Positions 1-64,000 are shown, numbered from the stretch's first letter. The stretch is DNA of 64,000 nucleotides from an uncultured bacterium (GCA_964010765.1 CAXGMD010000001.1:14988-78987); one strand, 5' to 3'. The notes: generated by a model from the letters alone, not told the origin. Numbers and translations: made by a program.

Positions 1-1558
1 CTGATAGAGATCCGAACCAAAATGCTCTTCAGTATATTCAGTACGGAATCCTCTGCCATGCTCCGCCCACATCACACCACCGTATTTGCGGACTAATTGA
101 CAGACACCATCTGAAATTTTACGAACAATTTCTTCGTCTTCGGTCGTCTTTAGGTCCAGCGCAGGCCTAACATGTAAACAGCCCACATCCACGTGACCGA
201 ACATGGCGTATTCAAGCCCAAAGCTTTCAAGCAAGTCACGAAATTCTCGAATGTAAGCAGCCAAGTTTTCTGGAGGGACCGCAGTATCTTCAACAAAAGG
301 AATGGGCTTGCGTCGTCCTTTAGCATTTCCCAGAAGGCCCACCCCCTTTTTTCTTAGATTCCAAAGGTCTTTGATTTCTTCTGGAATTTCAGTTCGATAA
401 AACCCTGTAGCTTCCCCAGATATCTCTTTTCTTTCGTCGATTATTTGCGCAAGTTGATCAACTTTTGCGCTTACTTCTGATTTTTCATTGCCTGAGAATT
501 CAACCAAGTTGATTGTACGGGTTGGGCGATGTCCTTCATCGGCCACAAAATCTTTAACCTTATGGTAAATCTCATCCTCCCGGGCAAGGCCCAAGATTTT
601 TTCGTCAACGGTTTCAATTGCTGTTGGATCAGATTGGACGAGGATTCCTGCGGCTCGCAATGCATCGTCAAAGCTCTCGTACTTGACAACAATTAATTCC
701 TGAAAGGCAGGTAGAGGTGTTAATTTTAGCTTAGCCTCATGGACAAGAACCAAAGTCCCCTCGGATCCAGCAAGCAAATAATTTAGATTAAAGACAGACC
801 GTTGATCATTGCTGTAGACTCTAGCCAGATTGTAGCCGGTCATGAACCGGCTCATCTTGGGGAAAATCTCTTTGATCAGTTCGGCTTGTCGACAAACGAT
901 TTCATCCACTACGCGATGAACTTCCCCAGTTCTGCCAGATGCTGCCTTCCAGTCAGCTAACTCTTTTGGGTTAAGAGGCACGGAGTGTAGTTCCTCTCCA
1001 TTAGAGAGAAGACAGGATAGTCCAAGTATGTGATCACTGGTTCGTCCATAGACTCGTGAGCCTTTGCCACAAGCGTCTGTATTGATCATGCCTCCCAGGG
1101 TCGCTCGGCTACTGGGAGAAAGATTTGGTGCGAAGAAAACTCCATGAGGCCGAAGAAAATCGTTCAACTGATCTAGTACAACTCCAGGGCCCACTTTGAC
1201 CCATCCCTGCTCTAGGTTCAATTCCCTGATATCGTTCATGTGGCGGGAACAATCTATGATGATCCCATCAGTAAGTGACTGCCCATTGGTCCCTGTTCCT
1301 CCCCCTCGAGGAGCAAAGCGGATATCCCGATATTTCTCATGTGTGGCTAGTTTTAGCAGAATCTTAAGATCTGACTTATGGATCGGAAAGACTGCTGCCT
1401 GGGGTAGGATCTGGTAGATACTATTGTCAGTGGACTGAACCAAGCGGGTGCCGTAATCTGAACGAATCTCTCCTTGAAACCCTTGTTGGCCAAGAGTTTC
1501 CAGGAAAGCTAGATAACGACCTTGTGCTGGTTCTACCTGTGAAAGGCGAGGAATCATG
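1..1558 (-). CDS. FAD-linked oxidase (GlcD / D-lactate dehydrogenase family), C-terminal part beyond window edge
   Basis: Minus-strand frame is open from ATG at 1558-1556 to the window start. Translation MIPRLSQVEPAQGRYLAF...APRGGGTGTNGQSL... is typical of the FAD-binding PCMH-type oxidase family. Absent from the ORF track because no stop lies inside the window. Confidence 0.7.
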
Positions 1559-1587
1559 GTTAGGGCAGAAAATCTGATAAAGTGAGT

Positions 1588-2139
1588 TCAGTCGTCGATG
1601 GAAACCAACTCTACATCGAAGATCAAAGTGGAGTGAGGGGGAATTAGATCACCGGCTCCATTGGCTCCATATCCTAGATTGGATGGGATTACTAACTGCC
1701 ATTTAGAACCGACGCTCATCAACTGCAAAGCCTCAGTCCAACCTGGAATTACGCGGTTTACAGGTATGTTGAGTGGCTCACCACGGGCGTAGGAACTGTC
1801 AAATACTTGACCGTTTACCAGTCGGCCAATGTAATTAACCACGACCCTGTCCTGTGATTGGGGCTGGGCTCCGGTGCCCTTTTCAATAATCTGGTATTGT
1901 AGGCCGCTGGTAGTAACGGTGGTCTCGGATTTAGCAGCATTCTCTTTCAGATAGGCCTGACCTTCATCAATAACGGCTTGAGCAGCTGCGGCTCGAGCTT
2001 GCTTTTCTTCTTCGCTGGGAAACATATCGCTAAAAATATAGTTGAAAACCAAAAAACCACCCAAGCCCATCATCAGGAGTGCAGTTACTAAGCTATACTT
2101 TTTCTTGGGAGGTTCCGTAACTTCTTTTGTTTCGGTCAT
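1588..2139 (-). CDS. FKBP-type peptidyl-prolyl cis-trans isomerase, membrane-anchored/periplasmic
   Basis: C-terminal FKBP domain (GQVFDSSYARGEPL...IPGWTEALQLM...IPPHSTLIFDVELVSI) with an N-terminal hydrophobic segment. Confidence 0.9.
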   Translation of the reverse strand: MTETKEVTEPPKKKYSLVTALLMMGLGGFLVFNYIFSDMFPSEEEKQARAAAAQAVIDEGQAYLKENAAKSETTVTTSGLQYQIIEKGTGAQPQSQDRVVVNYIGRLVNGQVFDSSYARGEPLNIPVNRVIPGWTEALQLMSVGSKWQLVIPSNLGYGANGAGDLIPPHSTLIFDVELVSIDD

Positions 2140-2163
2140 GGTTTGGTTAAGGTGGAACGGAAA

Positions 2164-3408
2164 TTACAGGTCACTTAAGAGAGCAGTGGCTGCACGACGA
2201 CCTGATCGCATAGCACCCTGCAGGGATGAATGTTCACGGTGATCTCCGCAGATGAATAACCGTTCATTGACTTTGACGGTTTTTTCAGGGAATTGCAACG
2301 CAGGGGGTCTTTGTTGAGGAAGGGCTTGAGGTAGATGGTAGCAGCGGATCAGGCGCCAGTTTTCAGAGGTTTTTCCGAACCAATCCAACAACTGATCACG
2401 AACTGATTTCTCCAATTCCTCCTGATTTTCATAGGGCTCTAGGACGGAAACAGATACTAATTCCTTGCCGTCTGGCGCATAACTTCTGCTCACGCGGCTG
2501 TTGACCACCAAGTGATTAATTGGGCCGGCTCCATCTCCATTAAGCATTAGAATCGGATGTTCCGTGTGGGGAACTTCATTGGCCTCAAAATATAGACAGT
2601 ATGTCGATTGAAATTCTGGAGGGCTTGTCCGGCCCTGCAGCCTATATGCATCAGCAGCAGCAGAAGCAATCACTACAGCAGAACCTTCGACGACCTTCCC
2701 GCTTTCAAGAGTTATGCTTTGGTCTTCGATTTTTTGAACAGGGCTCTCCAATTCAATCGTATCTTTAGGTAGGTCCCTACCCAACTGATCTGGGATGGAT
2801 TGCATGCCCTGAGCAGGAAGAGTTACCCGTCCGGATGCAAAAGTTTTATAGGTGAATTCAAGCATCCGACTAGATGTTTCTAGCTTCGAATCCAAAAATA
2901 CACCGGCAAAAAAAGGCCTCAGGAAGGCCTCAATGAATTTTTTTGAGAATCCAGCTTTTTCAAGGTATTCCCGCGTTTGAATTTCTGGCTTTGAAAAGAT
3001 CTCATGCAAACTCATCGATGAAAGCTGGCTGCGCCAACGCATCAACTGTAGACCATCACCAATTGAACTGAGATTAGATCGGAGGGTCCATGGAAGATGA
3101 TGAGGCTTTCTAAAAGGATCAGCCATTAGATGAAAGTCACTGCACCATCGTACCAGAGCTCCCGGGTAGAAAGCCTTCAGTTGGAGCCCTCGGTACCTCA
3201 GCATTCTGCGAGCTTCAGAATATTCAGTCAGGAAGACTTGGAAGCCACGGTCCAACAAAAAACCATCCACTTTATCGGTTCGGACGCGTCCTCCAATTCC
3301 ATCAGAAGCCTCAAATATTCGAACCTTCCGGCCAGCTTGGTGCAAATGGATCGCACAGCAAAGGCCCGCAACACCAGCGCCTACAATCAGGACGGGTTGT
3401 TCTTCCAT
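2164..3408 (-). CDS. FAD/NAD(P)-dependent oxidoreductase (amine oxidase / protoporphyrinogen-oxidase-like fold)
   Basis: N-terminal Rossmann motif VLIVGAGVAGLCCA...FEASDGIGGRVRT; overall size and pattern match flavin amine-oxidase/HemY-like enzymes. Confidence 0.7.
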   Translation of the reverse strand: MEEQPVLIVGAGVAGLCCAIHLHQAGRKVRIFEASDGIGGRVRTDKVDGFLLDRGFQVFLTEYSEARRMLRYRGLQLKAFYPGALVRWCSDFHLMADPFRKPHHLPWTLRSNLSSIGDGLQLMRWRSQLSSMSLHEIFSKPEIQTREYLEKAGFSKKFIEAFLRPFFAGVFLDSKLETSSRMLEFTYKTFASGRVTLPAQGMQSIPDQLGRDLPKDTIELESPVQKIEDQSITLESGKVVEGSAVVIASAAADAYRLQGRTSPPEFQSTYCLYFEANEVPHTEHPILMLNGDGAGPINHLVVNSRVSRSYAPDGKELVSVSVLEPYENQEELEKSVRDQLLDWFGKTSENWRLIRCYHLPQALPQQRPPALQFPEKTVKVNERLFICGDHREHSSLQGAMRSGRRAATALLSDL

Positions 3409-3516
3409 GGATGCAAACTTTGAAAAAATTAGATTTGGAAAAACAGATAAAATTAACGAAAATCAGCACTCTTGCAAGCGGTTTCCCTGAAGAGGTATTC
3501 TGTCAACGAGATCTGA

Positions 3517-4524
3517 TTATTCTGAATCACCAGAATGCCATTTAGGACATAACTTGCGAAAATTACACTGAGCACACTGGGTGGTGTCCTCCGTAAAGTT
3601 GAAATTACTTTCTTCAGCGTGATTTTGTTCTGGTCTACTCAGTAAGTTTTGCATTTGCTGAATGGACTCTTTGACATAGTTTTGGACACCTTCGAGGTCT
3701 AGAGATTTACTGTCGTATTCCCTAGTTTTTCCAGTTGCGAGAAAGACTTCCTTTAAAAGGATTTGGTCGGGTTTGATTCCCCATTTCTCTGATGCGTACA
3801 TCGCATAAATACCCATCTGAAGTGAATGGTCTGCTTCATCCGATTTGCCAGTTTTCCAATCCAGTAGAATGATTTGATCATCCCTACGATAGCAGGCATC
3901 AAGGGAAACCCAAATTTTGCATCCATCGATTTGAAAAGAGTTCAACTCCTCTAGTTCTAACCATTCGGACGAGTCTAGATTTTTCAATTGATTGAGCAGG
4001 GGAAGGTGATAGAAGTTTTCCACACAAGTTTGAGCTTGAGTGGCTAAGGCACGCCACTCCTCATCATTGACGGGCAGTTGGTATTCGTGTTCAACCAACC
4101 CCATAAATCGCTTGGGCCGAAGCCGATACTTTGCATCTCTTGAGTCTCTATAATCCTGGCGCAACCGATTTTGGAGACTTTCAGCGACACTCTGATAGGT
4201 TGGGAGTGATTTTGATTTCCTTAGGTGATTTAGGAGGTCCTCAAGAACTTTGTGAACCTTGACACCGATCCAGGCAAATCGATTATGAAGCTGTTTTAGG
4301 ACATAGATTTCTCTGGTTCTGGGATCAGACTGCCAGTCCCAACCCCCCCAAGAACCATAATAATGAAACCAGTAGCGCCTAGGGCAACTTTGAAGTGTCT
4401 CATTTCGACTCTTCGACCAACTGAATTCATTGCGCAATAATCCCATGGCTGTAGCATTTTTTGGAAGGGAGGATTTTAGATTTGAAATGTACTTTGCACA
4501 TCCTGAAGAGGACTCAACTCTCAA
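3517..4524 (-). CDS. PD-(D/E)XK nuclease, RecB/AddB/Cas4-like with predicted 4Fe-4S cysteine cluster
   Basis: RecB-nuclease motifs VSLDAC (motif II), ILLDWKTGK (motif III D-x-K) and LQMGIYAMY (QxxxY), plus C-terminal C-x2-C-x5-C (CAQCNFRKLCP) and an N-terminal Cys as in Cas4/AddB iron-sulfur nucleases. No cas genes nearby. Confidence 0.75.
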   Translation of the reverse strand: MRVESSSGCAKYISNLKSSLPKNATAMGLLRNEFSWSKSRNETLQSCPRRYWFHYYGSWGGWDWQSDPRTREIYVLKQLHNRFAWIGVKVHKVLEDLLNHLRKSKSLPTYQSVAESLQNRLRQDYRDSRDAKYRLRPKRFMGLVEHEYQLPVNDEEWRALATQAQTCVENFYHLPLLNQLKNLDSSEWLELEELNSFQIDGCKIWVSLDACYRRDDQIILLDWKTGKSDEADHSLQMGIYAMYASEKWGIKPDQILLKEVFLATGKTREYDSKSLDLEGVQNYVKESIQQMQNLLSRPEQNHAEESNFNFTEDTTQCAQCNFRKLCPKWHSGDSE

Positions 4525-4593
4525 TCTTCTCCAAACAGTCTGACGAACCCTGGGCCGAGTCGCAAGGGTTGGCCTCCATCAAGTAAGTTCATC

Positions 4594-4971
4594 ATGAGGG
4601 AATTATATCTTATTCGAAGTAGTAAGACTGAGGAGTGGGAGAATGGCGTACGCAAAGTGAGCTTTGCGTGTGATGATCCAGATATCCATGCATTTGTCTG
4701 GCTCGATCTACGAGAGCGCTTAAGCGGAATTCAAATCATCTTTCGTGAGAAAGTTCTTGAATGGGATAAATCTTCGGGAGTCAGTCGTGGCGATACTAAT
4801 CGTGAAGCTGATGAGGAGGTTCATGGTTATCAGAAGGGTGCTAGATCAATTCACAATCAAGTGCATAGCATTGATCAATCAGACTTGGCACTTTTGAAAA
4901 CTTTACTGTTCCCAGGGGAATGGGATTCTTTAATAAAGAGTTGCTTCAATGTTTTGGAAAAGGGGAATTAG
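4594..4971 (+). CDS. hypothetical protein (125 aa)
   Basis: ORF with no recognisable motifs; first gene of a plus-strand cluster ending in mfd. Confidence 0.4.
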   Translation: MRELYLIRSSKTEEWENGVRKVSFACDDPDIHAFVWLDLRERLSGIQIIFREKVLEWDKSSGVSRGDTNREADEEVHGYQKGARSIHNQVHSIDQSDLALLKTLLFPGEWDSLIKSCFNVLEKGN

Positions 4972-5359
4972 TCTTTGCCTACTCCTGCTTCCCATGACTA
5001 ATATCTTGAAGGCAGATTTCTTCAAATGGGATGTGGTAGTCTATGCGGAAGGTTATGGGTTATCGCATGAAGTCTTTGCCGTTCGGGAAGCGGGCACAAT
5101 CTGGGAACAGGGTGACTGGATTTGTGAAATAAGTGATTTCTGGACTACGATCACAAGTGAACTACTACTGGAAGGGAAGACCTTGAAGTGCCAACAGGGC
5201 GAGACAGAGCGTTTCGTAACCGTCACTTGTGATTTAAATAACAGGGGTCGCCAACACAACTCCTTCAAAGAACAATTCTCCCTTACGAATGCTGGATTCC
5301 ATTTAGAACCTGAAGATAGAATCAATTCTGCCTATATCCGTCTTCGCTGCTACTACTAA
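4949..5359 (+). CDS. hypothetical secreted protein (signal peptide)
   Basis: N-terminal hydrophobic signal-like segment ISLCLLLLPMTNILKA; overlaps the preceding ORF by 23 nt in a different frame. Confidence 0.45.
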   Translation: MFWKRGISLCLLLLPMTNILKADFFKWDVVVYAEGYGLSHEVFAVREAGTIWEQGDWICEISDFWTTITSELLLEGKTLKCQQGETERFVTVTCDLNNRGRQHNSFKEQFSLTNAGFHLEPEDRINSAYIRLRCYY

Positions 5360-5378
5360 TTACTATCCTAGTTCCCGA

Positions 5379-6182
5379 GTGATCGCACAGATTTTGTCCT
5401 TCCTTTCGCTTCAGTTATTTAAGAGTGCAACAGTCCGTGAACTCTGGTCAAAAAACCATAGGGAGATCGAGTTCAATAGTGGGCCCTGGACACCCCTAAA
5501 AAAGCCGATTGAGGAATCTCAGATATGCTTGATTACTTCGGGGGGGCTTCATCTAGACACAGATCCCCCTTTTGATATGGGTGATCCCAACGGGGATTCC
5601 ACTTTCCGCACTATTCCTCTAGATTCTGATTCCAATAAATGGCAGATCACACACAATTACTACGATCATGCGGATGCTGAAAGAGATTGGAACCTTATTT
5701 TCCCTTTGGAGCGACTTCGTGAATTAAGAAATTTCGGAAAAATTGGTTCTCTGTCCAGCAGCCACTTCTCTTTGATGGGACACATCACAGGTCCTCACCT
5801 ACCAACATTACTTCATCAAACTGCAAAAGAGTTGGCAGATCGTTTACGAGATGAATACACAGATTTGGCGCTTCTTGTACCAGCTTGAGGACTGTGTAAC
5901 CAGACGGTCGGTCTGGTACAAAGAAATCTTGAGGCAGCAGGGATCTCAACCATTAGCATAACGATTATGCGAAGTATCACGGAACGACTATTCCTCCCAA
6001 GATCCTATCACCTGCGTTATCCCTTTGGTCACGCGCTTGGGGAAGTTGGAAATCGAAGCCAACAATTGCAGATTCTGATGGATTGCCTGAACCTTCTAGA
6101 AAACGCTGAAAAACCTGGGACCATCATGGATGCTCCTTACCTTTGGAAACGCCATCAATTTGAGGAACTTTTTCCTGCATGA
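5379..6182 (+). CDS. Glycine/sarcosine/betaine/D-proline reductase selenoprotein B (GrdB/PrdB) family protein; candidate selenoprotein with in-frame UGA at 5886-5888
   Basis: ORFs 5379-5888 and 5967-6182 share one frame and are separated only by TGA, with no other stop between them. Read-through gives ...LALLVPA-U-GLCNQTVGLVQRNLEAAGISTISI, a U-x-x-C motif followed by a G..AGI.T..I stretch as I recall for PrdB/GrdB. The upstream PLERLRELRNFG segment also resembles PrdB. GTG start. Stop overlaps the mfd ATG (ATGA). Confidence 0.6.
5899..5917 (+). promoter_or_regulatory. SECIS-like stem-loop (ACCAGAC-GGUCG-GUCUGGU) beginning 13 nt after the in-frame UGA
   Basis: Perfect 7-bp stem with a 5-nt GU-containing apical loop, and a possible extended stem with a bulged A. 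The distance from the UGA matches bacterial SECIS geometry. Confidence 0.5.
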
Positions 6183-9100
6183 ATTCTTCTCCGCAAAAAG
6201 CAGTTCGACAGTTGATCCGTGAAAGTCGATGCACCAATTGGTATGGCCTTCGTGGCACCTCCAAGACCATGTTGCTGTCTGAGGTAATCCGCCAACTATC
6301 CTCAATGATGGTAATCATCACTGAGTCTTATGAGAAAGCCGAACAACTTCAGGAGGATCTAGAGTGGTTTCTGGGCCAGGAAGGTATTCGACTCTTTCCT
6401 CAGTGGGATACTCTGCCTTATGACAATTTTTCACCACATGGAGAACTTGTTGGGAGAAGGCTATCGACTCTTGAGGCACTATTATCTGGTGAAGTTCGTT
6501 GTTTGATCACAACGCCTCAGGCACTCATGCAGAAGCTGATGCCTAGAGAAGAGTTCATTCAAGCTAGGCAACTGCTGGAAGTTGGTGACCTGATCTCAAT
6601 CGAGAGTCTTCTGCGCAATCTGCCGGAGTTGGGATATGTTCAGGTGGATCGGGTAGAAGAAACAGGAGAATTTAGTACTCATGGAGAGGTGATCGATCTC
6701 TTCTTAGCTGAATTTGAAAAGCCTCTGCGGCTTGGTTGGAGACAGGATCGCCTTTACACGATTCAACATTTTCAGATTGATACTCAGCTCACAGATACGG
6801 CTGAGCTAGAGTCTGTGAACATTCTACCGGTGAAGGAGGTCCTTTACAGTGAGAAGCACCGGCAGTTTGCTCGACAACAATTAACCAAGTACCGCGATCA
6901 AGTTGCAGAGAGCCTACGGCAACACATGCGCAAACGACTGCAGGATGCGGAGTTCTTTCCCGGCATGGAATCGTTGATTCCTTTATTCTATGAAGGCTTA
7001 GATACCTTATTAGACTACCTGCCGAAAGATGCTTATATCGTTTTGGACGAAGCATCCAAAACCGCTGAGCGAGCGAAAAACTTCTATGATGAAGTGTTCA
7101 TGGAATATGAGATGAGCGTGCAGCAGGGCAATCTGACTGTACCTCCAGAGGAAATGTATCTGGATCATCGACAGTTTCAGGCAGAGATGGAGCGGCGTGT
7201 TCGATTACGGTGTTTTCAGCAGCGTAAGAATGAAGATGATGAGTCTTTTGTTGGCCCATCAACTTTGTTTAACACGATTGATAATCGAGGTCTGAGGCAA
7301 GGCTTTGAAAAAGCTGGTGCTGTGTCTGCAGTGGGTCATGTAATCAATTTACTCCAGGAGTGGCGTTCTCAGGGTGCTCCGATTTTCTTGAATGCCAAAA
7401 CCCAAACAACTGCAGATCATTTCCGTCAACTCCTTGGTGATCTGGGAATTGAAGCTACAGTGCCCAACGGGGAGCTGAATTCAACGACTTTCCCGTGGCT
7501 TCAGTGGATAGAGTCAAACAATGAACAAGTAAATCATCGGGGTGCGTTACCAATATTTGTTGGGCCCCTTTCAGGAGGATTTCGCTGGATAGATGGGTCT
7601 GGTCAACCGGCCTTTGCCTTGTTAACGGAAGAGGAGATCTTTGGTGAAAAGAATCGGCGGAGACGTTTAAATCGAGCCCAGATTCAAGCAGTCGGTAATT
7701 CTCTGGAGGATCTGAATGAGGGGGATCATGTAGTACATCTAGATTATGGGATTGGACGGTATATGGGTTTGACCAAGATCCCAGTAGGTACATCTGATTC
7801 TGATTTTATGGTCTTGGAATATGCTCGAAATGAGAAAGTGTATGTTCCCGTGCAGAAATTTCATCTGGTTCAGAAGTACGTCAATGCAGATGGACAGTCG
7901 CCTAAACTAAACAAGCTTGGGGACAAAGCATGGACAAAGACACGCAGCAAGGTCGCAAAAGCTGTAGAAGATATTGCAGAGGAATTAACTGAAATCTACG
8001 CTGCTCGTAAGGCTAGAAAGGGGTTCTCTTTTCCAAAAGATGACTCTGAAATGCAAGAATTTGAATTGAGCTTCCCCTATGAAGAAACTCCTGATCAGAA
8101 TGAAGTCATTGGACATGTGAAGTCGGATATGGAATCCGAAATGCCAATGGATCGTCTGATCTGTGGAGATGTTGGATTTGGCAAGACCGAAGTTGCAATG
8201 AGGGCTGCTTTCAAGGCGGTTTCTGCTGGAAAACAAGTGGCCATATTAGTGCCGACCACAATTTTAGCCCAACAACATCATGTCTCGTTCTCAAAAAGAT
8301 TCGAATCTTCGGCTGCTAAAGTTGAGGTGATCAGTCGATTTAGAAGCCTTGGTGAACAGAAAGAGGTACTTCGGGGTCTTCGTGACGGGACGGTAGATAT
8401 TTTAATTGGCACCCATCGACTACTTTCAAAGGATGTTGAGTTCAAAGATTTAGGATTGTTGGTTGTGGATGAAGAACAACGTTTTGGGGTTAAGCACAAG
8501 GAAAGGATCAAGCAGTTTAGGGCTGAAGTGGATGTGCTGACCATGTCTGCAACACCGATCCCCAGAACGCTGCATATGTCTCTGACAGGTATCAGAGATC
8601 TGAGTATCATCAATACGGCTCCAGCTGACCGAATGGCCGTTCGGACCAGACTGCTGAAATCCAACGACTATATTATTCAGGAAGCAGTCAGCAGAGAGAT
8701 TCGAAGAGGTGGCCAGATTTATGTTGTCCATAATCGAGTAGAGTCAATCTTTCAGTATGGGAATTACTTAAAGGATATCCTACCGAATGTTCGTATTGGT
8801 GTTGGTCATGGACAAATGGGAGAGAGTCAGCTGGAACGCTTGATGCTCGACTTTATGGACGGGCAGTACGACGTATTGGTTGCTACGACAATCATTGAGT
8901 CGGGTCTTGATATTCCAAGAGCCAATACAATCATCATCAATAATGCGGATCAATTTGGGCTGTCCCAACTTTATCAGCTCCGTGGAAGAGTAGGGCGGAG
9001 TAATGTACAGGCTTATGCATATCTACTTGTTCCGCAGGAGAAAATACTATCCAACGTAGCTCAAGAGAGATTGAAGGTTCTACAGGAACTCAATGATTTG

Positions 9101-9721
9101 GGAGCTGGTTTCAAAGTGGCTTCGAGAGATTTGGAACTAAGGGGTGCAGGGAATTTACTTGGATCGGAACAATCTGGCCACATAGCTAGCGTTGGGCTTG
9201 AACTTTACACGCAGATGATTGATCGGGCGGTGAGAAGAATTGAGCAAGCAGCCCTCGTTTCGCTTGAGGAAATGAAGGTGCAGATTGGCTTTTTGGAGGA
9301 AAAAATTCCTGAAAGCTATATTAAAAGCACTAGTCAGCGACTGGCACTCTATAAACATTTGTCTTCAATTCAGGAGATTGATCAATTGTGGGAACTTAGG
9401 GCAGGCATTGAAAACCGCTTTGGGACTATTCCTGAATCGGTTATCAATCTATTCAAGGAAGCGCAAGTACGCTGTTGGGGGCAGCGTTTTGGAGTACCAG
9501 GAATTGAGTTCAAGCAAAACAAACTCAGGTTACAGTTATTACCCACCACAAAAATGAAGCATGATGCCTTGGTAGAATGGCTGAGTGAGCCAAATTCCCC
9601 TCTACGATTTCATCCAGAAACAACTTTAGAAATGTTGCAGGTTCCTCAATCGATGGATGGAATTCTTGCAGGTCTTCAGCAATTCCAAAGGATTTTTCCT
9701 GAAGCAGAAACCCATGTTTGA
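6179..9721 (+). CDS. mfd: Transcription-repair coupling factor Mfd
   Basis: 1180 aa; helicase motifs ICGDVGFGKTEVAMRAAF, VVDEEQRFGV, TATPIPRTL, YQLRGRVGRS; UvrB-homology N-terminus and TRG motif region. Confidence 0.97.
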   Translation: MNSSPQKAVRQLIRESRCTNWYGLRGTSKTMLLSEVIRQLSSMMVIITESYEKAEQLQEDLEWFLGQEGIRLFPQWDTLPYDNFSPHGELVGRRLSTLEALLSGEVRCLITTPQALMQKLMPREEFIQARQLLEVGDLISIESLLRNLPELGYVQVDRVEETGEFSTHGEVIDLFLAEFEKPLRLGWRQDRLYTIQHFQIDTQLTDTAELESVNILPVKEVLYSEKHRQFARQQLTKYRDQVAESLRQHMRKRLQDAEFFPGMESLIPLFYEGLDTLLDYLPKDAYIVLDEASKTAERAKNFYDEVFMEYEMSVQQGNLTVPPEEMYLDHRQFQAEMERRVRLRCFQQRKNEDDESFVGPSTLFNTIDNRGLRQGFEKAGAVSAVGHVINLLQEWRSQGAPIFLNAKTQTTADHFRQLLGDLGIEATVPNGELNSTTFPWLQWIESNNEQVNHRGALPIFVGPLSGGFRWIDGSGQPAFALLTEEEIFGEKNRRRRLNRAQIQAVGNSLEDLNEGDHVVHLDYGIGRYMGLTKIPVGTSDSDFMVLEYARNEKVYVPVQKFHLVQKYVNADGQSPKLNKLGDKAWTKTRSKVAKAVEDIAEELTEIYAARKARKGFSFPKDDSEMQEFELSFPYEETPDQNEVIGHVKSDMESEMPMDRLICGDVGFGKTEVAMRAAFKAVSAGKQVAILVPTTILAQQHHVSFSKRFESSAAKVEVISRFRSLGEQKEVLRGLRDGTVDILIGTHRLLSKDVEFKDLGLLVVDEEQRFGVKHKERIKQFRAEVDVLTMSATPIPRTLHMSLTGIRDLSIINTAPADRMAVRTRLLKSNDYIIQEAVSREIRRGGQIYVVHNRVESIFQYGNYLKDILPNVRIGVGHGQMGESQLERLMLDFMDGQYDVLVATTIIESGLDIPRANTIIINNADQFGLSQLYQLRGRVGRSNVQAYAYLLVPQEKILSNVAQERLKVLQELNDLGAGFKVASRDLELRGAGNLLGSEQSGHIASVGLELYTQMIDRAVRRIEQAALVSLEEMKVQIGFLEEKIPESYIKSTSQRLALYKHLSSIQEIDQLWELRAGIENRFGTIPESVINLFKEAQVRCWGQRFGVPGIEFKQNKLRLQLLPTTKMKHDALVEWLSEPNSPLRFHPETTLEMLQVPQSMDGILAGLQQFQRIFPEAETHV

Positions 9722-10412
9722 TTGGCGGGAGTTATTACTTCGAAACCAGAATCAACCCGCACAAACTGACCGAACTACCCTCAAATTGTTGGAGGAACAA
9801 CTTCTTCATTTGTTACCACCTGTAGTAAATGCTCTGAATGCAACCAATATTTTGCCTCTTCAGCCTATTTGGTCCAAAAACGAGATAGCTCTGAAATTCA
9901 ATATAATATTGGAGGAGGTGGAACAAAGATATCTAGTGGCTTGGGATCATGTCAGAAATGCCCAGATCCAAAAACTTGAAGCCGATTATCAGAATTGGTA
10001 TCAGGCCCAACTCCGTTCAGATAAATCTCTTTTCAGCACTTATTGCCAGTGGCAGGAATTGCTGATTCAGCAGCATGCTCAGGGCTGGTCTTCTTGGATT
10101 ATACTCGGCTTAAAAGGACATCCATTTGTTGCCAGAGAATTGAAGAGGGAGCAATCCTTGACACCAGAGACAGAACTCTTGTTAGCAGAGTTCTTTCGGT
10201 GTGCAAAGCCTCTGCTCCAAATAGACACTGATACTGTTCTGAAGGAGTTTTATAGTTTTCAGGCTGCATTTACTCAGCAGAAACCCTTCCTACCTCGTCT
10301 ATTTCAAGAAATCTCAGATGCATCAGAAAAAGAAATTTTTGAAAAGCTAGGCGACAATGAATTTGTTGAGGTAGCTAGGATTTTTTGGAACGACGTACTT
10401 GTCGGGAAGTAA
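9715..10412 (+). CDS. hypothetical protein, translationally coupled to mfd (ATGTTTGA overlap)
   Basis: ORF track gives 9657 as start, but the ATG at 9715 overlaps the mfd stop, typical of coupling. No recognisable domain. Confidence 0.5.
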
Positions 10413-10650
10413 GAGTTCTTCTTTTGTAGAACAATAAGAAAACATTAATTTTTAATTCTCATAAAATGAGAAAATTATTATTTTATTTAATTTTCGTCTT
10501 TATGGAATTTAGATAAACTTTTGAAATTATGCGATAAATTTAAGTAAAAATGACTGGCAGTTCCCTTGCAAAAAAATAGCATATAAATAATTAATTGCTG
10601 TCTCAGTATTGATTTAGCAATAAATCGTTTTTGCAGATATAAGGGAAAAT

Positions 10651-10884
10651 ATGCCTCAAAGTGTCCATGAAAGAATAGAATTTGAAGATAATCTGCTAGA
10701 AGAGCAGCAGCGCAAAGAATCTCAAAGGCAGGAAGTGCAAGACGCAATCAACCAGTTTTTAGCAAAAGGTCGACAAATTGAGATCTTACCTCCACAGCAG
10801 GTCCAAACAAGATCAGTTGTCGGCGGGGAACAATGGAGTGATTACGAAAATATAGATGATGTCTTGCCATTCAATTCTCGATGA
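10651..10884 (+). CDS. small hypothetical protein (77 aa), acidic/Gln-rich
   Basis: ORF preceded by AAGGGA Shine-Dalgarno-like sequence in a very AT-rich promoter-like region; followed by palindromic elements. Confidence 0.45.
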   Translation: MPQSVHERIEFEDNLLEEQQRKESQRQEVQDAINQFLAKGRQIEILPPQQVQTRSVVGGEQWSDYENIDDVLPFNSR

Positions 10885-10923
10885 GGCAGAGACTTAGAAA
10901 TAAGTACAAATTTAGCAAAAAAT

Positions 10924-10941
10924 TTTGTGCAACTGCACAAA
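10924..10941. promoter_or_regulatory. Perfect palindrome TTTGTGCA-AC-TGCACAAA (operator-like)
   Basis: 8-bp arms with 2-bp spacer, seen directly; the loop is too tight for a stable hairpin, so a dimeric protein binding site is more likely. Confidence 0.4.
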
Positions 10942-10965
10942 TATCTTGTAATAGCAAAATTAAGT

Positions 10966-10992
10966 GTGCTAATTTAATTGTAAGTTTAGCAC
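10966..10992. promoter_or_regulatory. Inverted repeat GTGCTAA-N13-TTAGCAC among repeated TAGCA(A/C)AA motifs
   Basis: 7-bp arms with 13-nt AT-rich spacer; TAGCA-containing motifs recur at about 10912, 10952, 10967 (reverse) and 10986. Confidence 0.35.
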
Positions 10993-11220
10993 CTAAAAAA
11001 GAGTTCGATGCTGATTCGAATTCAAAATAGCTAGCCGCAGGCCAATCTTGGTTTTCAACTCCTCCCTAAAAAAAAGTTGAAAGTTTCATGTGCCAGGAAA
11101 ATCGAAAACGGTCTGACCGGTAAGATGTCTGCGGAAAAGCTATTCCTCACCATAAGCAGTTTCCTGCTGCAACTCATATTGTAAAATCCTTCCCTTTTTC
11201 AGATTCTTCTTCAAAAATTC

Positions 11221-11682
11221 TCAGTAATACTGTGGACGAAGCTCTTTAGCCGCCTTGATAAGCTGATTGCGCTGTTTGTTGAGTTTCATTACGTCCGAAG
11301 CCCATTGTAGGACAGACCTGGCATACTCAGGGGGCAAACCTAATTTACCAGCGATACTCTTAAACAAATCTGCTTCATCACGTGTGACCTTACCGTTAAT
11401 CGTGATCACTGTAGCCAAATAAAAATAAATTGTGGCAGCTTTGTTCATTTTTTCATCGAGCCGTCCTAATTCAAGTTTTGATCTTGATTTTACGGCTGTC
11501 ACCAATTCAACAATTTCACTTTCATCTTCAAGAAAGCTGATAGCAGCTTTAAGAGAAATTAGTTCCTCATTATCCACTTGGCCATCACCTAAAATGACAA
11601 CACCTATTGCCTTTGCTAACCAACTCCGGCTCTCTTGTGAGAGATTGTTAATGAATTCACTTTCTAAACTTACTTCAAACAT
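11221..11682 (-). CDS. TerB-like (tellurite-resistance TerB / DjlA N-terminal family) domain protein
   Basis: Two repeats of the TerB-type motif (VILGDGQVDNEELISLKAAISFL and ITINGKVTRDEADLFKSIAGKLGLP); about 150 aa as typical for TerB. Confidence 0.5.
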   Translation of the reverse strand: MFEVSLESEFINNLSQESRSWLAKAIGVVILGDGQVDNEELISLKAAISFLEDESEIVELVTAVKSRSKLELGRLDEKMNKAATIYFYLATVITINGKVTRDEADLFKSIAGKLGLPPEYARSVLQWASDVMKLNKQRNQLIKAAKELRPQYY

Positions 11683-11777
11683 AGCTGGTCTCTCCTGCTT
11701 AGGCTTATTAAGACGATTTTTGAGATATTATCTTCTTCGGTTACTGCTCATTTGGTTAAGAACCAAAATACTTGGAT

Positions 11778-13421
11778 TTAGAGATCGATGGTAATTCGAT
11801 AAAGTATGTCCTCCTGACTTTTTCGGTTGCTTTCGATAATTCTTTTTTCTTTAAATTCAGGGAAGATTTCGAGTTTACCCTTCAACTTTTGTAAATTCTC
11901 ATAACTATCAATCGCACCATTCATTGAGAATCTATCTGAGGAAAACTCTATTCGTTCTAAAGATAATTTGGTATCAGACTCCATTAAATTAGTAAGGCGC
12001 TCCAAAAATTTTAAGCTGATATAATTTCGATCAGCAAAATTATCACTTAGTTCAAGTACTTGCATTCGCTGCGTTATTAGATTTTTTAAATGACTGATTG
12101 CCTGGTCAGCTTGAAGATTAGAGTTGGGTAGAATTTGTGAAATTTGTTGCTGCAACTGAAGATCTGAGTGAGTGATGAGTTGCTGCTTTGTTTTGATTTG
12201 AAGAAAGGAATTTCCTCCGAGTGATCCAAGAAAAATGATTGAAAGTAAGATGACTGCAGCAAGACCAAATCTATTTTGTTTAACAAATCTTTGGACAGGC
12301 GTTCCTTGTGAAAAGTGAGATAATGGATGCCGATCAAGAAAATTTGGGAAACGCTTTGGCATGTCACCTAATATGCCCCAGGGATTCCGATCTGAAGGCT
12401 CGTCAGTGCCCCTTATTCGAATGTTACTATCGACCATTGCAAGCGATTGTTCGCCATCCGTTACTTTTGTTTCAACAGATTCACTGGCCTGAAGTTGTTG
12501 CGGAGATGATTGTTCGGCATCCCCTTCTAAAACTTGTTGATCAACATGGTTAGTTTGTAGTGAGACTCTCTGATTATGCCAATTAAACAAACTTGCAAAC
12601 ACACCGTGGAAAGAAATAGAAAGATTTGAGTAATCCTCAACATTGCTCCTCAGGAATAAATTAATCTGTGAACACAACCATACTAATTCATTCTTAATCG
12701 GCCTCAAATTTTCAGTGTTAACAGCAAGCTTCTCTCTTAATTCGATAGCATTTTGTTCTTCACTTTGACGGTAATGGTTTTCAACAACTTCAAAAATACG
12801 GTTAGGGAATGATTTTACCGTCAACAGATCACCCTCATAAAGGACTGAAACAAAGCACTCGTCAACTCCAACATATACTTGGAAGCACTTGCCAACTTTC
12901 CAATCACGTGGAAGAAATCCAGCAAGAAGGCTTGCAGAACTTAAAACTCCCTGAAGTTCCAAGTTTTTCTTTGAACAAAACTCAACGAGATAATCTCTTT
13001 TTTCTTTAGAAACTAACTGAATAAGCGCTTTTGCTTGACCCTCATCAACCAGTTTTATTTGATAAGTGTAATGATAGTCTTCAAGGTGGCCTAAGATCTC
13101 ATTTCCAAGCTCAAAAGGGAGAACTTGTTTGATTTTTCTAGTATCCTGAAAAGGAAATACTAATGTACGGAAGGTGATTTCTTCAGAGGGAAGCACAAAT
13201 AGAACTCTGGTATCCTTCAATGGATGAGAATTTATGTATTCATTGACATTTTTATCGAACTTCTCCAGGACTTTCGTCTCGGAGTCAGTGCCATTTTCTT
13301 TAACTAGAAAAAACTGGCTATCAAGCCTGGTCAACAAATTAATCTCGGATCCACGCCGTTCAACATAATTTGCTTCAATACATCCAGGATGTGCTGAGAG
13401 GACGTAGGTTCGCCTGTCCAT
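11778..13421 (-). CDS. Bitopic membrane protein with GspL/PilM-like cytoplasmic domain and PilN/GspL-like periplasmic coiled-coil domain
   Basis: N-terminal segment (VLPFELGNEILGHLEDYHYTYQI) resembles the PilM/GspL actin-like domain. One TM helix (FGLAAVILLSIIFLGSLGG) is followed by a coiled-coil periplasmic part. Likely start is the ATG at 13421, 4 nt after the rnr stop, with AGGA 8 nt upstream, rather than the 13472 of the ORF track. Confidence 0.35.
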   Translation of the reverse strand: MDRRTYVLSAHPGCIEANYVERRGSEINLLTRLDSQFFLVKENGTDSETKVLEKFDKNVNEYINSHPLKDTRVLFVLPSEEITFRTLVFPFQDTRKIKQVLPFELGNEILGHLEDYHYTYQIKLVDEGQAKALIQLVSKEKRDYLVEFCSKKNLELQGVLSSASLLAGFLPRDWKVGKCFQVYVGVDECFVSVLYEGDLLTVKSFPNRIFEVVENHYRQSEEQNAIELREKLAVNTENLRPIKNELVWLCSQINLFLRSNVEDYSNLSISFHGVFASLFNWHNQRVSLQTNHVDQQVLEGDAEQSSPQQLQASESVETKVTDGEQSLAMVDSNIRIRGTDEPSDRNPWGILGDMPKRFPNFLDRHPLSHFSQGTPVQRFVKQNRFGLAAVILLSIIFLGSLGGNSFLQIKTKQQLITHSDLQLQQQISQILPNSNLQADQAISHLKNLITQRMQVLELSDNFADRNYISLKFLERLTNLMESDTKLSLERIEFSSDRFSMNGAIDSYENLQKLKGKLEIFPEFKEKRIIESNRKSQEDILYRITIDL

Positions 13422-13425
13422 ATTT

Positions 13426-15666
13426 TCAATCCTGAGAAGAAGGTGATTTCGATGGGAAACCCAAAATGTCAAATTCCATCAGGCGATGAAGGGTGTCGGC
13501 TCTGGTTAATCTAAGTTCTACTCTATCTTCAGCTTCTATTAGCCTTTTTGTTCTACGGCCCTGCAGAACTAAATTAATTTCATCAAAAATGTAGTTGTCA
13601 TCTTTCAGGGCTTCAACGGGCAGGAACCAATCAATCCGGTAGGGAAGTAATTCAACTCGGAATCCATTATTTTCTGTGGAGACAATTTGTCCTTCCATAG
13701 TCTGGCCAATGAATTTTTCCATAAAGTTGACTTTCATTAAATTAATACTCTCTAATTCAGCTTTTTCAGCTCTCCTCTCTTGCTCAGAGAGATACTCAGC
13801 CATCAAGATGGATGGAATTGAATGTGGAGAAGGCTTTACACCCAGTTTTGCGTGTAGTTCGTGTTTCAAAGCTCTGTGTGTAACGAGATCTGGATATCGC
13901 CGGATCGGTGAAGTAAAGTGGGAGTAATATTTCGCTCCTAATCCAAAATGTCCCTGATTATCAGTCTCATAAGTCGCTAAAGCCATACTTCTTAACAAAA
14001 TAATCTGTAGTTGATTTTTATTTGTCAGATTTTCAATTGACTCTAAAACTTTGTTGAATTGACCCGAATCTGTAAGTGAATTTGGGGAAACTGGAATATT
14101 GAAACGCTGGAAGACTTTTTTCAATCGTTCTAGTTTCGACAGATCAGGTGAACCATGCACTCTGTACAATGCGGGTAGCCTATTGCCTGTGCAATGTTTT
14201 GCTACCGTTTCATTAGCTTCAAGCATGAATTGTTCAATCAGTTTCATGGATGATGATTGGAACCTTTTGGAAACACCTACCATCTGGTTTTGATCATCCA
14301 ATTCAATTTGTTGCTCGGCGAAATTAAAGTTAATTGCACCTCTCTTGGTTCTCTTTTCCTGAAGAGCCTTTGCAACCTCATTCATTACGATCAGGTTGTC
14401 TAAAATTTCTTTGTTTCTGATCGTTCTAGTTTGGCCTGTGTCTAGAAACTCAGCTACATCTTCATAAATTAAACGAGCTCGACTGCGAATCACGCTTTCG
14501 TAAATTCGGTAACTCTGTACCCAACCAGTGGAATCGATTAGCATTTCGCAGGTCAATGTAAACCGGTTAACATCAGGCTTTAGACTGCACAGATTATTTG
14601 AAAGATTTTCTGGCAGCATTGGAATCGCATGAGTTGGAAAATAAACACTCGTTCCTCTGAGATATGCTTCTTGATCAATAGCACTACCTGGCCGAACATA
14701 GTGAGCAACGTCTGCGATTGCTACATATACCTGCCAAGAACCATCCCCGTTTGATTTAGCAAAGACAGCATCGTCAAAGTCCCGTGCTGTTTTGCCATCG
14801 ATAGTGACAAACCCTAAATCTCTCTGATCCAATCTAGAAGTGGAGGCATCATAAACAACTCGACTCGAGAAAGCTTCAGCTTCTTCCAGGGTTTCAACAG
14901 GAAATTCCGATCGAATCTGATTTTCTGTCAGGATGAGATTAAAGCCTAAATTTTCACGAATTTCCTTGCTGACAGGCTGGAGGACCTTTGCATAAAGTTC
15001 ATTGTCATCTCCGTGTTGAGAGAGCAACTCTACTTCAACCAAAGTTCCTGATTCGATGGTTGATTGGTCATCCCCTTTGAGAATTACTAATGGAGGAACC
15101 CCATTTCTTTGATTAATTGGGATCGCCAGATTAGTTCGCTGCCCACGAACTAATCTTGCCAACATTTTACTGGTTGAACGTTGAAGGATTTTCTGAATGT
15201 ATCCTCGAGAGCGATCATTACCAGGTTTTGTAAAGGCTCGAACCTCAACCAAGTCTCCATCCATAGCCCCATTCTGATCCCCCTGGGGTATGAAAACATC
15301 ACTCTTTCCTTTGCCAATATTAACAAATCCAAACCCTTTACTTGTGGCGATGAATCTGCCCTCAACAATGTTTGCTTCTCTGATTGATGGCTTTTTAGGA
15401 TGCCTAAGCCTTGGATTTTCAATGGATTTTTTCTTTTTATCCTGATCCCCTGTCTGCAGGTCACTATGAGCAAAAAGGTTCCCCTTTTGCAAAATTAACT
15501 TTTTGAACACTAGTTTCCTGAGAATGGATTTTACCTTTGGGCTTTGATCTTTACTGACCTTCAGTTGCTCTCTGACTGCTCTTGGAGACATCCAAGAGCC
15601 TCCTGAACGGAGTACATTTAAGATTGAGCTTTTCTTAATTTTCATGGTTGTCGTACCAAGGAACAA
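13426..15666 (-). CDS. rnr: Ribonuclease R
   Basis: RNB catalytic domain and C-terminal S1 domain (GQIVSTENNGFRVELLPYRIDWFLP), N-terminal HTH/cold-shock region; 746 aa. Confidence 0.9.
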   Translation of the reverse strand: MFLGTTTMKIKKSSILNVLRSGGSWMSPRAVREQLKVSKDQSPKVKSILRKLVFKKLILQKGNLFAHSDLQTGDQDKKKKSIENPRLRHPKKPSIREANIVEGRFIATSKGFGFVNIGKGKSDVFIPQGDQNGAMDGDLVEVRAFTKPGNDRSRGYIQKILQRSTSKMLARLVRGQRTNLAIPINQRNGVPPLVILKGDDQSTIESGTLVEVELLSQHGDDNELYAKVLQPVSKEIRENLGFNLILTENQIRSEFPVETLEEAEAFSSRVVYDASTSRLDQRDLGFVTIDGKTARDFDDAVFAKSNGDGSWQVYVAIADVAHYVRPGSAIDQEAYLRGTSVYFPTHAIPMLPENLSNNLCSLKPDVNRFTLTCEMLIDSTGWVQSYRIYESVIRSRARLIYEDVAEFLDTGQTRTIRNKEILDNLIVMNEVAKALQEKRTKRGAINFNFAEQQIELDDQNQMVGVSKRFQSSSMKLIEQFMLEANETVAKHCTGNRLPALYRVHGSPDLSKLERLKKVFQRFNIPVSPNSLTDSGQFNKVLESIENLTNKNQLQIILLRSMALATYETDNQGHFGLGAKYYSHFTSPIRRYPDLVTHRALKHELHAKLGVKPSPHSIPSILMAEYLSEQERRAEKAELESINLMKVNFMEKFIGQTMEGQIVSTENNGFRVELLPYRIDWFLPVEALKDDNYIFDEINLVLQGRRTKRLIEAEDRVELRLTRADTLHRLMEFDILGFPSKSPSSQD

Positions 15667-15803
15667 TTAAATGTTTGTGAAAAAATTCATAATCTTAAAT
15701 GTCGATCAAATTCATTGTGTCAAGCAAATTCAAATCTACATATAAGCAAGGCCTTGGCCATGTGGTCCTTTGGAAAAACTTGGGGTAAAGGCCAGAAAAA
15801 AAC

Positions 15804-16973
15804 ATGATTGCGTTCTCCTCAGGGATTCAAACCCTCAGTTTTTGGCAGCGGACTGGAAGGTTTCACTTTGACACCATTTTGATTTGCGCAGTCCTGTTTC
15901 TTTTAGCTTGGGGCACCATCATGATTTACAGCACAAGCGCAGTTTACGCAGGATTACGCTACGACAACAGTTACTATTTCCTCCAAAGACATTTGGTTCA
16001 TATCATTTTGGGATTTGGCGTCATTGCATTAGCAACCCTAACTCCCTACCACAGATGGAGAGATTGGCTCCCTCTGATGATGCTAATCATGTTAGCGATG
16101 CTGGTGATGGTATTGATCCCAGGGATTGGCCATGAAGTCAAAGGCGGCAGAAGATGGCTGCGGATAGCTGGTTTCGGAATCCAGCCAGCAGAATTGATGA
16201 AAATTGTTCTGATCGTTTACCTTGCTTCATATCTGGAGCGAAAACGACCATTGATCCAATCTTTCAGTCGTGGCATCGGACCATGTCTGCTTGTAAGTGG
16301 TTTCTATATGCTTTTGATTCTGTTACAACCAGATTTTGGCACAGTGGTGTTGCTTTCAACAACAGTGCTGTTGATGCTTTTCGTTGGTGGTTGTCGGACT
16401 TGGCACTTGCTTGCTTGCTTTAGTGTGGTTGCATCATTAGGTGCAGCTCTGGTTATGACACAAGCCTATCGCATGAGAAGGATTCTCGCTTTTCTGGATC
16501 CTTGGGAAGATCCTCTAGATTCAGGTTTTCAAATCATACAGTCATTTATAGCGATTGGGACTGGTGGGTGGTTTGGTCGTGGACTTGGAGAGAGCAGACA
16601 AAAGTTATTCTTCCTTCCTGATGCACATACTGATTTTATTTTTGCAATTTTATCAGAAGAATTAGGCTATTTTTGGGTCTGCGCACTGGTGGCACTCTTT
16701 GGGATTTTCATCTGGAGGGGATTTTGGATCGCTTGGCATGCGCAAGATGAGTTTGGTAAATATCTCGCTCTGGGGTGCACTTCAGTTTTAAGTCTTCAAG
16801 TAATTATCAACTTATTTGTTGTCTCAGGAATGCTTCCGACAAAAGGTATTCCACTACCGTTCATCAGTGCAGGTGGATCTGCTTTAATAATGGCAATGAT
16901 CTGCACTGGAATTCTGCTAAATATCAGTCATCATATACATTCACCAACAAACACATCCTCACCAAACAACTGA
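15804..16973 (+). CDS. FtsW/RodA/SpoVE (SEDS) family peptidoglycan glycosyltransferase
   Basis: 10-TM SEDS architecture and conserved stretches (IQPAELMKIVLIVYLASYL, FIFAILSEELG, PLPFISAGGSAL). Confidence 0.85.
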   Translation: MIAFSSGIQTLSFWQRTGRFHFDTILICAVLFLLAWGTIMIYSTSAVYAGLRYDNSYYFLQRHLVHIILGFGVIALATLTPYHRWRDWLPLMMLIMLAMLVMVLIPGIGHEVKGGRRWLRIAGFGIQPAELMKIVLIVYLASYLERKRPLIQSFSRGIGPCLLVSGFYMLLILLQPDFGTVVLLSTTVLLMLFVGGCRTWHLLACFSVVASLGAALVMTQAYRMRRILAFLDPWEDPLDSGFQIIQSFIAIGTGGWFGRGLGESRQKLFFLPDAHTDFIFAILSEELGYFWVCALVALFGIFIWRGFWIAWHAQDEFGKYLALGCTSVLSLQVIINLFVVSGMLPTKGIPLPFISAGGSALIMAMICTGILLNISHHIHSPTNTSSPNN

Positions 16974-16992
16974 ACTCTTCCGAGGGTGATCA

Positions 16993-19761
16993 TTGACTCT
17001 CCAAAAACTTCTCCTCCATCTAATTTTATTTATCTGTTTGTGTGAAAATACCCTCTCAATTCCTCATGCTGAGACAGTAAAATCCAATCAGAATGAAATC
17101 CTCTCAAAAATTCATATTGATTGGCAAAATTGGTTAGTCGCACTACGACAAAATTCTAATGCTGTAAAGGAGTTGGTCAGCAAAAGTGAGGACTGGAGGG
17201 ATTTGAGAGGTTCAGGCCCCTTTGCCGGAATGACAGTGGTTATGTTGACTACAAAGATGGGTAGTATTGAGCAACTTGAAATAATTTTGGCAAGAAAACC
17301 TGATCTCTCAACTCAAGATGAATTAGGCAAGACAGCTCTTCATCATTTACTTGAACGCAAAGGAATCTTCACTGGGCATCTCAAAAAATTGTTGGAGGCT
17401 GGTGCGCCAATTAATCAAGGTGATGTGATTTCAAATAATCCGCTTCACTTGGCTGCAGCAAAAGAGGGAGTAGAGAGTTTAGAGTTGCTCATTCAATATG
17501 GTGCGAACCTAGAAGCAATGAATCTTTCTGGAAAAACACCTCTGATGGTAGCTGCTACAAATGGTAGAAAAGCGAACGTAGAGTTTTTAATTAGTTCTGG
17601 TGCAGATCCACTAGTGGAATCTGCCTCTGGATATAATGCCTGGATGTTTGCTGCAAGAGGGGGACATGAAAAGATATTAGAACTTTTAATCCAAAATTCT
17701 GCTTATCAGATTGAACATACAGAGAAGATGCATTTAAGAAATGCACTTCACTTGGCCACAATTGAAGGCCATTTGGAAACAATCAAATTCTTAATCTCCT
17801 CTGGATTGAACGTCAATCAGGGGGATAATCTTGAATTGACACCACTTCATCTAGCTGTCAGTTCAAAAAAACCAGAATCAGTAGATCTTCTCCTCAATAA
17901 TGGAGCGAGCGCTTATCTCCAAGATAATACAGGTATAACTCCCCTAGAGTTGGCAGTAATGTCAGGGGATCTGCAAATACTTAAACTACTTTTAAAACAG
18001 CCTCCAGATGCTCCGTTGGCAACTTCAGCAAGAGAGAATGCATTAAGAGAAGCTGCATTTCAGGGTAATTTTAACTTAGTTCAAGAACTGGTTCAACAAA
18101 ACATCGCTCCACATACCAAGAACATAAATGGACAAACAGCATGGATTGTGGCTGTTTCTGCGGGGAACAACGAAATTGCCGACTATCTTGCTTCACAGCC
18201 TGGACCACAAGCTCTTAACGTCATTTTTGCAGCAGAATTTGGTTTCAATGAACGTCTTTCAGTTCTTCTCAAAGAAAATGTTGGTGTAAATATTTCAGAT
18301 GTTCGAGGATTCTCTCCACTAATGCTTGCAGCAGGCAGAGGTGATGTAGAAATGTTGTCTAGTCTAATCAAATCTGGTGCTGACATTAATCACCAAAGCT
18401 TACAAGGCTGGAATGTACTCTCTTTGGCAATCTCAAGTGGTTCAATAGAAACAGTAAAAAAGATATTACAAGTAGATTCAAAATTGATTTTTCAAGAAGA
18501 TAAAGAAGGTTGGAACGCACTGCATTGGGCTGCATTTCATGGTGATTTAGAGATCATTAATCTCCTCTTACCTTTCACTGATGACGTGGACAAAAAAGAT
18601 CATCAGCAAAGAACTCCACTTCAATTAGCAGCAATAGAGGGTCATCAAAGCATCGTGAGAACACTGATAGAGTGGAAAGCATCAGCGTCTTTAAAAGATC
18701 AATCTGGTCGAACTGTAATGGAACAAGCAATTCTGTATCGGCAAAAGGATGTTCTAGAAAATCTTTTTATCCTGGGCATCTCGGCCAGTGCGGGTCTCAG
18801 GTACGCGTCTTCAATTGGTGAAGTAGAATTATTACCTTTATTTCAAAAGTATGGAGCCAATCTAGATGAAGCAGATGAAGATGGGAATACCCCGTTATTG
18901 TTGGCTGTTTTAGGTGAACATCAAGAAACTGTATCTGGGTTACTTGATTTCGGTGCTGATCCAAACCTGACGAATGCAAAAGGACTGACTCCTTTGATTT
19001 TGGCCATTAGAAGCCGTCAGCCTAGTCTTACATCGATTCTGTTGAAGTATCCATTAGATCTTGAAAGGCAAGATCCTTTTGGAAATACATCTTTATTGAC
19101 TGCTGCTCTCAATGGAAATGAAGAGATTGTAGACCAATTAATAATTGCTGGGGCCAAATTAGAGCATTCAAATTACATGGGACAGAATGTTCTCCATCTA
19201 GCTGCATTACAAGGGCAAGTAGGTATAGTCAAAAGATTACTTGATGCGAATTTAAGCCCAATGAAGACAGATCAATTCGGGTTGACTGCTTTTCATAGGG
19301 CTGCTGAAAATGGTCATGCGGGTGTGATTAGAACTTTTTTGGAAACGAAAACAGTCGATCTCAATATTAATGTTCTTGATGCACACGGTGATGGTGGTAC
19401 ACCATGGCTTTTAGCTGCTAAACGCGGTCACATCAATGTGCTCGAAGTTTTGTTAGAAGCCAGTGCAGATTCTGATGCTGTTGAACTGCTCAACGGAACA
19501 ACTGCCCTTCAATTTGCCTCAGCAGAAGGAAAAGAATCTACAGTTCGATGGTTGTTAGAAAAAAAACTATCAAAAATTGATGAAACAGACTTTTTGGGAA
19601 ATACTGCCCTGCACTACGCATCTCAAAAAGGTCAGGAGTTAGTTATAGACGAATTGATGAGGTGGGGAGCAAATCCGCAGAAAGAAAATTATGAAGGAAA
19701 AATACCATCAGAGATTGCTCAAAAATTATCAAATGACACTACACTAAACACTCTTAATTAG
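16993..19761 (+). CDS. Secreted ankyrin-repeat protein (922 aa, about 25 ANK repeats)
   Basis: Signal peptide LLHLILFICLCENTLSIPHA followed by many 33-aa ANK repeats (TPLHLAA..G..E....LL..GA); gene looks AT-richer than its neighbours. Confidence 0.9.
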   Translation: MTLQKLLLHLILFICLCENTLSIPHAETVKSNQNEILSKIHIDWQNWLVALRQNSNAVKELVSKSEDWRDLRGSGPFAGMTVVMLTTKMGSIEQLEIILARKPDLSTQDELGKTALHHLLERKGIFTGHLKKLLEAGAPINQGDVISNNPLHLAAAKEGVESLELLIQYGANLEAMNLSGKTPLMVAATNGRKANVEFLISSGADPLVESASGYNAWMFAARGGHEKILELLIQNSAYQIEHTEKMHLRNALHLATIEGHLETIKFLISSGLNVNQGDNLELTPLHLAVSSKKPESVDLLLNNGASAYLQDNTGITPLELAVMSGDLQILKLLLKQPPDAPLATSARENALREAAFQGNFNLVQELVQQNIAPHTKNINGQTAWIVAVSAGNNEIADYLASQPGPQALNVIFAAEFGFNERLSVLLKENVGVNISDVRGFSPLMLAAGRGDVEMLSSLIKSGADINHQSLQGWNVLSLAISSGSIETVKKILQVDSKLIFQEDKEGWNALHWAAFHGDLEIINLLLPFTDDVDKKDHQQRTPLQLAAIEGHQSIVRTLIEWKASASLKDQSGRTVMEQAILYRQKDVLENLFILGISASAGLRYASSIGEVELLPLFQKYGANLDEADEDGNTPLLLAVLGEHQETVSGLLDFGADPNLTNAKGLTPLILAIRSRQPSLTSILLKYPLDLERQDPFGNTSLLTAALNGNEEIVDQLIIAGAKLEHSNYMGQNVLHLAALQGQVGIVKRLLDANLSPMKTDQFGLTAFHRAAENGHAGVIRTFLETKTVDLNINVLDAHGDGGTPWLLAAKRGHINVLEVLLEASADSDAVELLNGTTALQFASAEGKESTVRWLLEKKLSKIDETDFLGNTALHYASQKGQELVIDELMRWGANPQKENYEGKIPSEIAQKLSNDTTLNTLN

Positions 19762-19771
19762 ATCCTTACAA

Positions 19772-20437
19772 ATGAAAGAGCATGCCTACGTATTCGATGC
19801 TTATGGAACACTACTAGACATACATGCTGCTAGTCACAAACATTCAGTCTTGTTGGGAGAAAATGCTTCTCAAGTCTCAGATCTATGGAGAAAAAAGCAA
19901 TTAGAGTATACTTGGTTACGAAGTCTGATGGGAGTCCATGTTGATTTTTGGGAGATTACGAAGGATACCTTGTCCTACGCTTTAGAGTATTTTGAAATAG
20001 ATCAAGAAGGGTGTTTTGATGAACTTTGCTCAAGTTATCTAGAAATTCCTTGTTACGCTGAAGTCCCTCGGCTGTTGGAAAGTTTGAAAAATCAAGGACA
20101 CAAGGTTGCGATTCTTTCAAATGGTTCTCCAAATATGATTCAGAGTGCTGTGAACGCAAACAAGCTTGAAGACTTGTTTGATGCGATTCTATCAGTCGAA
20201 GATGTGGGGGTCTTTAAACCAGCTCGAAAGGTATATAGCTTGGTTGAAGAAAAACTAGGCGTTATTCCTGGAAAAACTAATTTTTTCTCATCAAACGCTT
20301 GGGATGTTGCAGGGGCTAGTGTTTTTGGATTTTCTGTAGTCTGGGTGAATCGATTTAATCAACCTGCAGAAAGACTACCTGGAATGCCTCGGCTGACGGT
20401 AAAGAATCTAGAAGAATGGTGGGAGAAAGAAGGCTGA
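19772..20437 (+). CDS. HAD-superfamily hydrolase, type II haloacid dehalogenase-like
   Basis: N-terminal DAYGTLLD nucleophile motif and HAD motifs II/III (ILSNGS, SVEDVGVFKP...SSNAWD). Confidence 0.8.
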   Translation: MKEHAYVFDAYGTLLDIHAASHKHSVLLGENASQVSDLWRKKQLEYTWLRSLMGVHVDFWEITKDTLSYALEYFEIDQEGCFDELCSSYLEIPCYAEVPRLLESLKNQGHKVAILSNGSPNMIQSAVNANKLEDLFDAILSVEDVGVFKPARKVYSLVEEKLGVIPGKTNFFSSNAWDVAGASVFGFSVVWVNRFNQPAERLPGMPRLTVKNLEEWWEKEG

Positions 20438-20452
20438 CCTAAAGGTTAAAGC

Positions 20453-21739
20453 TCAGTTCGTCAGTTCAGATAGTTGCTCGAAGTAATCAGGAAAAGTTTT
20501 GCCCACACATGATGGATCAAGAATGGTGATGGGCACTTCACTGCATGCCGCAAGTGAGAAAGCCATAGCCATTCTGTGATCATCATAGGTTGCGATCTCT
20601 GCCGGTAAAAGTTTCTCAGGTGGTTCAATGATGATGTAATCTTCACCTTCCTCAACTATGGCACCGAGTTTTTTAAGTTCAGAGGACACGGCTTTCAAGC
20701 GTTCGGTTTCTTTGAGACGCCAATTATAAATATTACGAATTGCAGTAGTGCCTTTGGCAAATAATGCTGCAACAGCGAGCGTCATTGCAGCGTCAGGCAT
20801 CTCGTTCATATCCACGTCAATTCCTTTAAGGTTTCCAGAACCTCGGACTGTAATTTGGTTGGCTTCCCACTGAACTTCTGCACCCATCATCTCCATAATC
20901 TTAGCAAATTGGGCGTCACCTTGAAGGCTATCAGTTCCGCATCCGATGACAGTTACGGTTCCACCTGTAATCGCAGCTCCGGCTAGAAAATAGGATGCGG
21001 ATGAGGCATCTCCTTCAACAAAATAGGTCTTAGGGCTTTTGTAGCTTTGTGGTGCGTTTATTTGAAAACTCTTAAAGTCTTCAGAAACACCAACATTCAC
21101 TCCAAATCGATTCATCAGCCGGATTGTCATCTCTACATAGGGAATAGAAACAAGATGATCTCTGATTCTAATCTCAACGGGAGTTTGAGCGTATGGTGAG
21201 GTTAGAAGAATTGCTGAAAGGTATTGACTGCTAATCGCCCCACTAAGTTTGGTAACTCCACCTGGAAGCCCATTGGCAATTATTTCAACGGGCGGACAAC
21301 CTGAGTTATTTATAGATCGAACCTGAGCGCCAAGCTGATTCAACCCATCAAGTAAATCTTGGATAGGCCGTTCTCGCATGCGCTCGATGCCATCCAGAAC
21401 GAATCGGCCATGTCCCAAAGTGAGGGCAGCTGTTAGTGGTCGGATAGCTGTCCCAGCATTGCCCAAGAATAATTCAGTCTCATCTACAGGGATTCTCCCT
21501 CCCTCCCCTTTGACGCGAATTTTCTTACTAGGTCTGTCCTCTTCATACAATATTTTGAGTTTTGCCAAGGCATCTATCATTCTCCGCACGTCATCGCTGT
21601 CGAGCAAATTCTCAATGAAGGTTTCACCCTCCGAAAGCATTGCGAGCAGAAGGACTCGGTTGGACAAACTCTTCGAACCGGGGAGTGTGATGCTTCCAGA
21701 AATCCTGCGAATTGGATCAAGTCGAAGTTGCTCAGTCAT
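20453..21739 (-). CDS. aroA: 3-phosphoshikimate 1-carboxyvinyltransferase (EPSP synthase)
   Basis: [22 protein letters not shown] and downstream EPSP synthase signatures; overlaps lipA by 4 nt. Confidence 0.95.
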
Positions 21740-22659
21740 GCACTCTGTCGAATCTTTTTCTCGATAAAAAACTCTGCTGCTTTGTAGGAACTACGCACCA
21801 AAGGACCGGAAGCAACATACAAAAAGCCTAATTCCTCTCCAATCTTTTTGAAATCCTCAAACTCTTCAGGAGTGACAAATCTTTCAACAGCAAGATGCTT
21901 CAGCGTCGGTTGTAAGTATTGACCTAAAGTCAAGAAGCTCACACCAACCGCTCTCATATCACGCATTGCTTCCACAACCTCTTCCTTGGACTCGCCCAAG
22001 CCGAGCATTAAAGAAGATTTTGTGTACCTATTTTCAGAACTGTTCTCATGAAGATATTTGAGCACTGCAAGTGATTGATCATAGGTAGCTCTAGGATCAC
22101 GTACCCTTGGTGTCAATCGACGAACCGTTTCAAGATTATGAGCCAATACCGCAGCTTGAGAATCAATAACTTGCTGAACCAAGTTGAGTTCACCACGGAA
22201 ATCAGGCATCAGGATTTCTATCAATAAATTGGGATTTGCTCTTTGCGTTGATCGGATACAGCGGGCAATGTGGCCAGCGCCCTGATCTTCCAAATCATCT
22301 CGATCTACAGTTGTTAAAACAACATATCCTAGCTTCATCTGACGGATGGTATCAGCCAATTTCAAGGGTTCTTCAATGTCCAGTGGGCCAGGTTTTTTTT
22401 CAGTTTTTACCGAGCAAAACCGGCAGCCTCTAGTACAGGTATCACCCATGACCATGAAGGTCGCAGTTCCACTATTCCAGCATTCCCCGATGTTTGGGCA
22501 ACGAGCTTCTTCGCATACTGTACTGAGGGCTAGTTTTCTTGCCTGACTTTCAATCCAATGAAACCTCTCACCAGATGGGAACCTAACTTTCAGCCAGGAA
22601 GGTTTGGGAAGCCGATCGTGCCGTTTCCGAAAATTCTGTTTCTCTAATATAGCTGTCAT
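21736..22659 (-). CDS. lipA: Lipoyl synthase
   Basis: Radical-SAM cluster [13 protein letters not shown] and second cluster CTRGCRFC; 307 aa. Confidence 0.95.
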
Positions 22660-22691
22660 GTTCTTAGACGGAAGTTGATGTGAATAGGAAA

Positions 22692-24398
22692 TTAATCTTC
22701 AACTTTCAGGGCTGCTTCTTCAGCACGAGCTTCCCCCAGGAATTCCTGCTGCATTGTCCCAAATTCGTCAAGATGATCTGCATGTGGTGAATAGTAAATA
22801 TTCAAGTTGCCCCGGTCAGTATCTTCCCAGAAAGTAGGTCCAGAGAATCGCAACCTAGCGAAGATGATTTTCATATTTCTCAAAAAGACTTCCTCACCAA
22901 GTAGATTTCTATCCTGAAGGGTGTCTTTGGCAATGACTCGCGCTCGAGTCCTATCCCCTTTGGCCATGTAGTGCAAAGCAAGACCAATGTGTAGAAGCCG
23001 TATTCCGTGCGAATTGGTGAAGAATGAAACCAATTGATCTCTCTCGGAACCAGTTGGGTTGTCTAGCAGGAGAAAGGATTTTAATAATGTGTCATGTACC
23101 TCTGAATCCCAATTGAGTTCATCAATGCGGATCATAATTTTCTGCATTTCTGTCGCAATCACATCCAAGATGAATCCAACTGCTGGGGATTGGCGAACTG
23201 CCTTAAAACATTCTGCATTGTAAAAAGTTAGATAGAAAAAACAGGTCTTCACCCGATCAACCATGCCAGCTTCTACCAGGGCATTAGTAAACAACCCATA
23301 GTGAAAAATTAAGTTATACAGGTTCCTTGGTTCGTTGTTGTACATCCCATGTTTTAGGGCAAAACGTAGATGTGTGTTCAATCGAACCATGATCATCGTG
23401 ATCAGATCATCATCTTTCAACTCAATGCCTTTGCGACCCAACATACCTACTTGTTCAACACATAATGTTGACAGGTCAAAATCTCCTTTTTCAAGAAAAG
23501 TAATGTAGACATTTCCAATCAAGCGAAGACTTTTTTGCTCGAAAAACAATTTTGTTTCCTCAATTGTTTTCATCTCGTCTTGCATCGTTTTAAAGGAGAT
23601 ATCCTCCCTGATTGATGGCTGAACCTTGAAGAAGGAATTTGGTAGCTGGTGTTTAAATTCGACATAAAATCTAAGTAATTCGCCCAATCCTTCAATAATC
23701 AATGCCTTCGGCTCTTTGTATGGAGTGAAGGTCAGTAAATCGATAAGCTGGTTCTGTGCTTCAAATAATTGTAATTGCTCTTTGGGGTAGGCTTCTTTCG
23801 TTTTTTTACGTGTTTCCTGTTGTGCTAAATTTCGAAAAATAGATTTGCTTCCCCCAAGTACCTGTTTGATTACATTATGGGTCTTGGTAGATAGCAAAAC
23901 CGCGAGGACAAAAGGAAAATTTGTGAATAAAAAAACAGGGAAGAGGACGTGATAGTTGAAAACTAGACTTGGTGAAACATCATAGCCTATTTCTGGGAGG
24001 AGTTTTAAAGTGTAGCAATGGGCTGCACAGGCCATAGTCCACCAGACATATGACATGGTCGGCACATTTTCCATGTAAAGATCAATTAACTTAGGGGCAC
24101 TTTGTGCGGCTAAGCTGACCACTACAGTGATACTGGCTAGGATAGATCCAAGATAAACTGTCCAAACGATTGGTGAATATCCCGCATCAATGTTAAGCCA
24201 ACTTAATTGATCAGGGGAAGGTAAAACGTTCTCGTAAACTGGAAAAATGAATGTAACGAATAGACGATCAAGCACGATCACTAGCAGCATGCAAATGATC
24301 GCAATCCGCAAAGATAAGTTACTCGTTAGAAGCTTTATGATCGGCTGGAAGAAATCGCTTCCTACCGCGGCATCTGCGCGGATAGCTTGTGACTGCAT
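22692..24398 (-). CDS. Conserved membrane protein of unknown function (4 N-terminal TM helices plus ~370-aa cytoplasmic domain; DUF2254-like guess)
   Basis: Hydrophobic helices in the first ~190 aa and no catalytic motif recognised in the C-terminal domain; sits between rpoZ and lipA in one operon. Confidence 0.5.
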   Translation of the reverse strand: MQSQAIRADAAVGSDFFQPIIKLLTSNLSLRIAIICMLLVIVLDRLFVTFIFPVYENVLPSPDQLSWLNIDAGYSPIVWTVYLGSILASITVVVSLAAQSAPKLIDLYMENVPTMSYVWWTMACAAHCYTLKLLPEIGYDVSPSLVFNYHVLFPVFLFTNFPFVLAVLLSTKTHNVIKQVLGGSKSIFRNLAQQETRKKTKEAYPKEQLQLFEAQNQLIDLLTFTPYKEPKALIIEGLGELLRFYVEFKHQLPNSFFKVQPSIREDISFKTMQDEMKTIEETKLFFEQKSLRLIGNVYITFLEKGDFDLSTLCVEQVGMLGRKGIELKDDDLITMIMVRLNTHLRFALKHGMYNNEPRNLYNLIFHYGLFTNALVEAGMVDRVKTCFFYLTFYNAECFKAVRQSPAVGFILDVIATEMQKIMIRIDELNWDSEVHDTLLKSFLLLDNPTGSERDQLVSFFTNSHGIRLLHIGLALHYMAKGDRTRARVIAKDTLQDRNLLGEEVFLRNMKIIFARLRFSGPTFWEDTDRGNLNIYYSPHADHLDEFGTMQQEFLGEARAEEAALKVED

Positions 24399-24435
24399 GA
24401 TTTTCGAGGCTTAACCTGTTTTCCTTGTAATCATC

Positions 24436-24657
24436 TTAGTCTTCATCTTCGGAAATTGGTCTTTGATAACGGATCCTGCCCTCATTCGTCTCTAAAATAG
24501 CTTGGAATGTAGGTTTGTGCTCTAGTTCCAACTTTTCTTCCTCATCCATTTCGTAAATGGTCTTCGCTCGCTTAGCGGTGACAAGGACTTTCTCAAAAAG
24601 ATTGACTCCATCTTGTTTATTATGTTCTTCCATAAATTTAAGATAGTCCGAATTCAT
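24436..24657 (-). CDS. rpoZ: DNA-directed RNA polymerase subunit omega (probable)
   Basis: 73 aa; FEKVLVTAKRAKTI resembles the RpoZ core (LVLVAARRARQ); acidic C-terminus. Confidence 0.55.
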   Translation of the reverse strand: MNSDYLKFMEEHNKQDGVNLFEKVLVTAKRAKTIYEMDEEEKLELEHKPTFQAILETNEGRIRYQRPISEDED

Positions 24658-24688
24658 TTAAATCTCCGAAAAAATGTTTGGTAATGAA

Positions 24689-25372
24689 CTAACGAATTTG
24701 TCTAAGAAGATCCTCAGCTTCTTGCTGAAAAGGAGAGTCTTTCATCTCAGAAAGTTTGCTCAGATAACCGGTGGCTTCTTCCTTTTTGTTCTGGTTCAAA
24801 CTGATGCGGGCAAGATTGCGTAAGCGCAAATCATCCCAACGGGCATTATCGAGCTGTAGTAGATATTTGCGCGCCTCGTCAATTTTACCCTGAGCCTCCA
24901 TTACAGCTGACAAGTTAAGTCGGGCCATGTTTCTTGAAAAATCTGGAACCTCATTTCCAAGAATAATCTCCTTCAGTTTTTTTTCAGCTTCCCCCCAGTT
25001 TTTCAGTCGGCTCTGTGCTTCAGCAACTTGTAATTGACTAACAATCCTCATGGACGCGGTGTTTGCTTGTTCTAGATAATGAGTGAGAGCTTTGACCTCT
25101 TGTTCAGGTCTCTTTTGCAAAGCAGCTTTTACCGCGGCTTGCTGAGAAGCGTAGAACAGATTGGCTTCGGTCTCCATTTGCAGGCGTTGTTGCTCCTGCC
25201 AATACCAAACCCCAATACCAATTGCCGCAACGGTCAGTCCCCCTGCGATGTATCTTTGGCGTTGTCTATAGATCCGATCAGCCATAAGAAACATGAATTG
25301 CTGAAAACGATCTGGCTTGTTGAGGTTCAAATCATCTGCTGAATGATTAAGAGAATTGTTTTGCTTGGACAT
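24689..25372 (-). CDS. Membrane-anchored TPR-like protein (YfgM-like fold)
   Basis: Single N-terminal TM (GLTVAAIGIGVWYW) followed by TPR-like helical repeats. Confidence 0.5.
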   Translation of the reverse strand: MSKQNNSLNHSADDLNLNKPDRFQQFMFLMADRIYRQRQRYIAGGLTVAAIGIGVWYWQEQQRLQMETEANLFYASQQAAVKAALQKRPEQEVKALTHYLEQANTASMRIVSQLQVAEAQSRLKNWGEAEKKLKEIILGNEVPDFSRNMARLNLSAVMEAQGKIDEARKYLLQLDNARWDDLRLRNLARISLNQNKKEEATGYLSKLSEMKDSPFQQEAEDLLRQIR

Positions 25373-25525
25373 TGGTGAAGATATTTTTGAAATGGATGCT
25401 CATGCTTTTTGCATGAATATGTGCTGAAAAATCCATGCCTGAGCTGATTAAAAGTCAAGCCTCTTATACTGAGACCATCTGTCGATTAGTGCAAGCTCAA
25501 AGGATGGCTTGTTTGCTGCAAAGCT

Positions 25526-26023
25526 TTGAACCCAATCTATCAACTCACAACCAGTTTGCCACAAGGAATCCCCACCATGAATGGCATTTGGAATCGCTGC
25601 CCAACAATATTTAATCGACTATTCTTAGCATTCACAATCGCTTTATTCTTGGGCGGTATGGGTGGAGGAGATGAAAATCTCACTGGTGGGTTGCCTCTCC
25701 CTGAAAAAAACTTTGTTGTCGGTATCACTGATCGAACGGGGATGCAGACCGAATCCTCACGCTTAACTTGGGAGGGTAAAGTCCATTTTAGAGGGAAATA
25801 CGGTGAGGCCACAGTAAACGTTCCTTTCGCAAAAATAAGCCAAGTCGACTTTAGACCAGCAAACACAGGAACTTCTTCCTATACAGTTGCGACAGTGACG
25901 CTGAACTCAGGACAACAATTGGACCTGTCTCTAGAGAACCAGTCAAACGTGTATGCAGAAACCCCTTTTGGTGAACTGGAAATCAGTGTAGCCGATCTCC
26001 GTCAGTTGGATTTCTCCGAATGA
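25526..26023 (+). CDS. hypothetical exported/membrane protein
   Basis: Hydrophobic N-terminus (LFLAFTIALFLGGMGGG); start may be the internal ATG at 25577; 4-nt ATGA overlap with the next gene. Confidence 0.45.
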   Translation: MNPIYQLTTSLPQGIPTMNGIWNRCPTIFNRLFLAFTIALFLGGMGGGDENLTGGLPLPEKNFVVGITDRTGMQTESSRLTWEGKVHFRGKYGEATVNVPFAKISQVDFRPANTGTSSYTVATVTLNSGQQLDLSLENQSNVYAETPFGELEISVADLRQLDFSE

Positions 26024-27273
26024 ATCTTGTCCGCATCATCGTTGTTATCAGTTTAATTCTCGGCTCTGTGAGCCATGCCCTTTCACAATCAAACTTTTTC
26101 CAAGAAGACCTGTTCAATCTGGAATCTGATGTGATGAGTGGTTTCAGTGACGACGGTCGAATGAAAGTTTTGATGCTGACTCTAGCACCTTATGGGATGA
26201 CCGAAACGGCAGCAGGTGAAATTAGTAAGGCTCTACAATTAAGTATCTTCAACACAAATCATTTCACAGTAGTTGGCCCATCTGAATGGAACGCTCAAAT
26301 TCGTGAGAGAGATCCAAGTCTTGCAGATTGTAATGATATTGCCTGTGGAGTTTTGGTTGGAAAGCTGTTCCGTGCTGATAAGGTTCTTGTTGGATCTATC
26401 CGAAATACTTCTATTTTAGAGGTAGATGGAGAGACCCAGGGTTTTCAGATGGATGTTCGATTAGTTGATGTGCTGACTAATGTGACAGATTACACCGATC
26501 AGATATTATTTACTGACGCCCAGATGCATGAAGAATTTTTCATGCTTGCCCAGCGACTCTCAAAAAATACAGAGTTGCAGGGATATGTGACGAGCCTTAC
26601 GAACAGCAGTATTGTGGTAGATTTAGGAGTGGAGCATGGTTTGGAGATGGGAGCTCAATTGGTGATTTTTCGCCGAGAAGCAGACCTATTGAGTTCTGGA
26701 GATTCAGAGGTGCCAAAAGAAACCAATATTGCGATTGCACGTGTTCATCGGATTAGTCAGGGCCGGGCGAATGCGATAATTGTCCAACAAATCGAGCTAG
26801 TTCGGGAGGGAGATTTCGTAAAGACTTATCTAGATGTCAGTAAGCAGATTAAGTTGATTTCAGACACCAGGCGTGAGTTAGATACACAGAAAAGATTAGA
26901 GCCTCCTCAAGAGGAATTTCCGCTTCAGCCTGAATTAGTAATCACGGATAGAGATCTATGGCTTCAACGTTTGCAAATTGCTGCGGCGGAGGAAGAGCGA
27001 TGGATGATAGCTACAGTTGGGACTGGAGCAGGAACACTACTACTTCTCAGTGGGCGTTTGGAATTGGCACAACAATCAGAAGGGGTTGGTCAATTGCTTC
27101 CTTGGATCGTGGGTGCTGCCTTTGGGTATAGTGGATATCAGTACATTCAAGCAAGGAATCTAGTGAGTGAAATTAAAGCTGAGGGAGAAATCAAAGGTTT
27201 TGTCAGCAATTGGCAGTTTCAGTGGAATTTAGATAAAAATCAGCCAAATCTTGTTTTCAACTACAATTTCTGA
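26020..27273 (+). CDS. Secreted protein with CsgG/LpoB-like N-terminal domain and C-terminal membrane segments
   Basis: Signal peptide; ISKALQLSIFNTNHFTVVG and ACGVLVGKLFRADKVLVGSI resemble the CsgG-family core (GKLLGADYVLTGSI). Confidence 0.45.
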   Translation: MNLVRIIVVISLILGSVSHALSQSNFFQEDLFNLESDVMSGFSDDGRMKVLMLTLAPYGMTETAAGEISKALQLSIFNTNHFTVVGPSEWNAQIRERDPSLADCNDIACGVLVGKLFRADKVLVGSIRNTSILEVDGETQGFQMDVRLVDVLTNVTDYTDQILFTDAQMHEEFFMLAQRLSKNTELQGYVTSLTNSSIVVDLGVEHGLEMGAQLVIFRREADLLSSGDSEVPKETNIAIARVHRISQGRANAIIVQQIELVREGDFVKTYLDVSKQIKLISDTRRELDTQKRLEPPQEEFPLQPELVITDRDLWLQRLQIAAAEEERWMIATVGTGAGTLLLLSGRLELAQQSEGVGQLLPWIVGAAFGYSGYQYIQARNLVSEIKAEGEIKGFVSNWQFQWNLDKNQPNLVFNYNF

Positions 27274-27374
27274 AAATCTCGATTACTGAAGGAATTTAAA
27301 ATTATTGTCATAGTCTTCGCAGATTTTATTTTCATTGGCAGTTACACTTAGATCAAATTACATCAAAATCTTCC

Positions 27375-27761
27375 ATGCCAGATTTATCTGCTACAGAATA
27401 TCCCACATTTTTTCAGAATCTCTCTCAAAGAGTTCAGGCTGAGGAAGTTTCATCGCTGCATGTCCTTGGCGAAGATTTCTTTAGCCTAGTCGATATTTTC
27501 AGTCAGCAACTCTTTGAGGAATTCCAGGGAGATCTGCTACTGTTGGAGATGGAACCAGAATCGTTCCTTTGGGAGCTTCAAGTACTGACCAATCAATTTC
27601 TTCGCAAATCGATTGATTCCCCCCTTCAATTACGTCCCTTCTGCCGACAACTGCGACAACAAATGCAGAATCCTACCTTCGCTGATGAAATCTGCTCGAT
27701 GCTGAAGAAAAACTATCAGGATCATTTCTATCAGGTACCTCAGTCGCAACTCCTCGTTTGA
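27375..27761 (+). CDS. hypothetical protein (128 aa)
   Basis: ORF only; 4 nt upstream of the DUF368 gene. Confidence 0.4.
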   Translation: MPDLSATEYPTFFQNLSQRVQAEEVSSLHVLGEDFFSLVDIFSQQLFEEFQGDLLLLEMEPESFLWELQVLTNQFLRKSIDSPLQLRPFCRQLRQQMQNPTFADEICSMLKKNYQDHFYQVPQSQLLV

Positions 27762-27765
27762 CCTA

Positions 27766-28749
27766 ATGCCAGAACCCAAAACTGAATCTGAAGCGGAGTT
27801 GACCTGGGCACAGGCATGGAACAATGCGCCTGGTCCAAAATCAATGAGAGAGGCTCTCACTCTCTTTGGGAAGGGACTCGCGATGGGAACTGCAGACATC
27901 ATCCCTGGAGTCTCAGGTGGCACGATCGCTTTCATTACTGGCATTTACCATCATCTCCTCTCAGCTATTTCCTCCATTAATTTGAGTTCAATCTGGCTTG
28001 GTTTACAGGGTAAATTCAAAGAGGCCCTCGTCGAAATTCATCTGAGATTTCTAATTGTCCTCTTCGGTGGAATTTTTGTCGCTATTTTGTCAACTGCTCG
28101 CTTGATGCACTTTCTGCTGGCTAATTATCCTGTAGAAATTTGGTCATTATTCTTTGGGTTAGTGTTAGCCTCAATTTGGTACGTTGGCCGAGCAATTCCT
28201 AGCTGGAATGTAGCAGCTTTACTGACTACCACGGCGGGTGGACTTTTCGCTTACCAAGTTGTTGGGCTCATACCAATTCAAACCCCAAACTCGCCTCAGT
28301 TCTTATTTTTTTGTGGGTTAATTGCAATTTGTGCGATGATTCTTCCCGGGTTGAGTGGCTCATTCCTATTGTTGATTCTTGGCAAATATCAGTTTATCAC
28401 GGGTGCCCTACGTTCCCCGTTTGATGATGGGCATTTAGAAGCATTGTTGGTTTTTACAGCAGGATGTCTTATTGGAATTCTGGGTTTCAGCAGGATATTG
28501 AAATTCTGCTTACAGCGCTTTGAGCAGATAACGATGTGCTTATTGACTGGTCTAATGATCGGAGCAATGAGAAAGGTTTGGCCCTGGAAAGTAGTTATCG
28601 AGAGCGAACTGATTAACGGAAAAGAATACGTTGTCCGTGAAGAAAATATCTTACCTGTATTGGATGCTAGTCTCTTTATGCCCTTGGTAATGTTTTTCCT
28701 TGGAATGAGCGCTGTGATTATTTTGGAACAGACAGCTCGTCAGCGATAA
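27766..28749 (+). CDS. DUF368-family polytopic membrane protein (putative undecaprenyl-phosphate translocase family)
   Basis: GTADIIPGVSGGTIAFITG and PGLSGSFLLLILG motifs characteristic of DUF368. Confidence 0.7.
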   Translation: MPEPKTESEAELTWAQAWNNAPGPKSMREALTLFGKGLAMGTADIIPGVSGGTIAFITGIYHHLLSAISSINLSSIWLGLQGKFKEALVEIHLRFLIVLFGGIFVAILSTARLMHFLLANYPVEIWSLFFGLVLASIWYVGRAIPSWNVAALLTTTAGGLFAYQVVGLIPIQTPNSPQFLFFCGLIAICAMILPGLSGSFLLLILGKYQFITGALRSPFDDGHLEALLVFTAGCLIGILGFSRILKFCLQRFEQITMCLLTGLMIGAMRKVWPWKVVIESELINGKEYVVREENILPVLDASLFMPLVMFFLGMSAVIILEQTARQR

Positions 28750-29254
28750 CAATTCTTCCAACAGATCCCCGCAGACATCGTTCGCCATTCACCCAAGTGG
28801 CTTCCTGAAAATTCACTCCTGCTAATTCAAGAGGACGCTGAGAAAACTGATCAATATCAGACCCCTCAAGGTTGCTTCCCCAGAAGTTGGCTTGAAGCAG
28901 CTGCGCTCCCTCCCAAGTGGTTCTTCTGAAATCAGCGAATTTTGCCCAAGCCTTTTTTAAACAGGAGTGTCTGAGGGAAGCACCAACAAGGTAAGCCCCC
29001 CAGAGGTTGGCTCGGTGCAAGTTTGAAAAGTCCAGATTCGCATTTTGAAAATTAGCACCTTGGAGGTTTGCTTTCTCAAGATTGGCTTGCTGTAGATTTA
29101 CCTCGGTAAAATCTGCACCACGTAAATCCTGCTGCCTTAAATCATTTCCACTTAGGTCCATTCCTTTAAAATTTGCTTGCATGCCTAAGTTGCCTTTGGA
29201 ATTCAACCATTCTTGGTGGGTTTGTAATACGACCTGAATTTCCTCAAGAGACAT
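28718..29254 (-). CDS. Pentapeptide-repeat protein
   Basis: Tandem A(D/N)Lxx repeats (ANLEKANLQGANFQNANLDFSNLHRANLWGAYL). Confidence 0.85.
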   Translation of the reverse strand: MSLEEIQVVLQTHQEWLNSKGNLGMQANFKGMDLSGNDLRQQDLRGADFTEVNLQQANLEKANLQGANFQNANLDFSNLHRANLWGAYLVGASLRHSCLKKAWAKFADFRRTTWEGAQLLQANFWGSNLEGSDIDQFSQRPLELAGVNFQEATWVNGERCLRGSVGRIVIADELSVPK

Positions 29255-29708
29255 CGACAGCCTCTTTACGTTTTTGTAGTGACTTTTTTTGTTGTTCCTT
29301 TGCCTGCTGACTTAAACATGCTTCTGGATGATGAATATTTTTTTCAAAGCAATTCCTGCGAATACTGTTCAGCCAGAGTGATTGTTCTCGTTTAGGTACC
29401 ATTGCCAGAGTCACAAGAGCTTCAAGGCGAGGGCCTTCTCCCATAGCGAGTTCTTCTGCAATCAATGGGTGCTCCTGCTGAATAAATTTATCCAGTGCTG
29501 CTCCCATAAACTCTTCTTTGGTCATCGTGGAGGAGCTTGTGCTGCTGCTGCTATACCAGGAACTCAACCCCATTCCTTTTTTCATGCCGGGAGGAGCCTC
29601 CATGTGAACTCCTACACCAAATCCAAAACGAGTATTCCGATTGCCACAACCGATTAGCAGGAAGCAGCTCAGAAAAATCAAAGGCAGATAAAATCTTCGA
29701 AGATTCAT
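29244..29708 (-). CDS. hypothetical lipoprotein
   Basis: Lipobox-like LLIGC after a signal peptide; Ser-rich linker. Confidence 0.5.
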   Translation of the reverse strand: MNLRRFYLPLIFLSCFLLIGCGNRNTRFGFGVGVHMEAPPGMKKGMGLSSWYSSSSTSSSTMTKEEFMGAALDKFIQQEHPLIAEELAMGEGPRLEALVTLAMVPKREQSLWLNSIRRNCFEKNIHHPEACLSQQAKEQQKKSLQKRKEAVDVS

Positions 29709-29762
29709 CTTTGGGATTTTGCTTTAGATGTTGATAAGCATTTTCCTTGGTTGAGGAGAAAT

Positions 29763-29938
29763 TAATTAGTAGCTTTTGTGCAAAAGCAAACCGATCTCAA
29801 GTCAACCAATTTGAAATCGCCAGAGAAGGTGGCTTGAACATAGACCAAGCCCCCAAAAATCAGAAGATAGAGCAAAAGCCTCACAAAGAAACGTAAACGG
29901 GCACCAGTGTTCGTTGTTTCAACCTCAACCGACTTCAT
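29763..29938 (-). CDS. possible small membrane protein (58 aa), unannotated, 5 nt downstream of the lpdA stop
   Basis: Manual translation gives MKSVEVETTNTGARLRFFVRLLLYLLIFGGLVYVQATFSGDFKLVDLRSVCFCTKATN, with one TM helix. No clear Shine-Dalgarno. Below the ORF-track length cut-off. Confidence 0.25.
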
Positions 29939-29943
29939 AGCAA

Positions 29944-31716
29944 TTAAGCGGCTTTTGATGGAGTTTTTGATTTCTTCTTGGGCATGTACAGATCAGTGAT
30001 GGTTCCTTCAAAAGCTTCTGCAGCCATGGCAAATGTTTCTGAGAGCGTTGGATGTGGATGAATGGTTGATCCGATATCAGAAGCGTCACAGCCCATCTCG
30101 ATTGCCAAAGCACCTTCCGCAATTAAATCTCCAGCATTGGGCCCCACGATAGCGACTCCTAGAATTTGATCGGTATGCTCATCAAAAATGACTTTCGTCA
30201 TCCCTTCATCCCGCCCAAGGGCGAGAGATCGACCACTAGCAGCCCAGGGAAAAATTCCTTTGCCATAAGCAATCCCGTCAGACTTAGCTTGTTCTTCGGT
30301 TAATCCAACCCAAGCTACTTCAGGATCTGTGTAAGCCACTGAAGGAATCACACGCGCATCAAAATGAGATTTCATACCTGCGCAAACTTCGGCAGCCACT
30401 TTACCTTCGTGGGTCGCTTTGTGTGCGAGCATTGGTTGGCCAACAATATCGCCAATCGCAAAGATGTGAGGCACGTTAGTTTTCATTTGAGAATCTGTAG
30501 AAATGAATCCACGCTCATCAACAGCTACTCCCGCTTTGTCAGCACTGATTTTAAGGCCGTTCGGGACCCGACCAACAGAACTGAGAATTAAATCATAGAG
30601 CTGTGGCTCGGCAGGTGCCAATTTGCCTTCAAAAGTTACTAATAATCCTGCCTCAGATGCATCAACTTTGGTGACTCGGGTTTCCAACCAAATATTCTCA
30701 TAGCGTTTACTGATCCACTTTTCGTAGGGTCGCACAACGTCTCGGTCTGCTCCCATCATGAGTCCCTTCATCATCTCAACAACCGTTATTTCTGCACCCA
30801 ACGCATGATAGACTGTGGCCATCTCTAAACCAATGATACCTCCTCCGATTACGAGCATCTTTTTTGGTCGACTTCGTAATTCAAGGGCACCGGTTGAATC
30901 AACAATTCTTGGATCATCGGGCAAGAATGGTAAGGAGACCGGCACCGATCCAGTTGCTATGATGGCTTTTTCAAATTTGATCGTCTTGGAACCGCCATCT
31001 TCACTTGCAACGCGAATATGAAATGGATCTAAAAACTCTCCATATCCTTCAACGACTCTGACCTTCCGCTGCTTGGACATTCCAGTCAAACCACCAACAA
31101 GTTTCCCAACAATGCTATCCTTCCAGGAGCGTAGGGAGTCTATATCAATCTCAGGTGTTCCAAACTTGATCCCATGACTTGACATGGATTGGGCTTCCTC
31201 AATCACCTTTGCAGCATGAAGCAGTGCCTTTGAGGGAATGCAGCCTACGTTTAGACAAACTCCTCCAATTTTTCCTTTTTCAATCAAAATGGTGTCTAGT
31301 CCTAAGTCTGCTGCTCGGAAAGCTGCAGTGTACCCTCCAGGACCAGACCCCAAAACAACAACTTGTGCTTCAAGATCTGCTTTTCCTGAGTGAGTTGCTG
31401 CTTGAGGTGGTTCTTGCACAACGGAAGTAGTTTCCGGTGGTTTCTCAATAGTGTTCTTGCCCTCCGTTATAGATGCTGCTTCCATTTTGAGGATTGAGCT
31501 GCCCTCAGAAACCCGATCACCTACTTTCACCAGTAACTCTGAAACCACTCCTGCTTGAGGTGCGGGTACATCCATCGTGGCCTTGTCTGATTCAAGCATG
31601 ATCATACTAGTCTCGGCCTCAACAGAATCCCCAGGTTTCACGAGGATCTCAATAATTTCCACATCCTGAAAATCGCCGATATCTGGGACACGGACTTCAA
31701 TCACACTCATGGTCAA
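29944..31716 (-). CDS. lpdA: Dihydrolipoyl dehydrogenase with N-terminal lipoyl-binding domain
   Basis: N-terminal lipoyl domain with ESDKATM lipoyl-lysine motif; FAD motif GSGPGGY, redox disulfide [14 protein letters not shown]-terminal dimerisation domain. Confidence 0.93.
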
Positions 31717-31845
31717 GCTCCGAATGGGTGGAACAAACTAGCAAGTTCTGGTTTCCAAAAATTCTGCTATCGGGTATGACATAGCCTTCACGGAGAAGCA
31801 AGTGACACATCTCCAGCAACTTAGAACCCTAGAAAGTAAATCGCC

Positions 31846-33066
31846 ATGCTTAGAATCATAAGATCTTTCCCGCCTTTGGGTTGGGTTCTGATAATTATCG
31901 TATTATTGATTGGTTGTACTTCGAGCACCACAACGGAGAACCCTAGACCCGTTTCAATAGCGGAGATTAATGCATTGAAGCTCGAATCGAGTCCTGATCT
32001 TGAGGCTTTACAGCGAGCACTGGGGCATTCTATTGAATATTATGAGCGGTTACCGACAGATCAACGATTTCAATATGGAAGTTTTGGGTATTCACCTGAG
32101 GAGATGATTGCTTCTCATCAGCACTTTTTGAGGATTCTTGATTTGCCTGAGGTGGAAAGACTTGAAAAACTTCAGCAAGATTTTTTGTGGTTCGAAAGTC
32201 TGAATGAGAAGAATCAGGCTTTCTTTACTGGTTACTATGAACCTCTCTTGAAAGGTAGCTTGAATGAGTCAGAAAAATTTCCGGTCCCTTTATATGGAGT
32301 GCCTAGCGATCTGGTGACCGTCAATTTGAGAAACTTTAATGAGAAGTACGGTAATGGGATTTTACGTGGGAAAATCGTAGATCAAAAATTTGTCAAATAT
32401 GATGATCGTGATGAGATTTCCTATCAGAATTCCCTTCAAGGTCGTGCCACTCCATTAGCTTGGGTAAACAATGACATTGAGCTGTTTTTCTTACAAATTC
32501 AGGGTTCTGGTGTGATTGAGTTGCCGAACGAAGTTCTTTATCGAGTTAACTACGCTGATCAAAATGGTCATCCTTACCGGGCTATTGGTAAAATATTACT
32601 TGGGGAAATCCCTAGGGAAAAAATGTCTTTGAAAGCACTGAAAGAATACCTTTATGATCACCCAGAGCGAGTGCAGGAAATCCTAAACTACAATCCCAGC
32701 TATACTTTTTTTCGACATATTCCCGGAGACGGTCCCTTGGGAAATATTGAAGTACCACTAACACCTGAACGCTCCATCGCAATGGATCATCGACTTGTGC
32801 CAAAGGGAGGATTGGTCTTCTACGAAACAAATCTGCCCTCAGAGATCTCACCTTCAGAGGAAATACTACAAAGATTCGCAGTTGTTCAGGATACAGGGGG
32901 GGCAATCAGAGGCCATGGAAGGGCAGATATTTTCTGGGGGAGAGGAACCCCCGCTGAAAAGATAGCAGGACCAATGAAAGAAAATGGCAGGATTTTCCTG
33001 CTGGTAGCACGTAAGGAAGTGTTGAATGCAGAGAGCGGGATATCAACTACAGTGGCAAAGAAGTGA
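31846..33066 (+). CDS. mltA: Membrane-bound lytic murein transglycosylase A
   Basis: MltA and 3D-domain organisation, lipoprotein-like N-terminus (LLIGCTSS). Confidence 0.8.
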   Translation: MLRIIRSFPPLGWVLIIIVLLIGCTSSTTTENPRPVSIAEINALKLESSPDLEALQRALGHSIEYYERLPTDQRFQYGSFGYSPEEMIASHQHFLRILDLPEVERLEKLQQDFLWFESLNEKNQAFFTGYYEPLLKGSLNESEKFPVPLYGVPSDLVTVNLRNFNEKYGNGILRGKIVDQKFVKYDDRDEISYQNSLQGRATPLAWVNNDIELFFLQIQGSGVIELPNEVLYRVNYADQNGHPYRAIGKILLGEIPREKMSLKALKEYLYDHPERVQEILNYNPSYTFFRHIPGDGPLGNIEVPLTPERSIAMDHRLVPKGGLVFYETNLPSEISPSEEILQRFAVVQDTGGAIRGHGRADIFWGRGTPAEKIAGPMKENGRIFLLVARKEVLNAESGISTTVAKK

Positions 33067-33085
33067 TCGAATGAAAGGGGGAGTT

Positions 33086-33370
33086 ATGGTAACTCAATTT
33101 GAAATTGATGAGGGCATGTTAAATCATGCAGTTGAAAGCTTGCTTGGAAAAATCAGAACCAATCTAGATATCTCAATGCAAGTCTTGGAAGCAGTCCGCA
33201 ATGAGCAGAGTGTTCAATTGAGGAATACCATGCAGGAAAATCAGAATAAGTCTATGTCATCACTGTCCGCAACTGGTCAACCAAAGATGATTTGGACGGA
33301 ACTGATTCAACAATCTGGAGAAAAAATTTCAGAGCGTTTCTGGAATTTCAGCTTCACACTTATCTCATGA
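33086..33370 (+). CDS. small hypothetical protein
   Basis: ORF with AAGGGGGAG Shine-Dalgarno; a second ORF (33292-33498) overlaps its last 79 nt in another frame. Confidence 0.35.
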   Translation: MVTQFEIDEGMLNHAVESLLGKIRTNLDISMQVLEAVRNEQSVQLRNTMQENQNKSMSSLSATGQPKMIWTELIQQSGEKISERFWNFSFTLIS

Positions 33371-33506
33371 TGGAGTTGTCCTGGAGGCTACCAATGTTTT
33401 GCATGCTATCTCCAGAGGATTTTATTCGAGAAGTCCGCAAAATTCTTCCTTATGAGCAGGAGTTGGAAAAACGATTGGAAGGCGCCCCAAGGAGCTAACG
33501 AACAAC

Positions 33507-35018
33507 TCATTGATCATCGGTGAGTTGCCAGAGAGTCAGATTGCGGTCAGAGTGCCGCATTCGATGTTGGAGCAGAGTTGTGAGGTATTTGTTGCAGACA
33601 GAAAGGTAAGCAGGATTTTCAGCAAGATTGGTAGTTTCATGCGGATCATTTTTCAAATCGAACAGTAGCGGAGGATGCTTGGCAAAATGAACATATTTGA
33701 AATCATCATCTCTCCATAGACAAAGTTGTTGATTTTCGAACCGCCTATCCTCGTCTCGCTCTACATGCCTCTGGGGCAGTGAACGCCAATCAAATTCACA
33801 AAACACCCCTGTTTTCCAGTCCTCAAGTCTTTCAGCCTGCAAATTAGGTAGTAAACTTCTACCATCCATCGCCAATGGAATCTCCTGGTCTAACCAAGCC
33901 AAAATCGTTGGTGTGATGTCAACATGTTCACTGAAGGCCGAAATGGTGATGCCATGACTGGCTGGGATTTTGGGATTCCGTAGGATCAGTGGAATATGCC
34001 ATGATGAGTCGAAACAGCCTCCCTTTCCCCACAAATGATGGTCGCCTAACTGCTCTCCGTGATCACTTGTGAAAATGATCAAAGTATCGTCCCACTGTCC
34101 TGTTTCTTTCAATAAATCAAAAATCTTCCCAAGATTTTTATCAACCTCTGTGATCAACCCTAAGTAAACCGCTTTGGTACGGAGGATATCTTCATCACAA
34201 AGCCGAAGCATATTTGCCTGGCTCCCAAAGTAATCCACTGAATCAATTTTTTGCTGCCAAAGTTCTAACAAAGGATGCATTGCCGCATCGCCCAAAACTG
34301 AGTTGCCTCTCTGTGGAAGAGGTAACTCTCTCCAATCATAAAGACGATTATAGGGCGCAGGTGCAATCAAGGGAGGATGTGGTCTCAATAGGGACAGATG
34401 AATGAACCAATCCTCGTTCCGATGATTGCGGATCGTATGGCAGGCATGATGGGTAAGGTAAGCAGTATCAGAATGCTCTGCAGCATAAAATGCAGGTTCG
34501 TCACAGAATCGGCCTTCCGTAATTTTCTCTGGAGAATGATGAAAGACTGATTCTGATGGATCTGGTCTTTCGTAGCCCTGATCCTCAAGCCAATCTAGCC
34601 AGCCCTCCAAATACCCAAGGTTGAAATCAACAACCGATTTGAATCCGGGTAAAATACTTTCAAATGTGTCTAAACTAGGATCCTTGGCAGGGGCGCGTCT
34701 GGGATCCACCGAGGTGTCACTGTACCCGTAAAGTAAAGGCTCAATCCCAGCCTTGCGCACTTCCAAAGCGAGGTTGGTATGCCTGCGGTCAAGGGGAGTC
34801 CCATTGGTCACCGATCGGTGATTACAAGCATAGAGCCCAGTGTGTAGCGATGCTCTTGAAGGGCCACAAGGAATTGCGTTCGTGAAGTGTTTGAGAAAGA
34901 GAGAACTCTCTGCTGCGAGGCCATCCAGATTTGGAGTTGGTTTGAGGGGATGCCCTGTACATCCAAGATGGTCGAACCGGAACTGATCAGCTGTGATCAG
35001 CAGAACCTTACGAGGCAT
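33507..35018 (-). CDS. Sulfatase (formylglycine-dependent, arylsulfatase family)
   Basis: C-x-P-S-R active-site motif ([12 protein letters not shown]) and downstream GK..HL...W motifs of the alkaline-phosphatase/sulfatase fold. Confidence 0.85.
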
Positions 35019-36687
35019 TGATTCCTCCCAAGTTATCGAGAGTTGGAATGGCAGAAATCAGGTTCCGTGTGTAGTCTTCTTTTGGTTCGAGAAAAATTTG
35101 CTCCACAGGGCCTTGCTCCACAATTTTGCCATGTTGCATGACGATCACTTGTTCGCAAAGGTTCGCGATTACACTGAGATCATGAGAGATGAAAAGAATT
35201 GTCAGGCCCAGTTCTTTCTGTAGTTCCTTCATGAGGTCAAGAATTTCAGCCTGGATTGATACGTCTAGTGCGGCAACAGCTTCATCTGCGACAATGAAGG
35301 AGGGACGACAAATCAGCGCTCTGGCAATAGAGATCCGTTGTCTTTGCCCGCCTGAGAAAGCGTGGGGGAAACGTCTGAGATGCTCCAGGTCCAGTCGGCA
35401 ACGTGTTGCAATTTCACGAACTCGCAAATCAGTTTCATTACGATTTTGTGTCAACTGCATGGCCTCCAAAGGTTCTGCGATAATATCTCTGACGGTCAAG
35501 CGTGGATTCAAAGAACCATACGGGTCTTGAAAAACCATTTGAGCATGTTGACGAAAAGCTTTTAGCGATGAGCCACTCAGGCCATTCAGATCAAATTTGT
35601 CATCCTTGAACTGATAAATGATACTTCCTGTTTGGAAAGGAATGGCCTTTAGCAGAGCTCTTCCCAAACTGGTTTTTCCAGATCCACTTTCTCCTACAAG
35701 ACCAATAATCTTTCCAGTTGGAATCTCAAAATTAGCTGCTGAAACAGCTGTAAAACTGCTCCGTTTTAGCAATCCAGCACTGCTTTCGTAAACAATATCC
35801 AGATCTTTTACCTTCACGAGAGAACTCGGAGGTTTCTGCACACTCGATTTCGTTGCTCCCTCACGTTTTAACTGTAGTTTTTTGAGACTAGGGACTGCTG
35901 CCAGCAAGCGCTTTGTGTATTTGTGAGATGGGGTCAGGAGTGTTTTTTGAACGGATCCTTCCTCTATAATCTGACCAGATTGCATGACACAAAGATCATC
36001 GGCCACTTTTCCAATGACACCCAGATCATGTGTGATGAAAAGCATTGCCATTCCGAACCGCTGCCTAAGTTCAAGCAATAGGTCGAGTACTTGAGCTTGG
36101 ATAGTTACATCAAGTGCCGTAGTGGGTTCATCAGCAATTAAAAGTCTGGGCTTGGTAGAGAGCGCTGTAGCAATCATAACCCGCTGGCGCATTCCTCCTG
36201 ACAATTCATGAACATACTGGCGCAATCGCCGCTCTGGTTCGGTTAATCCAACTTGCCCAAGCCAATGAATAGCTTCTTGCTCCGCCTCGTGTTTGCCGAA
36301 TCCAAGATGAAGTTGAATCGTTTCCACCATCTGCTTGCCAAGCGAAATTGCTGGAGCAAAACTGGCCATTGGCTCTTGGAAGATCATGGAGATGAGCCCA
36401 CCCCTGAGCTGTCTCAAGGCTTTGGGGGATCGCAACTGCAAAACCGGAACGCTCTGTCCGCTATTGTAGAGATTGATTTGTGAGGGTGAGCGATAGATTG
36501 CGTTGTTACTATTCAGCTGCATGAGGCTTTTGGCAGTAACGGATTTGCCAGAACCACTCTCTCCCACCAAGCCAAGTACCTGACCGGCTTCAATATGAAA
36601 GCTGACGTTCTTGACTGCTGTGAACCAGCCCTCTTCGGTCTTGAAGTCAACCTGCAAATGTTTCACATCAACAAGACGTTCGCTCAT
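35008..36687 (-). CDS. ABC transporter ATP-binding protein with two fused ATPase domains (Opp/Dpp D-F type)
   Basis: Two Walker A (GESGSGKS/T) and two LSGGQRQR / LSGGMRQR signature motifs. Confidence 0.9.
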
Positions 36688-37814
36688 CGACCTTCCTCAG
36701 AGTAAGGATCAGCCGCATCACGAAGCCCATCTCCGACCAAGACAAAGGCAAGAATCATCAGCACAAAAAACACGACAGGTATGTAGTACCAGAGGAGGCT
36801 CTGTTGTACTTCGACGTCTTGTGCCTGGGAGAGCAATACACCAATGGAATTGACGGGTTCAGACAACCCCAAACCTAGAAAGCTCAGTGAAGTCTCTGCG
36901 AGAATGATATAAGGGACGTTGATGATAGTGTCGACGATGATATAGCTAAGGAAGCTAGGGATCAGATGCTTCCGAATGATTCGACTGGAACTAGAGCCTG
37001 AGAGTTTTGCTGCAAGAATATATTCCTGGTTGCGTTCTGCTAGCAGGTGAGTTCGTAGTCTTCGCGCTAAGGTGGGGAAATCGAATGCTCCAATAATAAA
37101 GGCAATCGCAAAATAACGAGTTTCAGAGCTCCACTCATCAGGCATCGCCACGGCCAAGGCCAAATAAATAGGGATGGAAGGAATGACTCGAACAGCTTCG
37201 GTAAAGGTTTGGAGTATGGCATCAATGCGGCCCCCAAAATACCCTGAGATCCCCCCAACCAGTAACGAGGTTGTGAGCTTGATAGTCAGTGCAAGGAAGC
37301 CAATGGAAAGCGAAACCCAGATTGCATGAAGAGTTCTGCCAAAAATGTCTTTACCAGCCTTCTCAGTCCCAAAGAGATGGATTTGACCAGTCTCAATGCC
37401 AAAGAGGTGAAGGTTTGAGGTTAGGGTAAACTCTGTGAATCCCAAATTCAGGCTAATCAGCTGGTATTCCCAACTCCTAGTGAACCAAGTCAGGTATCGC
37501 TTTTTCTCACAATTTTCTACCTGAACTCTTCGCAGGGTCTTTCGATCAAGTTGCTGTTCAAATGTGCACAGATAGGGTTTGGACCAACTACCATCCTGGT
37601 CCCGAAACTTTGGCATTTGCGGGGGTCCATTGATGTACTGTCGATTAGCACCTGCTGAATTTGGTTCATGAGGAGAAAGAAAAGAGGCAAAAAAGCCCGT
37701 TAGGATTAGTATAATCAGGAGAATTCCTGCTGCGCAGGAGACGGGCTTCCTGAAAAATCGAGCCCGAATCAGAGCAAATTGACCAGCAGTATAGTAACTC
37801 TCTGCTCGCATCAC
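36684..37814 (-). CDS. ABC transporter permease (OppC/DppC-like)
   Basis: BPD-transport permease with EAA-type loop, overlapping stop/start with neighbours. Confidence 0.85.
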
Positions 37815-39040
37815 TCTTCCTTCAAAACACTACGTTGAATTCTTGGATCGAAGAGAGCTAGCAGAACATCACTCAAGAAATTGACCACGACAATTGTGAG
37901 TGTAATCAGAAAGAGAATAGATGAGGCTAATTCCTGGTCATTCGTGAAAGCCAGGGCCGTCAGCAACAGTTGTCCGGCATCTGTCAAAAGTATGATGGAA
38001 GCGACAATGGGTAGATCGTTGAAGATTCTGTTGAAGTCAAATCCAATGGAGTTGACCAAAGGGCCAATGGAGTGTCGAACTGGATAACGCATCCAAAGGC
38101 CTGCTCCAGCTTGGCCTCGCGCTCGTGCAGCTGTAACATAGAGCTTATTTGCCTCATCAATGGTTAAGGCACGAACGGTCTGTAATTGTAGAGCTGTTGC
38201 GGACCATCCCAAGGTGAACACTGGCAACCAAAAATGCCACAAAAAGTCTCCAAATTTGGCAGTATTGAAGCCATCGTCAAGCCACCAAGCTTGGTCTCTG
38301 AATTCTTCGGAGAAAAGACCGATTGGCGCATCAAGATCCAGTTGGATGTAGAAGACGATGATTCCTAGAGCTATCAAAAAATTGGGTAATGCCAAGCCAA
38401 GGTATGAAACAATGCGGAGCAGAGCCTCAAAAATCTTGGACATGACCAGTCCTAGACTTCTTCCGAATTTTTCACCTGCAGAACGGAGAGGATCATGATC
38501 GAAGAGAGGTTGAGTCATGATAACCGCAGATATCACTCCAAGAGGTATTGCTAGGGAATAAGCGAAAAGCAACCCGAGTGCACATACAGCCAAAGAAATT
38601 AGAAATCGATTCCCTAAAACCTGATGGACCGGAGCTCTTTTTTCACAGGAAAAACCAAGGTCTCCTTCCGTGACCAACCCATAAATCCATTTCCCCCAGC
38701 GTTCAGGTAACGATCCATCTAATCCTCTCAGCACTCTTTCGGCTTGGATGTCTGCATCAGTGATTACCACTCCTTGTGTATTTTTATAACCAATCATTCT
38801 TGTTGCGCAGTCCCCTGGGACAGCTTCCATGACAGCAAAAATGACAATTGAAACCAAAAGAAGGGTAAAAAGTGCGAGCAGAAATCTCTCAAACAGAAAC
38901 TGACCGATCAAGGAAAGCCGTGCCTGCCGAAAGAGAAATAGTCCAACCAAGAAGAGTGACCAGAAAAGCCAGGTCTCTGCTAGAAAACTCATGCTGACTT
39001 TATGGCCAAAGAGAAGAGATGTTTGGAGGCTGGTCTGCAC
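37811..39040 (-). CDS. ABC transporter permease (OppB/DppB-like)
   Basis: Polytopic permease with conserved C-terminal stretch; true start probably an internal Met near 38992. Confidence 0.8.
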   Translation of the reverse strand: MQTSLQTSLLFGHKVSMSFLAETWLFWSLFLVGLFLFRQARLSLIGQFLFERFLLALFTLLLVSIVIFAVMEAVPGDCATRMIGYKNTQGVVITDADIQAERVLRGLDGSLPERWGKWIYGLVTEGDLGFSCEKRAPVHQVLGNRFLISLAVCALGLLFAYSLAIPLGVISAVIMTQPLFDHDPLRSAGEKFGRSLGLVMSKIFEALLRIVSYLGLALPNFLIALGIIVFYIQLDLDAPIGLFSEEFRDQAWWLDDGFNTAKFGDFLWHFWLPVFTLGWSATALQLQTVRALTIDEANKLYVTAARARGQAGAGLWMRYPVRHSIGPLVNSIGFDFNRIFNDLPIVASIILLTDAGQLLLTALAFTNDQELASSILFLITLTIVVVNFLSDVLLALFDPRIQRSVLKEE

Positions 39041-39076
39041 TCATGAGAATGCAGACCTCGTAAGCTCAGGTGAAAA

Positions 39077-41116
39077 TCAGTTTAAACTCCATTGAGGAGC
39101 TAGGTAGGGGAAAGTTCTGTAATAAGAATAGGAAGAAGTAATCGGTACTTTGAAGTTCGAAAGGTTGTTAGAAAAGTAGATTGGAGCTACGGCTTTGACA
39201 GTACCAATGAAGAATAGATCGTCCACAGTACGCTGCGCAATCTTGCGTCCCAACTCATTTGAACGAGACGAACCAGCCGGAACAGTTGTAAATTCTCTGG
39301 CGAGTTTCTGCATTTCATAGACGGTTTGGGGAGGCTGTACGCCCTCGCTTCCACCGGTATTTAAATATTGATCCCAAAGCATTGCGTTTCGTAATCCAAA
39401 GTATCCGGAGTAAGGTGGAACTATTTCTTGAGTATCACCCAAAAACACAGCGAGGGGTTCACCTTTGTTCCATACATGAACATCCAGTTCGTTGGCAGAT
39501 TGAGATGCCCGGTACTCATCAGAAGTGACTTCTTTAATGGATGTAGTTACCCCCACATCAGACCAATTTTGTGCAATGATCTCAGTAACCTGAGCAGCAA
39601 CTCCCTGTGTAGCAAACTGAATGTTCAATCGGAGTTCCTGACCGTTCGGTAAGTCGCGATCCCCGTCACCATCTTGATCCTTTACGTTTGCTGCATCCAA
39701 CAGTTTTTTTGCTCCGTCCTGATCAAACGTAATATTGGCATTGCGTTGATCGCTCGTGACGAAGGCAGCTGTGTCAGCATCAAAAGCAGTGTATTGGAGA
39801 GGTGTCCCCAAACCAAAATAGGCAATCTCATTGATCTGGTCACGATTGATGGCATGACTCATCGCCTTGCGGAAATTCAAGTCATTGAAGACCGCGCGCT
39901 TTGACTCATCTTGCGTAGTAAGATTGAACGCGAAGACTGACATCCCAATGGTTGGTCGCAACTCAACCGAGTAATTCCCTTTCTCCGCATTTTGAAGCAG
40001 CACTGGACCGGAAGGCAGATTGACTGACTGAGCCTTGTAGCTCACTTCTCCAGCAACCATTTTTGCTGTCTGAACGTCTTCGTCTCCAATGTAGACTTCA
40101 TTGATTTCGTTGATGTACGGAAGCTGGTTCCCTTGGGAATCAACCATGAAGAAGTATGGGTTGGCAACAAGCCGACGCCCGTCAAGTGTATCCTCTACAA
40201 CAATGAATGATTCAAGAGTCGGAGCCACAGCTGTGAAGCCAGCTTCAACCAATTTGTTGGCTTTGGCCGCATCCTTCAGTATAGGCTGAGGGACGTCTTT
40301 CCAATCGGATTGGCCGTAGTAAAAATTGATTACTTCATAGCCATCTTTGAAACCCAATGACTGAGCCAACTGGTTTGCATCTTTGTTCATGGACGGATGG
40401 AACTTACCCAGCAGGTGAGCTGGTTGGAATGGCTGAGCAAAGTCCGTTGCGAATTGGGCGATCAAACCTGGCTTTGGTGCGTTGAGAGTAAAGCGAACTT
40501 TGGAAGCGCTGATTGCATCCACTTTCATCGGCTTGCCATCAGAAAGGAAGCGGTCTGCAGGAGATTCAATGATGTTTTTATCCATCACCATTCCATTGTA
40601 CCAGAATGCTACATCTTCGGCAGTAAATGGTTGACCATCTGACCATTTGTGGCCCTCACGAAGAGTGAAAGTTACTTCTGTAAAATCAGCATTCCAGTCC
40701 CAACTTTTCGCAACATTTGGAACGATTGTAGCGAGGTCATCGGAAAAGCGAACCAAATTCACATGTCGCACAGATAGTAGGTCAGAAGTTCCTGCTTCTG
40801 TGGCTTTTGAAATTCCACTAAAAACGCCACCATGTTTACCAATTTTTTGATAGGGCGTGATCACAAGCGGTTCGCTGGGAAGCCTCTGATCAACGCTAGG
40901 CAATCCTGGATTACCCGCAATTCGCTTATTCAGGGAAGCTGCATCAGGATTTCCTGAAAAATTCAGCTTACAGTTGTGCGCAGTTTCAAATTCCTGCAAA
41001 TCATATTGATTTGGATACTTACCTTTAGCTGCATCAGCTAAAACAGTCGGACAATTGGCAGAAGCGGTGGTTGCACAGGCCGCAACAGCCAGCCCAAGCA
41101 GGATGAATTTCTTCAT
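39077..41116 (-). CDS. ABC transporter periplasmic substrate-binding protein, family 5 (peptide/opine type)
   Basis: Signal peptide plus ~650-aa SBP_bac_5-like body; first gene of the SBP-permease-permease-ATPase operon. Confidence 0.85.
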   Translation of the reverse strand: MKKFILLGLAVAACATTASANCPTVLADAAKGKYPNQYDLQEFETAHNCKLNFSGNPDAASLNKRIAGNPGLPSVDQRLPSEPLVITPYQKIGKHGGVFSGISKATEAGTSDLLSVRHVNLVRFSDDLATIVPNVAKSWDWNADFTEVTFTLREGHKWSDGQPFTAEDVAFWYNGMVMDKNIIESPADRFLSDGKPMKVDAISASKVRFTLNAPKPGLIAQFATDFAQPFQPAHLLGKFHPSMNKDANQLAQSLGFKDGYEVINFYYGQSDWKDVPQPILKDAAKANKLVEAGFTAVAPTLESFIVVEDTLDGRRLVANPYFFMVDSQGNQLPYINEINEVYIGDEDVQTAKMVAGEVSYKAQSVNLPSGPVLLQNAEKGNYSVELRPTIGMSVFAFNLTTQDESKRAVFNDLNFRKAMSHAINRDQINEIAYFGLGTPLQYTAFDADTAAFVTSDQRNANITFDQDGAKKLLDAANVKDQDGDGDRDLPNGQELRLNIQFATQGVAAQVTEIIAQNWSDVGVTTSIKEVTSDEYRASQSANELDVHVWNKGEPLAVFLGDTQEIVPPYSGYFGLRNAMLWDQYLNTGGSEGVQPPQTVYEMQKLAREFTTVPAGSSRSNELGRKIAQRTVDDLFFIGTVKAVAPIYFSNNLSNFKVPITSSYSYYRTFPYLAPQWSLN

Positions 41117-41343
41117 TGGGTGACCTCTCGGAAGGTTAGTGTTGTTGGGGTGTAAGCCTGGCCTCGGAAATAAAGGGACATTCCAAGTGGCGAATTAGTT
41201 ACAGAGTATAATTCAGGAACAGTCAAGTATTGAGTGCAATTAAGTGTTCGACCTAATTCTACCTTAATATTTTCAAGAAAAAAATCAGCCGAAAACGACT
41301 TCTTAAAGTTTTTTTACAGTGATAAATGAAGTAAAATTTTGAG

Positions 41344-41377
41344 AAAAAAATTTTAACTGATTAGGTCAGTTTTTTTA
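41344..41377 (+). terminator. A-run / AACTGA-TTAGG-TCAGTT hairpin / T7-run, 20 nt upstream of the 41397 start codon (attenuator-like)
   Basis: Seen directly; the stem is short and AT-rich, so it could be coincidental in an AT-rich spacer. Confidence 0.25.
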
Positions 41378-41396
41378 CTCTCTTGGCCAAAGGCCG

Positions 41397-42524
41397 ATGA
41401 AGCAATTGAATAAAACAGACGTTGCGGTTGTTGGTGGGGGTATCATGGGTTTAGCCTTTGCCCTAGAAGCTATACGACGACAAAAAAAAGTTACTGTATT
41501 TGAAAGAAATCCAAGTGCTAGAGGAGCCTCTGTTCGAAATTTTGGGATGATCTATCCCCTAGGCATGAGACCAGGAAAAATCTTTGAAAGAGCACTGCGA
41601 ACTCGCAATCTTTGGTTGGAGTTGGGCCAAAGCGCGAAGTTTTGGTTCAATCCCTGTGGTTCTTTATTGGTGGCTCGTTCCAAAGAGGAAATTGTAGTTT
41701 TGGAGGAATTCGTTTCTTCAAGACAAGACATCAAGGGGCTGCGTCTGCTGACTCTTAAAGAGGCTCTGAAGAAAAGTCCTGGTTTGGTTCAGGATGGGTT
41801 ACTTGGTGCTCTTTGGAGTGAATCAGAAATCTGTGTTGATCCCCAGGATGCAATCCAAAAGATTTCTCTTTGGCTCGAGAATTGTGGTGTCAATTTCAAA
41901 AATTCAACGACAGTGACAGTTGTTGAATCTGGTCAACTGATTGCGAATGGAGAACAGTGGTACGCTGAACAGATCATTATCTGTTCAGGGTCAGATCTAC
42001 AAACACTCTTTCCTAATGAATTTCGTAATAGCGGGTTGGTAAATTGCCAACTACAAATGTTTCGTACGAATGCACAGCCTTGTAGTTGGCTCTTAGGCCC
42101 TATGTTGGCCTCAGGATTGTCCCTACTGCATTATCCAGCTTTTACTGCTTTAAAGTCTTACCAAACGTTGAAGGATCGTTTAACCAAGGAACATCCAAAA
42201 TTGCTGGAACTTGGAATCCATGTTTTGGTTTCTCAACACAGTCATGGAAGAATCACAGTTGGTGACTCCCATGAATATGGAGACACCCCAGCCATCTTTT
42301 ATCAAAAAGAAATTGAGGGCCTAATTAGGAACTATCTTAGCAGTTTTCTAACTTTGCCCGATGCACAGGTTTCAGAACGCTGGTTGGGCAATTATGTTAG
42401 CCACCCCTCTGGAGAACCCTGGATTTATAAGCCAACTGATGGAGTAATGCTTGTCAATGGGATTGGGGGAGTCGGTATGACAACCGGTTTTGGTCTCGCA
42501 CAAGAAATTTTGCCAGAATGTTAA
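41397..42524 (+). CDS. FAD-dependent oxidoreductase, DAO family
   Basis: N-terminal dinucleotide-binding motif VAVVGGGIMGLAFA; 375 aa; upstream of hisD. Confidence 0.75.
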   Translation: MKQLNKTDVAVVGGGIMGLAFALEAIRRQKKVTVFERNPSARGASVRNFGMIYPLGMRPGKIFERALRTRNLWLELGQSAKFWFNPCGSLLVARSKEEIVVLEEFVSSRQDIKGLRLLTLKEALKKSPGLVQDGLLGALWSESEICVDPQDAIQKISLWLENCGVNFKNSTTVTVVESGQLIANGEQWYAEQIIICSGSDLQTLFPNEFRNSGLVNCQLQMFRTNAQPCSWLLGPMLASGLSLLHYPAFTALKSYQTLKDRLTKEHPKLLELGIHVLVSQHSHGRITVGDSHEYGDTPAIFYQKEIEGLIRNYLSSFLTLPDAQVSERWLGNYVSHPSGEPWIYKPTDGVMLVNGIGGVGMTTGFGLAQEILPEC

Positions 42525-42611
42525 TTCAAATTTGCTTCACCTTGAACTTGTTGGGATCTCCAGAGAAAATTTTCTGAACACAATCAACCTCCTTTTGTAA
42601 ATCATCTTGGT

Positions 42612-43904
42612 TTGACTGAAATGAAAGTAGCCATCTACAACAACCTCACAGACTTTCAACAAGCGACACCTCCAGAATTTTCTGACGAAATCAGTAATAG
42701 CGTTCGTGAAATTATTGGCCAGGTGAGGGCTCAGGGTGACAAAGCTCTGAAAGATTTGACTAGCCGGTTCGATGGTGTCTCGCTGGATCAAATTCCTGTA
42801 CCAACTGAATATCTAAAAGGCTGTCTAGAAAAAATGGATAAGCATCTTCGTTCGGTCTTAGAAGAGGCTGCAGATAATATTCGTCGTTTTCACCAAAGAC
42901 AAAAGCAGCAGAGTCAGATGGAATTTGAGCCAGACGGGACTCTGCTAGGTTGGAAGGTCACTCCTGTTGATGCCGCAGGTGTTTATGTGCCGGGTGGGAG
43001 AGCGGTCTATCCTTCAACACTGCTAATGAACGTTATCCCGGCTCAGGTTGCTGGAGTGCCCAGACTGGTCATGGTGTCTCCTCCAAATCGAGAAACGGGC
43101 TTTCCCCATCATTTGGTTTGTGGGGCAGCCGCCTTGGTGGGCGTAGAGGAAATCTATGCAGTTGGCGGAGCACAATCTGTTGCTGCGCTTGCCTACGGTA
43201 CAGAGTCCATCTCAAAAGTTGTCAAAATAACTGGACCTGGAAACGCATACGTTGCCGAGGCAAAAAGACAGGTATACGGTCTTGTAGGGATCGATTCGAT
43301 TGCCGGCCCTAGCGAAATCATGGTGGTCTGTGACCGAGAGGACATTCCAGTAGAATTCTTGGTGAGAGATCTACTCTCCCAAGCTGAACACGATCCAGAT
43401 GCAGGTGCGGTACTGGTCACAACATCTCGAAGCCAAGCAGAGGCAGTTGCAAAAAGATTGGAAGAATTGATCCCATCCTTACCCAGAAAGGAAATTCTCG
43501 AAGAATCATTCCGACAAAGATCCGGGATCATTGTGGCTAAAAATCTAGAGGAGATCTTTGACGCTATCAACGAGATTGCTCCCGAACATTTAGAAGTGCT
43601 GACTCAAAACCCTATGGAGGATTTACATCGTATTCGTAACGCAGGGGCAATTTTCTTGGGTCCTCACACTCCTGAACCTGTGGGTGATTATTTTGCTGGA
43701 CCGAACCATACGCTTCCTACTTCCGGTGCTGCCCGCTTTGCGTCGCCTCTTGGTGTCTCAGATTTTGTAAAAACGAGTTCAATCCTCTCTTATTCCAAGA
43801 CAAAGCTCCAACAACAAGGTCCCTCTGTAATGCGATTTGCTCAAGAAGAAGAGTTATTTGCACATGCAGAAGCTATCCGGGTTCGTTTGGAAAGTAGTTT
43901 TTGA
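42612..43904 (+). CDS. hisD: Histidinol dehydrogenase
   Basis: Conserved HisD blocks (GGAQSVAALAYGTESI, IDSIAGPSEI, SQAEHD, HLEVLT). Confidence 0.95.
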   Translation: MTEMKVAIYNNLTDFQQATPPEFSDEISNSVREIIGQVRAQGDKALKDLTSRFDGVSLDQIPVPTEYLKGCLEKMDKHLRSVLEEAADNIRRFHQRQKQQSQMEFEPDGTLLGWKVTPVDAAGVYVPGGRAVYPSTLLMNVIPAQVAGVPRLVMVSPPNRETGFPHHLVCGAAALVGVEEIYAVGGAQSVAALAYGTESISKVVKITGPGNAYVAEAKRQVYGLVGIDSIAGPSEIMVVCDREDIPVEFLVRDLLSQAEHDPDAGAVLVTTSRSQAEAVAKRLEELIPSLPRKEILEESFRQRSGIIVAKNLEEIFDAINEIAPEHLEVLTQNPMEDLHRIRNAGAIFLGPHTPEPVGDYFAGPNHTLPTSGAARFASPLGVSDFVKTSSILSYSKTKLQQQGPSVMRFAQEEELFAHAEAIRVRLESSF

Positions 43905-44150
43905 TGTGAATCCTTCCAGAATTTTTTCATCTCAATCCAATCTGCTCTCTTTTCTCTTCTTCTCAGCCTCCTCTCTGCGTAGGTTATTCTGGATCATTTG
44001 ATTTTCTTACTTAGAACGTATTATTTTAGTAAAATTATTCTGTAATAATTGTAAAATACAGAAATTTATGTAAGGTCTATTATAACTTAAGAAAGTAGAT
44101 AGTTTTTATTTAAGTCAAATATTATATAAGAATCTTACAAAAAAATTTAC

Positions 44151-44897
44151 GTGGAAAGAAAAAAATTATTACTGCTTGAAGAGAGTTCAGAGACAGCAAA
44201 AAAATTGATGCCTTCTCTGAATACCAAATTTGAAGTGACTTGGGTTAGTGGTGGACTTGATGCGATGTTGCTATTCGGGTATCAAAACTACCAAGTCTTG
44301 ATTCTCGAGACAAATCTGCCTGATACTGATGGTTTGCAGGTGATTCGTACCATCCGAAAGTATGGATTTACGTTACCAATAATTATATTGAGCGAACGAG
44401 AAACTGCTCAGGACAGGATAGTTGGTCTGCAAGCTGGTGCTGATGACTACCTTACTAAACCGGTTTCTTTGCAAGAGTTGATGTTGCGGCTGGAAATTCT
44501 TATAAGGAGAATAGGACTCTCAGAAGAATCTGCAAAGGGTTGCGTGCTTAGAGAAATAAACTTTCCTTCATCAGAGTTGCGTGTTGGTGATGTGATAATT
44601 CATCGTACAAATCGAACAGTGAAGCGAGCCGGATCCTCCATTGAATTAAGGAAAAAAGAATTCGAACTTCTAGAATTGTTAATGGAGCATCCTAATGAGG
44701 TGATGAGTAAGCAACGAATTATGGACACACTTTGGGGACATGGACTGGATGCAAATGAATCGAGAGTCATTGACAATCACTTGTGCCGATTACGAGCGAA
44801 ACTTGATAAAGGATATGAGAAGAAGTATATCAGCACCAAGCGAGGAGCGGGCTATACGTTTGTAAATCAAGAAGATGAGAAAAGAGTTATTATGTAA
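44151..44897 (+). CDS. OmpR-family response regulator with Glu replacing the phospho-acceptor Asp and both acidic-pocket Asp residues (atypical, probably phosphorylation-independent)
   Basis: Receiver aligned to E. coli OmpR by eye: ILVVDDD becomes LLLLEES, LMVLDLMLPGEDG becomes VLILETNLPDTDG, and the conserved S/T and K (YLTKP) are retained. Followed by a winged-helix output domain (RLRAKLDKGY...GAGYTF). Flanked by AT-rich spacers. Confidence 0.8.
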   Translation: MERKKLLLLEESSETAKKLMPSLNTKFEVTWVSGGLDAMLLFGYQNYQVLILETNLPDTDGLQVIRTIRKYGFTLPIIILSERETAQDRIVGLQAGADDYLTKPVSLQELMLRLEILIRRIGLSEESAKGCVLREINFPSSELRVGDVIIHRTNRTVKRAGSSIELRKKEFELLELLMEHPNEVMSKQRIMDTLWGHGLDANESRVIDNHLCRLRAKLDKGYEKKYISTKRGAGYTFVNQEDEKRVIM

Positions 44898-44971
44898 AAA
44901 ATTGATTAAATAAAAAATAAATTTTTAAAAATTTTTCTGAAATTTTGATTTCAAAAGTCCACTAAGATTAC

Positions 44972-46210
44972 TCAGAGTGTTCTTTGATATGTAACATTTC
45001 CACCATCCCAAAAATCATTGGCAAAGTTATCTAGATTCCAAGTACTCGTAAACATCAAAGCACCTCCACCCACATAATCATTTCGGACTTCCCAACTAAT
45101 TCGTAATTTGCCTTCGGGTCCTCTATCCTCTTCTTTCGAAAAATCATTTAAGTTGATGATCGATTTATCTACCTGACCCAAGTAAATTCCAGTTTCCCAA
45201 GCGGTTTCATTGCCCAGGAGTTGACGCATAGAACCAAACCATTGATAGGAATAAATAGTATTCTCTTCGCTTTCGTTTACTGCATTTAGCTGAAGTAAAT
45301 GATGCCGAAACATGTCGTATCGTAAACCGGCATTCAAATACCAATCTTGAGCTAGAGGACCATCAGCTTGCAGTATTTGTTGCGACCAACTTGCCTCCTG
45401 ATAGCGATGATCAGATGGATCAGGAGAAATAGTCACTTCTCGATATTTTTCAGAACGAAATTTTTTCCATTGCCATCCGAGTGTCCAATCAGGATTCCAC
45501 TGATGCTCAATAAGTAGTTGTTGCTGTGTCTCTTCATGTGAGAAATTCAGGGCTAGGGTTGGATCCAGTAATTTCATGGGTAGTGATTCAGTCCATTTAA
45601 ATCCAAATTCCCAATCATCCCCAAGCCAAGTGCCTTCAACTTGGTTTTCAATTGGATGGGGGTCTTGAGTTGATTGATCATAAAGATTTTTCTCGTTATA
45701 AAATAAGTTTTGTCGCAGTTGATGTAGTCTAAGGAAGCTCTCCTGACGGTCTCCAAGGGTGATGAAGGCCCCGTAGTCTGCATTTCGTTTGTCAAATTGA
45801 GGTTGCCCGGCAATTCCAAGTGTGACTTTAGAACTCGCCTGCCAGCCCACCTCGATTTCAAAATTTAGTGGTTTTCTCTCATAAAACTCTTCATGGTCCA
45901 TTCTGACACTAGCGCTGAATCCTCGACTCAGTTGTTCAATTAATTTCAACTGGAATTTCAAAAAGAGTAGGTCCAGTCCAAGGCTACCCCCAGTCATACG
46001 CCAACCTTGTTCAGCTCGACGCCATTTTCGATCTTGTGCTGCACTAAATAAATATGACTGGATGTCGAGAAAATTTTCTCGATTTAAGTGAAAGGCATCT
46101 ACATTTGTAGCTCCATCGAAAGCATGTAGATCTTTGGAAATGCCACTCAAGAAAATTAGGAGAAAAAAAGAGAGGAGAAGCTGGCTTGGATTGGTTCGTC
46201 GAATTTCCAT
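44972..46210 (-). CDS. putative outer-membrane beta-barrel protein
   Basis: Signal peptide; Trp/Tyr/Asn/Gly-rich alternating pattern. Confidence 0.45.
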   Translation of the reverse strand: MEIRRTNPSQLLLSFFLLIFLSGISKDLHAFDGATNVDAFHLNRENFLDIQSYLFSAAQDRKWRRAEQGWRMTGGSLGLDLLFLKFQLKLIEQLSRGFSASVRMDHEEFYERKPLNFEIEVGWQASSKVTLGIAGQPQFDKRNADYGAFITLGDRQESFLRLHQLRQNLFYNEKNLYDQSTQDPHPIENQVEGTWLGDDWEFGFKWTESLPMKLLDPTLALNFSHEETQQQLLIEHQWNPDWTLGWQWKKFRSEKYREVTISPDPSDHRYQEASWSQQILQADGPLAQDWYLNAGLRYDMFRHHLLQLNAVNESEENTIYSYQWFGSMRQLLGNETAWETGIYLGQVDKSIINLNDFSKEEDRGPEGKLRISWEVRNDYVGGGALMFTSTWNLDNFANDFWDGGNVTYQRTL

Positions 46211-46216
46211 GGGTAC

Positions 46217-46609
46217 CTAAACCAGATAGAGTGATAGGGCTGCAAAAAATCCGATGGACCAGAACAGTGAACGTAGCAAGTCTTTGTTTGTTACATAGGC
46301 CCATCCGTAGAAAAAGCGAGCCACAACATGCAAGGCTGCCAATGAGTTTATCCATAAAAAATGACTTGGCTCGCCCCACAAATGGGCGACGATGACACCA
46401 CATGCAAAAAACGGATAGGACTCAAAGGAATTGTCTTGAGCGGCATAGGCTCTCCTGCGGTATCCAGTCAGTGAAGCGCGAAATGTTCTGGGCTCACGAT
46501 TCTCATGGCGACTGTAAACTCCATATTTTGCAACACCGGTGAGGACAAAAGGCAAAATGCCCGCAATGATCAGAAAATAATAAGAATAATCCGTTGACGA
46601 GAAATCCAT
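46217..46609 (-). CDS. MAPEG-family membrane protein (probable)
   Basis: About 130 aa with 3-4 TM helices and a YRR.Y...NSFESYPFF pattern reminiscent of MAPEG; ATG at 46609 is the likely start, not the TTG at 46624. Confidence 0.5.
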   Translation of the reverse strand: MDFSSTDYSYYFLIIAGILPFVLTGVAKYGVYSRHENREPRTFRASLTGYRRRAYAAQDNSFESYPFFACGVIVAHLWGEPSHFLWINSLAALHVVARFFYGWAYVTNKDLLRSLFWSIGFFAALSLYLV

Positions 46610-46624
46610 TAGAATTACAAACAA

Positions 46625-47632
46625 TTGAATTGGTTAAAAAATGAAGAAAGTGGAGCAATACATGGAGCAGCTGTGGCCGATGCAGCAAGCCGCCCTCTTC
46701 ACTGGATTTATGATCGTGAGAAGATGGAATCACTCTTAAAAAAAGTATTTCAGCCAGAGTTTTGGCCAACCAGTGAATCCCCATTCTACACACTTCCAAC
46801 TGGTGCGCACAGCTCTTACTTTGATACCACAGTCGTGATGCTCAGAGCCCTTGGAGAGAACGGTGGTAATTTTAATCCTTCCATTTTCTTGAAAAAAGCC
46901 GAGGAACATTTTGGATTGAATTCCGCTTACGAAGACTCATTTCAAGACTGAAAGAAGCGGTATGCTGACGCGAAAAGGGATGAAAAAACACCTGGACCAA
47001 TTAATGGGCCTTGGCGGAATGGTTTGATGACCAAAATGTTGGAGAATCACCGATTAACGGGTCAGATCCCTTTGGGACCTGAAGACGCCTCTGAGTTGGA
47101 TGCCTTCTGCGCAGCATTCCCTGTTTTGTTGATTGAATCCAGCGAAGAATCTTTGGAAAAATCAAACTCAGCTTTGAAGCTGCTAGCTAATAGCGAAACC
47201 TGTAGCGACCATGCTTTGGTGACAGGAACACTGCTGAAATGGGCGATTGATGCTGAATCTGAGCCTGTCAACAAACTTTTGACTGATTATCCAAAGCTGT
47301 TTTCGCAAAAGGTGAAAGAGGAAATCGAATTGATCGTTGAGAATCTTGATGAAGACAATACAGATTTTGTTGAGCGAATTGGCAAAGCGTGTCCTTTTCC
47401 TGGGACCTTCCAAGGAGCAATGCACGCTGTTTTGAAAGGTGAATCTTTCATTGAATCCGTCAGGATGACTATCCGAGCGGGAGGATGTAATTGTTCAAGA
47501 GCTATTCAGGTTGGGGCAATCTGTGGTGCTTTGTCAGGGGAAGAGGCCATACCGCAAGATCGGATACAGCAGACCCATTCCTCCAGTGAGTTAAAACATC
47601 TTCTGAATGATTTGTTGGCCAGTAAAGATTGA
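46625..47632 (+). pseudogene. ADP-ribosylglycohydrolase-family gene interrupted by an in-frame TGA (46949-46951); pseudogene or recoded
   Basis: ORFs 46625-46951 and 47024-47632 share one frame and are separated only by TGA. The N-terminal GAIHGAAVADAASRPLHW aligns to the ARH motif GxxxGxAxGDAxGxPxEF. The C-terminal AGGCNCSRAIQVGAICGALSG aligns to GGDTDT..AIAGALAGA with the Asp residues lost. TTG start, no Shine-Dalgarno, and no convincing hairpin after the TGA. Confidence 0.55.
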
Positions 47633-48108
47633 GGATGATGCAAAAATTTGGTTCCTTACCCTTCTTGCTTTTAACGATACTGGTTTTGGTATCCTACATT
47701 TTGTTTCGATAGGCAGATCATCCGCTTACTGGGTGTTGTTACAGCTTTTCAACACTTGGAGTCTCTATTTGATTCAGGTCGACAAGCTATTAATTGCTTC
47801 AAAAATTCAAAGTGATTCCAAAAAATTGGGGTGAATTTAGTTGATTAATCAAAAATCATCTCTGTTATCCTTTGCTTGCAAAATCTAAGGAAGCAATTAT
47901 TGTTTCAAAGGTTCCTGTCCGTCAGAGTTACGATAGTTCCGATAAGCACATCTCCCAGCTTGGAAAATCACCAAGTTTCTACTAAATTGCTCAGCATTCA
48001 GGAAGGTTACAAAATTTTTTATTGGACTGATTTTAGCATTCCAACGTAAACAAATTTTTTTGAACCATATCAATTAAAAAGTTCCTGAAAAACTGAATAA
48101 GGACTGTA

Positions 48109-48978
48109 ATGGCAGAAAACGATGATGATCTCAGCTTAGACGGTTTCGATACGGATGATGATAGTTTGAGCTTTGACGATATGGACTTAGACTCGGGAAT
48201 GTCTGAGGTTTCAGAAATTGGTTTCGATGACGAGTCTACAGAAGCCAGCAGTGATTCAGATGAGTTTGAAAGTCTTGGTACGGATGATTCTGGCGATTCA
48301 GATGATGAGTTATTGGAAGCTCTGAGTGAGGATGCACCTGTTGATGAGCCTGAAACGGTCAGTGCCGATGCAGAGATGCAGTTTGATGTTGATGGTTCGG
48401 CAGATGATCTTCAAGAAATGTCGATGGATACAGAACCAGTTGGCGGAGGGGATGAGTCCGAATCAACTGCTGAGGTTGAAAATGACTCGGAAGAAGACCC
48501 ATTTGCTGAACACTTGAATGAAGATGAGCCAAGTTTCTCCCCTGAAATTGAAGAGGATGATGAGGCCGACCCTTTCCTGACCAGTTCGGATCCAGTTGAA
48601 TCAGAGTCTGAGGAGACTGTTGAATCTGAGTCAGAAGAAACTATTTTAGAAGAGGTACCACCGGTTGTCGCCGCAGCCGCGGGCATTGCCGCAGTTGGTA
48701 TCGTCGCTGAAAACTCTGCGCAAGTAATTGGAGAAATGTCTGTGGGAACAGAACTTTTGATGAATGTCCACCATGAGGCCACTGTTGAAATTGCACGAAC
48801 ACGGTTGACTGGTGAGGAAATTACCCAACTGACTCACGGCAGCGTGATTGAACTAGATAAAGCAGCTGGAGAGCCGGTTGATATCGTACTTAATGGCAAA
48901 CTGGTTGCGCACGGTGAGATTGTGGTGATTAATCGGGAGAAATTGGGAGTACGTGTAATTGGTATCCACCAAGGATAA
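48109..48978 (+). CDS. fliN: Flagellar motor switch protein FliN-like (SpoA domain) with ~180-aa poly-acidic N-terminal extension
   Basis: C-terminal ~90 aa match the FliN/SpoA domain (LTHGSVIELDKAAGEPVDIVLNGKLVAHGEIVVINREKLGVRVI); N-terminal 180 aa are D/E/S-rich with internal SESEET repeats. Confidence 0.75.
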   Translation: MAENDDDLSLDGFDTDDDSLSFDDMDLDSGMSEVSEIGFDDESTEASSDSDEFESLGTDDSGDSDDELLEALSEDAPVDEPETVSADAEMQFDVDGSADDLQEMSMDTEPVGGGDESESTAEVENDSEEDPFAEHLNEDEPSFSPEIEEDDEADPFLTSSDPVESESEETVESESEETILEEVPPVVAAAAGIAAVGIVAENSAQVIGEMSVGTELLMNVHHEATVEIARTRLTGEEITQLTHGSVIELDKAAGEPVDIVLNGKLVAHGEIVVINREKLGVRVIGIHQG

Positions 48979-48986
48979 GGAGCTTT

Positions 48987-49955
48987 TTGATGTTGTACTC
49001 ACCAGAAGAATTGCCAGAAGAGATAGAAGACTTTTCTCTCGCCGAAGCCGAAATCCACGTTGGTCGCTTTCGCTGGCTTGATGTCGTAATGCGTCGATGG
49101 GCAAACCAGTTAGAAAGTACCTTATTCGATCACCTCCACTCAGTTTTTGAAATTGAAGCTGAAACAGTCATCTGGACCAGATTTAGTGACGTACTCAAAA
49201 TGCTGGGTGATCAACCCATGTACATTTTTGAGTCAGACCAAAAGGGTAAGGGGCTTCTAATTCTGGACAACGCGATTGCCCAAGCCTGTATCGATCGAGA
49301 TCCGGATGCACTTGAAAACACAGTTCCCTTAGATGTGACTGAGTTAAACTCTGAGACGCAAAAGTCATTGTTTGATATCGTTTCTCAGATTGTTGCTGAC
49401 TTGGAAGGCTGCTGGTTCAATATTGGTGAATTGCCACTGCACCTAAAGCGGATCACGACCCACCCAATGCGCGCTAAGGTGATGCTTCCTTTCGAACGTT
49501 GCCTTCTGGGAACCCTTCGTTTCCGCTCGGAAGGATTTGAGAGTTATCTGATCATCTGTATTCCCTATTCTGTTGTTCATCCACTGCTATCTAAACTAGA
49601 TGATAGAAGAGTGCTGCCTCCAGAATCCATGGATCATTTCCAGAAAGATGTTGAGGATCATTTTCAACAACTGCTAATGGATATGCGCTATGAGGTCAAA
49701 GCCGAGTTGGGTACAGTTGAATTAGGCGATAGGAGTGGGTTGTTGTTGAAAGTAGGACAGGTTCTCCCAATCTCTGTTCCATATTCAGGGAAAGCAGTTG
49801 TCAAAATCAATGACTTGCCAATGATGATTGGAGAAGCTGGTAATTCGAATGGTAAATTTAGTGTGCAGGTCACAGACGACTTTGATACTTTGAAACAGAC
49901 TACACAGAGTACCCAGAAATCCTTCCAAAATCTGCACTGGGGCAATAAAAGCTAG
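48987..49955 (+). CDS. fliM: Flagellar motor switch protein FliM-like
   Basis: Size and layout of FliM: middle domain with an LIICIPYSVVHPLLSKL (CIPY) motif and a C-terminal SpoA-like segment (VELGDRSGLLLKVGQVLPISVP...VVKINDLPMMIGEAG). Confidence 0.6.
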   Translation: MMLYSPEELPEEIEDFSLAEAEIHVGRFRWLDVVMRRWANQLESTLFDHLHSVFEIEAETVIWTRFSDVLKMLGDQPMYIFESDQKGKGLLILDNAIAQACIDRDPDALENTVPLDVTELNSETQKSLFDIVSQIVADLEGCWFNIGELPLHLKRITTHPMRAKVMLPFERCLLGTLRFRSEGFESYLIICIPYSVVHPLLSKLDDRRVLPPESMDHFQKDVEDHFQQLLMDMRYEVKAELGTVELGDRSGLLLKVGQVLPISVPYSGKAVVKINDLPMMIGEAGNSNGKFSVQVTDDFDTLKQTTQSTQKSFQNLHWGNKS

Positions 49956-49964
49956 GCTCAATTC

Positions 49965-51329
49965 TCAGAGCCAGTCTCCTACCTGAAAAGCAATTGTTAA
50001 ATAGATCCAAACACCAACCAAGTCGTTCATCGTCGTGATGAACGGCCCGATTGCTAGCGCAGGATCTATGTTTGCTCTCTTCAGCAGAATAGGAACTGCC
50101 GAACCTACCACAGCCGCAAAACAGAGAACAATTAGTAGTGAAACTGGAGTGGTCAGGGCCATCCCAGGATTCCAAGTCAATAAGAAGGTCATAAAACCAA
50201 GTACGATTGAACAGACAATTCCTAACAGAATTCCCACTCGAAGTTCTCTCCAAACCCTCACGATCAAGTCTCCAGTACCTATTGCTCCCGTAGCTAAGCC
50301 GCGAACAACAATAGATGACGACTGAATCCCAATATTCCCAGCCATGGCTGCAATAAGGGGCACAAAATACGTCACTTGGGGAATATCAATCAATGAATGT
50401 TCAAAACCTCTCATTACTAAAGCAGTTAGGCTGCCCCCTAGCATCCCAAGCATTAGCCAGGGTAAACGCTCACGAACAGTTTTAATCAGCGACACTTCTA
50501 AAACTTCCTCTCTCGCTGTCCCACTGATCTGTGCAATATCTTCCTGATGCTCCTCATAGATCACATCCACTAGGTCATCAATTGTGATTCTGCCAATCAA
50601 ACGGAGATATTTGTCAATCACAGGAACCACAACCAGGTCGTATTCCTTGGCAATGTGTACGACCTCTTCTTGATCCAAATCCACATCAACAGCGATCACA
50701 TCAGGATTCATCATTTCGCTGATGAGCGTTTGCCTCTTGGCAAGCAATAGCTGTGTGACGGCGACTGTTCCAATCAAATGTTGAAATTCATCAACAACAT
50801 AAACCGTATAGAATGGCTGCATCGAATTTTGCAGTTCAATATACTGACGGATGCTCCGAATGGCCTCGTCCACAGATTGCTCTTTTTGCACAGAAATCAC
50901 ATAGGGGTTCATTATCCCCCCGGCAGTATCCTGCGCGTATTGGAGAAGAGACGTGATTTCTTCTCTTTGGTGATCTGGCAGTAATTGAAGCACTTCGTCG
51001 GCTTGTTGGGCATCCATCAATCCAACAAAATCTGCCGCATCATCTTTTGGCATTTCGCCAACCCAGCCACCTAGTTGCTCCGGGGGTAACTCGGCAACGA
51101 GATCTGAAAGTGGAAGTGGGGTTGAACTCATTTCAGCTAAAACTTCTGATGCACGATCTTCGGGCAGTGTGGCGAGAATCTGAACTTGGTACTTAGTTTT
51201 TAACTGAAGCATTGCAGCGGCAATGTCAAAGGGGCTAAGATCCTTGAGCAGACTTTGCAAAAGGTCGTTTTTCTCACTTTGAATTAGGCTTTTAATTAAT
51301 CGGTGATATTGCCCACGCTGTTTTGCCAA
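49965..51329 (-). CDS. mgtE: Magnesium transporter MgtE
   Basis: MgtE N-domain, tandem CBS domains and C-terminal 5-TM channel domain. Confidence 0.9.
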   Translation of the reverse strand: MAKQRGQYHRLIKSLIQSEKNDLLQSLLKDLSPFDIAAAMLQLKTKYQVQILATLPEDRASEVLAEMSSTPLPLSDLVAELPPEQLGGWVGEMPKDDAADFVGLMDAQQADEVLQLLPDHQREEITSLLQYAQDTAGGIMNPYVISVQKEQSVDEAIRSIRQYIELQNSMQPFYTVYVVDEFQHLIGTVAVTQLLLAKRQTLISEMMNPDVIAVDVDLDQEEVVHIAKEYDLVVVPVIDKYLRLIGRITIDDLVDVIYEEHQEDIAQISGTAREEVLEVSLIKTVRERLPWLMLGMLGGSLTALVMRGFEHSLIDIPQVTYFVPLIAAMAGNIGIQSSSIVVRGLATGAIGTGDLIVRVWRELRVGILLGIVCSIVLGFMTFLLTWNPGMALTTPVSLLIVLCFAAVVGSAVPILLKRANIDPALAIGPFITTMNDLVGVWIYLTIAFQVGDWL

Positions 51330-51472
51330 GTTACCTCTTCAGGAACAACAAAGATTTCAATGAATCGTTGATGACCAAAGATCACCAACCTTCTTTGGTA
51401 GAATTTATTCTGCTTAGTTATCCGCCAAAACCATTCAATCTTCCAGAAACTATATAGAAAATAGAATTTTTC

Positions 51473-52249
51473 ATGCGAGTCATAACATTAAATCTAAACG
51501 GGATTCGAGCCGCTTTTCGAAAGGGATTTGGAGAATGGTTAAAAAAGCAGGATGCTGATTTAATTCTTTTGCAGGAAACTCGGATTCAACCTGAGCAGTT
51601 GACTACTGAACAGACTCAGATTGAAGGATTTCAGTCATATTTTTCCTTTGCAGAAGCAAAAGGCTATTCAGGAGTTGGGATCTATTCGAAAAAAAAGCCG
51701 ATCTCAGTTGAAAAAAAAGTAGATTGGCAAGATTTTGATAAAGAAGGGAGATTTCTTCTTCTTGAGTTCCAAGATCTATATGTGCTTTCACTTTATCTTC
51801 CCTCTGGGACTCGTAGTGATGAACGACAAAATTTCAAGTATGAAACTCTAGATTGGTTTCGCGGATGGAGTTCCTCATTGGTTGATTCAGGTAAACAAGT
51901 TTTGGTTTGTGGTGACCTGAACATTGCTCACCAAGAGATTGATTTGAAGAATTGGAAAGGAAACCAGAAAAATTCTGGGTTTCTTCCAGAGGAGAGAGAA
52001 TGGATGACAGAACTTTTTGAGGTTGGTGGGTTTAATGATGTGTTCCGGAGTTTATATCCAGATCTTGAAATGTATACTTGGTGGTCCAATCGGGGAAGAG
52101 CTTGGGAGAAGGATGTTGGTTGGCGAATTGACTATCAAATAGCTACGCCAAAGCTTGCAGCATCTGCAATTGAGGGATCAGTCTACAAAGAGAAAAGATT
52201 CTCAGATCATTCTCCCCTGATCATTGAATACGATTGGGAATTGAACTGA
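51473..52249 (+). CDS. xthA: Exodeoxyribonuclease III
   Basis: EEP-fold motifs (MRVITLNLNGIRA, LQETR, GDLNIAHQEIDL, SDHSPLIIE). Confidence 0.9.
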   Translation: MRVITLNLNGIRAAFRKGFGEWLKKQDADLILLQETRIQPEQLTTEQTQIEGFQSYFSFAEAKGYSGVGIYSKKKPISVEKKVDWQDFDKEGRFLLLEFQDLYVLSLYLPSGTRSDERQNFKYETLDWFRGWSSSLVDSGKQVLVCGDLNIAHQEIDLKNWKGNQKNSGFLPEEREWMTELFEVGGFNDVFRSLYPDLEMYTWWSNRGRAWEKDVGWRIDYQIATPKLAASAIEGSVYKEKRFSDHSPLIIEYDWELN

Positions 52250-52263
52250 GTCAGGTGGGATAC

Positions 52264-52282
52264 GGGGGTAGGGCCTACCCCC
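52264..52282. terminator. GC-rich hairpin GGGGGTAG-GGC-CTACCCCC between convergent xthA and XRE genes (putative bidirectional terminator)
   Basis: 8-bp perfect stem seen directly; weak U-tracts on both sides. Confidence 0.45.
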
Positions 52283-52288
52283 TATCAT

Positions 52289-52801
52289 TCAGGCGTTTTC
52301 AAGAACAGTGTGAGGATCACTTTTTACGCGGAAGAATTCGTAAGGGACGTTTAAAGCTCTAGATATTCTTTCGAGCGCAGCATCCGAGACATCAGCAGCG
52401 TGCGATTCCCAACTTTTCACAGTTTGAATGGCAAAACCAAATTCATATGAAAAAGCTTCAATAGACATTCCTCGGAGAAGACGTGCGTATTTGATGCGAT
52501 CACCAACACGATCTAGGTCTAAATTGGCATCAAGTCCCATCTCACGTACGTTAATACCCAAGACTTTTGCAATTTCACTGTATTTGGTCAATTTTGGTGT
52601 GGAGTGACCGGTTTCCCAGTTCTTGACGGCGGTCAATGAAACATTCAGCTTTCGGGCAAAATCTTTGCGGGTCAGGCCTGCATTTTCGCGCCACTGCACC
52701 ATTTTTTCGCCAAATGAGTTATCTTCGATGTTTTCGTTGGCTGCTGTAGCTTGCTCAGTCATAGCGACTACGACTCCTTGTCTTGGGGTAGGGAAAGACA
52801 T
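52289..52801 (-). CDS. XRE-family transcriptional regulator with two tandem HTH domains
   Basis: Two HTH_3-like segments (LTRKDFARKLNVSLTAVKNWETG and MSIEAFSYEFGFAIQTVKSWES). Confidence 0.8.
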   Translation of the reverse strand: MSFPTPRQGVVVAMTEQATAANENIEDNSFGEKMVQWRENAGLTRKDFARKLNVSLTAVKNWETGHSTPKLTKYSEIAKVLGINVREMGLDANLDLDRVGDRIKYARLLRGMSIEAFSYEFGFAIQTVKSWESHAADVSDAALERISRALNVPYEFFRVKSDPHTVLENA

Positions 52802-52983
52802 GAATTCCTGATCATGTTCTTTTCCTGCGGGTGGTCCCGCTAAACGAAATCACAGCGTGCTTTCAATTTTTTTAGCGCATCCGTAATTCACTTAAAAACC
52901 ATAAATTATTATTATTATTGTTTCATTTGTCAAGGATTTTCCTCTTGCAATTGTTGAATCTACTCATAGGCAGCACCTCTGCT

Positions 52984-54123
52984 TCAGCACTTTTGTAACA
53001 AAACTGATCCGGCTGAATAACCAGCTCCAAAAGCGCAAAACACGCCCCAAGATCCTTTATCTAGATTCTGTGATTCAGAGAAAGCTAAGACCACTCCAGC
53101 TGCTCCAGTATTGCCACACTTTTTTAAAACCAATGGAAGTTCAGCTGGCGAAGGCTCTCGTTCTAGAACTTTTTTAGCAAGCAATAGATTCATTTTGCTA
53201 TTTGCCTGATGTAACCATACGCGCTTGATGGAGCTGCTCTTGATTCTCTCTTCATCCAACTGATTCAGGATCATCTCTGAGACGAGTGGAACAATTTCCT
53301 TAAATACTGCCCGACCTTGCTGAGAAAAAAGATTTCTGGGATGCCATGGATCCGTTCTGTTCACTGCTTGACGGAGAAAACCTCCATCATTTCTGATATT
53401 GTTTGAGAAATGAGTCTGGAGATGAATATTCTTGACGGAGAAAGCATTGCTCGATTTTGAAGTCTCGCTTCGTTCCAGATAGAGTGCACCTGCGGCATCC
53501 CCAAAAATAAAATGACTGTCTCGATCCCTGAAATTGAGATGCCCTGTGTAAAATTCAGGGCTGACAATCAGAACTCCTGGAAGTTCAGGCTGTGTAATTA
53601 GTGAGTTGTAGGCCAAGCGAATGGCAAAAGGTACCGAGGAACACGCAACGTTCATATCAAAAGCGAATCCATTAATGCCGAGAGCTTTTTGAATTTCGAT
53701 GGCTAAACTAGGATAGGGACGCTCATAGTTGGAACAGGCTGATATCAGCATGCCAACGTCACTGGCTGATTTATTTGCTTGATCCAAAGCATTTTTGGCG
53801 GCTGCTAAACCCATTTCCGCTTGATAGCTCAATTCATCTGGATTTCGATCTTCTAGATCAGGACGCAGCCTTTTTGGATCAATAATCCCACTAGCCTCCA
53901 TTACGTGTCGCGATTCAATGCCTGAAGCATTCTTGATGAAATCAGCGCTGGAGGTTTTTAAGGCGGTCCTATCACCAGCGGCGATTTCTGCTGAGTACTC
54001 CTGATTGTATTCCTCAACATGAGCGTTATAGGCCTTAACCAACGTCTCATTATCAATAACTTCTGGTGGAATAAAGGTTCCGCATCCTGTGATAAGGATT
54101 TGATCAGTCAACGTTCTTCTCAA
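52984..54123 (-). CDS. 3-oxoacyl-ACP synthase III (FabH/KAS III) family protein with N-terminal insertion
   Basis: Cys-His-Asn triad context (NVACSSVPFA, HQANSKMN, CGNTGAAGV); about 45 extra residues versus canonical FabH. Confidence 0.8.
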   Translation of the reverse strand: MRRTLTDQILITGCGTFIPPEVIDNETLVKAYNAHVEEYNQEYSAEIAAGDRTALKTSSADFIKNASGIESRHVMEASGIIDPKRLRPDLEDRNPDELSYQAEMGLAAAKNALDQANKSASDVGMLISACSNYERPYPSLAIEIQKALGINGFAFDMNVACSSVPFAIRLAYNSLITQPELPGVLIVSPEFYTGHLNFRDRDSHFIFGDAAGALYLERSETSKSSNAFSVKNIHLQTHFSNNIRNDGGFLRQAVNRTDPWHPRNLFSQQGRAVFKEIVPLVSEMILNQLDEERIKSSSIKRVWLHQANSKMNLLLAKKVLEREPSPAELPLVLKKCGNTGAAGVVLAFSESQNLDKGSWGVFCAFGAGYSAGSVLLQKC

Positions 54124-54125
54124 AA

Positions 54126-54743
54126 TTAAATTTGGTCCAACCAGTCAATTTGGCCTTTGCCAATCCTGATGACATCTGGCGCTTCAGTCGTGAAATCAAT
54201 AATTGTCGAATGCTCAGCAAAAATTTCTCCTCCATCAATCACTAAGTCCACTTGCTTACCAAATTCCTCATGGATTTCCCATGCGTTGTCAAAAAGGTGA
54301 TCTTCACCGCTATATAGCGAGCTACTAAGAATTGGATTCCCCAGTTCTGAAACGACTTGTGTAGCGATGATTTGATCAGGCCAGCGAACACCAATTGTAC
54401 TTCGTTTTGTTAGTAAAAGCTTGGGAACGATTTTGGAGGCTCGGAACAGGAAAGTATATGGACCTGGGAGGTGGCGTTTTAAAATTTTAAAAACTGCTGT
54501 ATCAATGCCCTGCGAATATTCTTGGATCTGTTGGAGGCTGGAGCAAATGAAAGTCAAATGTCGTTTAGCATCGACATCCTTGATCAAACTTATTTTTTTT
54601 AGTGCTTTCTTGCTGTAGATGTTGCAGCCAAGTCCATAAACGGTATCTGTAGGATAAATAATGACTCCATCATTCTGGAGGACATCAATGACTTGGTTGA
54701 TGTAACGGGGCTGGGGATTGTACGGGTGAATTTCGAGGAGCAT
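54126..54743 (-). CDS. tsaC: L-threonylcarbamoyladenylate synthase (YrdC/Sua5 family)
   Basis: IIYPTDTVYGLGCN and YrdC-domain pattern; 205 aa. Confidence 0.85.
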   Translation of the reverse strand: MLLEIHPYNPQPRYINQVIDVLQNDGVIIYPTDTVYGLGCNIYSKKALKKISLIKDVDAKRHLTFICSSLQQIQEYSQGIDTAVFKILKRHLPGPYTFLFRASKIVPKLLLTKRSTIGVRWPDQIIATQVVSELGNPILSSSLYSGEDHLFDNAWEIHEEFGKQVDLVIDGGEIFAEHSTIIDFTTEAPDVIRIGKGQIDWLDQI

Positions 54744-54747
54744 TAAA

Positions 54748-55356
54748 CTAGCGTGGAATACGAGGCTGGATCTGATTGATAGTTTCTTTCTGGAATTTTG
54801 CCTCTTGTTCCTTCTCCCATTGGGATCGAGGGTCTCCGTCTTTCTTGGATTCCAGACACTGTTGCAGGAAGTTTTGAAAGATGTTTGCGACCGAGTCTAA
54901 TTGAGTAATCAAACGATGATCAGCGGGCAGCAAGTGAAGCGGAACTTGGTAATTACGTGCAAATTTGATCACATTTTCGACGGGAACCACCTCATCATCC
55001 CAACCATGAACCAATAAGGTCTTCTCAGCAAATGGCCTAGGCGAATTGGGTTCCAGATTTTCAAGGCCAACAGCAGAAGCCAACAAAAAAAGTCCCTGTG
55101 GCTTCAGCTTCTCTGATGCACAGAGGGATACCCAACTCCCCATACTAGAACCAACAAGAATTAGTTGTTCTGCAGCAAAGGTTTGAAGCGAAAGTAACTT
55201 CTCAACTCGTCCATAGCCGCTTTTAATGACTGAGTAATCAGGGCTGACCACTCTGAAATTCAAATTTTCAGCTACTTGGGCCAATCTTTTGATCTTTGTT
55301 CCCCAGGGACCACTTTCATGCCCATGTGCGAAGTAAACTATTCGCTCGTTTGCCAT
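54748..55356 (-). CDS. alpha/beta-hydrolase fold esterase (YqiA-like)
   Basis: HGHESGPWGTK N-terminus, GSSMGS nucleophile elbow, C-terminal His. Confidence 0.6.
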   Translation of the reverse strand: MANERIVYFAHGHESGPWGTKIKRLAQVAENLNFRVVSPDYSVIKSGYGRVEKLLSLQTFAAEQLILVGSSMGSWVSLCASEKLKPQGLFLLASAVGLENLEPNSPRPFAEKTLLVHGWDDEVVPVENVIKFARNYQVPLHLLPADHRLITQLDSVANIFQNFLQQCLESKKDGDPRSQWEKEQEAKFQKETINQIQPRIPR

Positions 55357-55358
55357 GA

Positions 55359-56948
55359 TCAGTTAATTTCCATTGTCTGAAGAAACTGGATTTCTGGCCA
55401 ATCTTCTGTTGTTCGCTCAAGTCTCCATGCATTGGCTGGAAGATAAACAAGATTCCCCTGAGAATCCCTAGCCAAGGAATCAAGAAACTGTTTTTCAAAT
55501 CTTTTTAAAGCCTCAGCGTCTTGAGTCACTACCCATCGTGCCGTTAAAAAATTTGCAGGTTCCAAGTGAGATTCGACCCCATATTCATTTTTCAGACGAG
55601 CAAGAATGACATCAAACTGCAAAATACCCACGGCTCCCAAAAGATAATCATTTCGATTAAGCGGCCGGAACAACTGAACAGCTCCTTCTTCAGTGAGTTG
55701 TTGTAGGCCTTTTTCTAATTGCTTGGCTTTCAAGGCATTGTCGATACGGACTTTCCGAAAGTGCTCTGGGGCAAAATGTGGAATGCCGACAAATCGGAGA
55801 TCTTCTTTTTCAGCAAAGCTGTCCCCGATACGTATGGTACCGTGATTGTGTATGCCAATAATGTCGCCGGGAAACGCTTCTTCTACATTTTCTCGATCCT
55901 GAGCAAGAAACATAATAGCATTGTGTAATTGCACTTCTCTTCCCAATCGCTGATGTTTGACACGCATCCCACGCTGGAAACGCCCGGAACAGATCCTCAA
56001 GAAGGCAATTCGGTCTCGATGAGCCGGATCCATGTTCGCTTGAATCTTAAAAACGACTCCACTGAAGGCCTCTTCGTAGGGAGAGACCTCACGAGTTTGC
56101 GTGGATCTCTGCCTTGGTGCAGGGGCTACTTCCACAAAGGCATCAAGCATCTCAGAGACACCGAAGCTATTGATTGCACTTCCAAAGAAAACAGGAGTTT
56201 GTAGACCCTTCAGATAGCGTTCGCTATTGAATGGAGTTGAAGCACCTTCCAGCAACTCGATATCTTCTCTAAGTTCATCTGCTTGTTTGCCCAATAGTTC
56301 ATCCAATTTGGGATCTGCAAGGTCAGTGATGCGGACGATATCGTCAACTTTCTTTGTTCTGGAGGCAGCAAATAATGAAAGCTCTTTGCGATATAGGTTG
56401 TATGTGCCTCTGAAGGATTTTCCCATCCCAATGGGCCAGCTCATTGGAGCACATTCTACCCGCAGGGTCTCTTCAACATCCTGCAGCACGTCTAGAGGCG
56501 GTAGCCCTTCTCGATCCAGTTTATTTACGAAAGTTATGATCGGAGTATTTCGCAGTCTGCAAACGTCCATCAATTTTCTGGTTTGTTCCTCAACCCCTTT
56601 TGCGCTGTCAATGACCACGAGGGCACTGTCCACGGCAGTAAGAACTCGATAGGTGTCTTCAGAAAAATCTTGGTGTCCAGGAGTGTCTAAAAGATTCACT
56701 TCACAGTTTTGGTAAGTGAATTTCATCACGGAAGAAGTAACAGATATACCACGCTGTTTCTCAATTTCCATCCAGTCACTGGTTGCATGACGACTGGCTT
56801 TACGAGCCTTGACAGAGCCTGCGAGCTGTATTGCTCCGCCATAGAGCAGGATTTTCTCAGTAAGAGTGGTTTTACCGGCATCAGGGTGACTAATGATCCC
56901 GAATGTTCGACGCCTATCAACTTCCTGTTGGAATTGAGAAGTACTCAT
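55359..56948 (-). CDS. prfC: Peptide chain release factor 3
   Basis: GTPase motifs [28 protein letters not shown] and the RF3 C-terminal domains; 529 aa. Confidence 0.95.
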
Positions 56949-56951
56949 AAA

Positions 56952-58232
56952 TCAGATCGCTCGCTGGGATGCCAGTTGTCGATATTCAGCAAGCCTCCGT
57001 TCTACACGCCCAACTGAAGCTGCAAAGTCCCTGTTCCCATTTTCTTTTTTTAACGCCTCAAGATAGGCTCTTCTAGCTTGTTGGTAGTCATCCCTACTGA
57101 CTGCACCAGCCTCATAACTCAATCCAAGATTATACCAGTCCTCGGCAGTCCGATCATCTTTTGATAGTGACTCAAGACGCTGACGAGCTTCGTCCCAAAG
57201 GCCATCTCTCAGCAGCTCCTCTGCACGTTCTTCTTCCCCTCCTTCTGCAACCAAAGCCTTAATGCGTTGAGTAGTTGGTGAGATGCTTTGAAGAAAAGCT
57301 TCCACCGCTTTTGATCCTAATTTTTGAAGAATCTGCTCTCGCTCTTCATCTGGCAGGTCGTTGAGATTTGGATTTGGAAGCCTCTTGTCCACGTAAAAAA
57401 TTTCTTTGGGGTTTGTTTGCTCGACTACCGCTAACTCCCTAATTGGAATCGGAATCAGAGGAATTTTAGACCGATTCACCAAATTGGCTATGCCTGGTAT
57501 TGGTCTAGCCTCATAGCGATGTTGATAACTTTCAGTGTCAATCATCTGCTTGCCAAAATCTCCTCCAGAAACTCGCACAGCTACGGTCCTCTGTTCTTGA
57601 TCTCCACCAATGATGGTCAAGCTGAAGCTCGTTTCAGTGTAAAGAGAAATGTTTCTGTAGCGGTAGGTTCTGATGACTTGATTGACCGGTGGTAGATCTG
57701 CATCGACACCCATCCCAGTCAATAACGTTGCTGCGCCGAGATCTATCAGAGACGAGCCCAGTCCTCCGGGGCGGCAAATATAAGCTCTGCTATCCAATGT
57801 AAGGGCATCTTCGCCAATTGCGATGCTCGCGCCAGCAGATAATCTACCTCCGATTCCACCCTTGCAAGTTGCCAGTTCGGTGAATTGTCCTATTTCTCTT
57901 TCTCCACCGCTAACAATTGCGCCCTGGATTATCCCAATCCGTTGGCCGGGTACTAATTTTTCTGCAGGTAATGTGTCTACAATCTGAGCGTTGAATCGCC
58001 CTTGATGGTTCAATTCGTTGACAAGTTCCTGCAGCAAAATCTCCTTCAGATTTAGTTGATCGCCTTCAGTCTTAACCAAATCCTCACGAATGTAGATTTC
58101 CGTAACTTTTCTAGGAACATCCAGTTGGGCTGGACGTTGGACATTCAACTCGACTGCTGAGTTGGAACTACAACTGATTTGGAAAAACAGACTTGGAATT
58201 GCCAATAGAAATGAGAATCTCATTTTGCTCAA
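56952..58232 (-). CDS. hypothetical lipoprotein with C-terminal TPR-like helical region
   Basis: Signal plus lipobox-like QISCSS; C-terminal WYNLGLSYEAG...ARRAYLEAL TPR-like repeats; first gene of the prfC operon. Confidence 0.45.
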   Translation of the reverse strand: MSKMRFSFLLAIPSLFFQISCSSNSAVELNVQRPAQLDVPRKVTEIYIREDLVKTEGDQLNLKEILLQELVNELNHQGRFNAQIVDTLPAEKLVPGQRIGIIQGAIVSGGEREIGQFTELATCKGGIGGRLSAGASIAIGEDALTLDSRAYICRPGGLGSSLIDLGAATLLTGMGVDADLPPVNQVIRTYRYRNISLYTETSFSLTIIGGDQEQRTVAVRVSGGDFGKQMIDTESYQHRYEARPIPGIANLVNRSKIPLIPIPIRELAVVEQTNPKEIFYVDKRLPNPNLNDLPDEEREQILQKLGSKAVEAFLQSISPTTQRIKALVAEGGEEERAEELLRDGLWDEARQRLESLSKDDRTAEDWYNLGLSYEAGAVSRDDYQQARRAYLEALKKENGNRDFAASVGRVERRLAEYRQLASQRAI

Positions 58233-58423
58233 GGGTGTAGTTAGGAAGGAAAATTAATTTCTAATGAGGATAGGAGACTCTTTTCCAAAAGACAATTGGC
58301 GGTTGCCTGAGAACGCAAGTTCCTGTCAAATTTTAATTTTTGATGAAAAAATTTGATCAAGATTAATTCGGACGTTGGTAACAATCCGGTTAATGTTTGG
58401 TCTGGGAGAGTAATGACTAACTG

Positions 58424-58451
58424 GTAGCTTTCAGCCTAGAGAAAGCTACCA
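58424..58451 (-). terminator. 10-bp perfect hairpin GGTAGCTTTC-N8-GAAAGCTACC downstream of the 58472-59155 gene
   Basis: Seen directly; strong stem with a poor U-tract. Confidence 0.35.
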
Positions 58452-58471
58452 ATAAGGTGGGCGGGAACTGC

Positions 58472-59155
58472 TTACTTAGATGATTCAATTACGTTGATAG
58501 CTTTCAGGGCCTTATCCTTGATCTCTTCATTACCCAGTAGATCAGCAGCCTTGTGTAATGAACGTGCATCAGTAATTTTCACCCCAGGTGCGTAGATATC
58601 CAGCATCTTCAAAACTCTGTTTTGCACTATCTCAAATTTCTCGGACTTCAAATCCCCTTTATTCTGAAGTCGCCAAATTTTGAATAGACCTTCGCTGTAA
58701 ATATCGATAGGAGCTTTGTTTAAAATGGCTCTTTCAAACATTTCCTCAGCTTTGTCCAAGTATCCATCTTTCCTTGCAAGTTCAATCTCCTGAAAGTGAG
58801 CTTGCCAGTCAGGCTGTTCTTCAACAGCTTGAAAAGTGTCATTATCTTTGTGTTCAACCTTAGCCGTTGATTTGGTTTCAATATCTACTGAGGTTGCTCC
58901 TTCGGTGGGAACAGAAGAATTTTCTTTTACTTCGGACTTTTCCTCAGATGAGGTCTCCGAGATAGAAGCTGTTTGAGTATTTTCGATGCTGGAAGAAGGG
59001 ATTTCACGAACACCAGATCCCTGATCATCTCTCTCAAGCTTTATCGTTTTTGACTCAGCACTGGACTGTGAGGCTGTGCTCGTAGTAGTTGTTGATGTCG
59101 ATGTAGCATTCTCTTGGGGACCTCCGAAGAGAAGCTTCCAGAAATATGACCACAT
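58472..59155 (-). CDS. hypothetical protein with Ser/Thr-rich low-complexity N-terminal half
   Basis: ORF; TSTSTTTTSTASQSS tract; helical C-terminal half. Confidence 0.45.
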   Translation of the reverse strand: MWSYFWKLLFGGPQENATSTSTTTTSTASQSSAESKTIKLERDDQGSGVREIPSSSIENTQTASISETSSEEKSEVKENSSVPTEGATSVDIETKSTAKVEHKDNDTFQAVEEQPDWQAHFQEIELARKDGYLDKAEEMFERAILNKAPIDIYSEGLFKIWRLQNKGDLKSEKFEIVQNRVLKMLDIYAPGVKITDARSLHKAADLLGNEEIKDKALKAINVIESSK

Positions 59156-59191
59156 ATTACCATCCTTGGCTATGGTTTAATCCAACTTAGT

Positions 59192-59216
59192 GTTGCCACT
59201 AGTGGGCAACTTTTTT
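59192..59216 (+). terminator. Plus-strand intrinsic-terminator-like element GTTGCC-N7-GGCAAC plus T6, antisense to the 5' region of the 58472-59155 gene
   Basis: Seen directly; no plus-strand ORF lies upstream, suggesting an sRNA/antisense transcript end or an insulator. Confidence 0.35.
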
Positions 59217-59884
59217 ATGGGATTTAAACTTTGCAATCATCAAACCTATCTAAAATTAGGCTTCTAAACGAATGTTAGAATTCAATTGGAATTACTGGCT
59301 TATAAGTAAGCGAATTACCCTATCTTATGGAACCGAATTCAAAGATGCAGCAGCTTCGACAAACGCAACACAGTTTTAAACTGTTGTTGACCAGTATTTC
59401 ATATTCGATCTTAAGATTCAGACCTTGGAGATCAAGAAGTAAGCTTTCATATCTATGAAGATTTTTAAGAAGCGGTTTGGCCTAGCATAAATTAAGGCGA
59501 ATTTTTCATAGACTCTTGTGTTGATCTTTCTACGTAACTAAGAATTGTTTCAATTAGTTTTAAGAATTCTGAGTACCAGCAACCTTGAGTAAGTAAGTTT
59601 ATTTGAAAAAAATCCTCTATTCAACCAAGAATATTTGGAGTTAGATTGAAGTAAGAAAAGTAGGCGTTTCAGTTTTGGTGAGATTTAGTTTTTTGATTAG
59701 TGAGTTAAAGGGTGGGATTTTTTGAGGTTTGGGTGTGCGCTGCTCTAAGAATTTTTTCGATCATCAAATTCTGGATTTATCTTGAACATACAACCCTTTC
59801 TCTTTGAAAATAATTGTTTTATTTTTTGCATCCCACTTGATCGTGGGCTGCATTCGAGCGGGTAGTATCACGAAAACAAAATAA

Positions 59885-60829
<945 letters not shown>

Positions 60830-60875
60830 AGTTGATCAAAATTGAACGAAACAGTTATTTGGAAGAGAAAAATCC

Positions 60876-61382
60876 ATGCAAAGTAAAATTCTTTTGAGCG
60901 TCATTGGAATTTTGACGCTCTGTATCCTTGGGCTCCTTGGATATCTATGGTTTCAAGAAATTTTTGATCCCTCGAAACACCCAGTATTATTACTAGGGAT
61001 GTCAGCGGTTGCGGGTATGGGAATCATCGTTGGTATTCACGCCTATCGAGCTTCGGCTGATCATGAAGCTGAAGCCTATCGTGAATCGCTAAAAAGAAAT
61101 CCTCTACCGGAAGGTCGGAGGCAGGGCATAGTTAAATGGTTCGATCCAAAAAAAGGGTTTGGTTTTATTGCCCAGGACAGTGGCGATGACCTGTTTGTAC
61201 ACCAATCAGAAATTCAACAGGACGGTTTCAGATTTCTTAATGAGAACGAAAGGGTAGAGTTTGAGGTGGGTTCTGGCAAGAAAGGTCCAGTTGCCCTCAA
61301 AGTGCTGCGCTTGGATCCACAGCCCCCAAAGGAATATTACGAAGCAGAATTGGTTCAGGAAGTTGTTTCAAAAGCGTCCTAG
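60876..61382 (+). CDS. Membrane-anchored cold-shock-domain protein
   Basis: Two N-terminal TM helices followed by a CSD with RNP motifs ([15 protein letters not shown] and DLFVHQSEI). Confidence 0.8.
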
Positions 61383-61442
61383 TTCTACCAATTAAATAGG
61401 GGTCTGCAAGGACCCTGCTCCACTAAACGTTCAGAAAAAAAT

Positions 61443-62657
61443 ATGAAAAGAGAAAAACTGGTACTCGCCTATTCAGGTGGATTGGATACTTCTGTTTTGG
61501 TTCATTGGCTCACATCAGAGGGATACGATGTTATCGCACTATGTCTAGATCTGGGACAGCAAGTTGAAAATTTGGAAGCGATTCGTGCCAAAGGTCACAA
61601 AGCTGGTGCAGTAGAAGTACTGCTTGAGAACGTTCAAGATGAATTCGTAAGGGACTTTGTGGTTCCTGCGATTCAGTGGAATGCGATCTACGAAGGTACC
61701 TACTTGTTAGGGACCTCACTAGCGAGACCACTGATTGCAAAGAAACAAATTGAAGTCGCCCAACAATATGGAGCTTCTGCAGTTGGCCATGGAGCAACTG
61801 GAAAAGGGAATGATCAGGTACGTTTCGAACTATCCTACTATTCCTTGCAACCAGATATTCAAGTGGTTGCACCATGGAAAATTCCTGAATTTTTCAAGAA
61901 ATATCCTGGGCGTACGGAACTGTTGGCCTATGCACAACAAAATGGCATCCCCGTAAAAGCAACAGTGCAACAGCCTTGGAGTTCTGATGAAAACCTGATG
62001 CACATCAGTTTTGAATCCGGAATGCTAGAAGATCCCTGGCAGGCTCCGTTAGCAGAAATGTTTGAGTTGTCTAAATCTCCTCAGGATGCCCCTGATCAAA
62101 GCAGAGAAATCCTAATTGAATTTGAGCAAGGGATCCCAGTATCAGTGGATGGAGAGCGATTATCTCCGGCCGCCTTACTCGCTCGCTTGAATCAAATTGG
62201 TGGTGAAAATGGCATCGGTCGGGTTGACATGGTCGAATCTCGATTTGTTGGGATGAAATCCCGTGGCGTTTATGAAGCCCCAGGGGGCACCATTCTTCAT
62301 GTTGCCCATCGTGCTGTTGAGTCTCTTACCCTCGACAGAAATGTCATCAATTTAAAAGACTCCCTGATGCCTCGTTTTGCACAGCTGGCCTACAATGGGT
62401 TTTGGTTCTGTCCAGAGATGGAGCTTTTGCTCTCGCTTGGAAAACAGAGTCAGGAGAGAGTCTCAGGGACAGCACGGTTGAAACTGTACAAGGGGAACTG
62501 CATGGTTACTGGTCGTAAGTCACCTTTCAGTCTTTATGATGAAGATATTGCGACAATGGAGAAGGATCAGGGTGCTTACAACCCGCAAGATGCTGATGGC
62601 TTCATACGATTACACGCCCTTCCTCTTCGAATCCAACGTAGGCTGCAGAACAAGTAA
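61443..62657 (+). CDS. argG: Argininosuccinate synthase
   Basis: AYSGGLDTS PP-loop and full-length ArgG pattern; 404 aa. Confidence 0.95.
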   Translation: MKREKLVLAYSGGLDTSVLVHWLTSEGYDVIALCLDLGQQVENLEAIRAKGHKAGAVEVLLENVQDEFVRDFVVPAIQWNAIYEGTYLLGTSLARPLIAKKQIEVAQQYGASAVGHGATGKGNDQVRFELSYYSLQPDIQVVAPWKIPEFFKKYPGRTELLAYAQQNGIPVKATVQQPWSSDENLMHISFESGMLEDPWQAPLAEMFELSKSPQDAPDQSREILIEFEQGIPVSVDGERLSPAALLARLNQIGGENGIGRVDMVESRFVGMKSRGVYEAPGGTILHVAHRAVESLTLDRNVINLKDSLMPRFAQLAYNGFWFCPEMELLLSLGKQSQERVSGTARLKLYKGNCMVTGRKSPFSLYDEDIATMEKDQGAYNPQDADGFIRLHALPLRIQRRLQNK

Positions 62658-62734
62658 TAAGTTGATATCTAGTTTCTAGATTTTTCCCAAGAAAAGGACT
62701 GGTGAGGTTGATAAGGCAGGAGTTGCAGAAAGTC

Positions 62735-62767
62735 AGGCGTCCTGTTTATTTAGGACGCCTTTTGTAT
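62735..62767 (+). terminator. Rho-independent terminator AGGCGTCCT-N8-AGGACGCCT plus T-rich tail after argG (also serves convergent amtB)
   Basis: 9-bp perfect stem followed by TTTTGTATG; A-rich on the other side, so possibly bidirectional. Confidence 0.7.
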
Positions 62768-62773
62768 GTGATT

Positions 62774-64000
62774 CTACGATTGAGTGGCGAGTTTACCAGA
62801 TGGAACAGCTCTTGTTCCCTTTTCACCGCCGCCACTGCCATAATCGTATCCCGTCGACTGAACGAATTCCGGGTAGGCAGCAAGACCAAATTCTGGGATG
62901 TCCATTCCAGAAAATTCTTCTTCTTCAGATACTCTTAAGCCCATAATCAATTTCAGAGCAAACCAGACGACAAAGCTCGTTCCAAAAACAAAAGCTCCTA
63001 CGCAAAGAATCCCCATAATCTGAGCTCCCAACGATGCATCTGGCTTGAAGATCCCGACAGCCAGAGTTCCCCAAATTCCATTCACCAAGTGAACTGACAG
63101 TGCTCCAACTGGGTCATCAATTTTGAGCTTGTCAAACATTGGTACAGCGTACACGACCAATGCTCCACCGATACCTCCAATCAACATTGCAAGGCCCATT
63201 GATGGATAATCAGGCCCAGCAGTAATCGCGACCAAACCTGAGAGTGCCCCATTCAAGACCATCGTCAGGTCTACTTTTTTATAAAGCAATTGTGTCAGAA
63301 TCATAGCCACCACCGCTCCAGCACATGCGGCAATGTTCGTGTTAGCAAAAACAGCTGATATGGCGTCAGCGTCACCCTTAGAGCCCAGCGCTAATTGAGA
63401 CCCGCCATTGAATCCAAACCAACCCAACCAAAGGATGAAGGTGCCTAGCGTAGCCAGCGGAAGATTTGCTCCTGGAATAGCGTTCACCTTGCCATCAGGA
63501 CCATATTTGCCTTTTCGGGCACCAAGTAGAATTGCTCCTGCCAAAGCTGCCCAACCCCCAACGGAATGGACGATGGTTGATCCCGCAAAGTCGCTGAAAC
63601 CGTCCATCAAGCCACCTAAGGCTGTTCCACCCCAACTCCAGTGCCCCTGAATTGGGTAGATGAATGCCGTCAGAACTAGTGTGAAAGCTAGAAACGGCCA
63701 AAAGCGGATTCGCTCAGCTAGTGTTCCTGAAACAATTGAAGCCGCTGTTGCTACAAAAACCACTTGGAAGAAGAAATCGGAGAGTAGACTGTGACTCTCT
63801 GATGAAGTTCCCGACAGAGCGAAGCCTGAACCCATCACTGCGTTACCTTCGCCATACATCAAGTTGTATCCAACCAGGTAGAATGCGATACAAGCGACCG
63901 AGTATAACGTAATATTCTTTGTCAATATAGCTGTCGTATTTTTGCTGCGTACTAGGCCTGCCTCCAGCATTGCGAATCCAGCTGCCATCCACATCACAAA
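62774..64000 (-). CDS. amtB: Ammonium transporter (Amt family), N-terminus beyond window edge
   Basis: Amt signature regions (GGLVRSKN, DFAGSTIVHSVGGWAALAGAILLG) and an 11-TM pattern; the frame runs off the window end. Confidence 0.9.
   Translation of the reverse strand, partial: FVMWMAAGFAMLEAGLVRSKNTTAILTKNITLYSVACIAFYLVGYNLMYGEGNAVMGSGFALSGTSSESHSLLSDFFFQVVFVATAASIVSGTLAERIRFWPFLAFTLVLTAFIYPIQGHWSWGGTALGGLMDGFSDFAGSTIVHSVGGWAALAGAILLGARKGKYGPDGKVNAIPGANLPLATLGTFILWLGWFGFNGGSQLALGSKGDADAISAVFANTNIAACAGAVVAMILTQLLYKKVDLTMVLNGALSGLVAITAGPDYPSMGLAMLIGGIGGALVVYAVPMFDKLKIDDPVGALSVHLVNGIWGTLAVGIFKPDASLGAQIMGILCVGAFVFGTSFVVWFALKLIMGLRVSEEEEFSGMDIPEFGLAAYPEFVQSTGYDYGSGGGEKGTRAVPSGKLATQS

Follow-up and report, generated by a model that had tools for sequence, protein, structure and literature searches.

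Response regulators that lack the usual phospho-accepting aspartate, called aspartate-less or pseudo-receiver regulators, are common, and their workings are poorly understood (PMC12632262). The positions most often altered in these proteins are the acceptor Asp itself and the second residue of the acidic pair, DD2 (PMC4395418, PMC12632262). Glu is the commonest replacement found in aspartate-less receivers, at 26% (PMC4395418). A change of Asp to Glu does not by itself activate CheY, PhoB, or Spo0A (PMC4395418, PMC12548384), and little effect has been seen when the natural Glu is replaced by Ala or Asp in ChxR, or by Ala in CmrT (PMC4395418, PMC12548384).

Several representatives have been described in detail. 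CmrT of Clostridioides difficile is an OmpR-family protein with E53, T80, and K102 that appears to be constitutively active, with a hydrogen-bonded pocket that mimics the active state (PMC12548384). For ChxR of Chlamydia trachomatis, dimerization and activation require no phosphorylation, and the protein binds direct repeats within its own promoter (PMC3960148). AtvR of Pseudomonas aeruginosa is presumed to be active whenever it is expressed, such that control is exerted through transcription (PMC12548384). A deletion in the pocket region has been reported for ChxR and also for HP1043 (PMC4395418). The pseudo-receiver examples studied so far come mostly from pathogens or from Streptomyces.

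Here we describe a regulator from a 64,000-nucleotide stretch of DNA of an uncultured bacterium, which is called the window below. The proteins encoded by neighboring genes and the homologs of the adjacent hisD gene carry the source label "SAR324 cluster bacterium". As judged from its sequence, the protein belongs with the Glu-type aspartate-less regulators, because it has a receiver domain in which Glu replaces the acceptor Asp. An earlier note, made from the same DNA by eye, had drawn attention to this gene and had offered several claims regarding its residues, its independence from kinases, and its origin.

A response regulator gene downstream from hisD

The segment that carries the gene (43905-44971) starts one base past the stop codon of hisD and ends one base before the stop codon of a convergent gene for a 412-aa protein. 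It holds a single ORF, which begins with GTG and encodes 248 aa (Table 1). The product is an OmpR/PhoB-family response regulator with two Pfam domains, namely Response_reg (PF00072; 2.8e-19, 69.7 bits against a cut-off of 30.2) and Trans_reg_C (PF00486; 4.3e-24, 84.8 bits against a cut-off of 26.2, residues 162-237). The NCBIfam models likewise place the protein within the OmpR family, with RpaB as the top match (156.6 bits; cut-off 330). All 25 of the 25 models shown for named OmpR-family equivalogs (RpaB, PhoB, CopR/CzcR, OmpR, and others) scored well under their curated cut-offs.

Among the orthologous loci, the GTG start is conserved wherever it is readable, and the first 19 codons are conserved too. 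The possibility of a pseudogene or a mis-called start was considered and rejected, given that the N-terminus is conserved at the protein level despite saturated dS and that Met20 is not conserved.

Table 1. Positions of the regulator gene, its parts, and the adjoining features in the window
Feature	Position	Strand	Basis or remarks
hisD	42612-43904		Upstream of the regulator; Histidinol_dh 3.5e-161
hisD-to-regulator spacer	43905-44150	+	246 bp, GC 0.264; presumed promoter/operator region
WGTAAAAT-like repeat AGTAAAAT	44028-44035		Upstream spacer
WGTAAAAT-like repeat TGTAATAA	44041-44048		Upstream spacer
WGTAAAAT-like repeat TGTAAAAT	44050-44057		Upstream spacer
Gene for OmpR/PhoB-family response regulator with predicted pseudo-receiver (aspartate-less, Glu type)	44151-44897	+	Pfam, NCBIfam, PDB alignments, AlphaFold, Foldseek, dN/dS
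Receiver (pseudo-receiver) domain, residues 4-121	44160-44513	+	PDB alignment, residue census, model superposition, dN/dS
Interdomain linker, residues 122-141	44514-44573	+	PDB alignment gaps, pLDDT, dN/dS
Winged-helix DNA-binding effector domain, residues 142-240	44574-44870	+	Pfam, invariant residues, dN/dS
Spacer between the convergent regulator and 412-aa genes	44898-44971		74 bp, GC 0.149
Convergent gene for 412-aa protein	44972-46210	-	No Pfam match

An AlphaFold model based on 66 sequences (mean pLDDT 84.7) is confident for both domains, whereas residues 123-139 of the linker fall below a pLDDT of 50 and are disordered in the model. This linker is poorly conserved, and gaps in the PDB alignments indicate that it exceeds those of DrrD and PrrA by 11-14 residues. 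A Foldseek search against the PDB matched the model to the canonical OmpR/PhoB regulators DrrD, PrrA, KdpE, and PhoP, and over 114-120 residues the modeled receiver deviates from PmrA receiver structures by 0.9-1.0 A. The receiver is modeled as a complete (beta-alpha)5 fold, without the pocket-region deletion of ChxR and HP1043. All of the family-invariant residues of the winged-helix domain (W195, R215, K217, T229, R231, G232, and G234) are present, as are the charged residues that the family conserves along alpha4-beta5-alpha5 (R89, D98, D99, E109, R113, and R120).

Glutamates in the phosphorylation pocket

The residues of the pocket were placed by aligning the protein, with phmmer, to DrrD, PrrA, and M. 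tuberculosis PhoP, three regulators of known structure; these alignments have no gaps in the receiver. E10 and E11 (44178-44183) align with the acidic pair, and E53 (44307-44309, GAG) aligns with the phospho-acceptor Asp. S81 (44391-44393) occupies the T/S position and K103 (44457-44459) that of the conserved Lys. Also kept are Y100 (44448-44450) at K-3, P57 at D+4, and G61 at D+8. Among the features that define a canonical receiver, the acceptor Asp and the second acidic Asp are absent, and the T/S residue, the Lys, and the aromatic residue at K-3 are present. The earlier note had recognized the gene product as OmpR-type, with an acceptor-site Glu and with the conserved S/T and K retained. 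Its by-eye alignment was correct on each of these points, and no Asp is found at the acceptor position in the HMM-based alignments.

The same note had counted three Asp-to-Glu substitutions. All three positions are indeed Glu, but the first of them is normally Glu in related proteins. In a census of 356 receiver stretches, taken from proteins fetched for comparison, E outnumbers D at acidic position 1 by 229 to 27. At acidic position 2 the counts are D 228 and E 24, and at the acceptor position they are D 313 and E 29, with nearly all of these E residues coming from the regulator's own clade. Because Glu at acidic position 1 is usual in OmpR-family relatives, the departures from the family norm (E-D...D) are two only, E11 and E53. 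The replacement of the acceptor Asp by Glu53 and of the second metal-binding Asp by Glu11 should make phosphorylation by a histidine kinase in the usual way impossible.

Distribution and selection

A protein identical to that encoded in the window is found on at least 22 marine metagenome contigs, from Tara Oceans and other collections, and in one NCBI MAG. Orthologs with 73-99% identity occur in metagenomes only. Glu stands at the acceptor position in every one of them, whereas acidic position 2 is Asp in a single one, P0004. When 1.84 billion representative proteins were searched exhaustively, the regulator gave one 50%-identity cluster; the matches beyond its own clade are generic Asp-bearing regulators with 35-41% identity, and none exceeds about 41%. 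A whole-protein scan of species genomes returned unrelated regulators only, at 30-42% identity and dominated by the generic LQAGADDY pattern.

Ratios of dN to dS were calculated by the Nei-Gojobori method for the window gene against six orthologous loci. They range from 0.13 to 0.37 for the whole gene, from 0.05 to 0.13 for the DNA-binding domain, from 0.14 to 0.89 for the linker, and from 0.07 to 0.28 for the receiver, which reaches 0.39 in one near-identical pair (L092, dS 0.04). The regulator gene is functional, because dN/dS is low in the receiver and in the DNA-binding domain. The comparison with L089 is the deepest (dS about 1.6) and gives a ratio of 0.07 for the receiver and of 0.12 for the DNA-binding domain. 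Because purifying selection on the receiver matches that on the DNA-binding domain, the pseudo-receiver is constrained as strongly as the output domain and is not decaying. The Glu itself is maintained; the window and L089 encode E53 by GAG and GAA, respectively, and E10 by GAA and GAG. A further conserved residue is Cys212 in the recognition helix, which is shared by the full-length orthologs and departs from the family consensus.

Two observations concern the metagenome assemblies themselves. On one 650-bp contig (P0108), residues 1-77 of the regulator are fused in frame to a fragment of imidazoleglycerol-phosphate dehydratase (PF00475), which is probably a chimeric assembly. In the lineage with 73% identity (L088-L090), all three contigs have an end that lies upstream of the regulator gene at a distance of 0-130 bp, suggesting that the AT-rich spacer is a place where assemblies break.

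The flanking spacers

The upstream spacer aligns across the orthologous loci. Its 5' part is pyrimidine-rich, and its 3' part carries direct repeats that resemble WGTAAAAT (Table 1). The outer two of these repeats have a 22-bp spacing, which is found at every locus with both copies, the divergent L089 among them. Because the repeat spacing is conserved in orthologs, we retain, only as a lead, the idea that an OmpR-type dimer might use the repeats as its operator, possibly to regulate its own gene as ChxR does. WGTAAAAT occurs 10 times against 6 expected, and the 22-bp-spaced pair is unique in the window, yet at least one such pair appears in 23 of 200 block shuffles, so that the pair is not significant by itself. 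Alternatively, the motifs could be -10-like hexamers.

Neither spacer holds an Rfam family or an intrinsic terminator, and a promoter scan of the upstream spacer gave one match (44096-44125), at chance level. The downstream spacer contains a weak 6-bp hairpin only, and it folds no better than shuffled sequence. Directly past the hisD stop codon, positions 43905-43990 (+) form a tract that is rich in C and T and poor in G, with no intrinsic terminator predicted; this tract might be a Rho-dependent termination site for hisD. A 17-nt inverted repeat (43947-43963/44870-44886; 94% complementary) was evaluated as a structure or as a terminal repeat and was set aside, given that it decays in L095 and L087 without compensatory changes. 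Its arms lie in the pyrimidine-rich tract after hisD and in the last codons of the regulator, and the repeat is probably a product of chance in low-complexity sequence.

A proposed mode of action

The reading that we favor, at somewhat better than even chances, is that the gene encodes an orphan, lineage-specific transcription factor of the OmpR/PhoB family whose pseudo-receiver supports a phosphorylation-independent dimer and whose output is set mainly by expression level. This proposal proceeds by analogy with CmrT, ChxR, and AtvR and goes further than what the sequence shows, namely that normal Asp phosphorylation chemistry is closed to the protein. The Glu-lined pocket, together with S81 and K103, would hold the receiver in an active-like state, and dimerization would proceed via alpha4-beta5-alpha5 without phosphorylation. 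The resulting dimer would bind direct repeats. Output would be governed mainly by the amount of protein, as determined by the conserved AT-rich upstream region and by the conserved weak GTG start, and autoregulation might occur at the WGTAAAAT repeats. The other features that an active-state fold needs are intact, among them S81, Y100, K103, P57, and G61, the alpha4-beta5-alpha5 charged residues, and the winged helix.

The claim in the earlier note that the regulator is kinase-independent is, by analogy, the most reasonable inference given the Glu acceptor, the frequency of Glu among natural replacements, and the parallels with CmrT, ChxR, and AtvR. Its companion claim, that Glu at the acceptor site acts as a phosphomimetic, fares less well. 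It is not established as the cause of activity because exchanges of this Glu barely change ChxR or CmrT and because a change of Asp to Glu alone fails to activate other regulators. By the same analogy, Glu is perhaps not what makes the regulator active.

The main rival explanation, which we regard as possible though rather unlikely, holds that the pseudo-receiver is a regulated input domain. Its signal might be a small ligand or metal in the pocket, methylation of Glu, a change at Cys212, or formation of a heterodimer with a canonical regulator. According to reviews, other pseudo-receivers are controlled by ligands, by other modifications, and by heterodimers (PMC12632262, PMC4395418), and precedents include JadR1 for a ligand, RitR for Cys redox, and WhiI/BldM and possibly CmrT/CmrR for heterodimers. 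The three carboxylates of the pocket are all conserved along with S81 and K103, as is the unusual Cys212, and the receiver is held more tightly than the DNA-binding domain in the deepest comparison, which is not obviously needed for passive dimerization. However, the modeled receiver has a minimal canonical fold with no ligand-binding insertion or extra domain, the window is without a gene for a partner regulator, and no result favors a particular signal.

A further suggestion, which we consider improbable, is that the Glu-Glu-Glu pocket is more than a dead phosphorylation site and serves in sensing, with a divalent cation or a modification of Glu as examples of the signal. If this were true, SAR324 would have gained at hisD a one-component sensor made from the receiver fold, which would act as a clade-specific global regulator.

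Composition and history of the segment

The regulator gene is not a compositional outlier, but its two spacers are. The GC content of the gene is 0.403, compared with a mean of 0.441 +/- 0.024 for genes in the window (z -1.56, rank 5 of 50), and its GC3 is 0.365 compared with 0.398 (z -0.86). Codon positions 1 and 2 account for most of the GC deficit, as the encoded protein has many Lys, Glu, Leu, and Ile residues. The spacers have the two lowest GC values among the 25 intergenic regions of the window, for which the mean is 0.379, and hisD, at 0.473, lies at the high end. Thus, the statement in the earlier note that the gene and its spacers are far more AT-rich than hisD applies with full force to the spacers, but the GC3 of the gene is host-like.

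The order hisD, regulator, 412-aa gene, MAPEG is unchanged in the close clade. In the lineage with 73% identity, where dS is saturated, the regulator, the 412-aa gene, and MAPEG are still together. A sister SAR324 lineage (L104) has hisD followed after 76 bp by a 409-aa homolog of the neighboring protein and then by MAPEG, with the regulator missing. Its hisD is 79% identical and its 409-aa neighbor 52% identical to those of the window, and the GC content of its locus is 0.555. About 12 bases past the hisD stop codon are recognizably shared (window GTGAATCCTTCC vs. L104 GTGGATCCTTCC). Two other lineages, L107 and L108, whose hisD is 77-81% identical, have another gene after hisD, and more distant lineages differ again. 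Because the 1,067-bp segment is missing from the same junction in L104, it is a true lineage-specific indel.

These data can be set against the idea, very doubtful in our estimation, that a foreign gene was recently acquired on an AT-rich islet and is silenced by a nucleoid protein. Such an islet would explain why no other intergenic regions of the window are as AT-rich as the two beside the gene, why the segment is absent at the L104 hisD/409-aa/MAPEG junction, and why the search of representative proteins found no relative above about 41% identity outside the clade. It is opposed by the host-like GC3 of a gene whose lower GC is a matter of amino acid composition, by strong purifying selection, and by the fixation of the gene with the same neighbors in many independent marine assemblies, with orthologs to 73% identity. 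Around the segment we found no mobility genes, no flanking target-site repeats, and no terminal repeats, and there is no identifiable donor lineage. We therefore read the regulator as an old, fixed, lineage-specific gene rather than a recent foreign islet. The 1-kb island of the earlier note is real as an indel, though old and fixed. The note had envisaged horizontal acquisition; a recent transfer is unsupported, given the composition, the selection, the synteny to 73% identity, and the lack of a relative above about 41%.

Orphan status

No HisKA or HATPase_c domain is present in any ORF of at least 150 aa across the 64-kb window, which agrees with the earlier statement that no histidine kinase gene is nearby, and no gene for a partner regulator lies within the window. 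Least credible of all is a conventional phospho-accepting regulator whose kinase is encoded elsewhere, for although most orphan regulators are typical and have distant kinases (PMC12632262), and although the receiver features other than the acceptor Asp and DD2 are intact, every ortholog has Glu as the acceptor, all but one also have Glu in place of the metal-binding Asp, and acyl-phosphate signaling on Glu is not known in bacteria (PMC4395418).

The region on the other side of hisD differs among lineages. In two sister lineages of higher GC content (L104 297-4450; L107 18-4056), hisD is preceded by genes for Usp, a histidine kinase of 914-918 aa, and a single-domain receiver of 144-146 aa that has a canonical acidic pocket (IIEDD...LILMDVMMP). 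In the window, this place upstream of hisD is taken by genes for a DAO-type oxidoreductase and a peptide ABC transporter. In SAR324, the neighborhood of hisD is a hot spot for rearrangement.

Other genes in the window

The convergent 412-aa protein has an N-terminal hydrophobic segment that resembles a signal sequence, and it has no Pfam match even at E = 1. The members of its family with a named source are all from SAR324 or Deltaproteobacteria, with identities of 21%-100%. A functional link between this gene and the regulator was considered and not retained, because the distant homologs of the 412-aa protein are not beside any regulator and the adjacency is therefore uninformative.

Farther downstream, an ADP-ribosylglycohydrolase-like gene (46625-47632, +) has one in-frame TGA (46949-46951), after which the same frame continues. 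The resulting split, into about 108 aa and 201 aa, is common to all independent assemblies of the clade, whereas the L104 homolog is an uninterrupted ORF of 335 aa with His/Arg around the position aligned with the TGA. Because no Cys aligns there, the TGA does not appear from the alignment to be an obvious selenocysteine site. The gene could be a fixed pseudogene, or it could be subject to read-through or recoding.

Two other genes deserve mention. The first (16993-19761, +) encodes a protein of 922 aa that consists almost entirely of ankyrin repeats (Ank_2 4.5e-125, 11 stretches), which is unusual in a free-living marine bacterium; its GC3 of 0.289 is the lowest in the window. The second (5379-5888, +) is an ORF of 169 aa whose match to glycine/sarcosine/betaine reductase selenoprotein B is confined to the C-terminal part (profile positions 218-343 of 347). 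The 854-bp "intergenic" stretch upstream of this ORF (4525-5378) has a GC content of 0.441 and is coding-like, and it may be the rest of the selenoprotein B gene, read through an in-frame TGA selenocysteine codon.

Comparison with known regulators

The best sequence and fold matches to the SAR324 regulator are the canonical proteins DrrD (1KGS), PrrA (1YS6), M. tuberculosis PhoP, and PmrA, with E values of 3e-32 to 1e-29 and identities of 29-31%. These canonical OmpR/PhoB regulators share its domain order, its alpha4-beta5-alpha5 residues, and its wing-helix residues. Unlike the SAR324 regulator, all of them have Asp at the acceptor position and at acidic position 2.

CmrT has the same architecture, Glu at residue 53 as the acceptor, and an altered second acidic position (PMC12548384). 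The two proteins also correspond at T80/S81 and K102/K103, at Y in position K-3, and at G in position D+8, and the receiver fold of CmrT deviates minimally (PMC12548384). In contrast, the gene for CmrT shares the cmrRST operon with genes for a kinase and a canonical regulator, and CmrT is without Pro at D+4. The SAR324 regulator stands alone and has Pro (P57) at that position; its acidic residues are E-E compared with D-G-D in CmrT, and its linker is longer. The CmrT receiver structure (2QZJ) is not among the 60 best PDB matches, and no specific sequence relationship was seen.

ChxR is also an orphan OmpR/PhoB-family protein with Glu as the acceptor (PMC3960148, PMC4395418). It differs in that part of its pocket-side secondary structure is missing and its dimer interface is unusual (PMC4395418), and its linker has 8 residues compared with about 20 in the SAR324 regulator. 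ChxR is absent from the 60 best PDB matches, which are mostly canonical regulators, and the SAR324 receiver aligns without the deletion described for ChxR. AtvR likewise has Glu as the acceptor, has lost one DD residue, and has kept T/S, K, Y (K-3), P (D+4), and G (D+8) (PMC12548384), but it carries an output domain of the NarL family instead of the OmpR/PhoB winged helix.

HP1043 (HsrA) of Helicobacter pylori and RitR of Streptococcus pneumoniae are further orphan members of the OmpR family that act independently of phosphorylation, as we propose for the SAR324 regulator, and both are among its PDB matches (2HQR, 5.9e-17; 5U8M, 8.9e-19). RitR differs in having an Asn acceptor and in sensing redox state by Cys (PMC4395418, PMC3960148). 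HP1043 differs in binding inverted repeats and in having a pocket region that is partly missing (PMC4395418, PMC3960148).

Among the papers retrieved by a literature search on SAR324 and response regulators, none deals, to judge from titles and abstracts, with a SAR324 regulator of the Glu-type aspartate-less kind. The protein described here is a new example of the well-described Glu-type pseudo-receiver regulators and reveals no mechanism that is new. It is a clean natural example with minimal deviation, in which the acceptor and the second acidic residue are the only changes and both are Glu. Its host belongs to an abundant uncultured marine group, purifying selection on the gene is clear, and its gain or loss can be dated at a defined junction. 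The SAR324 regulator could serve as a simple test of whether Glu-type pseudo-receivers mimic the phosphorylated state.
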